Positions 1 to 64,000 of a DNA stretch of 64,000 nt are shown one piece after another. The notes under the pieces are model-generated. The model saw nothing but the letters and a program-made list of their open reading frames with translations, was not told the origin of the DNA and did not search any database. Both the position numbers and the translations under genes were made by a program. Position 1 is the stretch's first letter. Each line of letters begins with the position of its first letter. Where the stretch lies: contig CAWDVR010000002.1 of NCBI GenBank assembly GCA_963805975.1, forward strand, positions 704,001 through 768,000. The letters run 5' to 3'. This DNA comes from an uncultured Acidobacteriota bacterium. GTDB lineage: Bacteria; Acidobacteriota; Thermoanaerobaculia; Multivoradales; SZUA-115.

Positions 1-532
1 GCGCCAGGAAGTCCAGCACTTTGGGCGGCGGCACCACGGTCAGTCCGTCCGGCTTGCCGAAGTCCGAAGCGATCTTCGCCACCAGCCGGTTGGGCCCGAC
101 GCCGATCGAGACCGCCAGGCGCCGCTCCTCGCGCACCCGGCGGCGGATGTCCTTGGCGAGCGCGGTGGCGGTTGGAAAGGCGCCCAGGTGGTCGCTGACG
201 TCGAGGTAAGCCTCGTCCAGGGCCACGGTCTGAACCACGGGCGTGTACTCCCGGAAGAGAGTGAAGATGGCCTCCGACTCGCGGGCATAACGGGGAAAAT
301 CCGGCTTGATGAAGATCGCGTGCGGGCACAGGCGCCGGGCCCGCGACGCCGGCATGGCCGAGCGCACGCCGAAGCGCCGCACCTCGTAGCTCGCCGCCGC
401 GACCACCCCCCGCCCCGCCGGATCGCCGCCGATCACCACCGGCTTGCCGGCCAGCGACGGCTCGTCCCGCTGATGGACTGCCGCGTAAAAGCAGTCCATG
501 TCGCAGTGGAGTATACGCCTCGTTTCCGCCAC
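1..532 (-). CDS. dinB: DNA polymerase IV (Y-family), 5' part; runs off the window start
   Basis: Not in the ORF track. Manual translation from GTG at 532 gives MAETRRILHCDMDCFYAAVHQRDEPSLAGKPVVIGG...VVAAASYEVRRFGVRSAMP, the DinB N-terminal signature; SIGVGPNRLVAKIASDFGKPDG follows. Confidence 0.95.
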   Translation of the reverse strand, partial: MAETRRILHCDMDCFYAAVHQRDEPSLAGKPVVIGGDPAGRGVVAAASYEVRRFGVRSAMPASRARRLCPHAIFIKPDFPRYARESEAIFTLFREYTPVVQTVALDEAYLDVSDHLGAFPTATALAKDIRRRVREERRLAVSIGVGPNRLVAKIASDFGKPDGLTVVPPPKVLDFLA

Positions 533-538
533 GGGCGG

Positions 539-564
539 ATTGTACTCCGCCACGAGACTAAACT
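539..564. promoter_or_regulatory. Divergent -10 elements for leaderless dinB and trpF
   Basis: Minus-strand TACAAT (544-539) lies 6 nt before the dinB GTG. Plus-strand TAAACT (559-564) lies 6 nt before the trpF ATG. Neither gene has an SD. Confidence 0.6.
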
Positions 565-570
565 GTCGTC

Positions 571-1233
571 ATGGCCCGCCCCCGCGTCAAGATCTGCTGT
601 ATGGCCTCGGTCGAAGAGGCTGCGATGGCCGTGGCGGCGGGGGCTGACGCCGTCGGGCTGGTGTCGGCCATGCCGAGCGGGCCAGGCCCCATCCCGGAGG
701 AGCGGATCGCCACGATCGCCGCCGCGGTGCCGCCGCCGGTCGCGACCTTCCTGCTGACTTGCCTCTCGACAGCGGAAGAGATCGTGACCCAGCAGCACCG
801 CTGCGGCGCCGGCACCTTGCAGCTCGTCGACTCGGTCGCGCCCGAAGAGCTCCTGGCGCTGCGGCGGGAGCTGCCTGGCGTCCGGCTGGTGCAAGTGATC
901 CACGTCACCGGACCGGAGGCGATCGACGAGGCCGTCGCGGTGGCGCCTCTCGTGGACGCTCTGCTCCTCGACTCCGGCGACCCCAGGGCCGCGGTCAAGG
1001 AGCTGGGCGGCACAGGCCGCGTGCACGACTGGTCGATCTCGGCGGAGATCCGACGGCGGGCGGGAAAGCCCATCTTCCTGGCCGGTGGCCTCACCCCGGA
1101 GAACGTGGCCGCCGCCGTCGCCACCGTGCGGCCGTTCGGAGTGGACGTGTGCAGCGGCGTCCGGACCGAGGGCAAGCTCGACCCGGACAAGCTGCGGCGC
1201 TTCTTCGCGGCCCTCGCGACCGGGCCCGTGTGA
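571..1233 (+). CDS. trpF: Phosphoribosylanthranilate isomerase
   Basis: RVKICC, GADAVGLV, LLLDS, GGTGRVHDW, FLAGGLTPENV and GVDVCSGV motifs. Confidence 0.9.
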   Translation: MARPRVKICCMASVEEAAMAVAAGADAVGLVSAMPSGPGPIPEERIATIAAAVPPPVATFLLTCLSTAEEIVTQQHRCGAGTLQLVDSVAPEELLALRRELPGVRLVQVIHVTGPEAIDEAVAVAPLVDALLLDSGDPRAAVKELGGTGRVHDWSISAEIRRRAGKPIFLAGGLTPENVAAAVATVRPFGVDVCSGVRTEGKLDPDKLRRFFAALATGPV

Positions 1234-1259
1234 GCTCGATGTTTCCTGGCTTCGACGGC

Positions 1260-1288
1260 TTGCCACGTTTGAAATGGCCATGTAGGAT
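1260..1288 (+). promoter_or_regulatory. Sigma70-type promoter of TA operon 1 (leaderless)
   Basis: TTGCCA-17 nt-TAGGAT, 6 nt before ATG 1295. Confidence 0.6.
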
Positions 1289-1294
1289 TGAGAT

Positions 1295-1534
1295 ATGGAC
1301 ATTTCCGTGACCCGCTTCCGCGCTAGCTGCCTCGAGCTCATCCGCCAGGTCGAAACCGGAGGCCAGCCGGTGGACATTCGGCGCCGCGGCAAGATCGTCG
1401 CTCGGCTGGCGCCGGCTCCCTTGCCCGTCGCCATTGCACCCCGACCTTGGGAGCGGCTGCGCGGCTCCGGCAGGTTGCTGGCCGAGCCGGACGAGGCCGT
1501 GCTGAGCGCCGAGGACTTCGAGACGGCGCGTTGA
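1295..1534 (+). CDS. Phd/YefM-family antitoxin
   Basis: 79 aa, ISVTRFRASCLELIRQVETGGQPVDIRRRGKIVARLAP; its stop overlaps the PIN gene start (TTGA). Confidence 0.85.
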   Translation: MDISVTRFRASCLELIRQVETGGQPVDIRRRGKIVARLAPAPLPVAIAPRPWERLRGSGRLLAEPDEAVLSAEDFETAR

Positions 1535-1935
1535 GCGTCCTGCTCGACACGCACGTCTGGCTGTGGTGGCTGCTCGGCTCGGAAAGCCTACCGGCGGCGG
1601 AGCGTGCCGCCCTCGAACGCTTGGCGCCTCGACGCGCGCTACGCCTGGCAGCAGTCAGCCTGTGGGAGGCCCAAATGCTCCATGCGAAGGGCCGGTTGGA
1701 GCTCGACCGGCCCTTCGACGTCTGGGTACGTGAGGCAGCAGCAGCCGACGTGGTCGAGATCGCGCCCCTCGACGCCGAGGTGGTGATCGCCCTCGACCGG
1801 CTTCCAGCCTCGTTCCACGGCGACCCAGCCGACCGTCTCATCGTGGCGACGGCGAGGGCGTATCGCCTTCCCCTTGCCACCCACGACCGCGCCATCCGCC
1901 GAAGCCGGGCAGCGAGGATCTGGAAGGCGGCCTGA
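1531..1935 (+). CDS. vapC: VapC-family PIN-domain toxin
   Basis: TTG start; VLLDTHVWLWW, SLWE, HGDPADRLIVATA, LATHD acidic PIN motifs. Confidence 0.9.
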   Translation: MSVLLDTHVWLWWLLGSESLPAAERAALERLAPRRALRLAAVSLWEAQMLHAKGRLELDRPFDVWVREAAAADVVEIAPLDAEVVIALDRLPASFHGDPADRLIVATARAYRLPLATHDRAIRRSRAARIWKAA

Positions 1936-1940
1936 GCGGC

Positions 1941-3356
<1,416 letters not shown>

Positions 3357-3423
3357 CTGCTCAAGACCTTTCTGTGGCAGGGGTGGACGGCTCGTCGCGG
3401 GTGGACGCGCGCGCCGGGTTCTC

Positions 3424-3912
3424 CTAGTTCACGGTCTGGTTGCCGGCCATCATGCGGCCGGTGGCGATCGCCCGGGCCTCGGCCAGCACTGCGGGGTCCA
3501 CGGCCTCGACCAGGAGCTCCAGCGCCGCCGTGTTCTGCACCAGGCCGGCCAGGAGGCGCCCGGCCGCGGCCCGTTCGGCCGCCGGAGCGCTCCACGAAGC
3601 CGTGGGGTCGCGGACCTCGTCGCTCAGCAGGGCGCCGGCTTCCGGCTCCTCTTCGAGCTTGGTGCCACCGAAAGCGGTAAACACGGCCGCCGCCAGAAAA
3701 GCGGTGCGGCGGTCGCCGAGGACGGCCGCCGGGGCCGCGCCTGGCGGAGCTCCCACCTCGACCACGGCGAAGCGGCCCGTGCCCATCTCGGTCACGCGGA
3801 AACGGGGGCCTTCGCCCTCGCCCACCGCCTCGATGGGCTCCTCCGCCCGTCGCCGCGCGGCGAGATAGCGGAGCAGAAAATGTGTCGGGTCGCGGTCGTC
3901 GTGGCGGCTCAT
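3424..3912 (-). CDS. Hypothetical protein (162 aa)
   Basis: ATG-started ORF with plausible codon usage filling the gap between fumC and a TA pair; no recognised motif. Confidence 0.6.
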
Positions 3913-3966
3913 CGGAGAGATCCAAGTATCGCATAGCGCCCTCGCGCCGGACGACTCGCTTCAATG

Positions 3967-3975
3967 TGCTACCCT
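3967..3975 (+). promoter_or_regulatory. Extended -10 promoter (leaderless) of TA operon 2
   Basis: TGcTACCCT, 7 nt before ATG 3983. Confidence 0.5.
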
Positions 3976-3982
3976 GTGCTCC

Positions 3983-4267
3983 ATGGCGGATCTCCCTGCT
4001 GTCAACGTCCGCGAGCTACGGCAGAACCTCAGCAAGTATCTGCGGCGCGTCGCGGCCGGCGAGACGTTGCGCGTAGCCGAGCGTGGTCGGCCGGTGGCCA
4101 TCCTGGCGCCGCTGCCCGAGGGCGAGAGTCTGATCGATCGCCTGCTAGCGCAAGGGCTGCTGACGCGTCCACGACTCGATCTCGCCGCGCTCGGCCCTCC
4201 TCCTCCGCTGCCGACCGCCATACCCATCAGCGAGGCGCTAGCCGAGCAGCGAAGCGACAGGGTGTGA
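3983..4267 (+). CDS. Phd/YefM-family (VapB-type) antitoxin
   Basis: VNVRELRQNLSKYLRRVAAGETLRVAERGRPVAILAP; GTGA overlap with the PIN gene. Confidence 0.9.
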   Translation: MADLPAVNVRELRQNLSKYLRRVAAGETLRVAERGRPVAILAPLPEGESLIDRLLAQGLLTRPRLDLAALGPPPPLPTAIPISEALAEQRSDRV

Positions 4268-4671
4268 GCGGCTCTGCCCTCTACCTGGATTCGTCGGCCC
4301 TCGTCAAGCTCGTGCTGCCGGAGCGGGAGTCGGCCGCTCTTGCAGCCGCTCTCGCGGACTGGGGCGTGCATGTTGCGAGCGAGGTCGTTCGCGTCGAGCT
4401 CCGGCGCGCTGCACGCAGAGCATCGCCGGCGCAACCGGACGCCATCCAACGGGTTGAGGATGTGTTGGCGGGCCTCCACCTGCTCAAGGTGAACCGTCGC
4501 GTCCTCGATCAAGCTGGCGAGCTGCCGCCCGCGAAGCTTCGCAGCCTGGACGCGATCCACTTTGCCTCCGCCCTCTCCTTGGGCGAGGATCTCGGTGCGA
4601 TGGTGGTCTACGACAATGCGTTAGCCGAAGCAGCGCGGGCGGCCGGACTCACCGTGCTGGCGCCGGTCTGA
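4264..4671 (+). CDS. vapC: VapC-family PIN-domain toxin
   Basis: LYLDSSALVKLV, LRSLDAIHFASA, VVYDNALAEAA. Confidence 0.9.
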   Translation: MSGSALYLDSSALVKLVLPERESAALAAALADWGVHVASEVVRVELRRAARRASPAQPDAIQRVEDVLAGLHLLKVNRRVLDQAGELPPAKLRSLDAIHFASALSLGEDLGAMVVYDNALAEAARAAGLTVLAPV

Positions 4672-4676
4672 ACCAT

Positions 4677-5426
4677 CTACCCCTCCAGCCTCGCCCGCAC
4701 CTCCGCTGCCCTCCTTCGCGACACGCGCACGGTCGAGCCGTCGGCCAGGGTGAGGGTGGCCGAGCCATCGCCGCAGCCGGTGATCTTCTCGATCGCCTCG
4801 AGGTTGACGAGGTCGGCGCGGCTGGCGCGCACGAAGCAGGCCCCGGCGCGGGCCTCGATCTCCTGCAAGGTGTAGTCGGTGAGATTGCGACCGGCCTTGG
4901 TGTGGGCGACGACCAAGCCGTCGCCGGCCTCGAAGCGCAGAATGGCGCGGAACGGCAGCAGCCGGTGCCCGCGACTCTCGCGCACCAGGAGGCGGGGCCG
5001 CGCCGCCCCCGAGAGCTGGAGCGCGTCACCGAGGCGGCCGAGGAGGTCCGGCGGCAGCGCCGGCGCCTGCCGCTCCTCGAGCCGCCGCCGCGCCCGCTCG
5101 AGGGCGCGCTCGAGCCGGTCGCGGGTCACCGGCTTGACCACGTAGTCGATCGCCTCGTGCTCGAAGGCCTGCAGGGCGTACTCGTCGTAGGCGGTCTGGA
5201 AGACGATCAGCGGCCGCGGCTCCGGCAGGTGGCGGGCGACGTCGAAGCCGTCGACCTCGGGCATGGCGATGTCGAGCAGCAGCAGATCCGGCCGGAATTC
5301 GCGCAGCCGCTCCAGGGCCTCGACGCCATCGGCCGCCTCGCCCACCACCTCGACGTCGAGGTCGGCGAGCATGGCGGCGAGACGCCCGCGGGCCGCCGGC
5401 TCGTCGTCGACGATCAGCACCCGCAC
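4677..5426 (-). CDS. LytTR-family response regulator
   Basis: GTG start just after the kinase stop. REC motifs [35 protein letters not shown]; LytTR motifs [19 protein letters not shown]. Confidence 0.92.
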
Positions 5427-5428
5427 GT

Positions 5429-6598
5429 TCAGCTCCGCTCCGACGTGCGCGGCCCGGTGACGGGGAGGGTCACCACCGCCTTCGCGCCGCGCTCGCCGGG
5501 CTCCAGCGCGAGGCTCGCCGCCGGTCCATACAGGGTGGCGAGCCGCTGGCGCAGGTTCGAGAGGCCGGTGCCTTCCCCGTGCCGCAGAGGCAGGCCGGCG
5601 CCGTCGTCCGCCACCGAGAGCACGAGCTTGCCGGCGACGAAACCGGCCACGATCTCGATCGTGCCGCCCTCGATGCGCTGGCCGAGCCCGTGCTTCAGGG
5701 CGTTCTCGACCAGGGGCTGGAGGACCAGCGGCGGCACGGGCACCGCCAGGGCGTCCGGGGCGATGGCCCAGCTCACCCGCAGCCGGTCGCCAAAGCGCTG
5801 CTCCTCGACCGCCAGGTAGGCCTTCAGGTAGTCGATCTCTTCCCCCAGCGGCGCCGCCGTGCGCCGCGAGCGGTCGAGGGTCTTCCGCAGCACCTGCGCC
5901 ACGTTCTCGACCGTGGCCTCGGCGGCGCGGGCGTCGGTGCGCACCAGGGCGGCGATGGTGTTCAGGGCGTTGAACAGGTAGTGGGGATGGATCTGCGCCT
6001 GGAGAGCTGCGAGCTGCGCCTCGGTGGCCTCGGAGCGGGCGCGGGCGGCGGCCTCGGCCTGCTCGCGGGCGTGCTGATAGAGGAACCTCGAGGCGCGGTG
6101 GCTGGCGCGGGCGACGAGCACGCCGACGAAGAGGAAGCCGACCACCATGAGCAGGTATTCGGGGCCGTGGAAGAGCGCGCGCACGATGTTCACCCCGGTC
6201 CCGGCGCCGAGCAGCAGCCCGGCGGCCACCCCCAGCACCGGCGAAACCTCGAGCATCTGGTGCAGGACGCGGGGCTCGACCTCCGGCAAGGAAACCGGAC
6301 CGGCCTCCAAGGCCTTGCCGGTCTGGCTGGCCGTCTCGAGCACGTGCGAGATCATCCACAAGTAGAGCCCCGACAGACCGAGACAGAACGCCATCGACTC
6401 GGCCACGCCCCACTTGCCGCGGCTGTTGTCGAGATCTAAAACCAGTTGCAGGGTGACGATGAACACGGTGCCGAAGATCAGGCCCAGCACGGTCAGCCGG
6501 CTCTTTCTCGGCGCCTCGCGGTAGGTCGAGGTGAGGATGGCCCAGAGAGAACCGGCGGGGCGCGGCCTTGCAGCCAAGACGGAAGCGGGTGTGGTCAT
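5429..6598 (-). CDS. LytS/YehU-type sensor histidine kinase
   Basis: AAGGAGG RBS before ATG 6598; N-terminal TM helices; [45 protein letters not shown]. Confidence 0.92.
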
Positions 6599-6790
6599 GG
6601 TGAAGCCCTCCTTTCGAGGATCTACCATCCCGCCGTTCGCGGCAACCCTCAACGCCGAGACGGGTGAGCGGCCGGACGAGCGGGTCGAGCGGCAGTTTTC
6701 GGCCGCCGAGCCGGAGACCGCCGCGCATCGAGTCCGCGCCGGTCTTGGCGGCCCCCTCCTGCGGTCTGTGGGGAGAACGAGCGAAGCTGG

Positions 6791-10016
<3,226 letters not shown>

Positions 10017-10218
10017 GGCGACGGCGGAGTGTAGCAGGCGCTCCTGGGCGCCCAAGAGCCGGACCGCGCCACCAAGGCGTAAGGCCTGCCCCGCCGTTTC
10101 CGTCTCTTCTCGTAAGACCGGCGCCACTGGAGGTGCCACTGAAGTCAACCAGCTGGCTCTTCCTTCTGAACACGGAGTTGGTGTACACTATCTTCGTGCA
10201 CAGAATGAGAGCCTGGCC

Positions 10219-10440
10219 ATGCTGAGGAACATCACCATGAGCGCCGAAGCGAGTGTCATCGACCGTGCCCGAGAAAGAGCGCGCCGCGAGAGCACGACTC
10301 TGAACGAGGTCTTCCGCGGCTTTCTGCTGCGGTACATCGGCCAGGAAGCAGCTCCCAGCGAGTACCGGGGACTGATGGACCGTTTGAGCTACGTGCAGGC
10401 AGGCGCCCACTTCACGCGGGACGAGCTCAATGAGCGCTAA
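10219..10440 (+). CDS. Ribbon-helix-helix-type antitoxin
   Basis: 73 aa, RNITMSAEASVIDRARERARRESTTLNEVFRGFL...FTRDELNER, overlapping a PIN gene. Short palindromes GTGTACAC (10181-10188) and GTGCAC (10196-10201) lie upstream. Confidence 0.8.
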   Translation: MLRNITMSAEASVIDRARERARRESTTLNEVFRGFLLRYIGQEAAPSEYRGLMDRLSYVQAGAHFTRDELNER

Positions 10441-10861
10441 GTTCTTCCTGGACACCAATGTCCTGGTCTACACCTTCGACACCAGAGAACCGGTGAAGCA
10501 GGCCCGGGCCCGCGAGCTGGTGGAGACGGCTCTTTCCGGCGCTCGCGGCCTGATCAGCTACCAGGTTGTCCAGGAGTTCCTGAACGTCGCCACCCGACGG
10601 TTCGAGCGACCACTGTCACCCACCGATGCGGAGCTCTACCTCAACCAGGTCTTGAGCCCGCTCTGCGAGGTCTTTCCCAGCACCGGGCTCTACCGCTCGG
10701 CACTGGGCGTAGCCGCGCGCCTGCAGCTCGCCTTTTACGACAGCCTGATCGTCGCCGGGGCCCTGAGCCGTGGCTGTCGGGTGCTCTACTCCGAGGATCT
10801 TCAGCACGGCCAGCGGATCGAGGGCCTGGCGATCGTCAATCCCTTCCTGCCGGTTGGCTGA
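10430..10861 (+). CDS. vapC: PIN-domain toxin
   Basis: FFLDTNVLVY, SYQVVQEF, AFYDSLIVAGA, LYSEDLQHG, IVNPF. Confidence 0.92.
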   Translation: MSAKFFLDTNVLVYTFDTREPVKQARARELVETALSGARGLISYQVVQEFLNVATRRFERPLSPTDAELYLNQVLSPLCEVFPSTGLYRSALGVAARLQLAFYDSLIVAGALSRGCRVLYSEDLQHGQRIEGLAIVNPFLPVG

Positions 10862-10890
10862 GCGCCCCATCGCGGCGCCTAGCCCGCCGT

Positions 10891-12006
10891 CTACTGGAAC
10901 GCCGAGCCGCACTTCCCCGTGCCGGTGAGCGGCACCTTCTGGCCAGGGGCCAGGATCAGGGTGCCAGGCCGGTCGCCGCGCTCCTGCCAGCCGCTCCAAT
11001 CCACCAGGTAGGAGCAGGTGCAGGAGATGCCCTGATCGATCAGCGCATCCTTCTGCGCCTCGGTGAGCGAGAAGTCGGTGGTGGGGATGCCGAGGTCGTT
11101 CAGGATCACGGTGCGCTCGAGGTTGGGAGGATCGGTGGCCAGTGCGTCCACCTGCACCTTGAGCAGGGCCTCGAACAGCGCCTTGGTGTACTGGGGCAGA
11201 TCCTTGATCTTGCGCTCCCGTGCCGGTGAGCCGGTGTTGAGCAGCACGAAGCCCAGGGTCTCCCGGTCGAGACCCTGCTCGCCGTCGAAGGCGTCCACGG
11301 GATAGTTGCGCATCACGCCGCCGTCGACAAAAGTATCGCCGTCCGAGAGCACCGAGGCGAAGAAGACAGGGTAGGACATCGACATGCGCACGGCCATGGC
11401 GACCTCGAAGCCCGGGCTGGTGGCGAAGGAGAGCTCGCGGGCCTGGCTCGAGTTGAGGTCGGTCGAGAAGACGTGCAGGTCGCGGTAGCCGCCGGCCTGG
11501 AGGTCGGCGAAGGTGGCGTTCTTCTTGCCCGTCTTCGTCTCGATCAGGCAGCGCATCAGCTCGAGGAAGTAGTCACCGGCGTACCAGCCGTACTTCGACA
11601 GCAGCCGCGGCACGCCGTCGTCGCCGCCGTCCTCGAATTGCTTGAAATCGATCGACATCATCACCGACCGGATCTCCGACGGCGTGTAGCGCAGGCCCAC
11701 GAGCGCCGCCGTGATGGCGCCGGCCGAGGTCCCGGCCACGCGCTCGATCTGCGGCAGGATGCCCTGCTGCTCCATCACCTCGAGGGCGCCGGCGTAGGCC
11801 ACGCCTTTGACGCCGCCGCCCTCGAAGACCAGGTTGCGGAACGGGTACGCTCGGGGCGCCGGGCACAGGGAGGCTGCCTGTACAGGGAGTGGCGTGACCG
11901 AGGCGTCAGGCAGGAGGCTCTGACAGTCGAACGTGTGCGCCGTGGTGCAGCCTGCCGCAAGCGTGGTCACGACGACGAGCAGAGCGAGAGCCGGTTGGCG
12001 CCGCAT
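10891..12006 (-). CDS. Patatin-like phospholipase, predicted lipoprotein
   Basis: AAGGAG RBS; signal peptide with lipobox LAAG-C; NLVFEGGGVKG, GTSAG nucleophile motif, MSMSYPVFF, DGG. Confidence 0.9.
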   Translation of the reverse strand: MRRQPALALLVVVTTLAAGCTTAHTFDCQSLLPDASVTPLPVQAASLCPAPRAYPFRNLVFEGGGVKGVAYAGALEVMEQQGILPQIERVAGTSAGAITAALVGLRYTPSEIRSVMMSIDFKQFEDGGDDGVPRLLSKYGWYAGDYFLELMRCLIETKTGKKNATFADLQAGGYRDLHVFSTDLNSSQARELSFATSPGFEVAMAVRMSMSYPVFFASVLSDGDTFVDGGVMRNYPVDAFDGEQGLDRETLGFVLLNTGSPARERKIKDLPQYTKALFEALLKVQVDALATDPPNLERTVILNDLGIPTTDFSLTEAQKDALIDQGISCTCSYLVDWSGWQERGDRPGTLILAPGQKVPLTGTGKCGSAFQ

Positions 12007-12105
12007 GGAAGCTCCTTTCGAACAGAGGTGGGGACGGCGGCAGAGTAGCACCGTTGCCCGTTCTCGCGACCGGGCCGGGAGCCTGGAGTAGGATCCGTCT
12101 CACCT

Positions 12106-13602
12106 ATGAGAAACCCTGGCGCGCGGTCCCGGCGGAGCGTTCGACTCGTGGTCTTTCTCGCGGCGCTCTGCGCCGCGCCCATGGCCCCCCCGCTCGCCGC
12201 CCAGTCCTGGCGCGGCACGGCCGGGCTCGACGTCGAGATCTCGGAACGCGGCAAGCCGCCGGTGGCAGGGGCCGAAGTCCACCTCCTCTACCTCGAGATC
12301 GAGCCCAAGGCCGGGCCGCCGGCCGCGATGACCGACGCCCGTGGCATCGCGTCCATCGATGGCCTCGCCGAGGGCAAGTGGCGGCTCGAGGTGCGCTACC
12401 AGGGCAAGAGCCCCTACTCGGCCGTGGTCCAGGTGACAGCCGGCGAGAAGCTCACGGTGGTGGCCGGGCCGGTCCGCGACGCCGCGGCGCCGGCCCTGAC
12501 CGTGAAATTCGGCAAGATCCGCGTCACCGCGGCACCCGTGGTCCCCTCCGCGGCACCAGCTCCCGAGCCGGTGAAGCCCGCGCGGCCGGCACCTGCACCG
12601 CAACCGAGACCTGAGCCGCCGCCCGCCCCGGCGCCCAAGCCAGTTCCGCCGCCGGCACCTCAGCCGAAACCCGAGCCGTCACCAGCGCCAACACCCACGC
12701 CGGCTCCGCCGCCCGTACCGCAGGCGAGACCCGAGCCCCCTCCGGCCCCAGCGCCGGCGCTCCGGCCTCCCGAGACCAAGCCCGCACCGCAGCCGGCGCC
12801 TACGCAACCTGCTCCGACTCAGCCACCGCCGGCTACGCCCCCGGTGGAGGCTCCGCCGCCGGTGATCGCTGCCCCCAAACCCGCGCCGGCACAGCCCGCC
12901 CCACCTCCCGCGTCGCCCCAACTCGTGGTTCCCAAGCCCGCGGTTCCCGAACCGTCACAGCCCGCGCCGGTGCCAGCTCCGGCCCCGAAGCCGGCGCCGC
13001 TCCCCGCACCGCCGGCGATCAGCGCCCCCCCTATGAGTGCCCCTCCGATGAGCGCCGGGGTGCGCTCCGCCACCGCCGGCAACTGCCCGGACTGCAAGGC
13101 GGGTGAAGCGGCGGTCTCGGTGCAGCTCACGGCCGGCGCACAGGCCTCCCCCGGCGCCTGCAATGCGGAGGCAGACATGAAGCGGGCCATCGCTGCCCTG
13201 GTCGCGGCGGCGGACGCCGGCTTCGCTTCCTTTACCGGTCCTCTGATCGATCCCGCGAGCGGCCAGCTCGCGGCCGCCGCCGGCACCGCCGCGCGCGAAG
13301 CCGTGGGGCCGATCTTCGCTCCCTACCTCGAGCCCGGTGGCCCCTGCCAGGTGCTGGCAGTGGTGCTGCAGCCCGGCACTCGCTACGCCGGATACGCCTA
13401 CGAAGCGAGCGATGCCACGGGAGGCGGGGCCTGTGTGGGCAGCGAAGAGTGCGAGGTGGGCGGCGCCCGGTGGGCCGGGCACCCGGTGATGGAGAAGACG
13501 GCCCAGGGCACCGTGCTCTACGGCGTGTTCACCAACCGCTCGGTCGATCGCGCCCGGCGGGCGAAGCTCGTCGTGTACTTCCGGCCGGCCGGCGGATCCT
13601 AG
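12106..13602 (+). CDS. Secreted protein: carboxypeptidase-regulatory-like beta-sandwich, long Pro-rich linker, Cys-containing C-terminal domain
   Basis: Signal peptide ending LAAQ; GKPPVAGAEV..TDARG..IDGLAEGKWRLEV; about 150 aa PA/PK/PE-rich region; C-terminal domain with 6 Cys. Confidence 0.75.
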   Translation: MRNPGARSRRSVRLVVFLAALCAAPMAPPLAAQSWRGTAGLDVEISERGKPPVAGAEVHLLYLEIEPKAGPPAAMTDARGIASIDGLAEGKWRLEVRYQGKSPYSAVVQVTAGEKLTVVAGPVRDAAAPALTVKFGKIRVTAAPVVPSAAPAPEPVKPARPAPAPQPRPEPPPAPAPKPVPPPAPQPKPEPSPAPTPTPAPPPVPQARPEPPPAPAPALRPPETKPAPQPAPTQPAPTQPPPATPPVEAPPPVIAAPKPAPAQPAPPPASPQLVVPKPAVPEPSQPAPVPAPAPKPAPLPAPPAISAPPMSAPPMSAGVRSATAGNCPDCKAGEAAVSVQLTAGAQASPGACNAEADMKRAIAALVAAADAGFASFTGPLIDPASGQLAAAAGTAAREAVGPIFAPYLEPGGPCQVLAVVLQPGTRYAGYAYEASDATGGGACVGSEECEVGGARWAGHPVMEKTAQGTVLYGVFTNRSVDRARRAKLVVYFRPAGGS

Positions 13603-15068
13603 GGCTCGCCTTCGACCTCGAGCCGCGCCGTAGCGTCCAGGTTCGCGGTGAGCACCACGGCCTGGCCGCCGTAGGTGCGCCGCAGGGCGGCGGTGCGCGA
13701 TCCCTGGCCGGTCGCGTTCTGGTCGCAGGCCGTGACCTCGAGCTGCGAGCCGTCGAAAGCCACCGCTCCGATCGCGCGCACGATGCACGGCGTCGAGAGC
13801 CGCACCCGCGCCTCGGTGGTGCCGCGCAGCACGACCCGCGGGTCGCCGTGCAGCTCGCTCAGGTCGAGATCCAGCCGGCCGTCCGTGACCTCCACCCGGC
13901 CCAGCTCGGTGATGCCCGCGGCCGTCACCTCCGAGCGCTGCGCGGTGACCTCCAGCCGTCCGGTCTGATCCACCTGGAGGCGCCCGTCGGCCATCTCCAC
14001 CGTGAGGTTGCCGGCGATCTCCTTGGCCCCCGCCGAGGCACCGCCGCGCAGTTGGAGCGCCAACGCGCCCCGAAAGCCGGAGACCGTCACCTGCGCGTCC
14101 GCCTGCGCCTCGACCTTGGCCTCTCCCTCGTAGCCGGTCATCGCCACCGAGCCTCCTTCCAGGCGCACCGTGGCGGAGCCACGCACCTCCTCGAGAAAAA
14201 CCTGCGTGGCCAGGCCGCTGAGGTCGATCCTGCCGTCCATCGTCTCCGAGCCGCGGATCTCGACCCCGGCGGTCTCGGCACGGATCGACATGGGACCCTG
14301 CCAGCCGGCGATGCGGGCGCTGGCCTCGCGCACCTGCGCGGTCAGGGACCCGGTACCGTCCTGCACATCGAGTGAGCCGCCGACGAGGACCGCCTGCACG
14401 TCGCCGCCAACGCCCGCGAGCGTCATCTCGGCGCCCTGGCCGCTCGCCTCGATCGATCCCAGGTGACCCCGGAGCTCGAGACCGCCGCCCTCGACCTCGA
14501 GGCTCAGGCGCCCCTGCATGGCGTCGAGCCGAGTCCAGCCGTCCTTGACCTTGGCCTCCAGGCCCTCGAAGCCGGCGACGCTCACCTGCGAGCCCTCGAC
14601 CGCGAGCGCCAGCCCCAGGACGCCGGTGTCGGCCGCCGCCTGCTTGGCCGAAGCCGCGCTCGCCGGCGCCGGAACGCCGCCGCCGTCGGCGTTCACGGTC
14701 AGCGCCTGGCCTTCGATGCGTACTAACTGGCCCGGCCGTGCCACCACCTCGACACGCAGCCGGCGAGGTTTGGGAGCGCCGGGCTCGGCGGTGGCCGCAG
14801 GCCGGCCGATCCGGGTCTCGCCGGCTTCGAGCAGCAGCTCGATCTCCTCGCCGTGCGCGCCCTCCGGTTGCCAGCGCGCGACCAGCGACGGCGGGGCTTG
14901 GGGGTCGACCCGCACCCAGACGTCCGCGCCCCAGAGCCGCAGGGTCACCGGGCCGCCCTCGAGGTTCATGGCCAAGGGCAGCGGCACGGCGGCGGCCGGC
15001 GTAGAAAGGAGAACGCAGACGAGAGCCAGCGTGGTGGCGAGCGGATGAGGAAAACGGCGCGGGAGCAT
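13599..15068 (-). CDS. Secreted beta-strand-repeat protein (DUF4097/adhesin-like)
   Basis: Signal peptide ending PAAA; repeated G-x-L/V-x-V/L-x-x-x-x-G-x-V strands. Confidence 0.7.
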   Translation of the reverse strand: MLPRRFPHPLATTLALVCVLLSTPAAAVPLPLAMNLEGGPVTLRLWGADVWVRVDPQAPPSLVARWQPEGAHGEEIELLLEAGETRIGRPAATAEPGAPKPRRLRVEVVARPGQLVRIEGQALTVNADGGGVPAPASAASAKQAAADTGVLGLALAVEGSQVSVAGFEGLEAKVKDGWTRLDAMQGRLSLEVEGGGLELRGHLGSIEASGQGAEMTLAGVGGDVQAVLVGGSLDVQDGTGSLTAQVREASARIAGWQGPMSIRAETAGVEIRGSETMDGRIDLSGLATQVFLEEVRGSATVRLEGGSVAMTGYEGEAKVEAQADAQVTVSGFRGALALQLRGGASAGAKEIAGNLTVEMADGRLQVDQTGRLEVTAQRSEVTAAGITELGRVEVTDGRLDLDLSELHGDPRVVLRGTTEARVRLSTPCIVRAIGAVAFDGSQLEVTACDQNATGQGSRTAALRRTYGGQAVVLTANLDATARLEVEGEP

Positions 15069-15120
15069 GGTTGGGCTGCGCCGGCTTCGGCGCAGAAACA
15101 GCGTAGCACGCAGCTCAGCA

Positions 15121-15243
15121 GCCCTCACCCTAACCCTCTCCCGCAAGCGGGAGAGGGGACCAGAGGGTTTCCTACTCGTCCGGACTCTTGGGGTTGGGTG
15201 GCGGCGCCCTCTCCCGCCTGCGGGAGAGGGTCGGGGTGAGGGC
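15121..15243. repeat. REP-like inverted doublet (CCCTCACCCTAACCCTCTCCCGCAAGCGGGAGAGGG type)
   Basis: GCCCTCACCCTAACCCTCTCCCGCAAGCGGGAGAGGG at 15121 and its imperfect reverse complement ending at 15243; each arm has an internal hairpin. Confidence 0.85.
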
Positions 15244-15297
15244 CGGCTGCTTGGCGCAGTTGACACCAGCCCGCGGTGCCTCGATCATCGGCCCTGC

Positions 15298-16065
15298 ATG
15301 GAACTTCGCGGCAAGGTCGCCCTGGTCACCGGCGCGGCGCATCGCCTGGGCAAGGCCATCGCCCTGGCGCTCGCCGGCCGCGGCGCTTCGATTGTCGTCC
15401 ATTACGGCAGCTCGGGAGACGAGGCGGCGGCGACCGCGGACGAGATCCGCCGGCTCGGCGTCGACGCCTGGCCTCTCGCCGCCGACCTCGCCGATCCCTT
15501 GCAGATCGAGAGCCTGCTCACCGCCGCCCACGAGCGCGCCGGCCGGCTCGACGTGGTGGTCGCGAGCGCCGCGAGCTTCGAGCGCAAGCCCTTCGAGCAG
15601 ATCACTGCCGAGGACTGGGACCGCGTGCAGGCCGTGAACCTGCGCGCTCCCTTTCTGCTGCTGCGCGGGGCGGCGGCGCTCTTGCGGGCCTCGCGCCGCG
15701 AGGGAGACGCCCCAGCCGCGGTGGTGAACGTGCTGGACCTCGCCTCGCGGCTGCCCTGGCGCGGCTACGCCCACCATGGCGCGGCCAAGGCCGGTCTGGC
15801 CCACCTGACTCGCATCGCCGCCCGTGAGCTGGCGCCGGCGATCCGGGTCAACGCCGTGGCGCCCGGCGCCATCCTGCCGCCGCCAGGCATGAAGGAGAGC
15901 GACGAGGCCTGGCGCGCCACGGCCGAGCGCCTGCCCCTCCACCGCACCGGCGATCCGCGCGAGATCGGCAACGCCGTCGTCTTCCTGGCGGAGACGGACT
16001 TCGTGACCGGCGAGGTGCTGGTGATCGACGGCGGCGAGTCGCTGATCGGTTCCGCCCATCGATGA
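15298..16065 (+). CDS. SDR oxidoreductase, pteridine reductase (FolM/PTR1)-like
   Basis: ALVTGAAHRLGKAIA (Arg in the Gly-rich loop, as in pteridine reductases), RVNAVAPG, FVTGEVLVIDGG; upstream of folB and folK. Confidence 0.85.
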   Translation: MELRGKVALVTGAAHRLGKAIALALAGRGASIVVHYGSSGDEAAATADEIRRLGVDAWPLAADLADPLQIESLLTAAHERAGRLDVVVASAASFERKPFEQITAEDWDRVQAVNLRAPFLLLRGAAALLRASRREGDAPAAVVNVLDLASRLPWRGYAHHGAAKAGLAHLTRIAARELAPAIRVNAVAPGAILPPPGMKESDEAWRATAERLPLHRTGDPREIGNAVVFLAETDFVTGEVLVIDGGESLIGSAHR

Positions 16066-16084
16066 ATCACCCACCGGAGGAGCC

Positions 16085-16456
16085 ATGCCCCAGCGCGACA
16101 AGATCCTGATCCGCGAGCTCAAGGCCCGCGGCATCATCGGGCTCAACGATTGGGAACGCCACGAGAAGCAGGAGATCGTCATCCATTTGACGCTCTACGG
16201 CGACTGGCGGCGCTCCGGCCGTTCCGACGACATGGCGGACTCGATCAACTACCGCACCGTGGCCAAGGCGGTGCTCGCCTACGTCGAGGCCTCGAGCCAC
16301 TTTCTGGTGGAGGCCCTGGCGCACCAGATCGCCCGGATCGCCATCGTGGACCACGGCGCCGAGCGGGCCGTGGTCCGGGTCGAGAAGCCGGGCGCGCTGC
16401 GCTTCGCCACTTCGGTCGGGGTCGAGATCGACCGTGAGCGCGCCGACTTCTCCTGA
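16085..16456 (+). CDS. folB: Dihydroneopterin aldolase
   Basis: GIIGLNDWER..Q, INYRTV, FLVEALA, VEKPGA, VGVEI. Confidence 0.88.
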   Translation: MPQRDKILIRELKARGIIGLNDWERHEKQEIVIHLTLYGDWRRSGRSDDMADSINYRTVAKAVLAYVEASSHFLVEALAHQIARIAIVDHGAERAVVRVEKPGALRFATSVGVEIDRERADFS

Positions 16457-16997
16457 GGCCGCCGGGCCGATCCTGGTCGTCCTCGGCTCGAACATCGAGC
16501 CGGAGAGAAACCTCCCGGCTGCCGTGCGCCTGTTGCGGCAGCGCCTCTCGGTGCCGGCGGCCTCGCCGGTCTATCGCTCGGCGCCCGTCGGGAGCCCCGG
16601 CTCGCCAACCTTCTGGAACGCCGCCGTGGCGCTCGTCACCCATCTTCCGCCGCAGGCGCTCAAGCTCGAGGTGCTGCGGCCGATCGAGGCCGCGCTCGGC
16701 CGCGTGCGGGGCGCCGACCGCAACGCACCGCGCACCATCGACCTCGACCTCGCCCTCTATGGTCCGCTGGTCGTCGACGATCCCGACCACGGCCTCACCC
16801 TGCCCGACCCCGCCATCCTCGAGCACGCGCACGCGGCCGTGCCGCTGGCCGACCTCGCTCCCGACCTCGAGCATCCCGTGACCGGCGAGCGGCTGGCCTC
16901 GATCGCCGCCCGCCTGGCACCCGGGGCCGGGCTCGAGCGCCTGCCGGGGATCGATCTCCTGGCGGGCGGCGGCAAAGAGACCGGCGGCAAGGGGTAA
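16434..16997 (+). CDS. folK: 2-amino-4-hydroxy-6-hydroxymethyldihydropteridine pyrophosphokinase
   Basis: LGSNI, FWNAAV, IEAALGRVR, PRTIDLDL, PLADLAP. Confidence 0.92.
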   Translation: MSAPTSPEAAGPILVVLGSNIEPERNLPAAVRLLRQRLSVPAASPVYRSAPVGSPGSPTFWNAAVALVTHLPPQALKLEVLRPIEAALGRVRGADRNAPRTIDLDLALYGPLVVDDPDHGLTLPDPAILEHAHAAVPLADLAPDLEHPVTGERLASIAARLAPGAGLERLPGIDLLAGGGKETGGKG

Positions 16998-17036
16998 CTG
17001 CTTCTTGGACGCGAACCGAGACCCGAGGAGGAAACC

Positions 17037-17657
17037 ATGATCGTCGAAGCCAAGCCCGACCATCCGCAGACCGATGAGGCGATCCGCGCCGCCACCGGCA
17101 AGACCTGGGACGAGTGGTATGCCGCTCTCGACGCCTTCGGCGGCCTCGAGAAAGGCAGGCGTGCCATCGGCGACCACTTGGTGGGTGAGCTGAAGCTGGA
17201 CCCCTACTGGTCCTCCACCCTGGTGGTCGAGTACGAGAAGGCGCGCGGCGTGACCGAGAAGGACGGCCGCCCCAAGGGCTACATGATCTGCGTCTCGAAG
17301 ACCATTGCGGCCTCGGCCGACGACGCCTTCGCCGCTTTCGCCGACGCCAATGCCCTCTCGGGCTGGTTCGGCAAGGGCGCCAAGGCCGACTTCCAGGAAG
17401 GCGGCCGCTACGAGAACGCCGACGGCGACCGCGGCACGTTCAAGAAGATCCGCCCCGGCAAGGCGCTGGTCCTCACCTGGGAGAACCCGCGCGAGGAGCC
17501 GGGCGGCACGGTCGAGGTGAAGTTCCAGCCCAACGGCAAGAAGATGGCGGTAATGGTGGCCCACGACCGTATCCAGGGCCGGGCCCACGCCGACGGCCTG
17601 CGCCGCGGCTGGGGCCAGGCGCTGGACGCGCTCAAGGCGAAGCTGGAGGGGAAATGA
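17037..17657 (+). CDS. DUF4287-like N-terminal domain plus SRPBCC/AHSA1 domain protein
   Basis: GGAGG RBS; AIRAATGKTWDEW N-terminus; SRPBCC-like C-terminus ending GWGQALDALKAKLE. Confidence 0.75.
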   Translation: MIVEAKPDHPQTDEAIRAATGKTWDEWYAALDAFGGLEKGRRAIGDHLVGELKLDPYWSSTLVVEYEKARGVTEKDGRPKGYMICVSKTIAASADDAFAAFADANALSGWFGKGAKADFQEGGRYENADGDRGTFKKIRPGKALVLTWENPREEPGGTVEVKFQPNGKKMAVMVAHDRIQGRAHADGLRRGWGQALDALKAKLEGK

Positions 17658-19137
17658 GCTTCGCGACCACGCTGTGGCGGCGGCCGTAGGCAAAGTAGAC
17701 GAGGAGACCGAGGCCCAGCCAGGCGAAGAGCCGCCACCAGGTCTCGGCGGGCAGCGAGAACATCAGCAGCACGCAGCTCGCCGCACCGAGGATCGGCACC
17801 ACGGGCACGAAAGGCACGCGAAAAGGCCGCTCCGCCTCGGGATGGGTGTAGCGCAGCACCAGCACCGCCACGCACACGATGGCGAAGGCGAGGAGCGTGC
17901 CCATGTTGACCAGAGTGAGGAGCACGGTGATGGGCAGCAGGCCGGCCAGGGCGGCGACGAAGACGCCGGTCGCGATCGTCGCCTTCCACGGGGTCCGGAA
18001 CCGCTCGTGCAGGGCGCCGAAGAAGCCCGCCGGCAGCAGGCCGTCGCGGGCGATGGCAAGCAGCACCCGCGCCTGGCTCAGCATGGTGACCAGGATCACC
18101 GAGGTGATGCCGGCCACCCCGGCGAGCGCCACCAGGAGCTGGGCCCAGGGCAGGCCCACCCGCCGGAAGGCGTCGGCCACCGGAGCCTGCATGTCGAGCT
18201 CGCCATAGGGCACCATGCCGGTGAGCACCGCGACCACCCCGATGTAGAGCAGCGTACAGATCACCAGCGAGGCGATGATGCCGATCGGCACGTCGCGGCG
18301 GGGCTTCCTCGCCTCCTCGGCGTGGGTCGAGACCGAGTCGAAACCGATGAAGGCGAAGAACGCCAGCGCCGCGCCGGCGAGCATGCCGAGCGGCTGGCCG
18401 CCGGCATCCGAGGTGCCGAGCACGGTGGTGCCGAAGAAAGAGAGACCGGCGTAGCCGTAGGGTGCGAAGGGCCGCCAGTTGGCCGGGTCGACGAACGCCG
18501 CGCCCACCGCGATCACGAACAGCACGGCCGCCAACTTGACGCCGACCAGCACGGTGTTGAGGCGCGCGCTCTCGCGGATGCCGATCACCAGCACGACGGT
18601 GACGATGGCGACGATCAGCACCGCCGGCAGGTTCAGGTAGGCGCCGGTCGTGACCACGCGGCCGAGCGCCGGGTCGTAGGTGACGACCGGCCCGGCCCAC
18701 TCTGCGGGCAGGGCCAGGCCGAGGCTCCCCGCCGCGCTCTGGAAGTAGCCGGACCACCCCGTGGCCACGGTGGCGGCGCTCACCGCGTACTCGAGCACCA
18801 GGTCCCAGCCGATGATCCAGGCGAAGAACTCGCCGAGGGTGGCGAAGGCGAAGGTGTAGGCCGAGCCGGCGACCGGCACCATGGAGGCCAGCTCGGCATA
18901 GCACAGCGCCGCCAGGACGCACACCAGGCCGGCCACGGCGTAGGAGAGCATCAGCGCCGGGCCGGTGACATTGCGCGCCACGGCGCCGGTCGAGACGAAG
19001 ATGCCGGCGCCGATCACCGCGCCGATTCCGAGGCTGGTGAGCTGCACTGGCCCCAGCACGCGGCGCAGCCGGCTTTCGCCTTCGGCCTCGGCCAGCAGCA
19101 GGCCGAGCGGCTTCTTGAGGAAGAGGGAGTGTGCCAT
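17632..19137 (-). CDS. APC-family amino acid permease
   Basis: LRRVLG...GIGAVIGAGIF, CYAELASMVPVAGSAYTF, FFAFIGFD; 12 or more TM segments. Confidence 0.93.
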   Translation of the reverse strand: MAHSLFLKKPLGLLLAEAEGESRLRRVLGPVQLTSLGIGAVIGAGIFVSTGAVARNVTGPALMLSYAVAGLVCVLAALCYAELASMVPVAGSAYTFAFATLGEFFAWIIGWDLVLEYAVSAATVATGWSGYFQSAAGSLGLALPAEWAGPVVTYDPALGRVVTTGAYLNLPAVLIVAIVTVVLVIGIRESARLNTVLVGVKLAAVLFVIAVGAAFVDPANWRPFAPYGYAGLSFFGTTVLGTSDAGGQPLGMLAGAALAFFAFIGFDSVSTHAEEARKPRRDVPIGIIASLVICTLLYIGVVAVLTGMVPYGELDMQAPVADAFRRVGLPWAQLLVALAGVAGITSVILVTMLSQARVLLAIARDGLLPAGFFGALHERFRTPWKATIATGVFVAALAGLLPITVLLTLVNMGTLLAFAIVCVAVLVLRYTHPEAERPFRVPFVPVVPILGAASCVLLMFSLPAETWWRLFAWLGLGLLVYFAYGRRHSVVAKLISPPASP

Positions 19138-19305
19138 GCCGACTCTCCGGCGCTCCCACCGCCGCCCGGGCCGGAAGTGGCCGTGCGGGGCGAGGCTACA
19201 GGCGGCACGCTAGCCAGCACCGGGGGCCGCGGGCTATGGGTGGAACCTTGGTGGGCTTCGGGCCACCGGAGGGAGGGAGACGGAGGTGAGCCCAGGCGTC
19301 ACCCG

Positions 19306-19752
19306 TTACTCCGGGATCTCGGGTTCGACGAGCTTCGCAAGCTGTGCGAGCGACTCTTGCCAGCCGAGGTAGCACATCTCGATCGGAATGGCCTCAGGCA
19401 GCCCTTCTTGCACTATGTTGAGCTCAGTTCCGCACGACACTGGCTTCAAGGTCACCGTCGTTTGCATTTCCCCGGGGAGGTTCGGGTCGTCGAACCTGTC
19501 CGAATAGCAAATCTTTTCGAATGGCACCAGCTCACGGTACTCGCCGCCAAAGGAGTGACCGTGGCCGGTCGTGAAGTTCGTGAACGACATCCTGTAGGTG
19601 CCGCCAACTTTGGCATCCAGGTGGTGAACCTTGCAGGTGAAACCGTAGGGCGGAAGCCACTTGGCCTTTGCGTCGGCGTCCAGGAACGCGCGATAGACGC
19701 GCTCGGGATTCGTCCGGAGCACACGATGAAGTCGGATGGTGCCTGTGGGCAT
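19306..19752 (-). CDS. SRPBCC (AHSA1/START) family protein
   Basis: LHRVLRTNPERVYRAF, GGTYRMSF, GWQESLAQLAKLVE. Confidence 0.88.
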   Translation of the reverse strand: MPTGTIRLHRVLRTNPERVYRAFLDADAKAKWLPPYGFTCKVHHLDAKVGGTYRMSFTNFTTGHGHSFGGEYRELVPFEKICYSDRFDDPNLPGEMQTTVTLKPVSCGTELNIVQEGLPEAIPIEMCYLGWQESLAQLAKLVEPEIPE

Positions 19753-19754
19753 GG

Positions 19755-20231
19755 TCAGTTCGCCTTTCGATTCGTCGTTGGGTGGGAGTTGGGTTTACGG
19801 CCTGGTACGGGAGCGCTGACGGATGCGACCTGCCGCAGCAGGCGCCGGGTCACGAGGCTGTGGCCGCCGCTGCCGATGACCGCGGCGCGGTAGAGACTGC
19901 CGAGGACGCCGGGGAACGCCGCGTGGGTCTGCGCGCGCAGGCAGTCGCCGTCGAGGATGAACGTCAGGGCGTAGTTGGAGAAACGGTGGCGCCCTCGCAG
20001 GGCAAGCCGCCGGCAGGGCTCGGCCTCGGCCACCCGGAAACCCGGTACCGCTTCCCCGGGTCGGCCGGCGAACTCGGCCGTGCCCTGCGCGGGGTCGCAG
20101 CGCAGGATTCGCGCGATCGGCGCACCGCCACCCAACTCGCGACGCAGGATCTTCAACAGCGCCGTCCAGACTACGTCGACGGGAGCGTCGACCCGCTGAC
20201 GATGCTCGTCGATGAAGGGAAGCTGCTCCAT
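19755..20231 (-). CDS. Hypothetical protein (SRPBCC-like, 158 aa)
   Basis: LPFIDEH...VVWTALL, LRGRHRFSNYALTF, YRAAVIGSGGH; co-oriented and 2 nt from the next gene. Confidence 0.7.
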   Translation of the reverse strand: MEQLPFIDEHRQRVDAPVDVVWTALLKILRRELGGGAPIARILRCDPAQGTAEFAGRPGEAVPGFRVAEAEPCRRLALRGRHRFSNYALTFILDGDCLRAQTHAAFPGVLGSLYRAAVIGSGGHSLVTRRLLRQVASVSAPVPGRKPNSHPTTNRKAN

Positions 20232-20320
20232 CGCAGGATCATCACATGACTACGTGCATCGCGGGACGGAGTCGAGAGGTCGCAGGCCGTTCTTCACAGG
20301 CCCTGGGCGAACTGGCTGAA

Positions 20321-20416
20321 GTGCGCCTAACAAAACCGGCGGCGCAAGTAGGCGAGAAAGCAGGATGGTTGCGAGCCATGGGATCGAGTCGAAGGAGCGC
20401 CTAGGGCGCCACCGGT
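20321..20416 (+). mobile_element. IS5-family relic (terminal repeat plus short transposase fragment)
   Basis: GTGCGCCTAACAAAACCG is an inverted copy of the end at about 21258-21275. It is followed by codons for GIESKERLGRHR, homologous to GVEPKNRLGRYR in the other relic. Confidence 0.6.
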
Positions 20417-20438
20417 TTCTCCGAAGGCGGTGAACGCT

Positions 20439-20879
20439 TCAGAAGAGTTCCTCGGCCAGCGCGACGATGATGCCCGCAGGGCCTCGCATGTAGCAGAGTC
20501 TGTACTTGTCCTCGTACTGGACCACCTCGCCGACGAGTTCGGCGCCGTTGGCGCGCAGGCGAGCGACAGTGTCGTCGACGCTTTCGACTGTAAACATGAC
20601 GCTCCGGAGGCCCAGCGTGTTCGGCGGTGCGATCGCCGGTTCGATCTCGACCAGTTTTGGATTGCGAAACTTCGTCAGCTCAAGCCGCCCGTGCCCATCT
20701 GGGGTCCGCATCATAACGATGTCGACCTGGACACTTTCGAGCGCGTTGATGCGGTCCACCCACGGGCCCTCGACCCGCGCCTCGCCTTCGAGCGTCATGC
20801 CGAGCGCGGTGAAAAAAGCGATGGCGGCTGCAAGGTCGTCGACGACGACGCTGACGTGGTCCAATCTCTTGATCGTCAT
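20439..20879 (-). CDS. VOC/glyoxalase family protein
   Basis: KRLDHVSVVVDDLAAAIAFF, RLELTKF, LCYMRGPAGIIVALAE. An extended -10 (TGcTATACT, 20894-20886) lies 6 nt before the ATG. Confidence 0.92.
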   Translation of the reverse strand: MTIKRLDHVSVVVDDLAAAIAFFTALGMTLEGEARVEGPWVDRINALESVQVDIVMMRTPDGHGRLELTKFRNPKLVEIEPAIAPPNTLGLRSVMFTVESVDDTVARLRANGAELVGEVVQYEDKYRLCYMRGPAGIIVALAEELF

Positions 20880-20944
20880 GTCCCTAGTATAGCAGAGGCC
20901 GTGCGCGGCGGTCCAGGCCGACCGTTCTCGCGAGCTGGACATGG

Positions 20945-21277
20945 TTAGCCGAGGAAGCGCAGGGAGATGAGGGCGCAGCCGAGCTGCAAGAAGGCCAGAT
21001 GGATGTCAGCCCGGTGCTCGTAGCGGATCTTCAGGCACCGGAAGCGGTGAGCCAGGAGAGCGTCCGTTCGACCACCCACCGGTAGCGTCCCAGGCGGTTC
21101 TTGGGCTCGACACCACAGCGGGCGATGCGGGGGATGATGCGGCGCTTGCGGAGGCCAGACGGAGGTGACGGTAGTCGTAACCCTTGTCGGCAAAAGTTCC
21201 TTCGCCATGGCACCCTCCTCCATGGCTCCTATTCTGCTTCCGTGGCTGCTTACGCGACGGTTTTGTTAGGCGTACTA
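20945..21277 (-). pseudogene. IS5-family transposase relic with left end; internally deleted and frameshifted
   Basis: Terminal repeat GTACGCCTAACAAAACCG and GGAGGAGG RBS. MAKELLP is followed directly by ADKGYDYRH, then (shifting frames) RRIIPRIAR.GVEPKNRLGRYRWVVERTLSWL and RFRCLKIRYEHRADIHLAFLQLGCALI. Confidence 0.85.
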
Positions 21278-22357
21278 AGGCGCAACACGCCCAACCAGCA
21301 GCTCCTCCGCCAGGCGGTAGGCGTGGTCGGCGGTCACCAGGGCCTTGGGGTCGCGCAGGCGGCCGCGGAGGGCGTGGACGTGGCGCGCCGCGAGGTTCGT
21401 GGCCTCGGCGCGGTCGGCGCCCTCGGGCGCCAGGCGCCGGCCGACCTCGAGCACCGGCACACCGCGGCCTCCGGCCAGCCGGTCCTCGACGAGCGCGAGC
21501 CAGGTGCGCGCCTCGTGACTCCCCGCCTTCAAGGTCAGGCGCTTCCCGTCAGCGGCGGTCTCAGCGCCCTGGAGCAGCCTGCCTCCCAGCTCCAACGCCG
21601 GCTCGCCGCACCAGGCCACCAGATCGAGCGCGCTCTCGATCTCGCGGCGGTCGGCCTCGGCGCGCCCCACGGCGGCCGGTGGACGGTCCGGCCCCGCGCC
21701 GGCCACGGCGAGGCGCAGCGGGAAGCGGCGCGCGAGGTGGGCTGCGAGGCAAGGCGCGAGGAGCCTCGCGAGCTGGTTCTTGTCCAGCACGTCCCGGGGA
21801 TGAAAACCGGCCTCGAGAAGCTCGTGGCCGAAGGTCGCCTCGTAGCCGCGCTTGTTGGAGAGAAAGCAGCAGGCCGGCGGGTCCTCGGCCAGCATGCCGC
21901 GCACCGTGGCCGCAAGGTAGATCGACTCCCACCAGCGCTCCCGCGGCACGAACTCGAGGGTCGAGAGCTGAATGTCCGAGAGCAGTAGCCCGCCGGGCCG
22001 CAGCAGGCCGGCCACCAGGCGCGGGAACTGCTGCGCACCGGCGAACGCCTCCGCGGGCACGGCGAGCCAGCGATCCTCGAGGGAGCGGTCGCCCTCGACC
22101 GGCGAGCCCCCAATCGGCGAGCTCATATGCGAGGCGACCTGAAGGCTGGGGTGCTCTCCCAGCCAGCGAGCGGCCGCGGCGGCGGTGTCCGGTCCTGGCC
22201 GGTCGAGGCAGACGACGGTCAAGTGGGCCAGGAGCGCCGGTGCCTGGCCGGCGAGCACGGAGAGCGCTTCCGAGACGTGGAAGAGGTGGTCCTCCACCAG
22301 CACCAGTGGCCGCCGCGTGAACCCACCGGCCGTCACCCACGAAACCGTACCGATCAT
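21275..22357 (-). CDS. Atypical regulator: receiver-like N-terminus, methyltransferase-like core, C-terminal winged HTH
   Basis: PLVLVEDH at the N-terminus; LLRPGGLLLSD; C-terminal EATNLAARHVHALRGRLRDPKALVTADHAYRL resembles the OmpR-type recognition helix and wing. Confidence 0.6.
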   Translation of the reverse strand: MIGTVSWVTAGGFTRRPLVLVEDHLFHVSEALSVLAGQAPALLAHLTVVCLDRPGPDTAAAAARWLGEHPSLQVASHMSSPIGGSPVEGDRSLEDRWLAVPAEAFAGAQQFPRLVAGLLRPGGLLLSDIQLSTLEFVPRERWWESIYLAATVRGMLAEDPPACCFLSNKRGYEATFGHELLEAGFHPRDVLDKNQLARLLAPCLAAHLARRFPLRLAVAGAGPDRPPAAVGRAEADRREIESALDLVAWCGEPALELGGRLLQGAETAADGKRLTLKAGSHEARTWLALVEDRLAGGRGVPVLEVGRRLAPEGADRAEATNLAARHVHALRGRLRDPKALVTADHAYRLAEELLVGRVAP

Positions 22358-22363
22358 GGGCTG

Positions 22364-22371
22364 ACTATACT
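22364..22371. promoter_or_regulatory. Bidirectional promoter with overlapping -10 hexamers
   Basis: Plus-strand TATACT (22366-22371) lies 9 nt before ATG 22381. Minus-strand TATAGT (22369-22364) lies 6 nt before ATG 22357. Confidence 0.6.
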
Positions 22372-22380
22372 GGCCGCACG

Positions 22381-24939
22381 ATGTCGCCGAGATCGCCGGG
22401 CGGTCCTGGGAGCGCGCGCCTCCTCTACCTCGGCGCCGCCGGTTTCTTGCTGCTCGCCGCCTTCACTGCCGTCGCGGTCCGGCGCGAGTGGGCGCGGCAG
22501 GCAGGCCAGAGCCGGGCGGAGGCCATCTTCCAGCTCGTGCAGGGCACGGCGCCCACGCGCCCCACCGACTCGCCCGGCGCCGCGGCCTGGCTGCTCCACG
22601 AGCTGGCTCGCTACGGCCGGCTGCTCGAGGACCGCGGCCGCTCCCGCCTGTTCGGGGACGTCGTCGACTGGCGTGACACCACCTCGGTGCCGCCCCTCTT
22701 CGCGCCGTTGCGAGAGCTGCTCGCGACGCCGGTACGCGAGGCGCCCGCGCCGCTCTCCAGTGTGGCACCGGCGGACCTCGGCGAGCCGCCGGAGGCGAGC
22801 GCCTCGACGGTCTTCACGCTGCGGCGCCAGCTCTACCTCGAGCCGGAGGGGGCCGCCGAGCCAGCGAGCGCCCACGATCTCGTCTTCGTCGTCACGCGGC
22901 GGCGCGGGCTCGATACGGGCGAGGGCGACCCCGAGCCCTCGTCCAACCCCTTCCTCGCCGCCGCCGTGCCCCACCTCGCCTCGCTCGCCGGCCGGCTGCG
23001 CGAGCTGCTGGCGAAGGAGCCGCTGCCCGCCGTGCCAGAGGACCGGCCGCCGGTCCTGGTGCGGCTCTACGCGCTGTCCGAGGACGGCACCCTCGTCACC
23101 CTGCCGCTGCCGCTGGTGACGGACGGCGCCGCGCGGCGCCGCGCAATCCTCGCCGAGGGCCGCGAGCTGCGGAAGCTGCCGCAGCAGCCGAGCTTCGTGT
23201 CCAACGAGTTCTTCTTCCGCTTCGACTTTCGCCAGCCGGCAGGCGCCGGGAGGGGCGAGCAGAGCTTCTTCTCCGGCCCATACCTCGACCTAGGTGGCCA
23301 GGGCCTGGTGGCGACGCTCACCGTGCCGAAGAGCGAGACGCCGGGCGGCGTCCACTGGCTGGCCGGGGTCGACCTGAAGCTCGAGATCGACTGGTCGGCC
23401 TTCGCCCGCCGCATCGAGCTGCCGCTGGTCGCCGCGGCAGTCGAGGTCGAGACGCCGCTCGAAGCCCATCGCCCCTGGGGTCAGATCCACGACGCGCTCG
23501 CATCCGCCGGCGCTCCGGCCCTGGCCGCCGCCGTCGCGGTGCTCGCCGAGCGCGAGCCGCACGCCGATCTCGCGCCCGGGCAGCCCTACGTGCTGCACGG
23601 CGTGGCCGAGGGAGAGGGCGCGCTGGCGGCGTTCCAGGTCGCGGCCACCACGTGGCTGGTGGTGCTGTTCCCGCGCACCGGCTCCCACCTGCCGGTGGCA
23701 CCCCTGCTGCTCTCGGCGGCGAGCCTGGCGCTGCTCTTCGCCGGCTTCGAGCGCAACCGCCGGCGGGCCGAGCGGGCGCAGGCCAAGGCCGAGGGCGAGC
23801 TGGCCGAGAAGCAGAACCTGCTCAACACCATGCAGGTGCCGCTGATCGTGGTCGATCCCAACACCGACGTGGTGGTCTCCGCCAACCGCGCGGCGGAGAG
23901 CCTGGGCGTCGCGCCCGGCTCGCGCGTCGCCGACCTGGTGGAGGCCGAGCCGCGGGCCCGCGACCACTACCGGCGCATGCAGGTGGCGGGCGAGGCGGGA
24001 CGCCGCGCCTATGGCCTGCCGGTCTCCGTGCGCGGCGAGGCGGGGGCTTTCGAGCGCCGCTACGCCGTGGTGCGCTCGGTGGCGGTGACGGCGCCGATCG
24101 AGGCCCTGGGCGCCGACGAGCGCCACCGCCTCGGCATCCTCTTCCTGCTCGATCCGGAGGCGGACCTGGCGCTCCTCACCGAGGAGCTGGCGGCCACCAC
24201 CCGCCGCGACGAGCGCCGGCGGCTGGCCGGCCTCCTCACCCACGGCGTCGACACCCTGGTGCGCCTCCTCGCCCACGGCCTGGCCCGGGAGGATGGACGC
24301 GGCGCCGAGGGCCGCACCGGCGCACTCCACGCCTGGCTGGCCGGCTACGTGGACCAACGCCTCGCCGCCACCTGCTGGCTGCTCGACCACTGGGACGCGG
24401 AGCCGCCGCTCGCCGCCGAGTGCTCGGTCGAGGCGGCGCAGGCGCGGTCCACGCTCGAGCGCTTGACGAGCGTCTTCGCCGCCGCGGCCGCCGACCCCGA
24501 GCTGCGCTCGCGCCTGCACTGGGACAACGGCACGCTGTCCGGCCGGGCAGGCGCCGATGGGGGCTTGCTCGATCTCGAGCTCGACTGGCCGGAGGATTTC
24601 TGGCTCGCGAGCCCGGTGCGCGGCGGCTTCGGCTTCTTCCTCTCGGAGGTGCTGGTCAACGCCGTGCAGCACGGCCGGCCGGGCTCGACGCCACGGCTCT
24701 CGATCACTCTCGACCGCGTGCGCCGGGAGCTGGTCTTCGAGGCCGTCAACGAGGTGAGCGCGGCCCGGCCGCCGGCGCTCGCCGGCCCGGACGAGGGCTA
24801 CTCCGGCCGCCGGCTGCTCACCCGGCTGGCCCATCTCTTCGGTTGGAGGGGTCTTGCGTTCGTCGCGGAGGGCGGCGCGTTCCGCGTCTCGTGGCGCGCT
24901 CCCGCGGGAGAGCGCGGGGAGCCCGGGGAAGCAGACTGA
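22381..24939 (+). CDS. Membrane sensor: large extracytoplasmic Cache-like region, PAS, degenerate HATPase_c (histidine-kinase-like)
   Basis: Two TM regions; FSGPYLDLGGQGLVATLTVP..GVDL (Cache-like); LLNTMQVPLIVVD..ANRAAE (PAS); FLSEVLVNAVQHG (N-box); no clear DxGxG. Confidence 0.7.
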   Translation: MSPRSPGGPGSARLLYLGAAGFLLLAAFTAVAVRREWARQAGQSRAEAIFQLVQGTAPTRPTDSPGAAAWLLHELARYGRLLEDRGRSRLFGDVVDWRDTTSVPPLFAPLRELLATPVREAPAPLSSVAPADLGEPPEASASTVFTLRRQLYLEPEGAAEPASAHDLVFVVTRRRGLDTGEGDPEPSSNPFLAAAVPHLASLAGRLRELLAKEPLPAVPEDRPPVLVRLYALSEDGTLVTLPLPLVTDGAARRRAILAEGRELRKLPQQPSFVSNEFFFRFDFRQPAGAGRGEQSFFSGPYLDLGGQGLVATLTVPKSETPGGVHWLAGVDLKLEIDWSAFARRIELPLVAAAVEVETPLEAHRPWGQIHDALASAGAPALAAAVAVLAEREPHADLAPGQPYVLHGVAEGEGALAAFQVAATTWLVVLFPRTGSHLPVAPLLLSAASLALLFAGFERNRRRAERAQAKAEGELAEKQNLLNTMQVPLIVVDPNTDVVVSANRAAESLGVAPGSRVADLVEAEPRARDHYRRMQVAGEAGRRAYGLPVSVRGEAGAFERRYAVVRSVAVTAPIEALGADERHRLGILFLLDPEADLALLTEELAATTRRDERRRLAGLLTHGVDTLVRLLAHGLAREDGRGAEGRTGALHAWLAGYVDQRLAATCWLLDHWDAEPPLAAECSVEAAQARSTLERLTSVFAAAAADPELRSRLHWDNGTLSGRAGADGGLLDLELDWPEDFWLASPVRGGFGFFLSEVLVNAVQHGRPGSTPRLSITLDRVRRELVFEAVNEVSAARPPALAGPDEGYSGRRLLTRLAHLFGWRGLAFVAEGGAFRVSWRAPAGERGEPGEAD

Positions 24940-24984
24940 GCCGGCAAGCGGCGACCCGGCCGGGCCGCCGCTCCAGATCTTCAA

Positions 24985-25950
24985 CTAGGGAGCCGGGCCG
25001 ATCGGCTCGTCGACCGACGCGCATAGCACCTGGGCGCCGCCGATGCTGCCGGGCTGGACGCACACCCACTTGCAGTGGCGGTGGTCGTCGTCGCAGCCAT
25101 CGTCCGTCTCGTTCGGGTCCCAGTCGTCCTCGCTCGGGTTGCAATGGCAGGACTGGTAGGGGCAGAGCCCCGGCGGGCAGGAGGGCACCGCGCCCGCGCC
25201 GGCCGCGAGGGTCCAGGAGTTGCTGCCCCGCGAGCCGCCGCGGAGGGCGACCGGCGCCACGCCGGCGAGGAAGTTCGAGGGCTGCGGCAGCAGGGCGTTG
25301 GCCGTGCCGTCGCCATCGGTGTCCACTTTCACGGCCACGTGCTCGCCCGGGTCCTGCCACGCCCACACCGCGTGGTTGTCGGGGCCGAGGCGGACCTTCC
25401 GGTAGAGCTCCACGCGCGGGTTCGGGTTGCCGATCGCGGGCTCGAAGGCCACGCGCACGTTGAGCGCCAGGGGCGCCGCGTAGGTGCCGCCAAACTCCGA
25501 GGTCTTGGCGATCTTCATCCAGGTGGTCGGCTGCTCGCCGGCGAGCGCGACCTTGACGTCGTAGCTGCCGCAGGAGGTCGAGATCGGCTCAGCCGTCTCG
25601 AGCGCCAGGGCCAGGAGCTTGATCGGCGTCAGGCCGACGCCGTTCTCGTCGAGCACCACGTCCTCCAGGCGATGCACCACGGTGTCGATGCGGCCCAGGC
25701 TGCCCGCCGGCTCGGTCACCAGGCGGCCGCCCTGCAGCTTGATTTTGCTGGTGAAGGGCTGCGAGCCGGGGCAGAAGAAGCCGGCCGGCACCGGGTCCTT
25801 GTCGAAGGAAGTGAACGTCAACCCATCGCCCGCGGTCAGCCAGAAGTCGGTTCCACTCTGCACCACGTCTTTCGCCGCCACGGGCAGAGCCATGGCAGCC
25901 AGGATCGCGATGCCCGCCAGGAAGCAGGTACAGCTCTTCGAAAGCGTCAT
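24985..25950 (-). CDS. Secreted protein with Cys/His/Asp-rich C-terminal tail
   Basis: AAGGAGGAG RBS; signal peptide ending PVAA; DTDGDG; tail CPPGLCPYQSCHCNP...GCDDDHRHCKWVC...C. Confidence 0.75.
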   Translation of the reverse strand: MTLSKSCTCFLAGIAILAAMALPVAAKDVVQSGTDFWLTAGDGLTFTSFDKDPVPAGFFCPGSQPFTSKIKLQGGRLVTEPAGSLGRIDTVVHRLEDVVLDENGVGLTPIKLLALALETAEPISTSCGSYDVKVALAGEQPTTWMKIAKTSEFGGTYAAPLALNVRVAFEPAIGNPNPRVELYRKVRLGPDNHAVWAWQDPGEHVAVKVDTDGDGTANALLPQPSNFLAGVAPVALRGGSRGSNSWTLAAGAGAVPSCPPGLCPYQSCHCNPSEDDWDPNETDDGCDDDHRHCKWVCVQPGSIGGAQVLCASVDEPIGPAP

Positions 25951-26148
25951 CTCACTCCTCCTTGGGAGGCCTGCCGGAGAGAGGCGAGGCTAGCGCCACA
26001 GGCGGGCACCCGCCCTTCCGGCAGCCGGTTTGTGTCTTGAAGGACCGTCGAGTCCTCTAGGAGTGGGGTGCTCGCCGGAGGCGGTTCGTGACGGCGAGGC
26101 TCGCCGCAGGTGTCGACAGGCCGCGAGATGGATCGGCGATACCCAGCC

Positions 26149-26173
26149 GATAGCACGGGGTCCGTGCTATCGT
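26149..26173 (+). promoter_or_regulatory. higBA1 operator overlapping an extended -10
   Basis: Perfect inverted repeat GATAGCACGG-ggt-CCGTGCTATC (26149-26171); TGcTATCGT lies 6 nt before GTG 26180. Confidence 0.75.
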
Positions 26174-26179
26174 GTCAAC

Positions 26180-26473
26180 GTGATCCGGACCTTCAAGGAT
26201 GCCGGGACCGAGGACATCTTCAACGGCCGCAACACACGGGTCGCACGACAGACCTGCCCCGCCGGCATCTGGCGGATCGCCACCCGTAAGCTCGATCAGC
26301 TCGACTCTGTCACCCGCCTCGAGGAGTTGCGGATTCCACCAGCCAACCGCCTGGAAGAGCTGAAAGGCGACCGCCGGGGACAACACAGCATCCGGATCAA
26401 TGACCAGTATCGGATCTGTTTCGTGTGGACGTCGGAGGGACCCTTCGACGCAGAGATCGTGGACTACCATTGA
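26180..26473 (+). CDS. higB: HigB (RelE-superfamily) toxin
   Basis: IRTFKDAGTEDIFNG, PPANRLEELKGDRRGQHSIRINDQYRICFVW, EIVDYH. Confidence 0.95.
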   Translation: MIRTFKDAGTEDIFNGRNTRVARQTCPAGIWRIATRKLDQLDSVTRLEELRIPPANRLEELKGDRRGQHSIRINDQYRICFVWTSEGPFDAEIVDYH

Positions 26474-26489
26474 GCAGGGGAAAACAGCC

Positions 26490-26807
26490 ATGATTCGAGT
26501 ACCCACCCACCGGCCACCAACCCATCCCGGAGAAATGCTCCTCGAGGAGTTCTTGAAGCCCATGGGGCTCACGCAGCGCGACTTGGCTTCCGGCATCCGC
26601 GTGCCGTACCAGAGAGTCAACGATCTGGTGAACGGGCGCCGGGGAGTGACTCCCAGCACTGCCCTCCGCCTCGCCCGGTATTTCGGAACGTCCCCTGATC
26701 TCTGGATGAACCTGCAACTGCGCTGGGACCTCTACCACGCCCAGCAGTCCGAGGACGCCGCGCTGCGGCAGATTCGACAGGTGAAGCCACCGGTCCGGGC
26801 GGCGTGA
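26490..26807 (+). CDS. higA: HigA antitoxin (XRE HTH)
   Basis: PTHPGEMLLEEFLKPMGLTQ, RGVTPSTALRLARYFGTSPDLWMNLQ. Confidence 0.95.
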   Translation: MIRVPTHRPPTHPGEMLLEEFLKPMGLTQRDLASGIRVPYQRVNDLVNGRRGVTPSTALRLARYFGTSPDLWMNLQLRWDLYHAQQSEDAALRQIRQVKPPVRAA

Positions 26808-26959
26808 GAAACGTCATCCGTGGCCTGCTCGAAGGGTGCTGGCGGCGCTAAACACGCTAGCGGCTGATGCCGACCGACGAAACCGGCGTACCGCCGCGCC
26901 CGTAGAGCAGGGCACTGCCACCTCGAACGGCGAGGCTGGACCAATCTGCGGAGAATGTG

Positions 26960-27138
26960 ATGCGGAACGGCGTGGGATCTGGTTCTCGTCTCCTGTGCTG
27001 GCTGGTCCTCGCCCTACTTCCCTGGACCCTCGCCTCCGCCCAGCCCCTGGAGGAGCCGACATCCGAGCCTTCGCCGACGTGCGGCACACCCTCCGCGGCG
27101 GCCGGCTGATCTACTCCGCTCCCCCGGCAACGCCCTGA
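26960..27138 (+). pseudogene. Probable internally deleted secreted amidohydrolase remnant
   Basis: GGAGA RBS and ATG 26960 give a signal peptide (LLCWLVLALLPWTLASAQ; 49-aa ORF to 27109). An overlapping frame gives ADIRAFADVRHTLRGGRLIY, typical of amidohydrolase C-termini. Confidence 0.4.
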
Positions 27139-27311
27139 CCTCCACTCTCAGAGAGCGCCGGTCGAGCAATTTGTGCCGCGGTCGTTGCAGGGGCTTCCGT
27201 GAAAAGTAGGCCCGACCTGCATTCCTCGGGCGACGCAGGTCTGGCTGGCAGCTTGCAGCCTCGAGCCGAGCGGGCCGAGCGAATCGGCACTCCGCGAGAC
27301 CAGGAGGCACG

Positions 27312-27647
27312 ATGGCTGAAAAGGCTCCGAAGTCCCTGCAAGGCAAGACAGTCCGCTGGACCTTCGACGAGGGCCCCACCCAGGGAACGACCTACGAGCA
27401 CCGGTTTGGCGACGATGGAACGGTGGTGTGGAGCGTGGTGAAAGGGGAGGGGGAGGGCAAGTCGGGACCCGAAACGAAGTGCGCCGTCGAGAGAGTGACG
27501 CCCGACGTTCACGTCGTCTCCTACCTTTCCGAGTCGGGCTACACCCTCACCGCCGTGCTGAGCTTCGCCGACATGAGCGTTCTCTCCTTCGCTTCGAACG
27601 AGAAGCAATGGTTCCAGGCGAAAGGGAGCTTCGAGATCGTGGAGTGA
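27312..27647 (+). CDS. MoaF N-terminal-like / phenolic-acid-decarboxylase-like beta-barrel protein
   Basis: AGGAGG RBS; LQGKTVRWTFDEGP..G.TYEHRF, VVSYLSESGYTLT. Confidence 0.7.
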   Translation: MAEKAPKSLQGKTVRWTFDEGPTQGTTYEHRFGDDGTVVWSVVKGEGEGKSGPETKCAVERVTPDVHVVSYLSESGYTLTAVLSFADMSVLSFASNEKQWFQAKGSFEIVE

Positions 27648-27698
27648 ACGCCGCCGGCAGAGTCGTAGGGCCCTCGAGATGCCATACGATCGCCGGCC

Positions 27699-28466
27699 AT
27701 GACGGACCCGGCTTCGAACCCGCCCGGCGACCGCCGCACGCCCTCGCCCGTCTACCAGCTTTTCATGCTGGTGCTCTGCCTCTTCGCCCTGGCGGCGCTG
27801 GCAGTGCAGACCACGATCCGCATCCAGCCCGAGACGAGCGCGATCCTCGACTACGCGGACTATGTCGTCTGTCTCGTGTTCCTCGCAGACTTCCTGTGGA
27901 GCCTGCTCCGCGCGCCGAATCGCTGGCGCTATTTCGCCACCTGGGGCTGGCTCGACCTCCTCTCCTCGATCCCGGCCGTCGACATGGCACGCTGGGGCCG
28001 CGCGGCGCGCATCCTCCGCATCTTCCGCGTGCTGCGCGCGCTCAAGGCCACCAAGCTGCTGGCGACCCTGATCCTGCGCAAACGGGCCCAAAGCAGCGCC
28101 TTGGCCGCCAGCCTGGTCGCCCTGCTGCTGGTGGTCTTCTGCAGCATCGCCGTGCTGCACTTCGAGACTGACCCCGCCTCGAACATCAAGACGGCCGAGG
28201 ACGCCCTGTGGTGGGCCTGCGAAACCATCACCACCGTGGGGTACGGCGACCGCTTCCCGGTGACCTCCGAGGGCCGCTTCGTGGCGGTCGTGCTGATGGG
28301 CGCCGGGGTGGGTCTCTTCGGCATCTTCTCCGGCTTCCTGGCCGCCTGGTTCCTGGGACCGCAGGAAGCCGAGGAGGAGATCGAGACCCAGAACGAGCTC
28401 GCGGCGCTCCGCGAGGAGATCCGGGCGCTGCGCCGCGACCTGGCGGCCGATCCTCGCCGCGGCTGA
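27699..28466 (+). CDS. 6-TM voltage-gated-type potassium channel
   Basis: S4-like [16 protein letters not shown]; pore [16 protein letters not shown]; C-terminal coiled coil. Confidence 0.93.
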
Positions 28467-28492
28467 GCGGCCAACCACAAGGAGAGAGGCGG

Positions 28493-29821
28493 ATGGGTGC
28501 GGTCGACGTGGCGGTGGTGGGGGCCGGGGCGGCCGGGCTGACGGCGGCCGGGGAGCTGGTCCGGCTTGGGTACGAGGTGGCCGTTCTCGAGGCGCGCGAC
28601 CGCGTTGGCGGGCGCATCCTCACCCACCGCGATGCGCGGGTGCCGGTGCCCATCGAGCTGGGAGCCGAGTTCATCCACGGCGAGGCGGCCGAGACCCGGC
28701 GCCTGCTCGCGGCGGCGAGCCTGGTGGCGTGCGACGTCGCGGGCGATCACTGGGCCGCCACCGGCGGCAAGCTGCGCCGCGTCGACTTCTGGAAGGGCAT
28801 CGACCGCGTGCTGGGGCACATCGACCCCCAGGCCCAGGACGAGAGCTGGGCGGACTTTCTCGCCCGCAAGCCCGGCGGCCGCTCGCTCGCCCGCGATCGA
28901 GCAGATGCGCGCGAGTTCGTGGAGAGCTTTCACGCCGCCGACCTCGCCGAGATCAGCACGCTTTCCCTCGCGCCGCAGGAGGGTGAGGCAGCGAGCGACT
29001 CCGCGGCACGCATCGGCCGGGTGGTCGGCGGCTACGACCAAGTTCCGGGTTGGCTGGCGCGGGACCTGGGCAGCGCGCTGCGCCTCTCGACGCGGGTGAC
29101 GGAGATCGCCTGGAGAAAGGGGCTCGTGGAGCTCACGTTACGGCACGGCTCGGGTGGCACCTCTCGCGTTCGGGCGCGCGCCGCCGTGGTCACGGTGCCG
29201 ATCGGGGTGCTCCAGGCACCATCGGGCTCGACCGGAGGGCTCCGCCTCGACCCCGATCCGCCCCGCATCCGGCGGGCCCTGGGCCGGCTCACCATGGGCT
29301 CGGTCGAACGCCTGGTGCTCTGGTTCCAGGACGATCCATGGAAAAAGCTGTCGGCCTCCCCGGAGGAGCGGGACCTCGAACGGATGAGCTTCCTCCACAC
29401 CCTCGGTGGCCCGTACCAGGTGTGGTGGACGGCCTACCCCACTCGCTTTCCGCTCACCGTCGCCTGGAGCGGCGGCCTGCGGGCCGTGGGCCTGGCGAGG
29501 AAACCACCTCGGGAGCTCGAGGCCATCGCCCTCGGTTGCCTGGCGGAGCGCCTGGGTACCTCCCGGCGCCGCCTCGCCTCCAAGGTGGAGGCGATCTGGA
29601 CCCACGACTGGGACGACGATCCCTACGCCCGCGGCGCCTACAGCTACGCCCGCGTGGGTGGAGCGGAAGCGGCGCGCGAGCTCGCCCGGCCGGTGGCGGC
29701 GACACTCTTCTTTGCCGGCGAAGCGAGCGACGTCCAGGGCCAGACCGGGACGGTCGAGGGTGCGATCGCGAGCGGGCGGCGGGCGGCCCGCCAGGCGGCG
29801 CGGGCGCTCGGTCGCAAGTGA
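28493..29821 (+). CDS. Flavin monoamine oxidase family protein
   Basis: [51 protein letters not shown]. Confidence 0.92.
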
Positions 29822-29833
29822 CCCTCGGTGCGG

Positions 29834-29930
29834 GTTCGGATGTCGATCCGGTCAGCCTTGGCCGGAGCGCAGCGTGACCCGCAGGGGGCGTCGAGCACCG
29901 GACCAAGGCTGACCGGATCGACATCCGAAC
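29834..29930. repeat. REPIN-like element: perfect 28-bp inverted repeat with a 41-bp spacer
   Basis: GTTCGGATGTCGATCCGGTCAGCCTTGG (29834-29861) and its exact reverse complement (29903-29930); each arm has the hairpin CGGAT-N4-ATCCG. Confidence 0.85.
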
Positions 29931-30023
29931 GCCTTCCTCGTGGGCGGAGCGCTTGTCGCTTCTCCCCCGCTCTGGTAGAACGGCGTCTCGTCGACGACTC
30001 GCTCCTACCTCCCGGAGGCTGTG

Positions 30024-30572
30024 ATGGGCTCGAAGAATCGATTCTCCGCTCTCGGCATGCTGGCGGCGATGGCGGCGCTGGTGCTGCCCTCCTGCAACGC
30101 TGCCGCCGCCGACCCGCCGGTCGTGGGCAGCCCGGCGCCCGACTTCAACCTGCCGACCCAGGAGGGCAAGACGGCCGCCCTCAAAGACTTCCGCGGCAAA
30201 TGGGTGGTGCTCTATTTCTACCCCAAGGACGCCACCCCCGGCTGCACCGTCGAGGCTCGCAACTTCCAGCGCGACCTCGCCAAGTACGAGCAGGTCAACG
30301 CCGTGGTGCTCGGGGTCAGCGTCGACAGTGCCGACTCCCACAAGGAGTTCTGCGCCAAGGAGGGCATCTCCTTCAAGCTGCTCTCCGACTCGGAGGCCCA
30401 GGCCTCGTCCGCCTACGGCTCGCTCAGCAGCTACGCGGGCATGAAGCTCTCCGCGCGCAACACCTTCCTGATCGACCCCGAGGGCAAGGTCGCGAGAGTC
30501 TTCCTCAAAGTCCAGCCGCGCGAGCACAGCGACGAGGTGCTGGCGGCGCTCGCCGAGCTGCAGAAGGGGTAG
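30024..30572 (+). CDS. bcp: Exported peroxiredoxin (BCP/PrxQ)
   Basis: GGAGG RBS; N-terminal signal or lipoprotein-like peptide; WVVLYFYPKDATPGCTVEA, HKEFC, ARNTFLIDPEG. Confidence 0.88.
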   Translation: MGSKNRFSALGMLAAMAALVLPSCNAAAADPPVVGSPAPDFNLPTQEGKTAALKDFRGKWVVLYFYPKDATPGCTVEARNFQRDLAKYEQVNAVVLGVSVDSADSHKEFCAKEGISFKLLSDSEAQASSAYGSLSSYAGMKLSARNTFLIDPEGKVARVFLKVQPREHSDEVLAALAELQKG

Positions 30573-30576
30573 CGCG

Positions 30577-31647
30577 GTGAGCGAGGCGGAGCACGGAGCG
30601 GGGGGCGACGAGCTGCCCGCGCTCTACCATGCCGCGGTGGCCAACGACCTGCCGCGGGTGCGCCACTTGCTCGCGGAGGGCGCCGATCCCAACGACGGCG
30701 AGTCGGTCTACCACGCGGCCGAGCTCGACCATCGCGAGGTCCTGGAGATCCTGCTCGAGCACGGCGCGGACCTCTCGCGCCGGGACCCCAGGTGGGAGAA
30801 CACGCCGCTGTACTTCATCTCCGGATACCGTGAGCTTCATCCCGGCTGCGCTGCCGCCACGCGCGGCATGCAATGGCTCCTGGAGCACGGCGCCGACCCC
30901 AACGTGACGAGCTCCGCCAAGGTGGAGACGCCACTCCACGCCGTGGCCGGCCATGGGCGCAGCCCGGCGGTGGCCGAGCTGCTGCTGGCGCACGGCGCGG
31001 AGGTCGACAAACCACGCGCCGACGGCCGCACGGCCTACGCTCTGGCGGTCCGTTCGGGCAACGAGGCGATGGCCGCCTTCCTGCGCGAGCGCGGCGCGGA
31101 CCCCGGCCGCCTGCTGGCCGCTGACGAGCTCCTCGGCGCCTGCATGCGGGCGGACGAAACGGCGGCGCGGGAGGTCCTGGCCCGCCACCCGGGCCTCGTC
31201 GCCGAGCTGACGCCGGAGGAGCGGAACATGACCACCGTCGCCGCCGAGGAAGGCCGCGAGGCGAGCCTCCGCCTGATGGCCGAGCTGGGCCTCGACCTCG
31301 CCGCGGAAGGCGAGTGGGCCGGCACCCCGCTCCATCGCGCAGCCTGGCACGGCAACCCGGCGGTGGTGCGCGTGCTCCTCGGGCTGGGGGCGCCGGTCAA
31401 CGCGCGCGATCGCGAGTTCGGCAGCTCGCCCCTCGGCTGGGCGGCGCACGGCTCCACCCACTGCCGCCAGGCGGATGCAGACTACGTGGCCGTGGTCGAG
31501 CTGCTCTTCGCCGCCGGCGCGGAGCGCGAGGCCGCGGTCAATCGCTGGGGCGAGCCGCCCGAGAGCATGGCGCAGCCGGCGGTCGCGGCGGTGATCGCGG
31601 ACCGGCCCGGCCCCGAAGAGCGCCGTTCGCCCCCTACCCCATGCTGA
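30577..31647 (+). CDS. Ankyrin repeat protein
   Basis: Repeated TPLH.A...G...V..LL..GA.VN units. Confidence 0.9.
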   Translation: MSEAEHGAGGDELPALYHAAVANDLPRVRHLLAEGADPNDGESVYHAAELDHREVLEILLEHGADLSRRDPRWENTPLYFISGYRELHPGCAAATRGMQWLLEHGADPNVTSSAKVETPLHAVAGHGRSPAVAELLLAHGAEVDKPRADGRTAYALAVRSGNEAMAAFLRERGADPGRLLAADELLGACMRADETAAREVLARHPGLVAELTPEERNMTTVAAEEGREASLRLMAELGLDLAAEGEWAGTPLHRAAWHGNPAVVRVLLGLGAPVNARDREFGSSPLGWAAHGSTHCRQADADYVAVVELLFAAGAEREAAVNRWGEPPESMAQPAVAAVIADRPGPEERRSPPTPC

Positions 31648-32240
31648 CCCGGCCGGCACCTTCCCCTCCCACACTCTCGCAGCCGGGCCGGCTGGCGCCC
31701 TTCCTGCTGGCGGACGGCAGCGGGCCGGCGCGCTGGCAGACGACGCTCGACGTCGGCTGGGATGGCGACCGCCTCGCGCTTCGCTTCGAGTGCCAGGACG
31801 ACGACGCCTGGGGCACCATGACCCGCCGCGACGACCCGCTATGGCAGGAGGAAGTCGTGGAGGTGTTCCTGGCGCCGGGTGAGGCGGACCCCAAGGAGTA
31901 CTTCGAGATCGAGGTCAGCCCCTTGGGTACACTCTTCGACGCCCGGATCTCGAACCCCACCCCACGGCGCGCGGACCTGCGGGTCGACCGCTCGTGGGAC
32001 TGTCCCGGGATCGAGTGGCGAGCCGGCCGCGGTGAGGGGAGGAACGACTGGTGGGCGGAGATCTCGCTGCCCTGGCGGAGCCTGGCGCCCGAGGGGACGC
32101 TGCCCGCCGTGTGGCGCGCGAACTTCTACCGCATCGAGCGCCCTTTGGGCGGCGGCGTCGAGTACTCCTGCTGGTCCCCCACCTGGACCGAGCCGGCCGA
32201 CTTCCACCGCCCGGAACGGTTCGGGAAGCTGATCCTCTGA
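31641..32240 (+). CDS. CBM9-like/DOMON-like domain protein
   Basis: RDDPLWQEEVVEVFL, YFEIEVSPLG, WRANFYRI, WSPT...FHRPERFG. Confidence 0.85.
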   Translation: MLTRPAPSPPTLSQPGRLAPFLLADGSGPARWQTTLDVGWDGDRLALRFECQDDDAWGTMTRRDDPLWQEEVVEVFLAPGEADPKEYFEIEVSPLGTLFDARISNPTPRRADLRVDRSWDCPGIEWRAGRGEGRNDWWAEISLPWRSLAPEGTLPAVWRANFYRIERPLGGGVEYSCWSPTWTEPADFHRPERFGKLIL

Positions 32241-32250
32241 CAGGCCCCCT

Positions 32251-34227
32251 CTAGCTCGCCAGGGCGAGCTCCGGCACGGCCCTCGGGCCCGAGGAACGCT
32301 GGGTGGCGAGTGTCTCCCGGTAGTTGGCCACCAGCTCGTCCCGCGGCCTGAGCGCGAGCGAGATGCAGGAGTCCTCGAGGTTGACCATCAGCCGCCGCTC
32401 GATCAACCCGGCAACGAGGCCCTGCACGGCGTCCACCGGCAGCTCCAGCTCGCGGGCGAGAGCCTGGAAGCTCGCCCCCTGGTGGCAAAGGTCGTAGACG
32501 CGAGCGGCCTCGCCCTCGAGGAAATGCTCCTCCACCTTGCCGAAGCGCCCGTCGCGGACCAGGATCTCCTCGTTGCCGCAATGCTCGGCGGCCAGGAACG
32601 CCTCCTCGCCGCACTGCTTGGAGAAGCCCTCCTCCCACGCGATCAGCTCGTCCCAGGCTTCCGGCACGCCCTCGCCGAACCACTCGTCGGGCGGCTCGTA
32701 CTCGCCCTTGGCCACGAAGAAGCGATCGAGGCTCTTGGGTAGCGCGAAGAGCTGCCGCTCGGTCAGCCGCCGCCGCTCCTCGGGCTCGAGGCGGCGGTCG
32801 AGCGGGGTGTTGATGAGCAAGGCGAGGGGGGAGAAGTCGAGGCGGTCGAGGTGCGGGATCAGCTCGAGGATCTGGCGGGTCTCGCGCACGTGCTCGAGGG
32901 TCGACTTGGGGTGGTGCGAGATGAGGTTCGAAAGCGACTTGACGCCCAGCTCCCGGAGCCACTTCTGCACCAGCAGGTTCTGCTTCGCCCGCGTGCCCTT
33001 GTTCATCGCGCGGAGAAGCGTCGGTGCCAGCGCCTCGATGCCGACCTGGACCAGCTCGACCCCCGAGAGCGAGAGCTTGGTCCAGAACACCTCGGGGTGA
33101 TGCACCCGGTTCTCCATGAAGCAGGTGATGCGGATCTTGCGCTCGATCAGGTAGTCGGCGTACTCCTCCGCCCAGGTGTCGCAGACGTTGTCCATGAACT
33201 TGATGCGCGCGCTGCGATGCTTGCGGACCAGCGCCAGGGCGCGGTCCACGATGCGCTGCGGCGTACCCTTGCGAAAGCCCGACCAGCTCGAGTGGACGTC
33301 GCAGAAGTCGCACTTGGCGAAGCATCCCCGCGTGCCTTCCATGGCGATCCAGGTCGCGGACCGGAACCGGGCATGGCTCTCTTCGCCGGGCAGCGCCCGC
33401 CGGAGGGAAGCGTAGTACTCGTCGAAGTCCGGCAGCGGCAGGCTGTCGACCGGGGTCTGGAGCGAGAGCAGGAGGGCGGGGTTCGGCTCGTGGAGGTTGA
33501 GCGTGCGGCGCTGGATGTCGTAGATGCCCGCGTGCAGCGCCGCCAACCGCTCGCTCAGCTTGGCGCGTTGCCGCGCCGGGGTCGCCAGGATCTCGCGCAG
33601 CACGAGCTCCAGCTTGCGCTCCCCCTCGCCGATGACGCAGAAGCCCTCGATGCCGAGGCGCTCCAGAAGCTCCGCCACCTTGGGATAGATCACCGTGGCG
33701 CCGCCGAAGAGAAAGAGGAAGTCGTGCTCCGGGAAGCTCTCACGGAGCGCACGCGCGCAGTAGAGCGAGGCGTACAACTGGTAATAGTTGAGGGTGAAGC
33801 CCACCACGTTGAGCGCCCGCCGGGAGAGCTGCGGGCCGATGGTCTCCCTGACGTACCGCTGGGTGCGGCGCTCGAGGTGCGCGAGGCCGCGGAGAGTCAG
33901 CGGCTCGCCGGCGTCCGTGACATGGGCGTTGACGCGCTGCAGGAGCCGTTCGAGCGACACCCGATCGAGCCCCTGCTCCTGGCGCAGGAACCGGCGCAGG
34001 TAGAGCAGGAAGTACGGGTACTCCTCGTACGCCTGGTAGCGATCGAAGAGGTCGACCGGGCCCTGCCGGGTCTCTTCCAACAGCAGGCTGGCAAACGCGG
34101 AGTAGGTCCGCGTCGGGACGCGCCCGTCAAAGGTCTCGTCCACGTAGGCCTTGAGCACCGCGGTCTGGATCGAAGGCAGCTCCGGGTTCGCCCAAGGCAT
34201 GGAAAACAGGTGCAATCGGGCCTGCAT
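32251..34227 (-). CDS. B12-binding radical SAM protein, RiPP-maturation type, with C-terminal RRE-like winged helix
   Basis: SMPWANPELPSIQTAVLKAY N-terminus; VVGFT, GG, GEGE (cobalamin-binding region); LPLPDFDEYY; TRGCFAKCDFC (CxxxCxxC); QVGIE, MNKG; PqqD-like C-terminus. Confidence 0.85.
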   Translation of the reverse strand: MQARLHLFSMPWANPELPSIQTAVLKAYVDETFDGRVPTRTYSAFASLLLEETRQGPVDLFDRYQAYEEYPYFLLYLRRFLRQEQGLDRVSLERLLQRVNAHVTDAGEPLTLRGLAHLERRTQRYVRETIGPQLSRRALNVVGFTLNYYQLYASLYCARALRESFPEHDFLFLFGGATVIYPKVAELLERLGIEGFCVIGEGERKLELVLREILATPARQRAKLSERLAALHAGIYDIQRRTLNLHEPNPALLLSLQTPVDSLPLPDFDEYYASLRRALPGEESHARFRSATWIAMEGTRGCFAKCDFCDVHSSWSGFRKGTPQRIVDRALALVRKHRSARIKFMDNVCDTWAEEYADYLIERKIRITCFMENRVHHPEVFWTKLSLSGVELVQVGIEALAPTLLRAMNKGTRAKQNLLVQKWLRELGVKSLSNLISHHPKSTLEHVRETRQILELIPHLDRLDFSPLALLINTPLDRRLEPEERRRLTERQLFALPKSLDRFFVAKGEYEPPDEWFGEGVPEAWDELIAWEEGFSKQCGEEAFLAAEHCGNEEILVRDGRFGKVEEHFLEGEAARVYDLCHQGASFQALARELELPVDAVQGLVAGLIERRLMVNLEDSCISLALRPRDELVANYRETLATQRSSGPRAVPELALAS

Positions 34228-34302
34228 GAGGTGTCCTCCGGGTCGTCGAACATTCCCGCACCCGCCCCAATTCAGAGTCTGCGTTTCGCCGTGCTTAGAA
34301 AG

Positions 34303-34330
34303 ATTCTATTGCAAGACTAGGAGGAGTCAA
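34303..34330 (-). promoter_or_regulatory. Sigma70-type promoter of the radical SAM gene
   Basis: TTGACT-16 nt-TAGAAT on the minus strand; GGAGG RBS before ATG 34227. Confidence 0.6.
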
Positions 34331-34411
34331 CGCGGACGGGGCATCTCTTGAAACCAGTTCTGTCGAGGCGCGTAGTGAGAGGCGCTTGGCATCTCGACAG
34401 GAGGAGCTCTC

Positions 34412-34936
34412 ATGACGCCCTGGCTGTGGATCGCGCTGGTCTCGAACCTGACCTTCTGGGCTGTCTTCGTGGCCCTGCTCCTTCGCCATCGGCCTGGCGC
34501 CACCCGCACGGTGGTAGGCGTCCTGCATCTCCTGCTCGCGGCCTTCTTCTCGGTGGCGCCCATCCGCTCGCTGATCGATCCCGCCTATCCCGGTCTCGGT
34601 TTCGGTGTGCTGCGCTTCGAGGGGCGGGGCGCCACGCTGCCCGCGACTCTCGTGCTGGTGTGGGCGCTCGCCTGTGCCTACCTGGCGGTGACCCGGGGCG
34701 CAGGCCGCAGCCTGTGGTGGGTCGCGGCCTTCGACCTGCTCATGGCCGCCAATCTCGCGGCCGGTGTCCTCGCTCCCGGCAGCAGCAACGACATCCAGTT
34801 CGGCGAGCACCTCACGATCTCCGGCCACTTGGGCGTCGCCATCATGCTGCTCCTCTTCGTAGCGGGACCGGCGCTCTCGGGTTGGTGGGCGGCGCGGAAG
34901 GCACTGATGCATTTGGAGGTGGTCAACCAGTCTTAG
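34412..34936 (+). CDS. Hypothetical membrane protein (about 5 TM)
   Basis: AGGAGG RBS; alternating hydrophobic helices. Confidence 0.75.
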   Translation: MTPWLWIALVSNLTFWAVFVALLLRHRPGATRTVVGVLHLLLAAFFSVAPIRSLIDPAYPGLGFGVLRFEGRGATLPATLVLVWALACAYLAVTRGAGRSLWWVAAFDLLMAANLAAGVLAPGSSNDIQFGEHLTISGHLGVAIMLLLFVAGPALSGWWAARKALMHLEVVNQS

Positions 34937-34954
34937 CACGGCTGCCGTTATAAT
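34933..34954 (+). promoter_or_regulatory. higBA2 operator overlapping a consensus -10
   Basis: TTAGCACGG-ctg-CCGTTATAA (34933-34953); TATAAT (34949-34954) lies 7 nt before GTG 34962. Confidence 0.7.
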
Positions 34955-34961
34955 TGGTGCC

Positions 34962-35255
34962 GTGATACGGTCTTTCGCGGACGGCCCGACCGAGGATCTG
35001 TTCGACGGTCTCGCCAGCCGGCGGGCCAGGAAAGCCTGCCCGGAGCGGTTATGGCCAGTGGTGCGACGGAAGCTCACTCAGCTAAACCGCGTCCGCGACC
35101 TTCGTGAGCTGGCAATCCCACCCGGAAACCGGCTCGAGGCCCTCAAACGAGATCGTGTGGGCCAGCACAGCATCAGGATCAACGATCAGTACCGGATCTG
35201 CTTCCGGTGGGAGAACGGCTATGCCGACAAGGTCGAAATCACCGACTATCACTAG
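34962..35255 (+). CDS. higB: HigB toxin (second copy)
   Basis: IRSFADGPTEDLFDG, PPGNRLEALKRDRVGQHSIRINDQYRICFRW, EITDYH. Confidence 0.95.
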   Translation: MIRSFADGPTEDLFDGLASRRARKACPERLWPVVRRKLTQLNRVRDLRELAIPPGNRLEALKRDRVGQHSIRINDQYRICFRWENGYADKVEITDYH

Positions 35256-35283
35256 CCGCGCACCAGCTCCACCTCGCCCCCTA

Positions 35284-35598
35284 GTGCGTCGCCGGCTTCC
35301 TACCGAGCTACCGCCGACACACCCCGGGGAGATGTTGCTCGAGGAGTGGCTCAAGCCACTGGGGATCTCGCAGTCTGCGTTTGCGATCCGCCTGGGGGTC
35401 TCTTTCCCTCGCCTCAACGAGATCGTTCGTGGCAAGCGAGGAGTGACCCCGGACACAGCGCTCCGCCTGGCCAGAGTCACCGGGATGAGCGCCGACTTTT
35501 GGCTCGGTCTCCAGCAGGACTGGGACCTCTGGCACGCGCTGCGATCGCGGGAGGCCGAAGAGATCGCTCGACTGACGCCTCTGCCACGCGCGAGCTGA
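35284..35598 (+). CDS. higA: HigA antitoxin (second copy; start approximate)
   Basis: PTHPGEMLLEEWLKPLGISQ, KRGVTPDTALRLARVTGMSADFWLGLQ. Confidence 0.92.
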   Translation: MRRRLPTELPPTHPGEMLLEEWLKPLGISQSAFAIRLGVSFPRLNEIVRGKRGVTPDTALRLARVTGMSADFWLGLQQDWDLWHALRSREAEEIARLTPLPRAS

Positions 35599-35611
35599 GG
35601 GGATAGCCTCT

Positions 35612-36118
35612 TTACTCCTTGTCCCGCACCACCAGAGCGATGGGAAGACCGACCACGAACGGGTGGCCGATGAGCTGGGTCCAGAAGTGCGGCGAGGACA
35701 CTGGGGTCCCCGTGACTCGGGTGAGCGGCAGGACCAGAAAGTCCATCGCCAGCCAGACCAGCATGCCGTAGGCGAGGCCGACCGCGATGGCGCCGCCGGT
35801 CGAGCGTGTCGCGCGCCGCAGAGCCGGCCAGCGGCGGTAGATGAGCAGATAGATCGCCGCCCAGCTCATGGCAATCAGGAAGTGGATGGCGAGCCCCAGG
35901 GCCGCGGTGGGGAGGCCACCGCTCCGCGCCGCCTCCCGGCCCAGCAGGCCGGCAGCCACGCCCTGGAAGACCCGGGGGATGGTGGCGACCTTGAGGACCA
36001 CCACCCAGATGGCGACGGCAAAGGCGCCGTCGAGGATTCCGACCAGGGTGCCCGCGATGAGCACGCGGACCAGGTCGGAGCGCCGGCGGGAGCCGGGCGA
36101 AGCGCTGGCGACGGACAT
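35612..36118 (-). CDS. Hypothetical 4-TM membrane protein
   Basis: AGTLVGILD, FQGVAAGLLG, GLAIHFLIA, GHPFVVGLPI; AGGGGG RBS. Confidence 0.75.
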   Translation of the reverse strand: MSVASASPGSRRRSDLVRVLIAGTLVGILDGAFAVAIWVVVLKVATIPRVFQGVAAGLLGREAARSGGLPTAALGLAIHFLIAMSWAAIYLLIYRRWPALRRATRSTGGAIAVGLAYGMLVWLAMDFLVLPLTRVTGTPVSSPHFWTQLIGHPFVVGLPIALVVRDKE

Positions 36119-36266
36119 GATTCCCCCTTGGTGGATGAGCTCCAATCTACGGTTTTCAGGACCGGCGATCCAGCCGCTTGAACGCCCGGCCACCTGGGTC
36201 CGCGGTTTCACACTCACAGCGAAGCCGGACGCCGGGAAGCGCAAGATCCGTGCCCCATAGGTGGCA

Positions 36267-36360
36267 GCTCAGCTCGAGCTCCGCGTACCCTGGTGCGGTG
36301 CTCGAGCTCCCTGGCGGGCGGCCTGCGCTCCTCCCAGGGTACACGGAGCTCGGGCTGAGC
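36267..36360. repeat. REPIN-like 27-bp imperfect inverted repeat with a 40-bp spacer
   Basis: GCTCAGCTCGAGCTCCGCGTACCCTGG (36267-36293) versus CCAGGGTACACGGAGCTCGGGCTGAGC (36334-36360); 2 mismatches. Confidence 0.75.
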
Positions 36361-36494
36361 CGCGGTTGCGTGCTCGTAGTTTGACTCCTCCCACCAGTTC
36401 GGCTTCAATTACCCGCCAGTCTTTCCAGTTCCCTTGCTAAGCTCCTCGGGCGAGGCCGGCGGGCGACTGCGCCTGTGGCGACGGAGGGAGGGCC

Positions 36495-37295
36495 GTGGCT
36501 CAACTAGAGGTTCTCAAGACGCGCTCGTTCGGGGAGACCTCCCGCCGGGATGCCTGGTGGGTGCAGCCGGTGGCGGTGTTCCTCGGCCTCTCCGCGTTCG
36601 TCGTCTACTCCACCTGGGCGGCCTTCCAGGGTGACCACTACCGCTTCGGGCCGTATCTCTCGCCGTTCTACTCGCCGGAGGTGTTCGGCGATCCGCAGCA
36701 CTCCTGGTTCGGCGGCAGGCCCGCGTGGTGGCCCGGCTTCCTGCCCTTCTCGCCGGCGCTCTTCATCCTCTGGGCACCCGGCGGCTTCCGCCTCACCTGC
36801 TACTACTACCGCGGCGCCTACTACAAGGCGTTCTGGGCCGACCCGCCCTCCTGCACGGTGGGCGAGCCGCGGAAGAGCTACCGCGGCGAGCGCTCGTTCC
36901 CGCTGATCCTGCAGAACGTCCACCGCTACTTCCTCTACCTGGCGCTCGCCTTCCTGGTCTTCCTGGTCCACGACGTGTGGAAGGCGCTGTGGTTCACCGA
37001 CCCGGCGACCGGGGTGACCAGCTTCGGCATCGGCATCGGCACGCTGGTGCTCGCTCTCAACACCACGCTCCTCGCCGGCTACACGCTGGGCTGCCACTCG
37101 CTGCGGCACCTGGTGGGCGGCGCGCTGGACCGCATCTCGGGCTCGCCGGTCCGCTTCACGGCCTACCGCTGCGTGGGCTGCTTCAACCGCAAGCACATGC
37201 GGTGGGCCTGGGCGAGCCTTTTCTCGGTGGGCTTCTCGGACCTCTACGTCCGCCTCTGCTCGCTGGGCGTGTGGACGGACTGGAGGCTCCTCTAG
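36495..37295 (+). CDS. Succinate dehydrogenase membrane anchor, mycobacterial Sdh1 (Rv0249c)-like
   Basis: YLSPFYSP, FRLTCYYYRGAYYKAFWADPPSC, QNVHRYF, YTLGCHSLRH, HMRWAWASL; first gene of the sdhAB operon. Confidence 0.85.
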   Translation: MAQLEVLKTRSFGETSRRDAWWVQPVAVFLGLSAFVVYSTWAAFQGDHYRFGPYLSPFYSPEVFGDPQHSWFGGRPAWWPGFLPFSPALFILWAPGGFRLTCYYYRGAYYKAFWADPPSCTVGEPRKSYRGERSFPLILQNVHRYFLYLALAFLVFLVHDVWKALWFTDPATGVTSFGIGIGTLVLALNTTLLAGYTLGCHSLRHLVGGALDRISGSPVRFTAYRCVGCFNRKHMRWAWASLFSVGFSDLYVRLCSLGVWTDWRLL

Positions 37296-39116
37296 TGGCC
37301 GACCATCCGCGCTTCGACTACGACGTGCTGGTGATCGGCGCGGGCGGCGCGGGCCTGCGGGCCGCGATCGCCGCCTCGGCCGCCGGGGCCAAGGTGGGAG
37401 TGACCTCGAAGTCCCTCCTCGGCAAGGCGCACACGGTGATGGCCGAGGGCGGCATCGCCGCGGCGCTCGCCAACGTGGACGAGCGGGACGGCTGGCGGGT
37501 CCATTTCGCGGACACGCTACGCGGCGGCCAGTACTTGAACCATCCCCGCATGGCCGAGCTGCACGCCAAGGAGGCCCCGGACCGGGTGCGCGAGCTCGAG
37601 GCCTGGGGCGCGCTCTTCGACCGCACGAAGGACGGGCGCATCCTGCAGCGCAACTTCGGCGGCCACCGCTACGCCCGCCTCGCCCACGTGGGCGACCGCA
37701 CCGGTCTCGAGATGATCCGCACGCTCCAGGACCACGGCATCCACGCCGGCATCGACTTCCACATGGAGCACACGGTGACGGCGCTGTTGACGGACGGCGG
37801 CCGGGTGGTGGGCGCCTTCGGCTACGACCGCGAGCGCGGCCGGTGCCGGGTGTTCGCCGCCAAGGCCGTGGTGCTCGCCACCGGCGGCATCGGCCGCGCC
37901 TACTCCATCACCTCGAACAGTTGGGAGTACACCGGCGACGGCCACGCGCTCGCCTTCGCGGCCGGCGCCGAGCTGCTCGACATGGAGTTCGTGCAGTTCC
38001 ATCCCACGGGCATGGTCTGGCCGCCCGTCGGTGAAGGGCATCCTGGTGACGGAAGGCGTGCGCGGCGAGGGCGGCGTGCTGCGCAACAGCGAGGGCCGGC
38101 GCTTCATGTTCGACGACGTGCCGGCCAACTACCGGAGCCAGACCGCCGACAACGAGGAGGAAGGCTGGCGCTACTGCCAGGGTGACAAGGACGCGCGCCG
38201 GCCGCCCGAGCTCCTCACCCGCGACCACGTGGCGCGCTCGATCGTGCGCGAGATCCGCGAGGGCCGCGGCAGCCCGCACGGCGGCGTGTTCCTCGACATC
38301 TCGTGGATCAAGGCGCGCGTGCCGAACGGCGCGGAGCACATCAAGAAGAAGCTCCCCAGCATGTACCACCAGTTCAAGGAGCTGGCGGGGATCGACATCA
38401 CCGCGGAGCCGATGGAAGTGGGGCCCACGACGCACTACATGATGGGCGGCGTGCGGGTGGACCCGGACACCCAGATGTCCACCGTGCCCGGCCTCTTCGC
38501 GGCCGGCGAGTGCGGCGCCGGGCTCCATGGTGCCAACCGGCTGGGCGGCAACTCCCTTTCCGACCTGCTGGTCTTCGGCCAGCGCGCCGGGGACTACGCG
38601 GCGCGCTTCGCCCTGGCAAACGGCGAGATCCGTCTCGACGCGCACCAGGTCGATCGGGCGGCGGCAGAGCTCGTGGCGCCGTTCGATCGTAGCGGGGAGG
38701 GCGGGGCCGAGAACCCCTACGGCATCCAGCACGATCTCCAGAAGATGATGCAGGAGCTGGTGGGGATCGTGCGCCGCGGCGAGGAGATGGAGCGCGCACT
38801 GGCCGGCATCCTGCAGCTCAAAGAGCGCGCGGCGCGCGTGGCGGCGCCCGGCAACCGCGAGTACAACCCCGGCTGGCACACGGCCCTCGACCTCCCGAAC
38901 CTGCTCACCGTCTCCGAGGCCGTGACGCGGGCGGCGCTCGCCCGCAAGGAGAGCCGCGGCGCCCACTTCCGGGACGATCACCCCGACAAGGACGCCGAGC
39001 TCGGCAAGATCAACTTCGTGGTGCGCAAGGGGGCGGACGGCGAGGTGCTGGTCGAGCGCCGGACGGTGCCCGCGCTCACCACCGAGCACCAGGCGATCAT
39101 CGAGGAGATGAAGTGA
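37295..39116 (+). CDS. sdhA: Succinate dehydrogenase/fumarate reductase flavoprotein (one +1 frameshift at about 38024-38026)
   Basis: DVLVIGAGGAG, AHTVMAEGG (FAD His), QFHPTG, TEGVRGEGG, HYMMGG, HGANRLGGNSL, ESRGAH. Removing one C restores WPPSVKGILVTE. The span is 3n+1. Confidence 0.93.
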
Positions 39117-39856
39117 TGGCCCAGGCCACCTTCGAGATCTTCCGCGGCGAGCGCGGCAGCGGCGGCTTCCAGAGCTACTCGACCGAGGTCTCGGAAGGCA
39201 TGGTGGTGCTCGACGCCGTGCACCAGATCCAGGCCGAGTCCGCGGGCGACCTCGCCGTGCGCTGGAACTGCAAGGCGGGAAAGTGCGGCTCGTGCTCGGC
39301 GGAGATCAACGGCAACCCGCGGCTGATGTGCATGACGCGGCTCTCCGACCTGCCGCTCGCAGAGCCGGTGACGATCGAGCCGATGCGCGCCTTCCCGCAC
39401 CTGCGCGACCTGGTGACCGACGTCTCCTCGAACTTCCGCGCCAAGCAGAAGATCAAGCAGTTCAAGCCGCGCCCTCCCGACGCCGCGGACGGCACCTGGC
39501 GCATCGCGCAGGAGGACGTGGACCGCGTGCAGGAGTTCCGCAAGTGCATCGAGTGCTTCCTCTGCCAGGACGTCTGCCACGTGCTGCGCGATCACCAGCT
39601 CCACGAGGAGTTCATCGGCCCGCGGCTCCTCGTCTATACCGCGGCGCTCGAGATGCACCCGCTCGACACCGAGGACCGGCTGGCCGACCTCAAGGGCGGC
39701 CACGGCATCGGCTACTGCAACATCACCAAGTGCTGCACCAAGGTCTGCCCGGAGTCGATCACCATCACGGACAACGCCATCATTCCGCTCAAGGAACGGG
39801 TGGTCGACGAGTTCTTCGACCCGCTCGCGAAGCTCTTCAAGATCTTTCGACACTAG
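39116..39856 (+). CDS. sdhB: Succinate dehydrogenase iron-sulfur subunit
   Basis: CKAGKCGSC...C, CIECFLCQDVC, CNITKCCTKVCP. Confidence 0.95.
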   Translation: MAQATFEIFRGERGSGGFQSYSTEVSEGMVVLDAVHQIQAESAGDLAVRWNCKAGKCGSCSAEINGNPRLMCMTRLSDLPLAEPVTIEPMRAFPHLRDLVTDVSSNFRAKQKIKQFKPRPPDAADGTWRIAQEDVDRVQEFRKCIECFLCQDVCHVLRDHQLHEEFIGPRLLVYTAALEMHPLDTEDRLADLKGGHGIGYCNITKCCTKVCPESITITDNAIIPLKERVVDEFFDPLAKLFKIFRH

Positions 39857-39877
39857 GCGGAGTGGAGGAAGCCGGCC

Positions 39878-40378
39878 ATGTACGAGCTCAAGTCACTCTC
39901 CCCCGAAGCCGTGCCCGCCGCGCTCGCCAAGGCGCACCGCTACCGCCTGCTCAACGAGGCCCAGGAGGCCGAGAGCATCTGCCGCGACGTGCTGGAGGTG
40001 GAGCCCGGCAACCAGGAGGCGCTGGTCACACTGCTCCTCGCCCTCACCGACCAGTTCCAGGAGCATCTCCACCCGACCATGGACCACGCCCGCGAGGTGC
40101 TCGCCCGCATCGGGGACGAGTACGGCCGCGCCTACTACGGCGGCATCCTCTACGAGCGCCAGGCCAAGGCGCAGTGGCGTCGCGGCGGCATGCACGCCGG
40201 CCATATCGCCTACGCCGGCTTCCGCGAGGCCATGGTGCACTTCGAGAAGGCCGCCGCCCTCCGCCCGCCCGGCAACGACGACGCCCTGCTGCGCTGGAAC
40301 ACCTGCGCCCGCCTGCTGATGGCCCACCGCGAGCTGACGCCCGCGCCCCAGGACCCGATCGAGCACTGGCTGGAGTAG
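39878..40378 (+). CDS. Hypothetical TPR-like helical protein
   Basis: GGAGG RBS; KAHRYRLLNE..EAESIC.DVL, YYGGILYER, NDDALLRWNTC; co-oriented directly after sdhB. Confidence 0.75.
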   Translation: MYELKSLSPEAVPAALAKAHRYRLLNEAQEAESICRDVLEVEPGNQEALVTLLLALTDQFQEHLHPTMDHAREVLARIGDEYGRAYYGGILYERQAKAQWRRGGMHAGHIAYAGFREAMVHFEKAAALRPPGNDDALLRWNTCARLLMAHRELTPAPQDPIEHWLE

Positions 40379-40459
40379 GGCGCCCGACGTACCACGGATC
40401 ACTGAAGGCTTGGAGACAGGGGAATTAGGGTCAATACCGTTCACTGAAGCCTCTTGGCT

Positions 40460-40534
40460 CGTCATCCCCGCGAAAGCGGGGATCCATCTGGGTCTCCTCG
40501 CCCGCCCTGGATCCCCGCTTTCGCGGGGATGACG
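40460..40534. repeat. REP-like element: perfect 27-bp inverted repeat
   Basis: CGTCATCCCCGCGAAAGCGGGGATCCA (40460-40486) and its exact reverse complement (40508-40534); each arm has a GAAA/TTTC-loop hairpin. Confidence 0.9.
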
Positions 40535-40621
40535 GCAAAGAGAACAGCTCGATTGGCCCGTGCTTTAGGAAGCTATCAGGCAGCGCTTGCATTTTGCAGT
40601 CGGTGGCGTCACCATGCAGGC

Positions 40622-40858
40622 ATGGGAGTTCAGATCACCATTCGCGATGTTCCGGGCGCGGTGCGAGATGAGCTGGCCGCCCGCGCCGCTCTTCAGGGCA
40701 AATCGATGCAGGAATACCTGCGTGCCGAGCTGGAGCGCCTGGCTTCTCGCCCGCCGGTCGAGCGGCTGCTCGCCGGGATCCGCGACCGCAAGAGGACGGC
40801 GGCGACCCGGCTCTCCCCGGAGGAGATCCTGGCCCATCGGGATGCGGAGCGCCGGTGA
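40622..40858 (+). CDS. FitA-like ribbon-helix-helix antitoxin
   Basis: QITIRDVPGAVRDELAARAALQGKSMQEYLR; GTGA overlap with the PIN gene; TTGCAT-17-CACCAT lies 6 nt upstream. Confidence 0.88.
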   Translation: MGVQITIRDVPGAVRDELAARAALQGKSMQEYLRAELERLASRPPVERLLAGIRDRKRTAATRLSPEEILAHRDAERR

Positions 40859-41256
40859 GCGCGGTCGTCGACGCCTCTCTGCTGGTCGCCGCCGTCGCGG
40901 ATGACGGCACGGAAGGAAACTGGGCCGAGGAAGTGCTGAGCGCCGGTGGCCTGGTGGCCCCCCACCTTGCCCTGGTGGAGGCCACCAACATCCTCCGCCG
41001 CTTCGAGCTCGCGGGTCGCCTGAGCCGCCTCGAAGCCGGGGCCGCTGCCCACGATCTCCTGCTGCTCGATCTGGAGCTGGTCCCCTTTGCCCCCTTCTCG
41101 CAGCGAGTCTGGGAGCTCCGGGCCAACGTCACGAGCTACGACGCCTGGTACGTCGCGGTGGCCGAAGAGCTCGATCTGCCCCTCGCAACCCTCGATCGGC
41201 CTCTTGCCGCCGCCCCTGGCCTTCACTGCCGATTCCTGCTGCCACCCTCTGCGTGA
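40855..41256 (+). CDS. vapC: VapC-family PIN toxin
   Basis: VVDASLLV, APHLALVE, SYDAWYVAVAE, LATLD. Confidence 0.9.
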   Translation: MSAVVDASLLVAAVADDGTEGNWAEEVLSAGGLVAPHLALVEATNILRRFELAGRLSRLEAGAAAHDLLLLDLELVPFAPFSQRVWELRANVTSYDAWYVAVAEELDLPLATLDRPLAAAPGLHCRFLLPPSA

Positions 41257-41268
41257 CCGGGCCGCACC

Positions 41269-42537
41269 TCATTTCGCAAGCGTCAGCATGAAGGTCGCGC
41301 CGCGGCCGGGGTTGTTCTCGGCGGTGATGTCGCCGCCGTGGGCCTCGAGGATCCGCTTGCAGATGCTGAGGCCCAGGCCGTAGCCGCCGGTCTTCTTGGA
41401 GCGCGAGCGGTCGACGCGGAAGAAGGGCTCGAAGAGGTTGGCGAGGTCGCGCTCGGGGATCCCGGGGCCGTCGTCGGTGACGCGGAGGATGACCCTCTCG
41501 TCGGTCTCGACGACGGAGACCTCCACCGGGCGGCTGTCCGCCAGCGAGTACTTGACCGCGTTCTCGATCACGTTGCGCAGCACGGTGCGCATCTTCTCGC
41601 CGTCCAGGTCCAGGAGGATCTCGGGAGGGGCCGAGACCCTGCGCACGCCCGGCGGCCGGTCCCGGAAGCTCTCCACCATCTCTTCGAGGATCGGCACGAG
41701 ATCCTGGCGCTCGGCCCGGATGCCGCGGCCGTCGCGCAGCCGCTCGAGCTCGAGCAGCTCGGTGATCATCGCCTCCATCTCCGCCACGTCGGCCGCCATG
41801 CGGCGCTGCTTCTCGCCGTCGGGCAGCAGGGCGAGCGCCACCTTCATGCGGGTCAGCGGCGAGCGCAGCTCGTGGCTGACGTCGAGCAGCAACTGCTCCC
41901 GCGCCTGGACCATCTCCCGCACCCGCCCCACCATCTGGTTGAAGGCCTCGGTCAGGGCGCCGAACTCGTCGCGCGAGCGGCCGGGGAGGACGACCTCGAG
42001 GTCGCCCTCGGCGAGACGGCCCACGCCCTCGCGCAGGGATCGCAGCGGGCGCAGGGCGCGGCGCAGGACGGCATAGGCCGCGACCACCATGCTCACGATG
42101 AAGAGCAGCAAGAGCCAGATCATCCGATCGTGGGCCACCATCAGCCGCCGGCCGAGCGGCCACGAGACGAGGTATGTGCCGCCCCGCGGCCCCGGGGCGA
42201 GGAAGCGGTAGTACGAGCCCGGCCTGCCTTCGAGCTCGGCGATCGAAGTCAGGCCCGGGTCCGTCGTCCAGGTACCGTCGGGGCCTTCGTAGCGGATCCC
42301 GAGGTCGAGGTGCGAGGCGAGACGCCGGGCGGTCTCGAGGTCCGGTCCGGTCGCCGCCAGGATGCGCGAGTACTCCGCGATCGCCCGCCGTGCGGTGGCG
42401 AGGCCCGGGAGCACCGTCAGCCAGAAGACGCTCCCCACGGTCAGCACCAGGACCACGGCTAGCGCCACCATGATCGCCACCAGCCTGACGAAGACCGAGC
42501 GGTGCGGCCGCACCCGCGGCGGCCCCGGCTCACTCAC
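41269..42537 (-). CDS. HAMP-domain sensor histidine kinase
   Basis: 2 TM; HAMP (DEFGALTEAFNQM); DVSHELRSPL; NVIENAVKYS; DDGPGIP; GGYGLGL. Confidence 0.93.
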   Translation of the reverse strand: MSEPGPPRVRPHRSVFVRLVAIMVALAVVLVLTVGSVFWLTVLPGLATARRAIAEYSRILAATGPDLETARRLASHLDLGIRYEGPDGTWTTDPGLTSIAELEGRPGSYYRFLAPGPRGGTYLVSWPLGRRLMVAHDRMIWLLLLFIVSMVVAAYAVLRRALRPLRSLREGVGRLAEGDLEVVLPGRSRDEFGALTEAFNQMVGRVREMVQAREQLLLDVSHELRSPLTRMKVALALLPDGEKQRRMAADVAEMEAMITELLELERLRDGRGIRAERQDLVPILEEMVESFRDRPPGVRRVSAPPEILLDLDGEKMRTVLRNVIENAVKYSLADSRPVEVSVVETDERVILRVTDDGPGIPERDLANLFEPFFRVDRSRSKKTGGYGLGLSICKRILEAHGGDITAENNPGRGATFMLTLAK

Positions 42538-43237
42538 CGCCGGCACCGCCGATGAACAGGTAGCCGATCCGGCGCACGGTCTTGATGAAGGCCGGCCGCC
42601 GGGCGTCGTCGCCGAGCTTCTGGCGCAGGCGGCTGACCAGGACGTCGATCGAGCGGTCGTAGGCCTCCCAGTCGAGGCCGCGCGTCTGGTCCAGGATCCG
42701 GTCGCGGGTCAGCACCCGGCCGCGGTTGCGCACCAGGAGGCCGAGGAGCTCGAACTCGGCGGTGGTGAGGTCCAGGAGCCGCCCGTCCAGGCGGGCGGAG
42801 CGCGCCGCCCAGCTCACCTCGAGGTCCCCGGCGCGCAGGCTCTCCCCGGTCTCCGGCGGCGCGCCGCGGCGCAGCACCGCCTGCATGCGCGCCACCAGCT
42901 CCCGGGGCTCGAAAGGCTTGGGCAGGTAGTCGTCGGCGCCGAGCTCCAGCCCGACGACGCGGTCCATGACTTCCCCCCGGGCGGTGAGCATGACGATCGG
43001 GACGCGGCTCGTCTCGCGGACCTTGCGGCAGAGCGCGAAGCCGTCCATGCCGGGGAGCATCACGTCCAGGACCAGGAGGTCCGGAGGGTCCGCCTGGAGC
43101 GCGCGCAACCCCTCCTCGGGATGGGTGACGGCCCGCACCGCGAACCCGAACTGGCCCAGGTACTCCTTGAGGAGAGCGTTCAGCCCCTCGTCGTCGTCGA
43201 CGATGAGCACCCTCGCCGCTGTCGCCGGGCGGTTCAC
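42530..43237 (-). CDS. OmpR-family response regulator (start GTG 43237 or ATG 43249)
   Basis: VLIVDDD, LDVMLPGMDG, MLTARG, GADDYLPKPF, RSIDVLVSRLRQKL, IKTVRRIGY. Confidence 0.93.
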   Translation of the reverse strand: MNRPATAARVLIVDDDEGLNALLKEYLGQFGFAVRAVTHPEEGLRALQADPPDLLVLDVMLPGMDGFALCRKVRETSRVPIVMLTARGEVMDRVVGLELGADDYLPKPFEPRELVARMQAVLRRGAPPETGESLRAGDLEVSWAARSARLDGRLLDLTTAEFELLGLLVRNRGRVLTRDRILDQTRGLDWEAYDRSIDVLVSRLRQKLGDDARRPAFIKTVRRIGYLFIGGAGGE

Positions 43238-43254
43238 GGTCCCTATCATGCCCG

Positions 43255-44475
43255 CTATTCCGTCGCCAGCGCCTGAGTCGGAGGCAGCAGCGAGGCCTTG
43301 CGGGCCGGAAAGGCCCCGAAACCGACCCCGGTGGTGACGGCCATCGCCAGGGAGGCGAGGAGCGCCCGGACCGGCACGCCGACCTTCCAGTCGGTGCCGA
43401 AAGCGACGGCCCCGGCTGCCAGCGCGCCGGCCGCGACCCCGATCGCCCAGCCGCCGAGCGCGAGGACGGTGGCTTCGAGGAGGAACTGGAGGAGGATGTC
43501 CCGCGGTCTCGCTCCGACCGCCATGCGCAGGCCGGTCTCCCCGGTCCGCTCCCGGACCGAGAGCAGCATGAGCGCCAGGATGCCGGTGCCTCCGACCGAG
43601 AGCGCCAGCCCCGCGAGGCCGGTGGTGAGGAGGGTCAGAAACTCCACGGTCTCCTGCTGGCCGGCCAGGAACCGGGTCCGGTCCTGGACCGCGAAATCGT
43701 CGGGCGCTCCCTCCCTGCCGCGCCGGTGGCGCGCGCGCAGCAGCTCGCCGATCTCCGCCTCGGCCTCCGCCATCCGCGCCGGATCTCGCACGCTGACGAA
43801 GACGTTGCTCAGCCACGAAGTGTTGAACACGCGGCGCAGGGCGGTGCGCAGGGGGATGACGACCTTGGTGTCCTCGTCGGCGCCGTCGGCCTGGGCGCCC
43901 TTGGCCTCCAGCACCCCGATGACCTCGAACGGCACGCTCCGCAGGCGGATCTGGCGGCCGACGGGGCTCTCGCCGGGGAACAGCGTCTCGCCGACCCGGG
44001 CGCCGAGCACCGCCACGCGGCGCGACTCCCGGTCGTCGGCCGGGCCGAAGAAGCGGCCCTCGCGCAGCCGGAAGCGGCGGACGGCCGGGAACGCGGGCGA
44101 GGTCCCCAGCACCATGGTGAGCAGGGCGCCCTTGCCCGCCTTCACCCGCAGCATCCCTTCGGCGCTCGGTGCCGCCTCCCGGACCAGGGCCAGCTCGGCG
44201 ATCGCCTCGGCGTCCCCGACCTCGAGACTGGTCACGGTGCCGCGCACCTGCCGGCGGCCGGGGAACCTGCTCATGGCGGCCGGGCGCACCACGAGGAGGT
44301 CGGTGCCCAGGGCCTCGAGGGTGCGCGCCAGCTCGCGCTCCGCCCCCTTGCCGACGGCGGCGGTGAGGAGGACGGCCGCCACCCCGGTCGCCACGCTCGA
44401 GAGCACGAGCGCGGCCCGCACGCGGTGCGCCAGGAGCGCCCGCAGCGACGGCCGGAGAGCACGGCGGAGCCTCAT
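43255..44475 (-). CDS. MacB/FtsX-type ABC permease
   Basis: TM, periplasmic core, [41 protein letters not shown]. Confidence 0.92.
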
Positions 44476-45683
44476 CGCAGGGCGTCGGCGGGGGCGAGGC
44501 GCGCCGCCCGCTGGGCGGGCACCACGCCGGCCAGGAGACCGGTCACAGCGGCGGCCAGCAGGCCGAGGAGCATCGCCTTCGGCGAGAGGACGTCGCCCAG
44601 GCTCAGCCGCTCTGCCAGCAGCCAGGCCGCCCACGAGCCGAGCGCGATCCCCGCGAGCCCTCCACCGAGCGCCGTCACCGCGGTCTCGAGCAGGAATTGC
44701 CTGCCGATGTCCCGGGGCCGCGCGCCCACCGCACGCCGCAGGCCGATCTCGCCCACGCGCTCGTTGACCGAGGCCAGCATCAGGCTCGCCGCCACCACGC
44801 CGCCGGCCAGCAGGGTCACGGCCGCCGCCAGCGGCAGGAACACGAAGAGCACCCGCCGGGTCTTGGCCACCATCTCCTGCACCTGGACAGAGGTGATGAG
44901 CGCGAAGTCGTCCGGCTGGCCGGAGGCCAGGGAGTGGCGGTCGCGGAGGAAACGGCGGACCTCGCGGGCCGTCTCCGCCACCGCCGCCGGATCCTGCACC
45001 AGGAGCCTCGCCCCCTGGATCGTGTCGACGTTCAGCAGGCGGCGCATGGCGGTCGAGATGGGCACCACCACCTCGTCGTCGCGGTCCATGCCGTGGACGT
45101 CGGTGCCGAAGGGCTCGAGGATGCCCAGCACGCGAAACGGCACCGAGCCGATCAGGATCTCGGCGCCCAGCGGGTCCTCGTCGGCGAACAGCTCTCGGGC
45201 CACGGTCTCGCCGAGGAGCGCCACCCGCGCCGAGCCCGCCACCGCGGCGGCGTCGAAGAAGTCGCCGCGCGACACGCCGCGGCCCCAGACCTGCTCCGAG
45301 CGCTCCGACTGGCCGAGCACGCGCGCCGTGCCGTTCGCTTCGCCGTAGCGCACCGCGGCCCCGGAGAGCACCTGCTGCGGGTCCCAGGCCGCGAGGCCCG
45401 GCAGCTCTCGGGCCAGCGCCTCGAGGTCGTCGAGCGTCAGGCGGGCGGCCTGGCCGCGAGGCCCGCCCATGAAGTTGGTGCCACCGGCCGAGAGCAGGAT
45501 GGACGAGCCGCCGAAGAGCTGGCGGACGGTCGCCAGGAGCTTGCGCTCGCCGGCCTCGCCGACCGAGACCACCAGGGTCAGGGCGGCGACCCCGACCAGG
45601 GTGCAGAGCACCATGAAGCTGCTGCGGAGCTTGTAGCGGGCGAGCGTCCCGAGGCTGTGCCGGACCAGGCGTGCGGCGCTCAT
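44472..45683 (-). CDS. MacB/FtsX-type ABC permease (second paralog)
   Basis: [11 protein letters not shown] start overlapping the ATPase stop; [33 protein letters not shown]. Confidence 0.92.
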
Positions 45684-46394
45684 CTCGCCTCCCCGGCCAC
45701 CGCCGGCTGCTCGTGGCGGTCGTCGGCGATCACCCGGCCCTGCTCGAGGCGGGCGATCCGCCCGCAGTGGGCGGCGAGGCCCGGGTCGTGGGTGACCAGG
45801 ACGATCGTCTTGCCGGCCCGGTTGAGAGTCTGGAAGAGGGCCATGATCTCGCCGGCCGAGCCGCGCGTCCAGGTTGCCGGTCGGCTCGTCGGCCAGCAGG
45901 AGGTCCGGCTCGTTGACCAGGGCGCGGGCGATGGCCACCCGCTGCTGCTGCCCGCCGGAGAGCTCGGAAGGCCGATGGTCGATGCGGTCGGCGAGGCCCA
46001 CGGACTCCAGGGCCCGCCGCCCGAGGCCCTGGATCGAGGCGCGATCGGAGTAGAGGAGCGGCAGCTCCACGTTCTCGAGCGCGCTGGTCCTCGGCAGCAG
46101 GCGGAAGGTCTGGAAGACGAAGCCGATCTTGCGGTTGCGCAGGCGCGCCTGCTGGTCGACGCCGAGGCTCGCCACGTCCTCGCCGTCGAGCAGGTAGCGG
46201 CCCGCGCTGGGGCGGTCGAGCAGGCCGAGGACGTTGAGCAAGGTCGACTTGCCCGATCCGGACGAGCCGACGACGGCTACCATCTCGCCGCGCTCGATGG
46301 TGAGCGAGACCTCGCGGAGCGCCCGCACGGCTTCACCGCCGGGCCGCGTGTCGGGCCGAGTGTAGATTCTGTCGATCCCCTGCAGCTCGATCAT
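45680..46394 (-). CDS. ABC transporter ATP-binding protein (one +1 frameshift at about 45861)
   Basis: [35 protein letters not shown]. Removing one base gives [27 protein letters not shown]...GEAR*. Confidence 0.92.
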
Positions 46395-47491
46395 GGGTTC
46401 TCCTCTCCTCCGCCGGCTTCCGAAACCTGCGCCGCCGCGTCGCCGATCAGCACTTCCTCCCCCTCGCTCAGGCCCGCGACGACCTCCCAGTGGCTCTCGT
46501 CCTTGCTCCCGGTCGTGATCCAGCGCCGCACGAGCCCCTCGCCCTGGCGCGACCACACGAACTGGCGGCCGCCTTCGCGGCGCACTGCCCGGCGCGGCAG
46601 GGCCAGCACGTCCGGCCGCGTCTCGAGCGCGATCCGCACCGTGGCCGTCATCTCCGGGCGCAGGGTGCGGCCCGGTGACGGCTCGAACCGCACCACGGTG
46701 ACGTAGTTGACGACGTTGTCGCGGATCTCGGCCTGCGGGTGGACCGCCGTCACCCGGCCCGCGAGCTCCTGCTCGGGATAAGTGTCGACGGTGAAACGGG
46801 CATCCTGGCCGACCTCGATGCGCCCGATGTCGGTCTCGTCCACGTAGGCCCAGACCTCGAGGCGGGAGAGATCCAAGAGGGTCACGAAGGTCGGCGCCGC
46901 GAAGCTCGCCGCGACCGTCTCGCCTTCCTGGGTCGAGATCGAGGCGACCACGCCCGCGATCGGCGCGTGGATGCGGGTGTAGGCGAGCTGCGTCGCAGCG
47001 TAGTCGAGGCTCGCCTGCGCCTCCTTCAGGCGCTGCTCCGCGACGGCGCTGCCGCGCGCCGCGAGCTCCAGGTCGCTGGCCGAGAGCAGCTGGGCGGCGT
47101 AGAGCTCGCGCCGGCGCCCGAGATCGGCCAACGCAAAGTGCAGCTCGGCCGACCTCGATTCCAGGACCGCGGCGGCCTCGGTGCGGCGGGCCGTGAGCTC
47201 GCGGCCATCGAGCTCGGCCAGGAGCCGGCCCTTCTCGACCCGCGTCCCGATGCGCACGAAGAGCCGCGTCACGACACCCGAGATCCGCGAGCCCACGCGG
47301 ACCTCGGCGCCGATCATGGGCTTGACGACGCCCGTGGCCGTCACCACGGAGCCCACGTCGCGGCGCACCACCCGCACGGTCTCGGCGCCTCGGAGCGAGC
47401 CCTGGTCCGGCGTCGCGGCCCCTCGCCTCAGCACCACGGCCACGACGGCGACCGCGGCGACGAGGACCAGGGCGAGGACGAGTCTCTTCAT
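46391..47491 (-). CDS. MacA-like periplasmic adaptor (MFP)
   Basis: N-terminal TM; [15 protein letters not shown]; [12 protein letters not shown]; VDETDIGRI; LRPEMTA. Confidence 0.92.
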
Positions 47492-47552
47492 GATGGCTCT
47501 CGCGAGCGGACCGGACTCTGCCCGCGAGAGCTCTCGCACCTGTTTCGGGGAT

Positions 47553-47567
47553 GTAACGGATTGCAAC
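47553..47567. promoter_or_regulatory. Possible OmpR/CpxR-type direct-repeat box
   Basis: GTAAC-N5-GCAAC in the divergent intergenic region upstream of the exporter operon, which ends in an OmpR-family TCS. Confidence 0.35.
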
Positions 47568-47625
47568 GGTAGGGCGCCTGAAGGGATGATCCGCGTCCGT
47601 CCAAATACGGCAAGGAGGTGAGACG

Positions 47626-50600
47626 ATGCCAAGCTCGAAGCTCGCCGGCCTGCTGGTTCGCGTGGAGGCGGGGGCCGGCCCCTCGCTGACCGACCATGCC
47701 CTGGGCGCGGCGGCGCCCGCCCTGGGAGCGCTGGGCTTCGCCGGGTTAGAGCCCCTCTTCACGGTGCCGGCGGGAGACGGCGCAGAGCCGGGTGTCGCGC
47801 CCGGCCCGCCGGCCGCCTGGTTCCGCGCCCCCCTCGCGGGGCCGGCCGGCGCTTCGCCCTGGGACCTCGTGCACGAGGCGGCGGCCAGCGGCCTGGGTTT
47901 CGCCGCCGGAAGCGGCGTCTACGTCGAGCCGGATCTGGAGCAGACTTTCCTCACCATCGCGCCGCGCGAAGGCCTCGCGGCCAGCAGCCACGAGGGCGCA
48001 GTCGACCCGCCCGACCCCTCCCTGCCCTCCCGTGCCGATCTCGCCTGGTTCCTGGGCGACGAGTTCTCGCAGCTCGCGGCGGCGAGGGCGGCGGCCGGCG
48101 ATCCCGGAGTCGGCCTGAGGGTCCGTATCGCGCACCTCGACACGGGCTTCGACGCCCGGCACTCGACCGTGCCGGCCCATCTGCGCACCGACCTGCAACG
48201 CAACTTCGTCGACGGCGAGCCGCCGGGGGACGCGCGGGATCCGGGCATCGACACCAACAACCCGCTCGACAATCCTGGGCACGGCACCGGCACGCTCGGC
48301 ATCCTGGCCGGCAACCGGGTGGCGGAGCTCGGCGATTTCCTCGGCGGCGCGGCGCTCGCGGAGGTGGTGCCGATGCGCATCGCCAAGAGCGTCGTGCTGC
48401 TGCGCACCAGCGCTCTCGCGAGAGCCCTCGACCACGTGAGCGGCGGCCTCGCCGGGCAACGCCTGGCCGACGTGGTGTCGCTCTCCATGGGCGGCGTCGC
48501 CTCCCGAGCCTGGGCCGACGCGGTGAACAAGGCGTACGAAGCGGGCGTCTGCCTGGTGGCGGCGGCGGGCAACAACTTCTCGGCCGGCCTCTTCGGCGTG
48601 CCGACCCGCTTCATCGTCTACCCGGCGCGCTTTCGGCGGGTGATCGCGGCCTGCGGCATCATGGCCAGCCGCGAGCCGTACTTCGGCCTGCCCTTCGGCA
48701 AGATGCAGGGCAACTGGGGACCGGCGAGCAAGATGGCGACAGCGATCGCCGCCTTCACCCCCAACGTGCCCTGGGCGGAGCTCGGCGCGCCGGCGATCGT
48801 CGACCGCAATGGCGCCGGCACCTCGGCCGCGACGCCGCAGGTGGCGGCGGCCGCGGCGCTGTGGCTAAGCCGGCACCGGGCCCAGGTGGCGCAGTACGCC
48901 CACCCCTGGCAGCGGGTCGAGGCGGTGCGCCATGCGCTGTTCACCGGCGCCGACAAGACCGCCGACGGCGGCAAGGCCGACAAGCTCGGCAACGGCATGC
49001 TGCAGGCCGCCCGCGCGCTCGCCATCGCGCCGCTGCAGGCGCCCGCGATGACGCCGCGCGACTCGGCGGCACTCGCCTTCCTGCGCGTCGTCACCGGCCT
49101 CGGGGTGGCGCCTTCGCCGCGCACCGAGATGCTCGCCCTCGAGGCCACGCAGCTCGCCCAGCTCGGGCTGGGCGCCGGAGAGCCGAACCCGTTCGAGAGC
49201 CTGGTGCCCGATCCGGACCTGCCGGCCTCGGCCATCCCTCCTACCCGGCGGCAGCGCTTCGTCGAGGCCCTGATCGAGCACCCCGCCGCCTCGCGAGCCC
49301 TCAAGGAGCACCTGCGGGAGACCTATCGCGGCGCCTACGGCCCACCGCCCACCCCGGGCAAGGCAGCCAAGCGGCAACCCCTGGCGCCCCAGACTCCTGA
49401 CCGAGGCCGACGGCCGGCAGAGGCCCCGTCGCGACGGCAGCCGGCAGGGGGCTACGCCTCCGAGCCCGTTGCCCGCCGCCTGCGCGGCTATGCCATCGAC
49501 CCCAGCCTGGAACAGCGCCTGGAGACTGCACCGATCAGCCGGGTCACCTTCACCGTTCCGTGGGAGAAGCTCGCACCCGGGCCGGTCGGCGAGTACCTGG
49601 AGGTGGTCGACTACGACCCGGCCAGCGGCTGCTTCTACGAGCCGGTCGACCTCGACTTGCCCAACCTGCTGGCGCAGGACGGCCTGCCGCCGTCCGAAGG
49701 CACGCCGCAGTTCCACCAGCAGATGGTCTACGCCGTGGCCATGCTGACCATCCGCAACTTCGAGCGGGCGCTCGGCCGCAAAGCCCTGTGGGCGCCGGGG
49801 CCGCCGCCGGAAGGCGCGCGCCCGAAGAACGACTCACGCTACGTGCAGCGCCTGCGCATCTACCCGCACGCCCTGCGCGAGGCCAACGCCTACTACAGCC
49901 CGACCAAGAAGGCGCTGATCTGTTCGGCTACTTCCCGGCCTCGGGCGACGACCCCGGCGGGCACCTGCCCGGCGGCATGGTCTTCACCTGCCTGTCGCAC
50001 GACATCATCGCCCACGAGACGACGCACGCCCTGCTCGACGGCATGCACCGCCGCTTCATCGAGCCCACCAACCCGGACGTGCTGCGCCTTCCACGAGGCG
50101 TTCGCCGACATCGTGGCGCTGTTCCAGCACTTCACCTTCCCCGAGATCCTGCGCCACCAGATCGCCCGCACCCGCGGCGACCTCGCGTTCGCAACAGAAC
50201 CTGCTCGGCCGAGCTGGCCGAGCAGTTCGGCCAGCTCGACCGGCATGCGCGACGCCCTGCGCAACGCCATCGGCCGCTTCGAGAACGGCGAGTGGAAGCC
50301 CGCCCAGCCCGACCCCAAGCAGTACGAGGTGACGACCGAGGCGCACGAGCGCGGCGCCATCCTGGTGGCGGCGGTCTTCGACGCGTTCCTCGTCGATCTA
50401 CGAGTCGCGGGTCGCCGGACCTGCTGCGCATCGCCACCGAGCGGCACCGGGCGTGCTGCCGCCGGGCGCCATCCACGCCCGACCTCGTCAACCGCCTCGC
50501 CGAAGCGGCCGCCAAGTCGGCGCAGCACGTGCTCACCATGTGCATCCGCGCCCTCGACTACTGCCCGCCGGTGGACCTGACCTTCGGCGAGTACCTGCGC

Positions 50601-51306
50601 GCCATCATCACCGCCGACTACGACCTGGTGCGCGGACGACGACCTGAACTACCGGATCGCCTTCATCGAGGCCTTCCGCCGGCGCGGCATCTACCCGCGC
50701 GACGTGCGCACGCTCTCGGTCGAGAGCCTGCGCTGGTGCGGTCCCCACAACGACGAGCACCGGCCCTCGGAAGCTCTGCTGCGCGGCCTCGAGAAGCTGC
50801 GCGACCATGCTCTGTTGCACGTCCACGCGCGGTCGCGGGAAGAGGTCTTCTACCTCGCCAGGGCGATGCGGCTCGACATGCACGACTGGCTCGAGGATCA
50901 CTTCGCCGCGAGCGGCACGAGCGGGCAGGACGCCGAGTTCCTGGGGCTCGACCCGAAAGTCGGGAGCTTCGAGATCCACTCGCTGCGGGTGGCCAACCGG
51001 GTGAGCCCCGACGGCGATCTCCTGCGCCAGGTGATCATCGAGATCCTGCAGGACAAGGAGGTGGCGGTGCACCCCGAAGACCCGAACGGCGAGAAGACCG
51101 TGGTCGAGGGCGGCTGCACAGTGGTAGCCGACCTCCAGCGGCTGCGAATCAACTACTGCATCCGCAAGAACCTGGCGAGCAAGGGCCGGCTGGCGCGGCA
51201 GCAACAGTACGTGGCGCGCTTCGGCTCCGGTTCACTGCACGCCACGTACTTCGGCAACGACGCGGCGCTCCGCGAGCCGGTCGCCAGTCTGCATCGCAGC
51301 GCCTAG
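47626..51306 (+). CDS. Cytoplasmic S8 subtilase fused to a thermolysin-like (HEXXH gluzincin) domain; multiple indels at about 49915-50640
   Basis: AAGGAGGT RBS; no signal peptide. S8 triad IAHLDTG / GHGTGTLG / GTSAATP and AAAGN. Then NAYYSP, LSHDIIAHETTH (HEXXH at 50013-50027), AFHEAFAD, HERG and RALDYCPPVD, read across shifting frames to the stop at 51306. Confidence 0.8.
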
Positions 51307-51331
51307 CAGCCCGTGCGAAGGAGGTGTGGAG

Positions 51332-52858
51332 ATGAAAGTGCGCGTCCGGATGTACCGCCAGGGGCTGGGTGACTGCTTCCTCCTCACCTTCGACGAAGGG
51401 CCGGCGGCGAAACACGTGCTGATCGATTGCGGCACGCTGGGGGCGACGACGACGGGAGTGGCGATGGCGGACGTGGTGCAGCACATCCACGATCAAACCG
51501 GGGGGCACCTTACCCTCCTCGTCGCCACCCACGAGCACAAGGACCACGTCTCGGGCTTCCTCACCCGGCAGGCGACCTTCGATCAGATCCAGGTCGATCA
51601 CGTCTGGCTGGCCTGGACCGAGGACGCCGAGGACGACCTGGCAAAGGAGCTCCAGAAGCACAAGGGCGACCTGCTCAGCGCCTTGAAGCTCGCCGCGGCG
51701 ACGCTGGAGAAGAACGACGCGCCCTTCGCCGCCGACCGCAAAGCGACGGCCGAGGTGGGCAGCGGCATCCGCAAGCTGCTGGCGTTCTACGACGAGGAGG
51801 CGCTCGGGGCCAAGCTCGCCACCACCATCAACGAGGCGATGGACTGGGTGACGCGCAAGATGTTCGCGGCCGGGGACGACTTCCTGCTCCCCGGCGGCGA
51901 GGCGATCGAGCCGGAGTGGCTGCCGGGGTGGCGCTTCTACGTGCTGGGGCCGCCGCACGACAAGAAGGCCCTCGCCAACATGGGCGAGCATGGCTCACCG
52001 GAGCTCTACGAGCTGGGGGCCCGGCAGGCCGCCAGCCTGATGGCGAGCGTCGCCTTCTTCGCCGCCGGTGAATCGCTCGAGCAGTACTACGCCGGGCTCG
52101 AACCGGACGATCGGCAGGAGCTCGCGCGCGGCCTGCCCTTCGACCTCCGGCACCGGCTGGAGGCCCACGACCGAGAGGTGCAGGAGCAGTACCGCGACAC
52201 CTACTATCGCGACGAGGACGCCTGGCGCCGGATCGACTACGACTGGCTGGGAAGCGCCGCCGACCTGGCGCTGCAGCTCGACAGCCAGACCAACAACACC
52301 AGCCTGGCGCTCGCCATCGAGAGGATCGCGGACGGCCGCGTGCTGCTCTTCCCCGCCGACGCGCAGGTCGGCAACTGGCTCTCCTGGCACGCCGACGCCA
52401 TGAAGTGGAAGGTGAAGGACGCCGCCGGGGTGGTGCGGCAAGTGACCGCCAAGGAGCTGCTCGCCCGCACGGTGCTCTACAAGGTCGGCCACCACGCCAG
52501 CCACAACGCCACGATCCGAGAGCAGGGCCTCGAGCTGATGGCCAGCCCCGAGCTCACGGCGATGATCCCGGTGGACCGGGCGGTGGCGATCAAGAAGACG
52601 CCGCCGTGGCAGATGCCGGCACGCGGCCTCTACAAGCGTCTGCTCGAGAAGACCCAAGGCCGGGTGCTGCGCTCGGATGTGGGATGGGCGCGCCCGGACG
52701 CCGACTTCAAGAAGCTCTTCACCGCGCAGGAGTGGAGCGCGTTCGAGGCCCAGCAACAGGCGACGATGGACGCCAAACGGGTCGAGATCGACAAGCTCGA
52801 CCCAGCCACGGGGGTCGAGCAGCCCGGGAGCCTGTTCATCGACTTCGTGCTGGACTAG
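51332..52858 (+). CDS. Metallo-beta-lactamase-fold hydrolase, ComEC/Rec2-like, with large insertions
   Basis: AAGGAGGT RBS; GLGDCFLL, VLIDCG, THEHKDHVSG (HxHxDH), NNTSL, LFPADAQ, YKVGHHASHN; no signal peptide or TM. Confidence 0.88.
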   Translation: MKVRVRMYRQGLGDCFLLTFDEGPAAKHVLIDCGTLGATTTGVAMADVVQHIHDQTGGHLTLLVATHEHKDHVSGFLTRQATFDQIQVDHVWLAWTEDAEDDLAKELQKHKGDLLSALKLAAATLEKNDAPFAADRKATAEVGSGIRKLLAFYDEEALGAKLATTINEAMDWVTRKMFAAGDDFLLPGGEAIEPEWLPGWRFYVLGPPHDKKALANMGEHGSPELYELGARQAASLMASVAFFAAGESLEQYYAGLEPDDRQELARGLPFDLRHRLEAHDREVQEQYRDTYYRDEDAWRRIDYDWLGSAADLALQLDSQTNNTSLALAIERIADGRVLLFPADAQVGNWLSWHADAMKWKVKDAAGVVRQVTAKELLARTVLYKVGHHASHNATIREQGLELMASPELTAMIPVDRAVAIKKTPPWQMPARGLYKRLLEKTQGRVLRSDVGWARPDADFKKLFTAQEWSAFEAQQQATMDAKRVEIDKLDPATGVEQPGSLFIDFVLD

Positions 52859-52971
52859 CGGCGGCCGACCTAGATGGCTGTTGTCGAAAGCTGCTTCGTT
52901 GTCACGAAACAGCAGCCGTGTGCACGTTTTTCTTGCTCCACTTCGACCACTTCTGGAGCAAGGAGCAACGA

Positions 52972-54822
52972 ATGTCGATCCGACGCAGCACCGCGATCCT
53001 GGCGCTGGCCCTGATGCTCGTGGCCGGCACCCCCATGCAGTTGCTGGCCCAGGAGGCCGCGGCCAAGGCTCCCACCGCACCACAGGACCGGCGCGGGTTC
53101 GGCGGTCCGCTACCCGCCTCCGCAGTGCCGGGCTCCACGGCCGAGCGGCAGGCCGCCTGGAACAGCCTGACCCCGAAGGAGCAGGAGCAGAAGATCGAGG
53201 AGTTCCTCGAGCGGGTCGGGCCCGCGGTCCAGCGGGAGGCGGCCGAGAGAGCGCGGCGGCCGCGGCCCGTGCCGGCCCAGATCGTCGCCGGGCGCCCCGG
53301 CGAGGCGGTCTACACCCAGCCGACCGCCGTTCCCGCCGAGGGCGCGCGGCTCTCCTTCACGGGCGCGGCGCAAGCGCCCATCGAGCCCTGCTGGGAGCTG
53401 TCCTGCGGCTACAACGAGCCGCCCCAGGTCTTCGCCTCCGCCTCACCGCAGAGCGGGGCGGCGCCGCTCACCGTGAGCTTCTCCGCCTACGCCTACGACC
53501 CGGACGGCTACGTGACCAGCCTGTTCTGGAGCTTCGGCGACGGCGGCTATTCCTACGACTACCACCCCACCCACACCTACACCGCGGCGGGCACCTACTA
53601 TGCCGAGGTCTCGGTGACCGACGACCAGGGAGCCTCGGCATGGTCGTCGGTGGCGATCACGGTCGGCGGCGGGGGCGCCAACCAGCCGCCGCAGGTGAGC
53701 CTCGGCGGCTCACCGCTCGTCGGCTTCGGGCCGCTCAACGTCTCCTTCAACGCCTACGCCTCCGATCCGGACGGCTGGATCGCCTCCTACGCCTGGAGCT
53801 TCGGCGACGGCGGGTCGGCCGCCGGACCCGCGTCTCTCTCGCACACCTACACCACGGCGGGGATCTTCACGGCGAGCGTCACGGTGACGGACAACGCGGG
53901 CGCCACCGCCACGGCCTCCGCCACGGTCAAAGTGAGCGGCTCCACCTCGGATGCCGACCAGGACGGCCTCGACGACGGCCTCGAGGCGCAGCTCGCCTCG
54001 GGCTTCATGCCGATCTACCACGTGTCGGCCGGCGAGCAGCCCGGCACCGGCTTCGCACGCTTCCAGGACACGGCCTCGCTCGCCATTCTCCAGAACCTCC
54101 CGGCGGTGCCGCCGGCGGTCCACTGGCGGGTCTCGCCCCTCTTCGTGGCGAACCTCAACGGCGTGCCGCAGCAGTTCCTGCAGATCGACTACCTGACGAT
54201 CTGGAACCGGGACGACGGTCTCGAGATCGGCGGCGTCTGCCGCTTCGAGGCCGCGGTCCTGGGCGGGCTGGTGGGGTTTGGCCTGGTATCGGCCCTGGAT
54301 GGCCTCTTGTCGCACCCGCTCGACCCGGAACGGTCGGCCGTGCTCGTCTCGGCGCCGCTCGCCGGGGCCGGGGACCCCAACTCCTACCGCTCCCTCTCCT
54401 ACTACCTGGCCTCGCACGAAGGCACCTTCACCGACCACAGCATCTATTTGCCGCCTCCATACCCGCTGCCGCCCGGCAACCACGCCCTGATGTGGCACTC
54501 GAAGTCCAAGCACGCCACCTACGAGTTCAACCCCGACTACTTCCCACTGATCCCCAGTTGGGTGATCTACGCAACCTACTTCACGATCGAGGACCTGTAC
54601 TGGTTCGGCTGGATCGACTACTGGGACTACCTGATCTACCTGTCGATTGCCGACTCGGTGTTCTTCTCCTGCATCGTCGAGCACTTCTCCAACCAGGGAG
54701 GCTCGCTGCCCAGCTTCGAGCTCAACGTCGGAGAGAACGGCCGGCCGCTCAACGGTTCGAGCTGGATCGCGGACTCGCGCGTCGCCGAGAAGCTCCAGCC
54801 GCTCTGGATCCTGGTGAACTGA
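52972..54822 (+). CDS. Secreted protein with two PKD domains and an uncharacterised C-terminal domain
   Basis: AAGGAG RBS; signal peptide; two APLTVSF..D.DG....WSFGDG...HTYT.AG....VTD repeats; DADQDGLDD; C-terminal HPLDPE, YYLASHEG, SKHATY. Confidence 0.85.
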   Translation: MSIRRSTAILALALMLVAGTPMQLLAQEAAAKAPTAPQDRRGFGGPLPASAVPGSTAERQAAWNSLTPKEQEQKIEEFLERVGPAVQREAAERARRPRPVPAQIVAGRPGEAVYTQPTAVPAEGARLSFTGAAQAPIEPCWELSCGYNEPPQVFASASPQSGAAPLTVSFSAYAYDPDGYVTSLFWSFGDGGYSYDYHPTHTYTAAGTYYAEVSVTDDQGASAWSSVAITVGGGGANQPPQVSLGGSPLVGFGPLNVSFNAYASDPDGWIASYAWSFGDGGSAAGPASLSHTYTTAGIFTASVTVTDNAGATATASATVKVSGSTSDADQDGLDDGLEAQLASGFMPIYHVSAGEQPGTGFARFQDTASLAILQNLPAVPPAVHWRVSPLFVANLNGVPQQFLQIDYLTIWNRDDGLEIGGVCRFEAAVLGGLVGFGLVSALDGLLSHPLDPERSAVLVSAPLAGAGDPNSYRSLSYYLASHEGTFTDHSIYLPPPYPLPPGNHALMWHSKSKHATYEFNPDYFPLIPSWVIYATYFTIEDLYWFGWIDYWDYLIYLSIADSVFFSCIVEHFSNQGGSLPSFELNVGENGRPLNGSSWIADSRVAEKLQPLWILVN

Positions 54823-54905
54823 ACAGTCCTGCGTACAGGGCAAAGTTGCGCTCGACGGAGAGCCGTAAACGCCCGGCGAGCTAAGATCCGGCTCGAGAGA
54901 AGCCC

Positions 54906-55169
54906 ATGCTCGAGCCGCTCGCCCGCCTGCTGGTCTACGGGGCCGAGGCCTACCTCGGTCTGGGGCTGGCCTTCGCCTTGGCCTTCGTCTTCGTAGGCGC
55001 CGGGCGGATCGATCCGCAGGCGCGCCGGGGAACGCTCGGCTTCCGGCTCCTGATCCTCCCGGCCTCGGCCGCGCTCTGGCCGCTCCTCGCCTGGCGCTGG
55101 GCCCGAGGCACACCGCCGCCCGAGGAGCACAACGCGCACCGCGACGCGGCACGGGCGGCAGGCCCGTGA
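54906..55169 (+). CDS. Small 2-TM membrane protein
   Basis: YLGLGLAFALAFV..G..RIDP.A.....FRLLILP....LWPLL; first gene of an operon. Confidence 0.75.
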   Translation: MLEPLARLLVYGAEAYLGLGLAFALAFVFVGAGRIDPQARRGTLGFRLLILPASAALWPLLAWRWARGTPPPEEHNAHRDAARAAGP

Positions 55170-55312
55170 TCCTGCCGCTGCGCCGCCGGCACCGCCGGTA
55201 CTGGGTCGCCCTGGCGCTCCTCCTGCCGGCCCTCTACCTGGCCGCGCTCCTCGTACGGCCGGCGCCGCCGAGGATGGACGCGCTGCCCCCGGCCCTCACC
55301 ACGACACCCTGA
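55166..55312 (+). CDS. Small single-TM protein (48 aa; below the ORF-track cutoff)
   Basis: GTGA overlap with the upstream stop; MILPLRRRHRRYWVALALLLPALYLAALLVRP...; ends 10 nt before the next start. Confidence 0.6.
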   Translation: MILPLRRRHRRYWVALALLLPALYLAALLVRPAPPRMDALPPALTTTP

Positions 55313-55322
55313 CGAGGTCCGG

Positions 55323-56363
55323 ATGTCACACGCCTACCGGGCCGTCGGCTGGAACCGCCAGAAGAGGCTCTACGACGGCGTGGTCGCGGCCGGGATCGGG
55401 CTCTACCTCGCCGTCTTCCTGGCCGTGGGCTTCTGGCGGGACGCGAACGCCACCGCCGAGACCCTGCTCCTGCGGGCGCTCGGCACCTGCGCGCTCCTCC
55501 TGCTCCACGGGGTGCTGTCGATCGGCCCGCTCTGCCGGCTCGACCGCCGCTTCCTGCCGCTGCTCTACAACCGCCGTCATCTGGGTGTCGCCCTCTTCCT
55601 GGTGGCGCTGGCGCACGGGGTGCTGGCCATCGTCCAGTTCCATGCTCTGGGGGTCGAGCACCCGCTGGTCTCGGTCCTCACCAGCAACGGCCGGTACGGC
55701 AGCCTCGCCCAGTTCCCCTTCCAATCCCTGGGGCTCGCGGCCCTGGTGATCCTCTTCCTGATGGCCGCCACCAGCCACGACTTCTGGCTCGCCAACTTGA
55801 CGCCGCCGGTGTGGAAGGGCCTGCACATGCTGGTCTATCTCGCCTACGGGCTCCTGGTGCTGCACGTGGCGCTGGGGGTGCTCCAGGCCGAGACCGACCC
55901 GGCGCTCGCCCTGCTCCTGGGCGCCGGCATGCTGTGGCTGATCGGACTTCACCTCGCGGCCGGCTGGGGCGAGCGCACCGGCGACCGGCCGGCTCCCGGC
56001 CGTGTGGCTGCAGATGGCTTCGTCGAGGTGGCGCGGGTGGACGAGATCGCCGAGAAACGGGCCAAGATCGTCCAGCTCGGGGGTGAGCGGGTGGCCGTGT
56101 TCCGCTACGACGGGCGGATCTCCGCCCTCTCCAACGTCTGCCGGCACCAGAACGGCCCGCTCGGCGAAGGCCGCATCGTGGACGGCTGCGTGACCTGCCC
56201 CTGGCACGGCTTCCAGTACCGGCCGGAAACCGGCGCCTCGCCTCCTCCGTTTACAGAGAAGGTGCCCACGTTTCGGGTGCGGGTCGACGCCGGCCGGGTG
56301 CTGGTGCACCCCACCCCCAACCCGCCGGGGACCTACACCGAGCCGGCAGCGATCGCGCCATGA
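55323..56363 (+). CDS. Ferric-reductase-like (MsrQ-type) transmembrane domain fused to a Rieske [2Fe-2S] domain
   Basis: RRHLGV...AH, ATSHD, WKGLHMLVY...LH (candidate heme His); CRHQNGPL...CPWHG. Confidence 0.88.
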   Translation: MSHAYRAVGWNRQKRLYDGVVAAGIGLYLAVFLAVGFWRDANATAETLLLRALGTCALLLLHGVLSIGPLCRLDRRFLPLLYNRRHLGVALFLVALAHGVLAIVQFHALGVEHPLVSVLTSNGRYGSLAQFPFQSLGLAALVILFLMAATSHDFWLANLTPPVWKGLHMLVYLAYGLLVLHVALGVLQAETDPALALLLGAGMLWLIGLHLAAGWGERTGDRPAPGRVAADGFVEVARVDEIAEKRAKIVQLGGERVAVFRYDGRISALSNVCRHQNGPLGEGRIVDGCVTCPWHGFQYRPETGASPPPFTEKVPTFRVRVDAGRVLVHPTPNPPGTYTEPAAIAP

Positions 56364-57142
56364 TCTCTCCCGAAGACACCCCCTTCTACATCGGCTATCA
56401 GAAACAGGCGGCGCCGGAGCTGGCCACCTTCCTGCGCTGGCTGGTCCTCGGCCTGCTCGTTGCCGCCGCGGCGCTGGCAGCTTTCCTGCCCACGCGCCAG
56501 CAGCCGTTCGACGAAGGCACATTCGAATACGGCTACGTGCGCGACTTCCTAGGAGTGATCCGGGAGCGGCCCTACCCCGCGCTTTCCGTCGCCGCCACCC
56601 CCATCGAGGGCCCGGGCGCTGCCCCCGGCCAATCGAGCTATGATCTGGTCGCCACCGGAAAGCGAGGAGCTGCGCGAGAGGTCGAGGGGCTCGACGGACG
56701 GTGGGCCACGCTTCGCGGCAGCTTGATTCACCGGCAAGGGAAGACCATGGTCGAAATGGTCCCCGGGTCTGCTGCCGCCTTGGAGCACGACAGCGAGCCC
56801 GCCGCCCCGGCTGAAGCCGGCCGCGAGGAGGTCGCTCAACTGACGCTGGTAGGGGAGATCGTCGACAGCAAGTGCTTTCTGGGCGTGATGAAACCCGGCC
56901 GGGGCAAGCCGCACCGCGACTGCGCCGCTCTTTGTATCCGGGGCGGCATCCCGCCGCGCTTCGTGGTGCAGTCGGCGGACCGCCTGCTCGCCCTGCTGCT
57001 GGTCGATGAGGAGGGTGGACCGGTGAACGCGCGCGTGCTGGACAAGGTGGCCGAGCCCCTGAGCGTGACGGGGCGGGTCTGGAGGGTGGGGGGCGAGCTG
57101 CTCCTCGCCGCGGACCCGGCGACCTACCGCCGCCTGGACTAG
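56360..57142 (+). CDS. Membrane-anchored protein with a DSKC-x13-C-x3-C motif
   Basis: FYIGY, then one TM; GEIVDSKCFLGVMKPGRGKPHRDCAALCIRGGIP; ATGA-coupled to the Rieske gene. Confidence 0.75.
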   Translation: MISPEDTPFYIGYQKQAAPELATFLRWLVLGLLVAAAALAAFLPTRQQPFDEGTFEYGYVRDFLGVIRERPYPALSVAATPIEGPGAAPGQSSYDLVATGKRGAAREVEGLDGRWATLRGSLIHRQGKTMVEMVPGSAAALEHDSEPAAPAEAGREEVAQLTLVGEIVDSKCFLGVMKPGRGKPHRDCAALCIRGGIPPRFVVQSADRLLALLLVDEEGGPVNARVLDKVAEPLSVTGRVWRVGGELLLAADPATYRRLD

Positions 57143-57161
57143 ACCGCCGGAGCCGACGCCG

Positions 57162-57971
57162 ATGCTGCCCGAACCCGCCGAGACATCACCGGTGCCCCAC
57201 TACCCGCCCCACCCCGACCGCCTGCCCTCGGGCCACGCCGAGCAAGGCCGCTACCGGGCGCGCTTCGCGCGCACCGGGGCAGAGCTCGACGCCATCCTGC
57301 GGCTGCGCTTCGAAGTGTTCAACCTGGAGCTCGGGGAAGGCCTCGAGTCCTCCTACGCCACCGGCCGCGACGAGGACCGCTTCGACTCCACCTGCCACCA
57401 CCTGCTGGTCGAGGACACCCGGAACGGCGGTGCCATCGTCGGCACCTACCGCATGCAGACCAACGAGATGGCGGCGGACGGCGGCTTCTACACGGCCGGC
57501 GAGTTCGAGCTCTCGACGCTGCCGCCGGAGGTGATGGTGGGGTCGGTCGAGGTGGGCCGTGCCTGCATCGCGCGCGAGCACCGCAACCGGCAGACGCTCT
57601 TCCTGCTGTGGAAGGGCCTGGCCCTCTACATGATCTTCAACCGCAAGCGCTACCTCTTCGGCTGCTGCTCGCTGACCAGCCAGGACGGCTGCGAGGGCCT
57701 GGCCGCGCTCGCCCATCTCGAGGCCGGCGGCTTCCTGCACCCGGCGGTGAAGGTGCCGCCGCTCCCCGGCTTCGAGTGCGAGTGCGAGCGCCCGCTGCCG
57801 AGCGCGCCCGAGAGCTTCGAGCTGCCGGTGCTGTTCAAGACCTATCTGCGCTACAACGCCCTGGTGTGCGGACCGCCGGCCATCGACCGCGAGTTCAAGA
57901 CCATCGATTTCCTCATCCTGTTCGACATCGAGGCCATGGAACGCCGCACGTATGATCTCTACTTCGCGTGA
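57162..57971 (+). CDS. GNAT N-acyltransferase, OlsB (ornithine N-acyltransferase)-like
   Basis: LRFEVFNLELGEG, DEDRFD..CHHLLV, IVGTYR, EVGRACI, YLFGCCS, PAIDREFKTIDF. Confidence 0.85.
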   Translation: MLPEPAETSPVPHYPPHPDRLPSGHAEQGRYRARFARTGAELDAILRLRFEVFNLELGEGLESSYATGRDEDRFDSTCHHLLVEDTRNGGAIVGTYRMQTNEMAADGGFYTAGEFELSTLPPEVMVGSVEVGRACIAREHRNRQTLFLLWKGLALYMIFNRKRYLFGCCSLTSQDGCEGLAALAHLEAGGFLHPAVKVPPLPGFECECERPLPSAPESFELPVLFKTYLRYNALVCGPPAIDREFKTIDFLILFDIEAMERRTYDLYFA

Positions 57972-58005
57972 ACGCCCTGAGCGCGACGACGATACGGGAG
58001 ATGCC

Positions 58006-58539
58006 ATGAACTGCGACCGCACGCTCAAGGGCGACAACATCCACTTCCTGAGACAGGGGGTGGTGCTGCTCGAAGGGCTGAGCGACGCCCTCTACGCCTC
58101 GCCGCCCCCCATCCGGCTCTCCCCGGTGGGCGCCCATCTGCGCCACTGCCTGGATCTCTACACCTGCTTTCTCGCCGGCTTCCACAGCGGGCGCGTGGAC
58201 TACGACTCTCGGAACCGCGACCCGCTCCTCGAGACCGACCGCGGCTATGCGCTCGACGCCCTGGCGAGCATCATCCGGCGGCTCGAAGAGAGCCCGCTCG
58301 AGGAGCAGGACCGGCCGCTCCTCGCGGCCATGGACCGCGGCGCCGGCGAGCAGGGCGAGGCCGCCTTCAGCACCACCAGCGTGCGCCGGGAGCTGCAGTT
58401 CCTGCGCAGCCACACCGTGCACCATTACGCGCTGATCGCCGCCGTGCTGCGGGTGCAGGGCCACGAGCCGCCGGCGGACTTCGGCGTCGCGCCGGCGACG
58501 CTCACCTACCGCCGCGAGACCGCGGGCGCCCAGACCTAG
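58006..58539 (+). CDS. DinB/YfiT-superfamily metal-binding protein
   Basis: VGAHLRHCLD, VDYDSRNRD, RELQFLRSHTVHHYALI, FGVAPAT. Confidence 0.85.
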   Translation: MNCDRTLKGDNIHFLRQGVVLLEGLSDALYASPPPIRLSPVGAHLRHCLDLYTCFLAGFHSGRVDYDSRNRDPLLETDRGYALDALASIIRRLEESPLEEQDRPLLAAMDRGAGEQGEAAFSTTSVRRELQFLRSHTVHHYALIAAVLRVQGHEPPADFGVAPATLTYRRETAGAQT

Positions 58540-58543
58540 GCTC

Positions 58544-61145
58544 CTACTTCAGCCCCTTGGCCTGGCGGCGCCGGAAGTCGATCAGCCGCCGCGCGAGCGC
58601 CGGGAGCGATACGGGCTCGACGCCCCGCTCGCGGTTCAGGCGCCCGATCTCGAAGGCGAGCCGCCACTGCTTGAAGAGCGTGCGCCAGGCGACCAGCACG
58701 CTGTTGGCGGGATCGTAGATGTGGGTCGCCTCCGAGGTGACCCCGTTGAGCTCCAGCACGCAGGATCTGCTCGCCCTGGCGCGCCGCCTCCTCCGAGGGC
58801 ACTCGCAAATCGAAGCGGCCGAAGTAGAAGCCGTCGAAGCTCCGGCTGATGCGATCGATCGCGGCTTCGAGCCGAGGCGTCACCAGATCCCGGCCCTCCA
58901 GAAAGACGGCACCCCGGCAGTGGGTGCCGAGATCGGTCAGCCGCACGGCCTCACCGGCCCTCGGCACCTCCTCCGCGCGGGTCCCGAGCCCCGCCAGATA
59001 GGCGTCGGCGGCGCAGACGGCGCGGTCGTCGGCCAGGATCAGCTCCTCCACCGTGCGCTCGCCGTCCCCCACCACCGAGGGCAGGAGCTTCCGCGTGGTC
59101 GAGAACACGCTCCCCTTCTCCTGGCCCGGCAGGCGCACGTAGAAGACGCCCAGCTCGACGCCGCCGACGTGCTCCTGCACCACGCAGTCGAGGGGGATGG
59201 CGGCGAGCGCGGCGGCGAGCTCCGCCTCACTCCGCGCCACCAGCACACCGAGGCCGCGCTGGCCGGCGTCCGGCTTCACCACCACGGGAAAATCCAGCCC
59301 CTGGGCGGCCATGAAGGCGTGGGCCCCTGCCAGGCGTTCGACGAGAGAGGCTGCCGCCGGCAGGCGCGCGTAGCGGGCCACCGACCGGGGCTCGAGGTGG
59401 TCGAGGATCGCGCCCTTGGACTCGCCGATGAAACCCGACGCCGGCATCCCCGGGTTGGCGGCCGTGAAAAGCGTCGGGCTCCGATGCTTCAGGCCCAGCC
59501 AGAGGACGTACGCCACCACCGGCGGATAGAACATCCACGGCGGCCAGAACTCCCAGCGGAGCTTTCTCTGCAGGGCGCCGTAGAGGCGCCGCCGGCCGCG
59601 CCAGGTGGCGAGGGGCAGCGCCAGCTTGATCAGCAGGTACAGCCCGACCGCCAGCAACAGCAGGCCGCCCAGCGCCCGGCCGCGGAACAGCTCGAGCTGC
59701 TCCAGCGCGCGGGCCCCGGCCCAGGTGGCGAAACCCACCAGGATCGGCGTCCACACCAGCGCCGCCAGCGTGAACCAGCCGGCGAAGCGCCAGAAGCCGG
59801 CGCGCACCAGGCCGGCGCCCACGTAGGTGGCGAGCCGCGTGCCGGGGAGGAAACGGGTGGCGAAGACGATCACCGGACCCTTCTCTTCCAACCAGCGAGC
59901 GCCCCTCTCCACGGCTTCCGGCTTGATCCACCACTTGAGCGGCGCCCGTTGGAGCCCCGCCCGCCCCAAGAGCCGGCCGATCCCGTAGAGCGCCAGGTCC
60001 CCCACCACGATGCCGGCAAAGCAGGCCAGCGTGGCGGCGACGAAGGAAAGCCGCCCGTGTGCCACCAGCACCCCGGCGGCGATACAGGTCAGGTCCTCGG
60101 AGACGAGGGTGGCGAAGGCGAGTAGCGCCGCCAGCACCAGCAGCGTCACGCCGGCCGCCCGCGGCACCCCGTGAGTGTCGAAGGGTTGCGCCGCCGCCGC
60201 CAGGCGCTCGGGGCTGGCCATGGCACGGGTCGGCTCCTCGCCCCGCTCCACCCGTTCGACGAACTCCGTGATCGGCCGGGACAGGCGCTCGCTGCCCGCG
60301 AAGACCATGAAGTGGCTCTCGTCGAACAGCACCAGCTCGCTCTGCGGCACCAGGCGATAGCTCTCGCGCGCTGCCTCCACCGGCACCAGGATGTCGCCCT
60401 GGCCGTGCAGGATCAGCATCGGTACTTGCAGGCGGCCGAGGATTTGCCGCAGGGGGCGCTGATCGCTGTCGAAAAAGTTGCGGGCGTACTCGCGCGACAG
60501 CATGCCGCCGTCGAAGAGGCCGAAATGCGGCACCGCCTCGAACATCAGCCAGAGCCCGGCGAGCTGCGCGCCGTGCAGGGCGTGGTTGACGCGGTAGTCG
60601 CCCAAGAGCTCCAGCTCCTGGACGCCGATCGCCGACAGCATCGTCACCGAGGCCACCTGCCGCGGCCTTTGGTCGGCAAGCTCCAGAGCGACCCCGCCGC
60701 CCATCGAGAAGCCGAGCACGTGGGCGCGGTCGATCCCGAGCGCAGCCATCAGCTCGCCGGTGTAGGCCGCATGGGCGCGGATCGAGTAGTCCGGCACGTC
60801 GTGGCTCGAAGCCCCGAAACCGGGCAGGTCGGGAGCCACCACGCGGAACCGCGCCGCGAGCTCCGGCCCGAGGTTCAGGAAATCGCGGCTGCTCCCCGGG
60901 CTGCCGTGCAACAGGACGAGCACCGGCGTCTCCGGCCCGGCACCGGGCGGCGCCCACTCGCGATAGGCGACGAGCACCTTCGAGGGCAGAAGCTTCGTGC
61001 CGGTGGCGGCCGACACCTCGATCGTCGACAGGGCGGCGAGCGAAGGCGGTGCCGGAGGCTCGAGCCTGCGCACCCCGTGCGACGCGGCGAGCAGCACCAG
61101 GTAGGCGACGAGCACCCAGCGCAGGCAGCCCCGCCGCCGGGTCAC
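58544..61145 (-). CDS. Triple fusion: alpha/beta hydrolase, DedA/VTT membrane domain and ATP-grasp ligase (one +1 frameshift at about 58762)
   Basis: Hydrolase: LLHGSPG, GFSMGG, HGQGD, SHF. DedA: [27 protein letters not shown]-grasp: [26 protein letters not shown]. Removing one base gives [19 protein letters not shown]...AKGLK*. Confidence 0.88.
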
Positions 61146-61161
61146 GGAGGTTTCCAGGAGA

Positions 61162-61923
61162 TCACCTTCCGGACGCGAGCTGGAGGGTGTCGGCCGCCGT
61201 GCGCTCGAGCACGAGCGGTGCTCCGAGGGGGGCCTTGCACGGCGAGCCCGCGGCGTAGAGGAACGTGACCTCGCCGGCCGCCACCCGGACCCAGGAAAGG
61301 CTCACGCTCTTGGCGTCGCTCCGGTGCATGCAGGGCGAGTAGGGCCCGCGCTCCGGCCGATGGCTGCGATGGAAGTCGAGCAGCAATTCCGCCGAGAGCT
61401 CGCCGGAATCAGCGCGCATCTCGGCGAGCAGGGCCGTGCGCTCGCGGGCGGCACCGGGTGCGTCGAAGCCCGAGGAAGAAAGCGGCATCGGAGGGCCGGT
61501 GCCGAGCTCGAGCCGGCGCTCGCCGGTCCACTGCCAGGCGGCCTGCTCTCCCCCCGGTGCGAGCGCCAGCAGCGTGAACGGCCGAAAGCGGGAGAGATCT
61601 TGCCGGAAGAGTGCCGCCTTCGCCTCGGCGACTCCCGTTGCGGAGGCCAGCCTGCTCACCAGGTGGCCGCGGCTCTCGAACGCTCCACCGGCCGGCGCCG
61701 CGGGCACCGGCGCCTCGTAGAGGTTGAGCAGGCAGAGCCCGAGCCCCAGCTCGTTGACGGCGATCCAGCTCCCGCCGGCCTCGCCGTCCTCCGGGGCGAG
61801 AAAGCGCACCCCGTCCCGCCGTTGGAGCCGAGGTGGTGTCGCGGGCCGACGTAGGCGCGACTCGTCGCGGTTCGAGAGCAGCTCGTAACCGCCCGGCGTG
61901 AAGACCCAGCTCACCGTGCACAC
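61162..61923 (-). CDS. NRDE/TANGO2-family protein (Ntn-hydrolase-like)
   Basis: MCTVSW (Cys2), NRDE, GGSWIAVN, LLN, SRG, PFTL. Confidence 0.9.
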   Translation of the reverse strand: MCTVSWVFTPGGYELLSNRDESRLRRPATPPRLQRRDGVRFLAPEDGEAGGSWIAVNELGLGLCLLNLYEAPVPAAPAGGAFESRGHLVSRLASATGVAEAKAALFRQDLSRFRPFTLLALAPGGEQAAWQWTGERRLELGTGPPMPLSSSGFDAPGAARERTALLAEMRADSGELSAELLLDFHRSHRPERGPYSPCMHRSDAKSVSLSWVRVAAGEVTFLYAAGSPCKAPLGAPLVLERTAADTLQLASGR

Positions 61924-61934
61924 GGCGGGAAATC

Positions 61935-63395
61935 CTAGCAGCCCGGGCCAGCGGTGCCGCCGAGCACTTCTTCCGCCGCGGCCCGCAGGTCTTCGAGGCA
62001 GGCTTCGAGCTGCGCGCGGTGGGTGCGAAAAGAAAGGACGCAGATCCGAATCACGAACCCGCCGGCCAGCTCGGTGCCGGTGAGGAACACCCGCTGGCGG
62101 GCGTTGATGCGAGCGAGGAAGCGATGGTTCAGAGCGTCTATCTCGGCCCCGTCGAGCTCGACGCCTCCCCTGGGGGCGGGCCGCAGCCGGAAGGCGAGGA
62201 GCGAGAGCTGGGGCTCCGCGACGATCTCGATGCCGGGCACCACGCGGAGCGCCTCGGCCGCCCAGGCCGCGAGGTCGAGCTTCTCGTCCAACGCCTCGCG
62301 AAAGGCGCCGGCGCCCGCGAGCTTCAGGGGCAGCCAGACGCGCAGCCCGCGGAAATCCCGCGACAGCTCGGGCGAGACCTGGCAGAAGTCCGTGAACTCC
62401 GGCGACGCGGAGAGGTGGCGCATGTAGTCGGCATCCACGGCGTGGGCGCGGTGCAACGCGGCGCCGTCGCGCACCAGGAGGCAGCCGGTGCCGTAGGGCA
62501 GAAAGAGCCCCTTGTGCGGATCGAGCGTGACCGAGTCCGCCCGCTCGATCCCCGCCATGGCCTGGCGGCCGCGCTCGGTCAGCACGAAAAAGCCACCATA
62601 CGCGGCGTCCACGTGCAGCCAGAGGCCCTCGCGCGCCGCGAGGTCGGCGGCGGCGGCGAGGTCGTCCACCGCGCCGGTGTTGGTGGTGCCGGCGCTCGCC
62701 ACCAGGAGGAACGGCCGCAGTCCACGCCCGCGGTCCTCGGCGATCTGCCCGGCCACCCGATCGAGCCGCAAGCGAAAGCGGTCGTCGGTAGGGATGGATC
62801 GCACGTTCCGCGCCGGGAAGCCCGCCAGCGCCGCCGCTTTGGCCACCGAGTGATGAACCTGATCCGAGGCGTAGATGGTTCCGTCGAGGAAGTTCTCGGG
62901 CAGCCGCTCGCGCCGCGCGGTGACCAGCGCCGTGAAGTTGGCGAGCGAGCCGCCGCTCGACAGATAGCCGCCGGCCGTTTCCGGGTAGCCCACCATCCGG
63001 GAGAACCAGCGCAGGACGTTGGCCTCGAGCTCGGCGAGGCCCGGCGCCGCCTGCCAGACGGTCACGTAGCGGTTGACGCTGTCGGCGATCAGGTCGGCCA
63101 CCGCCGAATGAAAGAGCCCTCCGCCGGGGATGTAGGCGAGGTAGCCGGGGCCGGCGGTGTTGTAGCTCACCGGCACCAGGCGATCGAAGAGCAGGTCGAG
63201 GAGAGGGCCGAAAGCAGTGCCCTCCTCGGGCAGCGGCTCGCGCACCGAAAGCGCCAGCTCCGCACCCCGGCTGTCGTCGTAGCCCGCGGGCTGCTCGGGA
63301 AGCGAGGCGAGGTGCGCCACGACCCGCTCCATCGCCTCCGCAACCAGCTCGCGCATGGCTTCGGGTGTGGGTTCGAGAAGGTAAGAGCTTGTCAT
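61935..63395 (-). CDS. Group II PLP-dependent (aromatic amino acid-type) decarboxylase
   Basis: YLAYIPGG, SGGSLANFTAL, HHSVAKAA, AGTTNTGAVD, WLHVDAAYGG, DSVTLDPHK (PLP Lys). Confidence 0.92.
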   Translation of the reverse strand: MTSSYLLEPTPEAMRELVAEAMERVVAHLASLPEQPAGYDDSRGAELALSVREPLPEEGTAFGPLLDLLFDRLVPVSYNTAGPGYLAYIPGGGLFHSAVADLIADSVNRYVTVWQAAPGLAELEANVLRWFSRMVGYPETAGGYLSSGGSLANFTALVTARRERLPENFLDGTIYASDQVHHSVAKAAALAGFPARNVRSIPTDDRFRLRLDRVAGQIAEDRGRGLRPFLLVASAGTTNTGAVDDLAAAADLAAREGLWLHVDAAYGGFFVLTERGRQAMAGIERADSVTLDPHKGLFLPYGTGCLLVRDGAALHRAHAVDADYMRHLSASPEFTDFCQVSPELSRDFRGLRVWLPLKLAGAGAFREALDEKLDLAAWAAEALRVVPGIEIVAEPQLSLLAFRLRPAPRGGVELDGAEIDALNHRFLARINARQRVFLTGTELAGGFVIRICVLSFRTHRAQLEACLEDLRAAAEEVLGGTAGPGC

Positions 63396-63412
63396 CTCGT
63401 CATCTCTACGCC

Positions 63413-63441
63413 TTGAGGATCGGATCTGATCTGAGTATCCT
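63413..63441 (+). promoter_or_regulatory. Sigma70-type promoter of TA operon 7 (leaderless)
   Basis: TTGAGG-17-TATCCT, 7 nt before ATG 63449. The same bases read TAGGAT on the minus strand, facing the decarboxylase gene. Confidence 0.5.
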
Positions 63442-63448
63442 ATCGAAG

Positions 63449-63694
63449 ATGCGTATCTCGGTGGTTCTGCCCGATGACCTCGATGCCGACCTCGAGAGGG
63501 TCCGCCGACAGGAGCACGTGACGACCTCCAGGATCGTCCGCGACGCCCTCGTGTACTACCTCCGTGATCATCGGCGTCGCTCCGCAGGCGAAGCCCTGAA
63601 CCGCGCGGCGGATCGCTCGGGGATGACCGACGAGATGGTTCGCCGCGCACTCGACGAGCTGAAGGCAGAGCGTGCCCGTTCTGACCGGTCTTGA
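63449..63694 (+). CDS. CopG/RHH antitoxin
   Basis: MRISVVLPDDLDADLERVRRQEHVTTSRIVRDAL; overlaps a PIN gene. Confidence 0.85.
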   Translation: MRISVVLPDDLDADLERVRRQEHVTTSRIVRDALVYYLRDHRRRSAGEALNRAADRSGMTDEMVRRALDELKAERARSDRS

Positions 63695-64000
63695 CACAGG
63701 CGTCTTCGTCCTCCATTCGAGAGGTCATGCCGAGGCCGGCCGGTTGTGGGACGAGGCAGTCTCAGGCCGGCGGCAGGCCGTGGTCTCGGCGATCACTCTC
63801 TTCGAGCTCCTCCGGCTCGGTCTGCGTGGAACCGTGCCTCAGGAGTACACAGCCGTAGCGCTGAAGAGCATTCCAGGCGTCTGCGAGGTGGTGTGGATCG
63901 AGAACCTCGACCTGCTGAGCAGCGCAGGTCGCCTGAGCCACGGAGTCGGGCTCTCTTCGTCCGATGCGCTGATCCTCGCTTCGCTGATCGACCGTGAGTG
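63672..64000 (+). CDS. vapC: PIN-domain toxin, truncated by the window end
   Basis: Not in the ORF track. GTG 63672 gives MPVLTGLDTGVFV...VVSAITLFELL...GLSSSDALILASL, open to the window edge. Confidence 0.8.
   Translation, partial: MPVLTGLDTGVFVLHSRGHAEAGRLWDEAVSGRRQAVVSAITLFELLRLGLRGTVPQEYTAVALKSIPGVCEVVWIENLDLLSSAGRLSHGVGLSSSDALILASLIDRE

Follow-up and report, generated by a model that had tools for sequence, protein, structure and literature searches.

A gluzincin metalloprotease and a ComEC-type MBL-fold hydrolase, encoded by adjacent genes, form the conserved core of a locus in an uncultured Acidobacteriota bacterium (GCA_963805975.1 CAWDVR010000002.1:704001-768000; positions are those of this 64,000-nt stretch, the window), and the subtilase (S8) domain fused to the gluzincin here is an optional addition. 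We consider it somewhat probable that the two genes constitute a defense module, in which the gluzincin, predicted to be cytoplasmic, activates a gated MBL pro-nuclease that would act as a DNase against the phage-infected cell. The first-pass annotation had taken the S8-gluzincin double protease as the defining unit. We abandoned this view, as about three quarters of the loci are S8-free (S8 is fused to the gluzincin in 17/65 loci with a readable 5′ end, about a quarter) and the MBL is missing from 14 of 23 S8-gluzincin fusions; searches of genomes, including a sample of 401 from this phylum, found such fusions without an MBL in 7 genomes.

Both genes lie on the plus strand, and the operon organization read earlier stands: each gene has its own RBS (AAGGAGGT, at 47612..47619 and 51318..51325), and a gap of 25 bp separates the last stop base of gene 1 (51306) from the ATG of the MBL gene (51332). 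Gene 1 (47626..51306), frameshifted in this assembly, was delimited from its ORFs and from an intact homologue in the same-genus genome G001 (L119, 4659-8321), whose 1220 aa agree with the restored length of about 1220 aa first proposed. The N-terminal region (47626..48120) is probably a prodomain, judging from its position and its conserved PWD..H and EPD motifs, and has a phi-[GA]-x junction motif at its end. The subtilase catalytic domain (48121..49000; D172/H219/N316/S400) has the full triad previously noted (HLDTG 48133, HGTGT 48280, GTSAA 48817), with the oxyanion Asn in AAGN at 48562, and matches Pfam Peptidase_S8 (PF00082) above the cut-off (aa 166-457, E 2e-21); its Ser motif is intact in 25/26 S8 fusions accompanied by an MBL. 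A conserved segment and then a variable Pro/basic linker follow (49001..49460). No signal peptide is apparent in either gene product, as had been claimed: in a crude hydrophobicity screen, used in place of SignalP, a signal-like N terminus was seen in 0/53 gluzincins, 0/23 S8-gluzincin fusions, and 2/82 MBLs, both of the latter at the threshold, and the HlyD and PKD proteins of the window were positive in the same screen. Both the gluzincin and the MBL proteins are predicted to be cytoplasmic.

The gluzincin (GLZ), by which we mean the ~600-aa M4/M36-like part of gene 1 or its stand-alone homologues, resembles M4 thermolysin and M36 fungalysin in combining HExxH, a Glu third ligand, NAY[YF], and a downstream His with a thermolysin-like fold (Z 15-17), and can on the ligands and fold be placed among the M4/M36 gluzincins. 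In contrast to these proteases, and to the classical secreted M4 enzymes in particular, it has neither a signal-like N terminus nor an N-terminal FTP/PepSY propeptide and carries an extra C-terminal domain of ~190 aa. The thermolysin-like motifs reported for the catalytic domain (49462..50720, assigned from motifs and fold) are all present (NAYY 49885, HETTH 50013, FHEAFAD 50089, HERG 50344), but they are spread over two reading frames, so that gene 1 is not a single ORF here. Among homologues, HExxH and the third-ligand motif are each kept in 61/61 and the NAYY-type motif in 60/61. In fold comparison, the predicted model of a homologue (pLDDT 88) aligns over 322 residues with M36 (Z 17.4, rmsd 4.3) and over 278 with LasB (Z 15.4, rmsd 4.0), and since this fold match begins at residue 3 of the model, there is no room for a propeptide; an FTP propeptide likewise gave no match in G000. 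The Pfam M4 model is above its cut-off in only 1/20 relatives. The C-terminal domain (50721..51306, delimited on the model of a homologue) had been described as a long helical extension; the helices are there, but so is a beta-sheet domain (aa 507-572 of 616 in the homologue model). It returned no PDB sequence match, no consistent Pfam match, and Atlas scores of <0.9 or none, and the idea of a permuted FTP/PepSY propeptide was rejected on a profile comparison probability of 0.1%. Because neither a STAND protein nor a helicase nor any other sensor is repeatedly found beside the pair, this domain is the best candidate for a sensor or inhibitor, docking being a further candidate role.

In this assembly, gene 1 consists of a 984-aa ORF (47626-50580) plus pieces, with seven non-triplet, frame-breaking indel clusters between 49909 and 50632 relative to the G001 homologue, which are probably a local consensus error. 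That gene 1 is instead a genuine, recently decayed pseudogene and the module dead in this genome, a question independent of the mechanism, seems to us rather doubtful. Such decay would accord with the crowding of all seven clusters into 0.75 kb spanning the gluzincin active site and with the intact state of rpoB and rpoC. However, the broken stretch has no surplus of substitutions (85% identity to G001 versus 87% just upstream) and 13 extra against 4 missing bases, the S8 and MBL parts are intact, the neighboring ABC gene is also frameshifted (at 45863), and comparable breaks are seen in several long-read MAG loci (L017, L049, L080, L084). A weak pointer in the same direction is the absence of the extra base at 50392 from one low-depth public contig; the public read sets listed comprise one DNA set with a small share of the source and no RNA set, and contigs are sparse.

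Gene 2 (51332..52858) codes for a 508-aa protein in one intact ORF with all the ComEC-type motifs first listed for it (GDC, IDCG, HEHKDH, NNTS, PADAQ, KVGHH) and intact metal ligands (H67-x-H69-x-D71-H72, D343, H387-H388). The ComEC nuclease domain is its best match by three methods, including fold comparison (9ic4; Z 20.9, rmsd 3.3, 249 aligned), with the phosphorylcholine esterase Pce second by fold (Z 17.6), and HxHxDH and [GA]DA[QE] are kept in 91/91 MBLs. The large insertions seen in the first pass resolve, on the model and alignment, into two candidate gates at about aa 98-198 (51623..51925) and 209-320 (51956..52291). Each has a low-confidence loop: residues 155-163 in the first, with F152 (91% conserved) and L158-G-A, and 220-230 in the second, with E224-x-Y226 (80-82%) and L228-G-A. 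The distance from HxHxDH to HH has a median of 308 aa in GLZ-linked MBLs (245-380, n=90), as against 115-123 aa in ComEC-type and 193-287 in Avs1a-like proteins. In a by-eye comparison with PflHamM (Table S1 row 1, PMC12799240), the insertions and the HamM gates are flanked by the same core motifs. The motif [LF][GA]A occurs in loop 1 of 30/91 sequences (shuffled mean 7.4) and in loop 2 of 34/91 (shuffled mean 16.3), with 7 versus 2.8 and 2 versus 1.8 in control loops, one of which is mildly enriched (p 0.013); these counts are of related rather than independent sequences, and the motif is present in only about a third of the MBLs. Thermolysin prefers a hydrophobic P1′ residue, and the enrichment would fit this preference. 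In a tree, the GLZ-linked MBLs (support 0.915) are sister to 13 Avs1a-like MBLs (0.942), among them S8- and CHAT-linked ones, and both together stand apart from ComEC (0.998). One MBL without an upstream GLZ (the second MBL of L097) places inside the GLZ-linked clade. The clade in which the MBL directly follows a gene ending in S8 (9/13 loci) is separate from the GLZ-linked one and has HxDxDH. On its model, the MBL is predicted to have the anatomy of a protease-gated pro-nuclease.

The co-occurrence of the HETTH-type domain with the MBL, which the first-pass annotation had put forward as a check, is borne out by tight linkage across phyla. The gene immediately before the MBL encodes GLZ in 77/80 loci, the other three being one contig edge and two C-terminal MBL remnants, and in 19/19 MBL loci from 17 of the 401 sampled genomes of this phylum. 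In the reverse test, among loci with room downstream, an MBL follows stand-alone GLZ in 44/45 and tandem GLZ-GLZ in 4/4, and one protein (P0243) is a GLZ-MBL fusion. The distance matrices of the two families correlate (r 0.77 over 58 pairs), as expected for any co-inherited neighbors. GLZ occurs also without an MBL. The deep branches of the tree have GLZ with no fused S8. What stands before the gluzincin varies: a fused S8, an alpha/beta-hydrolase-like domain, another gluzincin that is often catalytically dead, or, as a neighboring gene, a patatin. The pair is patchily distributed (8/41 relatives), common in large soil genomes, and present in 32 plasmid records, with hits across many phyla. 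As anticipated, no PADLOC or NCBIfam system matched over its full length. We rejected the idea of a phage-borne module: among phage records, the MBL was matched by a single unannotated gut contig of 9.5 kb, the GLZ matches on viral contigs numbered 6, all weak and partial and none with an MBL, and a viral fold library gave no match at E<=0.001.

The window locus lies between an ABC exporter/two-component cluster, whose exporter flank is also kept in G001, and a gene for a secreted PKD protein, and is not in a defense island. As to the suggested enrichment near defense genes, chromosomal neighbors are mostly housekeeping genes; 8 of the 11 plasmid loci read have defense-type neighbors, as judged by their names, with 1 purely housekeeping and 2 unclear. 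We take these neighbors (SIR2, ThiF/JAB, WYL, AbiEii, DUF1837 + helicase, restriction endonuclease) to be defense-associated. PADLOC models matched only 18/142 nearest neighbors, about 10 credibly, a figure without a background control. No recurring third or sensor gene was found beside the pair beyond patatins (11/80 genome and 13/80 metagenome loci) and Tle1-like hydrolases (2/80 genome loci).

From the observed linkage, the conserved catalytic residues, the folds of predicted models, the size and position of the insertions, and the relatedness of this MBL to Avs1a-like ones, we infer the cleavage, its sites, the DNase activity, and the anti-phage role. The gluzincin likely cuts loops in the two MBL insertions, candidate sites being before F152/L158 and around Y226/L228; this would unmask the MBL DNase, which probably kills or arrests the phage-infected cell. 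S8 is likely an accessory regulator or a second latent effector rather than a dedicated MBL activator, given the variable slot in front of the gluzincin. More tentatively, the propeptide-less gluzincin might be a stand-alone immune sensor-protease, restrained by its C-terminal domain until infection, that opens both the MBL DNase and the hydrolases of the upstream slot. A shared phi-[GA]-A site would then let it free the subtilase, patatin, or alpha/beta-hydrolase, and the tandem forms would use the dead gluzincin as a decoy or regulator. In patatins, this motif showed no consistent site.

That a protease frees an MBL nuclease, as the first-pass annotation supposed, fits the anatomy of this MBL, but the general idea is already published for trypsin- and caspase-like proteases, characterized in 2025 (PMC12799240; bioRxiv 10.1101/2025.11.14.688446). 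The trypsin-gated pro-nucleases HamM/protease-HamA, Avs1a/Avs1b, and VcMBL/Avs2 (PMC12799240; bioRxiv 10.1101/2025.11.14.688446; bioRxiv 10.1101/2025.09.03.673762) share with our pair a ComEC-type MBL interrupted by two insertions at matching places among its core motifs, an intact adjacent protease, and a patchy, plasmid-borne distribution. They differ in that the partner is trypsin-like rather than a gluzincin metalloprotease, that their MBL lies upstream rather than downstream of the protease, and that a STAND, helicase, or RT sensor is fused. No trypsin-like protease with a defense sensor (HamM, Avs1a, Lamassu, DRT) lies downstream here, where the secreted PKD protein is encoded, and the trypsin family is absent among the 142 nearest neighbors. 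Where HamM and the 13 Avs1a-like proteins have HxDxDH, our MBL has HxHxDH, with longer, mostly helical insertions, which could instead form a substrate-binding cap; the Avs1a and LmuA-MBL models match only its N-terminal 110-150 aa (Avs1a 47 bits versus a cut-off of 420). Canu (KaeCanABC; PMC12799240) offers the same protease-MBL gene order, stand-alone protease, and variable accessory genes, but here the gluzincin replaces the caspase, of which no gene was found upstream of the MBL at this or related loci, and no Ig-like/TPR CanB-type partner recurs. The S8-adjacent "Clade 3" mentioned by Evans et al. (bioRxiv 10.1101/2025.11.14.688446, Fig. 1B) resembles this locus and about a quarter of its relatives in the S8 domain upstream of a gated MBL; unlike it, a 600-aa gluzincin intervenes here and is the constant partner. 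The distinct MBL clade directly behind S8, which our tree splits from the GLZ-linked MBLs, better fits the description of Clade 3, and the GLZ-linked clade may already be included in the figures of two papers. Literature searches found no paper on a pair of thermolysin, M4 protease, or gluzincin with an MBL. A cytoplasmic S8 in a defense setting, as proposed here, is also known from IetAS, an AAA ATPase with an S8 protease; no AAA partner adjoins this locus, and gene 1 did not match the IetS model.

That the pair is instead a protease-gated death or dormancy module responding to general stress, to development, or to conflict other than with phages, or that it works like a toxin-antitoxin pair whose gluzincin degrades the MBL rather than activating it, is in our estimate unlikely, even though the housekeeping chromosomal neighbors, the lack of a recurrent phage sensor, and the prevalence in large soil genomes would suit it and a location on plasmids is as much in keeping with addiction as with defense. 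Set against it are the insertions at gate positions, the kinship with Avs1a-like MBLs, and the defense-type neighbors on plasmids; the finding that the protease without the MBL is common, and not the reverse, fits activation or antitoxin logic alike. Quite improbable is an activating role of the fused S8 at this locus, whether on the MBL itself or, as the first step of a two-step cascade, on the gluzincin, which would make the locus a member of Clade 3. Almost all fusions retain the S8 triad, a P1 site for S8 is an equally possible reading of the phi-[GA]-A motif, S8-adjacent gated MBLs do exist (bioRxiv 10.1101/2025.11.14.688446), and, the RefSeq name of the fusions being "S8 family serine peptidase," they could have been counted in that clade. 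Yet most loci are S8-free, the deep branches lack S8, most S8-gluzincin fusions lack an MBL, and the directly S8-linked MBLs form their own clade, whose S8 is only weakly like this one (best E 6e-7).

Least likely of all, in our judgment, is an MBL acting as a phosphoesterase or a lipid or cell-envelope hydrolase together with patatin and Tle1-like lipases, its insertions being a cap and the gluzincin its maturase or partner. The adjoining lipases in genomes and metagenomes, the second fold match to Pce, and the departure of HxHxDH from HamM speak for it; the consistent match to the ComEC nuclease domain and the place of the MBL as sister to the Avs1a-like clade speak against it, and patatins and alpha/beta-hydrolases are themselves known defense effectors, with an alpha/beta-hydrolase zymogen known as well.

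The family is common in the phylum sample (17/401 genomes) and on plasmids (32 records), and it falls below the Pfam, NCBIfam, and PADLOC cut-offs. The zinc metalloproteases to which GLZ belongs are known mainly as secreted degradative enzymes, whereas here one is found without a propeptide or a recognizable sensor, which raises the question of how a cytoplasmic thermolysin-like enzyme stays silent and what turns on its activity. Were the sensor-protease reading true, it would describe the first pro-nuclease pathway initiated by a metalloprotease, and the S8 fusions would be a two-protease cascade in one polypeptide. If gating by the gluzincin holds, the protease-gated MBLs would gain a fourth class of protease, after the trypsin-like, caspase-like, and S8-linked ones.

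The two same-strand genes at 47626–51306 and 51332–52858 (+) are separated by a gap of 25 bp, and AAGGAGGT, as read from the sequence, lies ahead of them at 47612 and 51318. Gene 1 starts with a subtilase domain (Pfam E 2e-21, residues 166–457) with the S8 residues D172, H219, N316, and S400 present; downstream of it, the NAYY, HETTH, FHEAFAD, and HERG motifs of an M4/M36-like gluzincin module of about 600 residues (GLZ) are split over two frames. Gene 2 encodes an intact ComEC-type MBL-fold hydrolase (MBL) of 508 residues, whose closest named relative, among the best 80 of 113 loci in the species-genome scan, is in a Thermoanaerobaculia MAG (L080, 63%), which makes an Acidobacteriota host probable. 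The two-gene S8-gluzincin and MBL feature claimed in the first-pass annotation is real, its motifs, gap, and common strand being seen in the sequence. A genome of the same genus (G001) has an intact homologue of gene 1 of 1,220 residues followed by the MBL, with an ABC-exporter flank as in the window. Relative to it, gene 1 has seven non-triplet indel clusters at 49909–50632, with 13 bases extra and 4 missing in the broken stretch; identity is 85% here and 87% in the part just upstream. One further indel, a single-base frameshift at 45863, is found in the ATPase-permease region of the ABC gene; rpoB and rpoC are unbroken in the window's genome, and the extra base at 50392 is absent from one public contig of low depth. 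Local consensus error is a likelier cause of the frame breaks than decay of the gene.

In a species-genome scan anchored on the MBL (best 80 of 113 confirmed loci), the GLZ lies directly upstream of the MBL in 77 of the 80; of the other three, one is at a contig edge and two are C-terminal remnants of the MBL. Of 401 genomes from the phylum, 17 contain matches to the MBL profile, at 19 loci, all 19 of which have a GLZ match directly ahead. A metagenome scan anchored on the GLZ (80 of 506 loci kept, 72 with room downstream) found the MBL behind 44 of 45 stand-alone GLZs and all four tandem GLZ-GLZ proteins, but behind only 9 of 23 fusions of a subtilase ahead of the GLZ (S8-GLZ). Among the genome loci, 65 have a readable 5′ end, and 17 of these carry a fused S8, whereas 12 more are cut by contig ends; hence, the double protease that had been proposed as the module does occur, but as one variant of a gluzincin-MBL core. 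Cultured, non-pathogenic bacteria with an unbroken operon include Methylorubrum extorquens CM4 (S8-GLZ-MBL on plasmid pCMU01, L094) and, with GLZ-MBL, Rhizobium gallicum IE4872 (L095) and Deinococcus sp. AB2017081 (L096). S8-GLZ fusions without an MBL are present in seven sampled genomes, and most such fusions fall in one clade (support 1.0), which therefore points to mainly one MBL loss; eight loci were mislabelled MBL-less in this tree through the omission of truncated or split MBL ORFs below 350 residues, all eight lying outside that clade. The MBL-less fusions (L100–L106 and 14 loci among L156–L235, mostly of one clade) keep both catalytic sites, and a patatin is encoded near those of L100, L102, L168, and L205. 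Elsewhere, an MBL-less GLZ immediately follows an amidase-caspase (C14) gene (L107:6877–11464, −), and a protease-rich cluster at L124 and L103 (G249:C58, about 27.9–40 kb) combines a pair of S8 and gated MBL with a PHP-like gene, an MBL-less S8-GLZ, and an M6 peptidase.

The slot ahead of the GLZ is variable and is taken by the S8, a second GLZ, an LCAT-like domain, or an adjacent patatin gene. Of 119 tandem proteins, 54 have an altered or unreadable HExxH in the first copy, as against 6 in the second. These proteins (P0121–P0240; loci L034, L039, L187, L190, L223, and L227) span about 1,200 residues, usually with a patatin upstream; HQxxH or a degenerate site is frequent in the first of their two copies, the second being intact. 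An LCAT-like alpha/beta-hydrolase domain is fused ahead of the GLZ, with the MBL following, at L093:228–3611, and a patatin gene is adjacent in 11 of the 80 genome loci (best 80 of 113) and 13 of the 80 metagenome loci (80 of 506). A single protein, P0243 (918 residues), fuses the GLZ to the MBL; other rare MBL forms are an MBL-S8 fusion (P0241, 1,049 residues), an MBL-NACHT-TPR fusion (P0242, 1,356 residues), and an MBL split by an insert of about 360 residues (P0244, 895 residues). Genes for Tle1-like alpha/beta-hydrolases (DUF2235) recur beside or near the pair (L094, L095, L098, L099, L253, L028, and L073), and the window has a patatin gene (10891–12006, −) 36 kb from the module.

Among 61 full-length GLZ copies, HExxH and the third-ligand motif are invariant (61/61 each), NAY[YF] is found in 60, and HxRG in 59. 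Because Pfam M4 passes its cutoff in just 1 of 20 relatives, records label the GLZ hypothetical, “peptidase M4,” or “serine protease,” and the fused form “S8 family serine peptidase.” For one copy (L023; model pLDDT 88), the fold over residues 3–422 corresponds to that of M36 fungalysin (Z 17.4, rmsd 4.3, 322 aligned) and to that of LasB (Z 15.4, rmsd 4.0, 278 aligned), and the GLZ is therefore without a propeptide in front. A crude screen of 53 GLZ and 23 S8-GLZ proteins found no signal-like N-terminus. The last 190 or so residues are modelled as a helix and beta-sheet domain, for which family searches found no match; its identification as a permuted PepSY propeptide was unsupported when tested.

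The best fold match of the MBL model (pLDDT 81) is the ComEC nuclease domain 9ic4 (Foldseek E 7e-7; Z 20.9, rmsd 3.3, 249 aligned), followed by Pce (Z 17.6). HxHxDH and [GA]DA[QE] are present in all 91 GLZ-linked MBLs and KxGHH in 89 of them, and the protein is predicted to be a gated DNase. HxHxDH and the C-terminal HH lie 245–380 residues apart in these proteins (median 308, n = 90), as against 193–287 in 13 Avs1a-like proteins, 115–123 in ten ComEC-type proteins, and 158–160 in three other short ones. The extra length consists of two insertions, one behind the WTE strand and one between LGPP and NNTS, each with a low-confidence loop in the model (155–163 and 220–230); F152 (91%) and Y226 (82%) flank these loops. 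The motif [LF][GA]A, a minority motif counted in related, nonindependent sequences, occurs in 30 of 91 first loops (shuffled mean 7.4) and 34 of 91 second loops (16.3), as against 7 (2.8) and 2 (1.8) in control loops. Thermolysin prefers a hydrophobic P1′ residue; such a minority motif, shared among kin, would suit this preference, and the gluzincin may cleave the MBL. By our own reading of the PflHamM sequence given in Table S1 of PMC12799240, the cut sites I118 and I218 of that protein fall in the same intervals as the insertions.

In a FastTree phylogeny of 120 MBL cores (230 columns), 91 GLZ-linked MBLs and one without a GLZ form a clade (support 0.915) that is sister to the 13 Avs1a-like proteins (0.942), both together being apart from ComEC (0.998). 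Nine of these 13 immediately follow a gene whose product has an S8 at its end and no GLZ, and two adjoin CHAT genes; their S8 is weakly similar to the fused S8 of the window (best E 6e-7). All 13 have HxDxDH, as does HamM, whereas the GLZ-linked clade has HxHxDH. The Avs1a-like MBLs directly behind S8-ending genes (L121, L124, L126–L131, and L133) form a clade separate from the GLZ-linked one and probably correspond to the S8-adjacent clade of Evans et al. None of the 120 cores was identified as that of a trypsin-linked MBL, and kinship to HamM thus rests on the Avs1a profile, the source of the 13 proteins, and on the insertion positions.

The MBL is patchily distributed (8 of 41 relatives) and occurs on 32 plasmid records, the GLZ on 76. 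Of 11 plasmid loci picked from these beforehand for taxonomic spread, eight have neighbours with names that we take to be defence-associated (SIR2, ThiF/multi-ubiquitin, JAB, WYL, AbiEii, DUF1837 with a helicase, and restriction endonuclease), two have no clear context, and one is among housekeeping genes. On an Agrobacterium plasmid (L255:6881–15153), patatin, GLZ, and MBL have DUF1837 and a DEAD/DEAH helicase, presumably a Hachiman system, immediately behind them. Two observations weigh against a defence setting: in the genome set, 18 of 142 nearest neighbours match any PADLOC model, about 10 credibly, as a raw count without background, and the window locus itself is surrounded by housekeeping genes. 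An anti-phage role is suggested for the pair. An unannotated 9.5-kb gut contig, phage record MT836994.1 (H73), carries a full-length MBL homologue (2937–4094, 31%), and viral contigs L150–L155 encode weak, partial GLZ-like HExxH proteins (26–32% over about 180 residues), with the MBL absent behind. The window further encodes a FitA-like RHH antitoxin and PIN toxin pair (40622–41256, +); behind the MBL, a secreted protein that has two PKD domains and lacks annotation in its C-terminal part (52972–54822, +), not seen as a recurring partner of the module; and a 1,779-residue ORF in which the large chain of carbamoyl-phosphate synthase is joined to a response regulator-LytTR (4677–10016, −), which is either a real fusion or an assembly artefact.

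Our literature search found no description of an M4 or gluzincin pair with an MBL, and the words metalloprotease and metallopeptidase do not occur in the searched text of PMC12799240, the Tuck preprint, and 10.1101/2025.09.03.673762; that published figures on gated MBLs already annotate the GLZ-linked clade is somewhat less likely than not. The module is a member of neither the trypsin nor the caspase MBL systems. It most likely works like the HamM, Avs1a, and CanC modules; a trigger may act through the gluzincin, and the S8 may have a role where present. The two-gene gluzincin-MBL pair is the core, and the S8-gluzincin double protease is one variant of it.

Follow-up and report, generated by a model that had tools for sequence, protein, structure and literature searches.

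Two operons converge between positions 54,906 and 63,395 of the window (the whole 64,000-nucleotide stretch of Acidobacteriota DNA analysed here), and a preliminary description read them together as an undescribed amino-lipid or peptidolipid pathway served by a dedicated redox module. Do these operons form one gene set, and what might such a set make? The pathway reading is partly supported: the genes do belong to one set, the decarboxylase lies outside its core, and the redox module is dedicated to it only in part. This widespread gene set, not described before, likely joins a second amino acid, or an amine, to membrane lipids built on amino acids, and a membrane module predicted to carry electrons is often encoded next to it. 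A literature search covering mostly open-access papers found none on the gene set.

Gene layout and a frameshift in the fused gene

All nine genes described previously were recovered at their places in an ORF check of the window. On the plus strand, a two-transmembrane (TM) orphan of 87 aa (54906..55169; TM scan) opens a four-gene redox module and is followed by a single-TM peptide of 48 aa (55166..55312; homologue comparison), a ferric-reductase TM and Rieske fusion (55323..56363; PF01794, E 2e-11; PF00355, E 2e-17), and a TM-anchored Cys protein of 260 aa without a Pfam match (56360..57142; alignment of 116 sequences, AlphaFold). Then come an OlsB-like amino-acid N-acyltransferase (GNAT; 57162..57971), an assignment that PF13444 bears out (E 2e-27), and a DinB-family protein (58006..58539; Pfam, conserved residues), the successive gaps being -4, 10, -4, 19, and 34 bp. 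The minus strand carries a group II PLP decarboxylase of the aromatic-amino-acid type (61935..63395; PF00282), an NRDE/TANGO2 protein (61162..61923; PF05742), and a fusion of an N-terminal TM segment with alpha/beta-hydrolase, DedA/VTT, and ATP-grasp domains (58544..61145; Pfam, structure match). The minus-operon gaps given earlier, 11 and 16 bp, were confirmed. The conserved C-terminal 71 aa of the fused gene (58759-58544) are read in another frame, and the reported 4-bp gap between the operon stops is valid for that frame and for no other.

That one-base frame shift, near 58760 in the gene as sequenced, was absent from the preliminary description. Contigs ~95% alike have one base fewer at 58760-58762 in 4/4 runs (3 studies), and the DedA, ligase, and C-terminal parts share a single ORF in 37 of the 41 relative ORFs listed, so the frameshift is probably an assembly error; given the one-base-shorter contigs, a true pseudogene is unlikely.

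Conservation and distribution of the gene set

The linkage of these genes goes beyond chance, since they recur as neighbours across 144 non-redundant ligase loci: DedA in 129, OlsB-like in 101, DinB in 96, hydrolase in 86, OlsA-like in 74, NRDE in 71, and the Cys protein in 45. Of 71 well-flanked loci, 19 combine the redox module with the OlsB-like, DinB, NRDE, and DedA-ligase genes. As the pathway reading had anticipated, the genes of the two convergent operons are linked in other genomes across three phyla, lying on one strand in 8 of those 71 loci, and the window locus represents a rearranged version of this widespread bacterial set. Two Vibrio records carry DedA-ligase-DinB-NRDE-YHS-DoxX-like-OlsF in one run, and in Paracoccus the three domains of the window fusion are separate adjoining genes. 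The ligase family comprises 1,626 clusters at 50% identity (E up to 1e-30); named homologues occur in Komagataeibacter, Novacetimonas, Gluconacetobacter, and Acetobacter, with no Gluconobacter, the genus of the cerilipin producer G. cerinus (which links taurine to hydroxy-ornithine lipid), among the named matches. Some ligases stand without lipid neighbours: in Komagataeibacter a heme-oxygenase-like and a methyltransferase gene take their place, and no OlsB lies within 7 kb of the Salinivibrio ligase, which found no match as query in a metagenome scan. Within the well-flanked set, DinB and NRDE go together in 35 of 38 NRDE loci, and hydrolase and NRDE are anti-associated (21/30/17/3); interchangeability of these two was dropped because they are predicted on opposite membrane sides. 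Further recurrent neighbours in ligase loci are a YHS (seleno)protein family (16 loci), DoxX-like proteins (34), and rhodanese/SufE (four or five).

At the order level, an OlsB-like gene, mostly the sole one, was present in 38/40 ligase-positive versus 0/20 ligase-negative genomes. Across 110 sampled Acidobacteriota genomes the distribution is nested from OlsB-like (19 genomes) through ligase (13, of which 12 have OlsB-like) to the Cys protein, our marker of the redox module, which occurs in 7 genomes (7/7 with ligase and OlsB-like) and in 0/97 ligase-negative ones. It is unlinked to the ligase in 5 of these 7 carriers, one pair lying 1.6 Mb apart on the same contig. Among 150 sampled Planctomycetota genomes, 9 carried ligase and Cys protein, 8 the ligase alone, and 4 the Cys protein alone. 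Fisher values for these associations (5e-8, 2e-10, 2e-7) are overstated, because kin share genes. The term "dedicated" fits the redox module insofar as its distribution is strongly nested within the ligase genomes; the 4 of 13 Planctomycetota carriers without ligase and a copy on a Rhizobium plasmid speak against it. The module adjoins the ligase in only 45/144 loci, and a search of 47 ligase genomes failed to find it in 15. Nor was the Cys protein found on five ligase-bearing plasmid records, a search of plasmids alone and so of little weight.

The absence of OlsA noted earlier is true of the window and not of the genome, where olsB and olsA sit as a pair on contig C3 (OlsA-type gene at C3:752907-753686). 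All 10 tested genomes without OlsA in the locus have one elsewhere, and the missing window OlsA is a local loss. The PLP decarboxylase, previously counted as a pathway enzyme, was rejected as a core gene, since a group II decarboxylase is found in 3/144 ligase loci; its best PDB match is 4obu (230 bits). The same-genus genome G001 also has the gene, hidden from that count by a contig break. It adjoins nrde in G001, is one gene away in G004, and precedes nrde in one 95%-alike contig too; a reading as wholly unrelated to the set was softened on account of G001 and this contig. In G002, G003, and G006 only relatives of 39-45% identity occur, elsewhere in the genome. The decarboxylase is a lineage-restricted accessory gene.

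Conserved features of the encoded proteins

Sequence and structure matches uphold the ATP-grasp assignment and give the predicted amide ligase a GshF/CphA-like fold. Its model (pLDDT 93.9) comes nearest to GshF and CphA (Foldseek E 1.5e-9); 3ln7, 3ln6, 7wae, and 7ta5 are the top matches in the sequence and structure comparisons, and the ligase shares 16-21% identity with the GshF/CphA matches at TM-scores of 0.36-0.51. Over 112 sequences, the ATP/metal residues K98, P99, Q131, and E138 are invariant, and E272 and N274 are conserved in at least 90% (G001-domain numbering); the motifs KPD, QEY, and ELNG are present, the last lying beyond the frameshift in the window. With the C-terminal synthetase of GshF (GshAB) and with CphA1/CphA2 the ligase has in common the ATP-grasp fold with its VVGDG lid insertion. 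Unlike these, it has no gamma-glutamylcysteine ligase and no CphA N or MurE-like M domain (none found by Pfam in the fused protein), scores 27-30 bits against curated CphA models with cut-offs of 850-877, starts with a hydrophobic Trp/Pro-rich helix, and is joined to DedA and hydrolase domains. GshF and CphA activate carboxylates of N-acylated amino acids. The DedA/VTT domain (PF09335, E 2.5e-18), with two re-entrant segments read from sequence, has the features of its family and is a predicted lipid flippase; the hydrolase, with the triad S147-D251-H278, is predicted periplasmic and the ATP-grasp domain cytoplasmic.

The GNAT resembles OlsB/OlsA and OlsF systems in its PF13444 domain, its PF01553 partner (74/144 loci), and the OlsF of Vibrio loci. 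It differs in falling below the cut-offs of the curated OlsB models, which are narrow (124/350 and 120/320 bits; the genome's second olsB is likewise under, at 139/350), and in belonging to a cassette-linked clade of its own (support 0.937), apart from that second olsB. PDB sequence searches gave no match for OlsB and no solved homologue, and none for DinB. In the DinB protein, which has a family-specific DYDxR motif, H47, H136, and H140 are conserved in at least 90% of 25 homologues and are presumably a metal triad like that of DinB/YfiT thiol S-transferases. NRDE residues C2, N18, R19, D20, and E21 are conserved in 21 homologues and form a predicted cysteine Ntn-hydrolase site that matches Cys2/Asn25/Arg26/Asp27/Glu28 of TANGO2, for which a role as a Cys Ntn-hydrolase acting on fatty-acid derivatives has been proposed (PMC13044924). 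The Cys2 and N-R-D-E motif is shared with TANGO2/NRDE and cysteine Ntn-hydrolases (acid ceramidase, NAAA, bile-salt hydrolase), but the window protein is bacterial and operon-linked to aminolipid synthesis.

In the redox module, the 87-aa protein (Y16, G20, G31, P52, and W58 invariant in 31 homologues) is encoded ahead of the reductase in almost every module locus, and homologues of the 48-aa peptide measure 45-200 aa, many of them extended at the C terminus by a soluble segment. The reductase has an MsrQ-like six-TM domain in which H86, H98, H168, and H181, which we take to be heme ligands, are invariant in 22 sequences; its Rieske domain (C273, H275, C292, H295) is placed on the cytoplasmic side by the positive-inside pattern. 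The Cys protein, fused to reductase-Rieske in at least 12 genomes, is predicted to be a TM-anchored, periplasmic tandem-OB-fold protein with D169, K171, C172, M177, H185, C188, and C192 invariant in the alignment of 116. Its model (pLDDT 89.9) matches generic OB folds only (best Z 7.4), for which reason a specific fold family was rejected, and its Atlas matches are unnamed or DUF5666-labelled with no Pfam in common. The heme-Rieske-Cys module seems to be a transmembrane electron carrier not described before. MsrPQ (YedYZ) is similar in its six-TM ferric-reductase-type domain, four conserved His, and periplasmic partner, and in the SigF/NrsF-type context of one Rhizobium plasmid. In contrast, the window reductase scores 35.7 bits to the MsrQ model, below the cut-off of 130, has its own Rieske domain rather than a separate flavin reductase, its partner is a tandem-OB Cys protein rather than a molybdoenzyme, and two additional small membrane proteins are present.

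Regulatory searches found no Pho-box enrichment upstream of olsB, g87, or dinB, and Pho-box regulation was rejected; they also found no shared redox-module promoter across 60 loci, no sigma-70 site in the window region, and neither GGAATA nor GTAACC motifs upstream of the window operons. In 7/8 Terriglobia-type loci, GTAAC(C/T)-N16/17-GGAATC lies upstream of the SDR-redox operon and was not seen upstream of the YHS-DinB-ligase operon; it resembles the Caulobacter SigF motif GTAACC-N16-CGAA (PMC3511200).

Proposed head-group extension and rival explanations

We consider it an evenly balanced proposition that the conserved cassette extends an aminolipid head group by ATP-dependent amide formation and that the linked electron-transfer module serves the same lipid. 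The direct results are gene content, linkage, co-occurrence, folds, and conserved catalytic residues, and from these we infer each step. The OlsB-like GNAT would N-acylate an amino acid (ornithine by family default), and the second acyl chain may come from OlsA encoded elsewhere or from the fused hydrolase acting like OlsI. The membrane-tethered ATP-grasp domain would then phosphorylate the free alpha-carboxylate of the lipid and join an amino acid or an amine, the decarboxylase being a possible source in this lineage. The fused DedA domain could flip the product outward, and in the outer leaflet the Ser-Asp-His domain may edit or re-acylate it; cytoplasmic NRDE would cleave the amide for turnover, and DinB would perform a metal-dependent modification. 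Electrons would run from the Rieske cluster on the cytoplasmic side, via two b hemes, to the Cys3-His-Met site in the periplasm, either to drive a redox step on the lipid or to protect it.

Which enzymes give aminolipids a second residue is a long-standing gap, and the ligase family is a direct candidate because of its fitting chemistry, membrane tether, and gene neighbours. It likely caps the head group with the chemistry of the taurine-ornithine-lipid enzyme. To our knowledge, no set of tailoring enzymes (OlsC, D, E, G) includes a DedA fusion, DinB, NRDE, or a heme/Rieske module. In cerilipin, taurine is joined to ornithine lipid by ATP-dependent amidation of the head-group carboxylate, and this ATP-dependent transferase has been without a gene since the 1970s; the 2026 aminolipid review behind these statements holds 0 occurrences of ATP-grasp enzymes and, where it turns to other aminolipids, gives no enzyme for flavolipin serine (PMC12971839). 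At locus L187, a cysteine-sulfinate-decarboxylase (CSAD)-like gene, scoring 368 bits to 2jis versus 336 to GAD, stands directly before ligase-olsB-olsA. In Singulisphaera acidiphila, OlsH is a GH3 adenylating enzyme making the first amide and OlsI an alpha/beta-hydrolase aminolipid O-acyltransferase (PMC12493201). The cassette would share ATP-dependent amide formation with these, and its hydrolase has a like alpha/beta-hydrolase fold, but its ATP-grasp enzyme coexists with OlsB and would make the second amide.

A lipid cassette as proposed could be inherited and clustered with a separate MsrPQ-like periplasmic oxidant-stress system through a common envelope-stress role, without action of that system on the lipid, which we regard as rather doubtful. 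The module does occur intact alone, often beside Rieske-GltS or Rieske-TPP enzymes, and without ligase in 5 sampled genomes (G019 and 4 Planctomycetota); the Rhizobium plasmid copy adjoins an ECF sigma, NrsF, and chlorite-dismutase-family gene and no lipid genes, and SigF/NrsF controls yedYZ in reactive-chlorine defence (PMC4436054). The SigF-like motif of the Terriglobia-type loci points the same way. However, the module tracks the ligase, even unlinked, better than it tracks its frequent neighbour Rieske-GltS, used as a control gene (7/7 versus 2/7 Cys-protein genomes, with Rieske-GltS also in 8 genomes without Cys protein); it lies mostly directly upstream of olsB, its adjacency to the ligase recurs over the ligase tree (45/143 tips, 21 changes), and no MsrP-like gene was noted in annotated module loci.

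Low-molecular-weight thiol systems have a parts list that the cassette mirrors, and it might make and recycle a membrane-anchored sulfur antioxidant, a lipid analogue of glutathione or mycothiol, with Cys or Met introduced by the GNAT or ligase, S-transfer by DinB, S-conjugate cleavage by NRDE, flipping by DedA, and heme/Cys re-reduction. The GshF-like ligase, DinB fold, Ntn amidase, and reductase module with three invariant Cys fit this, as do the DinB-NRDE co-occurrence, the YHS, DoxX-like, and rhodanese/SufE neighbours counted above, and the one CSAD-like gene. We nevertheless hold it unlikely: we know of no OlsB homologue acylating Cys or Met and a literature search for one found no paper, DinB is absent from 48/144 loci, and six family-f8 loci carry the redox module with the ligase but have neither DinB nor NRDE. 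Similarly improbable is a membrane-anchored redox-lipid cycle in which an ATP-grasp-built sulfur dipeptide lipid would be delivered to the periplasmic leaflet by DedA, kept reduced by the heme-Rieske-Cys3His chain, and conjugated and recycled by DinB and the TANGO2 homologue; if true, this lipid would be the membrane equivalent of glutathione, and N-acyl amides would become a substrate class for TANGO2. That the ligase instead makes a small N-acyl peptide, or some other metabolite that is soluble or exported, with DedA as exporter, seems very unlikely. Runs of heme-oxygenase-like, methyltransferase, and ligase genes in Komagataeibacter, and of these with OlsB-like and MFS genes in Variovorax, favour it, as does a window locus without OlsA and with an aromatic-type decarboxylase, but OlsA-like goes with OlsB-like in 40/59 well-flanked loci, the Vibrio ligases come with OlsF fusions, and most loci encode the ligase as a fusion with a membrane DedA domain.

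Cultured hosts of the ligase family include Vibrio aquimaris THAF100 and Paracoccus denitrificans PD1222. Through NRDE, the gene set gives a TANGO2 homologue a defined lipid-amide setting, and this is relevant to the dispute over the substrate of TANGO2, a human disease protein.

Organisation of the cassette across genomes

The nine genes that the preliminary description had placed in two convergent operons were all borne out, domains and spacing included, by ORF, domain and gap checks on the source genome assembly (5.36 Mb, 6 contigs, 96% complete), and the cassette (54906..63395) is real, widespread and uncharacterised. The reading frame of the fused hydrolase-DedA-ATP-grasp gene (58544..61145, minus strand) breaks near 58760, where contigs about 95% alike have one base fewer (4/4 runs, 3 studies), and this break is probably an assembly error. 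One such contig covers 56182-59922, and thus the convergent layout is also present in a near relative. A subtilase S8 gene at 47626-51306 (plus strand) has its continuation scattered across several frames, another sign of indel errors in the assembly.

Linkage of the two operons outside this genome was confirmed. Among 71 well-flanked loci (upstream flank ≥7.5 kb, downstream flank ≥4 kb; 71 of 113 non-redundant loci qualify), 19 hold both halves, with reductase, Cys protein, OlsB-like, DinB, NRDE and DedA all present, and complete sets lie on one strand in 8 of the 71, Planctomycetota and Gemmatimonadota records among them. Several genomes carry on a single strand, in this sequence, the 87 aa and 48 aa proteins, reductase-Rieske, Cys protein, olsB, (olsA), dinB, nrde and hydrolase-DedA-ligase, and L112, L143 and L152 are among the intact cassettes of the one-strand kind; the convergent arrangement in the window is a local rearrangement, and in the same-genus genome G001 the halves lie about 20 kb apart. 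The closest loci among the matches listed were from Thermoanaerobaculia and further Acidobacteriota. Ligase neighbourhoods in the source order (n = 40) contained OlsB-like (32), DinB (25), NRDE (21), Cys protein (20) and reductase (19) genes. The 144 best-scoring non-redundant loci, an Acidobacteriota-heavy set that counts short contigs and includes one collection representing the best 80 of at least 578, contained DedA (129), OlsB-like (101), DinB (96), hydrolase (86), OlsA-like (74), NRDE (71), Cys protein (45), DoxX-like (34) and YHS (16) genes.

Our literature search found no description of this gene set, with the proviso that screens published solely in supplements may mention these genes; a single aminolipid review (PMC11631085) mentions ATP-grasp, in its available part solely within a reference title. 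Judged by the partner domains and cut-offs of GshF, CphA and MsrPQ, the cassette proteins fall outside those systems, and the cassette would work like aminolipid tailoring joined to an MsrQ-like wire.

The ligase, its probable lipid substrate and the possible amine donor

The ligase domain was predicted with confidence (pLDDT 93.9), the intact G001 homologue being folded in place of the frameshifted window gene, and its nearest solved relatives by profile and structure comparison are GshF, CphA1 and CphA2. In these enzymes an N-acylated amino acid is phosphorylated on its carboxylate and then coupled to an amine; an aminolipid carries a carboxylate of this kind. A conserved hydrophobic WEFWPP helix opens the family domain, and the family is large, comprising 1,626 clusters (E up to 1e-30). 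From charge distribution, the ligase domain would be cytoplasmic, and the hydrolase Ser147-Asp251-His278, after an N-terminal TM, would be periplasmic. The three fused domains are adjacent separate genes in Paracoccus, and an unbroken gene series in two Vibrio records encodes DedA, ligase, DinB, NRDE, YHS, a DoxX-like protein and OlsF. Cultured strains with such genes include Vibrio aquimaris THAF100 and Vibrio sp. THAF191d (DedA, ligase, DinB, NRDE, OlsF) and Paracoccus denitrificans PD1222 (ligase, hydrolase, VTT).

In 60 genomes of the order, source genome excluded, OlsB-like PF13444 (single copy in most carriers) occurred in 38/40 ligase-positive vs 0/20 ligase-negative genomes. We consider it very probable that the ligase acts, in some form, on an OlsB-made lipid. 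Ligase homologues also occur in other settings: no OlsB was found near the ligase in Salinivibrio or Azospirillum loci, and a heme-oxygenase-like gene (PF14518) and a methyltransferase gene accompany the ligase in Komagataeibacter (L070:5073-8011) and, together with OlsB-like and MFS genes, in Variovorax (L195:4092-9077), sets that possibly represent a separate small-molecule pathway.

The cassette OlsB-like proteins form their own clade (support 0.937; 90 sequences, midpoint root), and every score was under the curated OlsB cut-offs. The reported lack of OlsA in the window holds for the locus but not for the genome, in which a second olsB, falling outside the cassette clade, is paired with olsA on contig C3 (L218, G000:C3:751918-753686). 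An OlsA-like gene was likewise present elsewhere in 10/10 tested genomes without one at the locus, and O-acylation in aminolipid synthesis can fall to an alpha/beta-hydrolase such as OlsI, according to the accessible text of PMC12493201. A Pho-box-like direct repeat lies about 55 bp upstream of the L218 pair (one instance, weak). The NRDE protein retains Cys2 and N18-R19-D20-E21, counterparts of the Ntn-hydrolase site proposed for TANGO2 in the portion available of PMC13044924. The DinB protein retains H47, H136 and H140, and DinB is present in 35/38 NRDE loci of the well-flanked set.

The PLP decarboxylase did not hold up as a core pathway member and is accessory, a group II decarboxylase occurring in just 3 of the 144 best-scoring loci; because most loci are without one, the nucleophile of the ligase would by default be a free amino acid. 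The window enzyme is of the aromatic type. Its counterpart lies directly before nrde in G001, and in G004 a radical SAM/SPASM gene (L032:12406-14139) stands in between; in G002, G003 and G006 the decarboxylase relatives are merely 39-45% alike and located elsewhere. At L187:4875-11107, an alkaline-phosphatase-like gene, a cysteine-sulfinate-decarboxylase-like gene unrelated to the window decarboxylase (30%), ligase, olsB and olsA follow one another on the same strand and face a convergent DoxX-like gene, a candidate operon with the gene set that taurine-ornithine lipid would require. Taurine transfer to ornithine lipid is ATP-dependent with no gene known, as far as the available text of a 2026 review goes (PMC12971839). 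No Gluconobacter appeared among the named ligase homologues in the matches listed, and since the ligase is not placed in that genus, the taurine idea is a one-locus lead.

The redox module and its link to the lipid genes

The four module genes (54906..57142, plus strand) are kept together in nearly every locus examined. Fusions of reductase, Rieske and Cys protein into a single chain occur in at least 12 genomes, where a seventh TM separates the Rieske and Cys domains and so puts them on opposite membrane sides. The Cys protein has a TM-anchored tandem OB fold by predicted structure and fold comparison, and D169, K171, C172, M177, H185, C188 and C192, invariant in 116 sequences, likely form a metal or dithiol site.

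The proposal that this module is dedicated to the lipid stood in part. In its favour, the module is nested in ligase genomes: with matches at E<1e-40 (ligase) and E<1e-20 (Cys protein), the order sample gave both in 36 genomes, ligase alone in 4, Cys protein alone in 1 and neither in 19. An even draw of 110 genomes of the phylum held 19 with OlsB-like, 13 with ligase (12 with OlsB-like) and 7 with Cys protein; all 7 had ligase and OlsB-like, and 0/97 ligase-negative genomes carried the Cys protein; it was unlinked to the ligase in 5 of the 7. The control gene Rieske-GltS, a common module neighbour not found in the source genome, occurred in 10 genomes of this sample, just 2 of them Cys-protein carriers. 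Across 150 Planctomycetota genomes the coupling is strong yet has exceptions (9 with both, 8 with ligase alone, 4 with Cys protein alone), and in the 47 genomes whose ligase had no module beside it the Cys protein was elsewhere in 32 and not found in 15. Co-occurrence P values are too favourable because related genomes in the samples are not independent, and the nesting of redox module within ligase within OlsB is as expected from pathway order and not proof of one.

Against a dedicated lipid role, the module also adjoins Rieske-GltS(FMN) and Rieske-TPP fusions (L039, L043, L055, L056, L067, L157, L164-L166, L202, L213), whose genome distribution differs from its own. On a Rhizobium leguminosarum plasmid (L197:7897-14385), SDR and the full module are followed by TetR, ECF sigma, NrsF, a chlorite-dismutase-family gene and a second NrsF, with no lipid genes alongside; the reductase was found in five Rhizobium records. 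Also against it, a motif resembling the SigF (ECF16) promoter, GTAAC(C/T)-N16/17-(G)GAATC (compared with the motif in the available part of PMC3511200), lies upstream in 7/8 Terriglobia-type module loci, where the redox operon begins with an SDR gene; motif positions upstream of SDR genes are L081:2752, L091:2747, L106:724, L116:2657, L124:3602, L127:1988, L142:1598 and L192:4992. SigF/NrsF controls yedYZ in defence against reactive chlorine, per the accessible portion of PMC4436054. We give roughly even odds to the joined reading, the most likely one, of a pathway for ligation and turnover of aminolipid head groups to which an electron-transfer module is facultatively linked.

Upstream motif and flanking genes

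A GGAATA-N16-19-CATATA-like bipartite motif, which looks like an alternative-sigma promoter, was present in 16/56 regions upstream of cassette-leading olsB (L075, L090, L094, L107, L109, L113, L114, L117, L130, L131, L136, L137, L139, L144, L148, L178) against 0.01 occurrences expected, yet the pattern was built from the same data; it was not found in the window region. Immediately upstream of the redox module lies a PKD-domain protein gene (52972-54822, plus strand), which also neighbours the module in G001 (L154:2649-4436) and was elsewhere not observed as a cassette partner. Divergent from the decarboxylase, a ribbon-helix-helix gene (PF01402) and an overlapping ORF, PIN-like from sequence reading and continuing past the window end (63449-64000, plus strand), look like a VapBC-type toxin-antitoxin pair.
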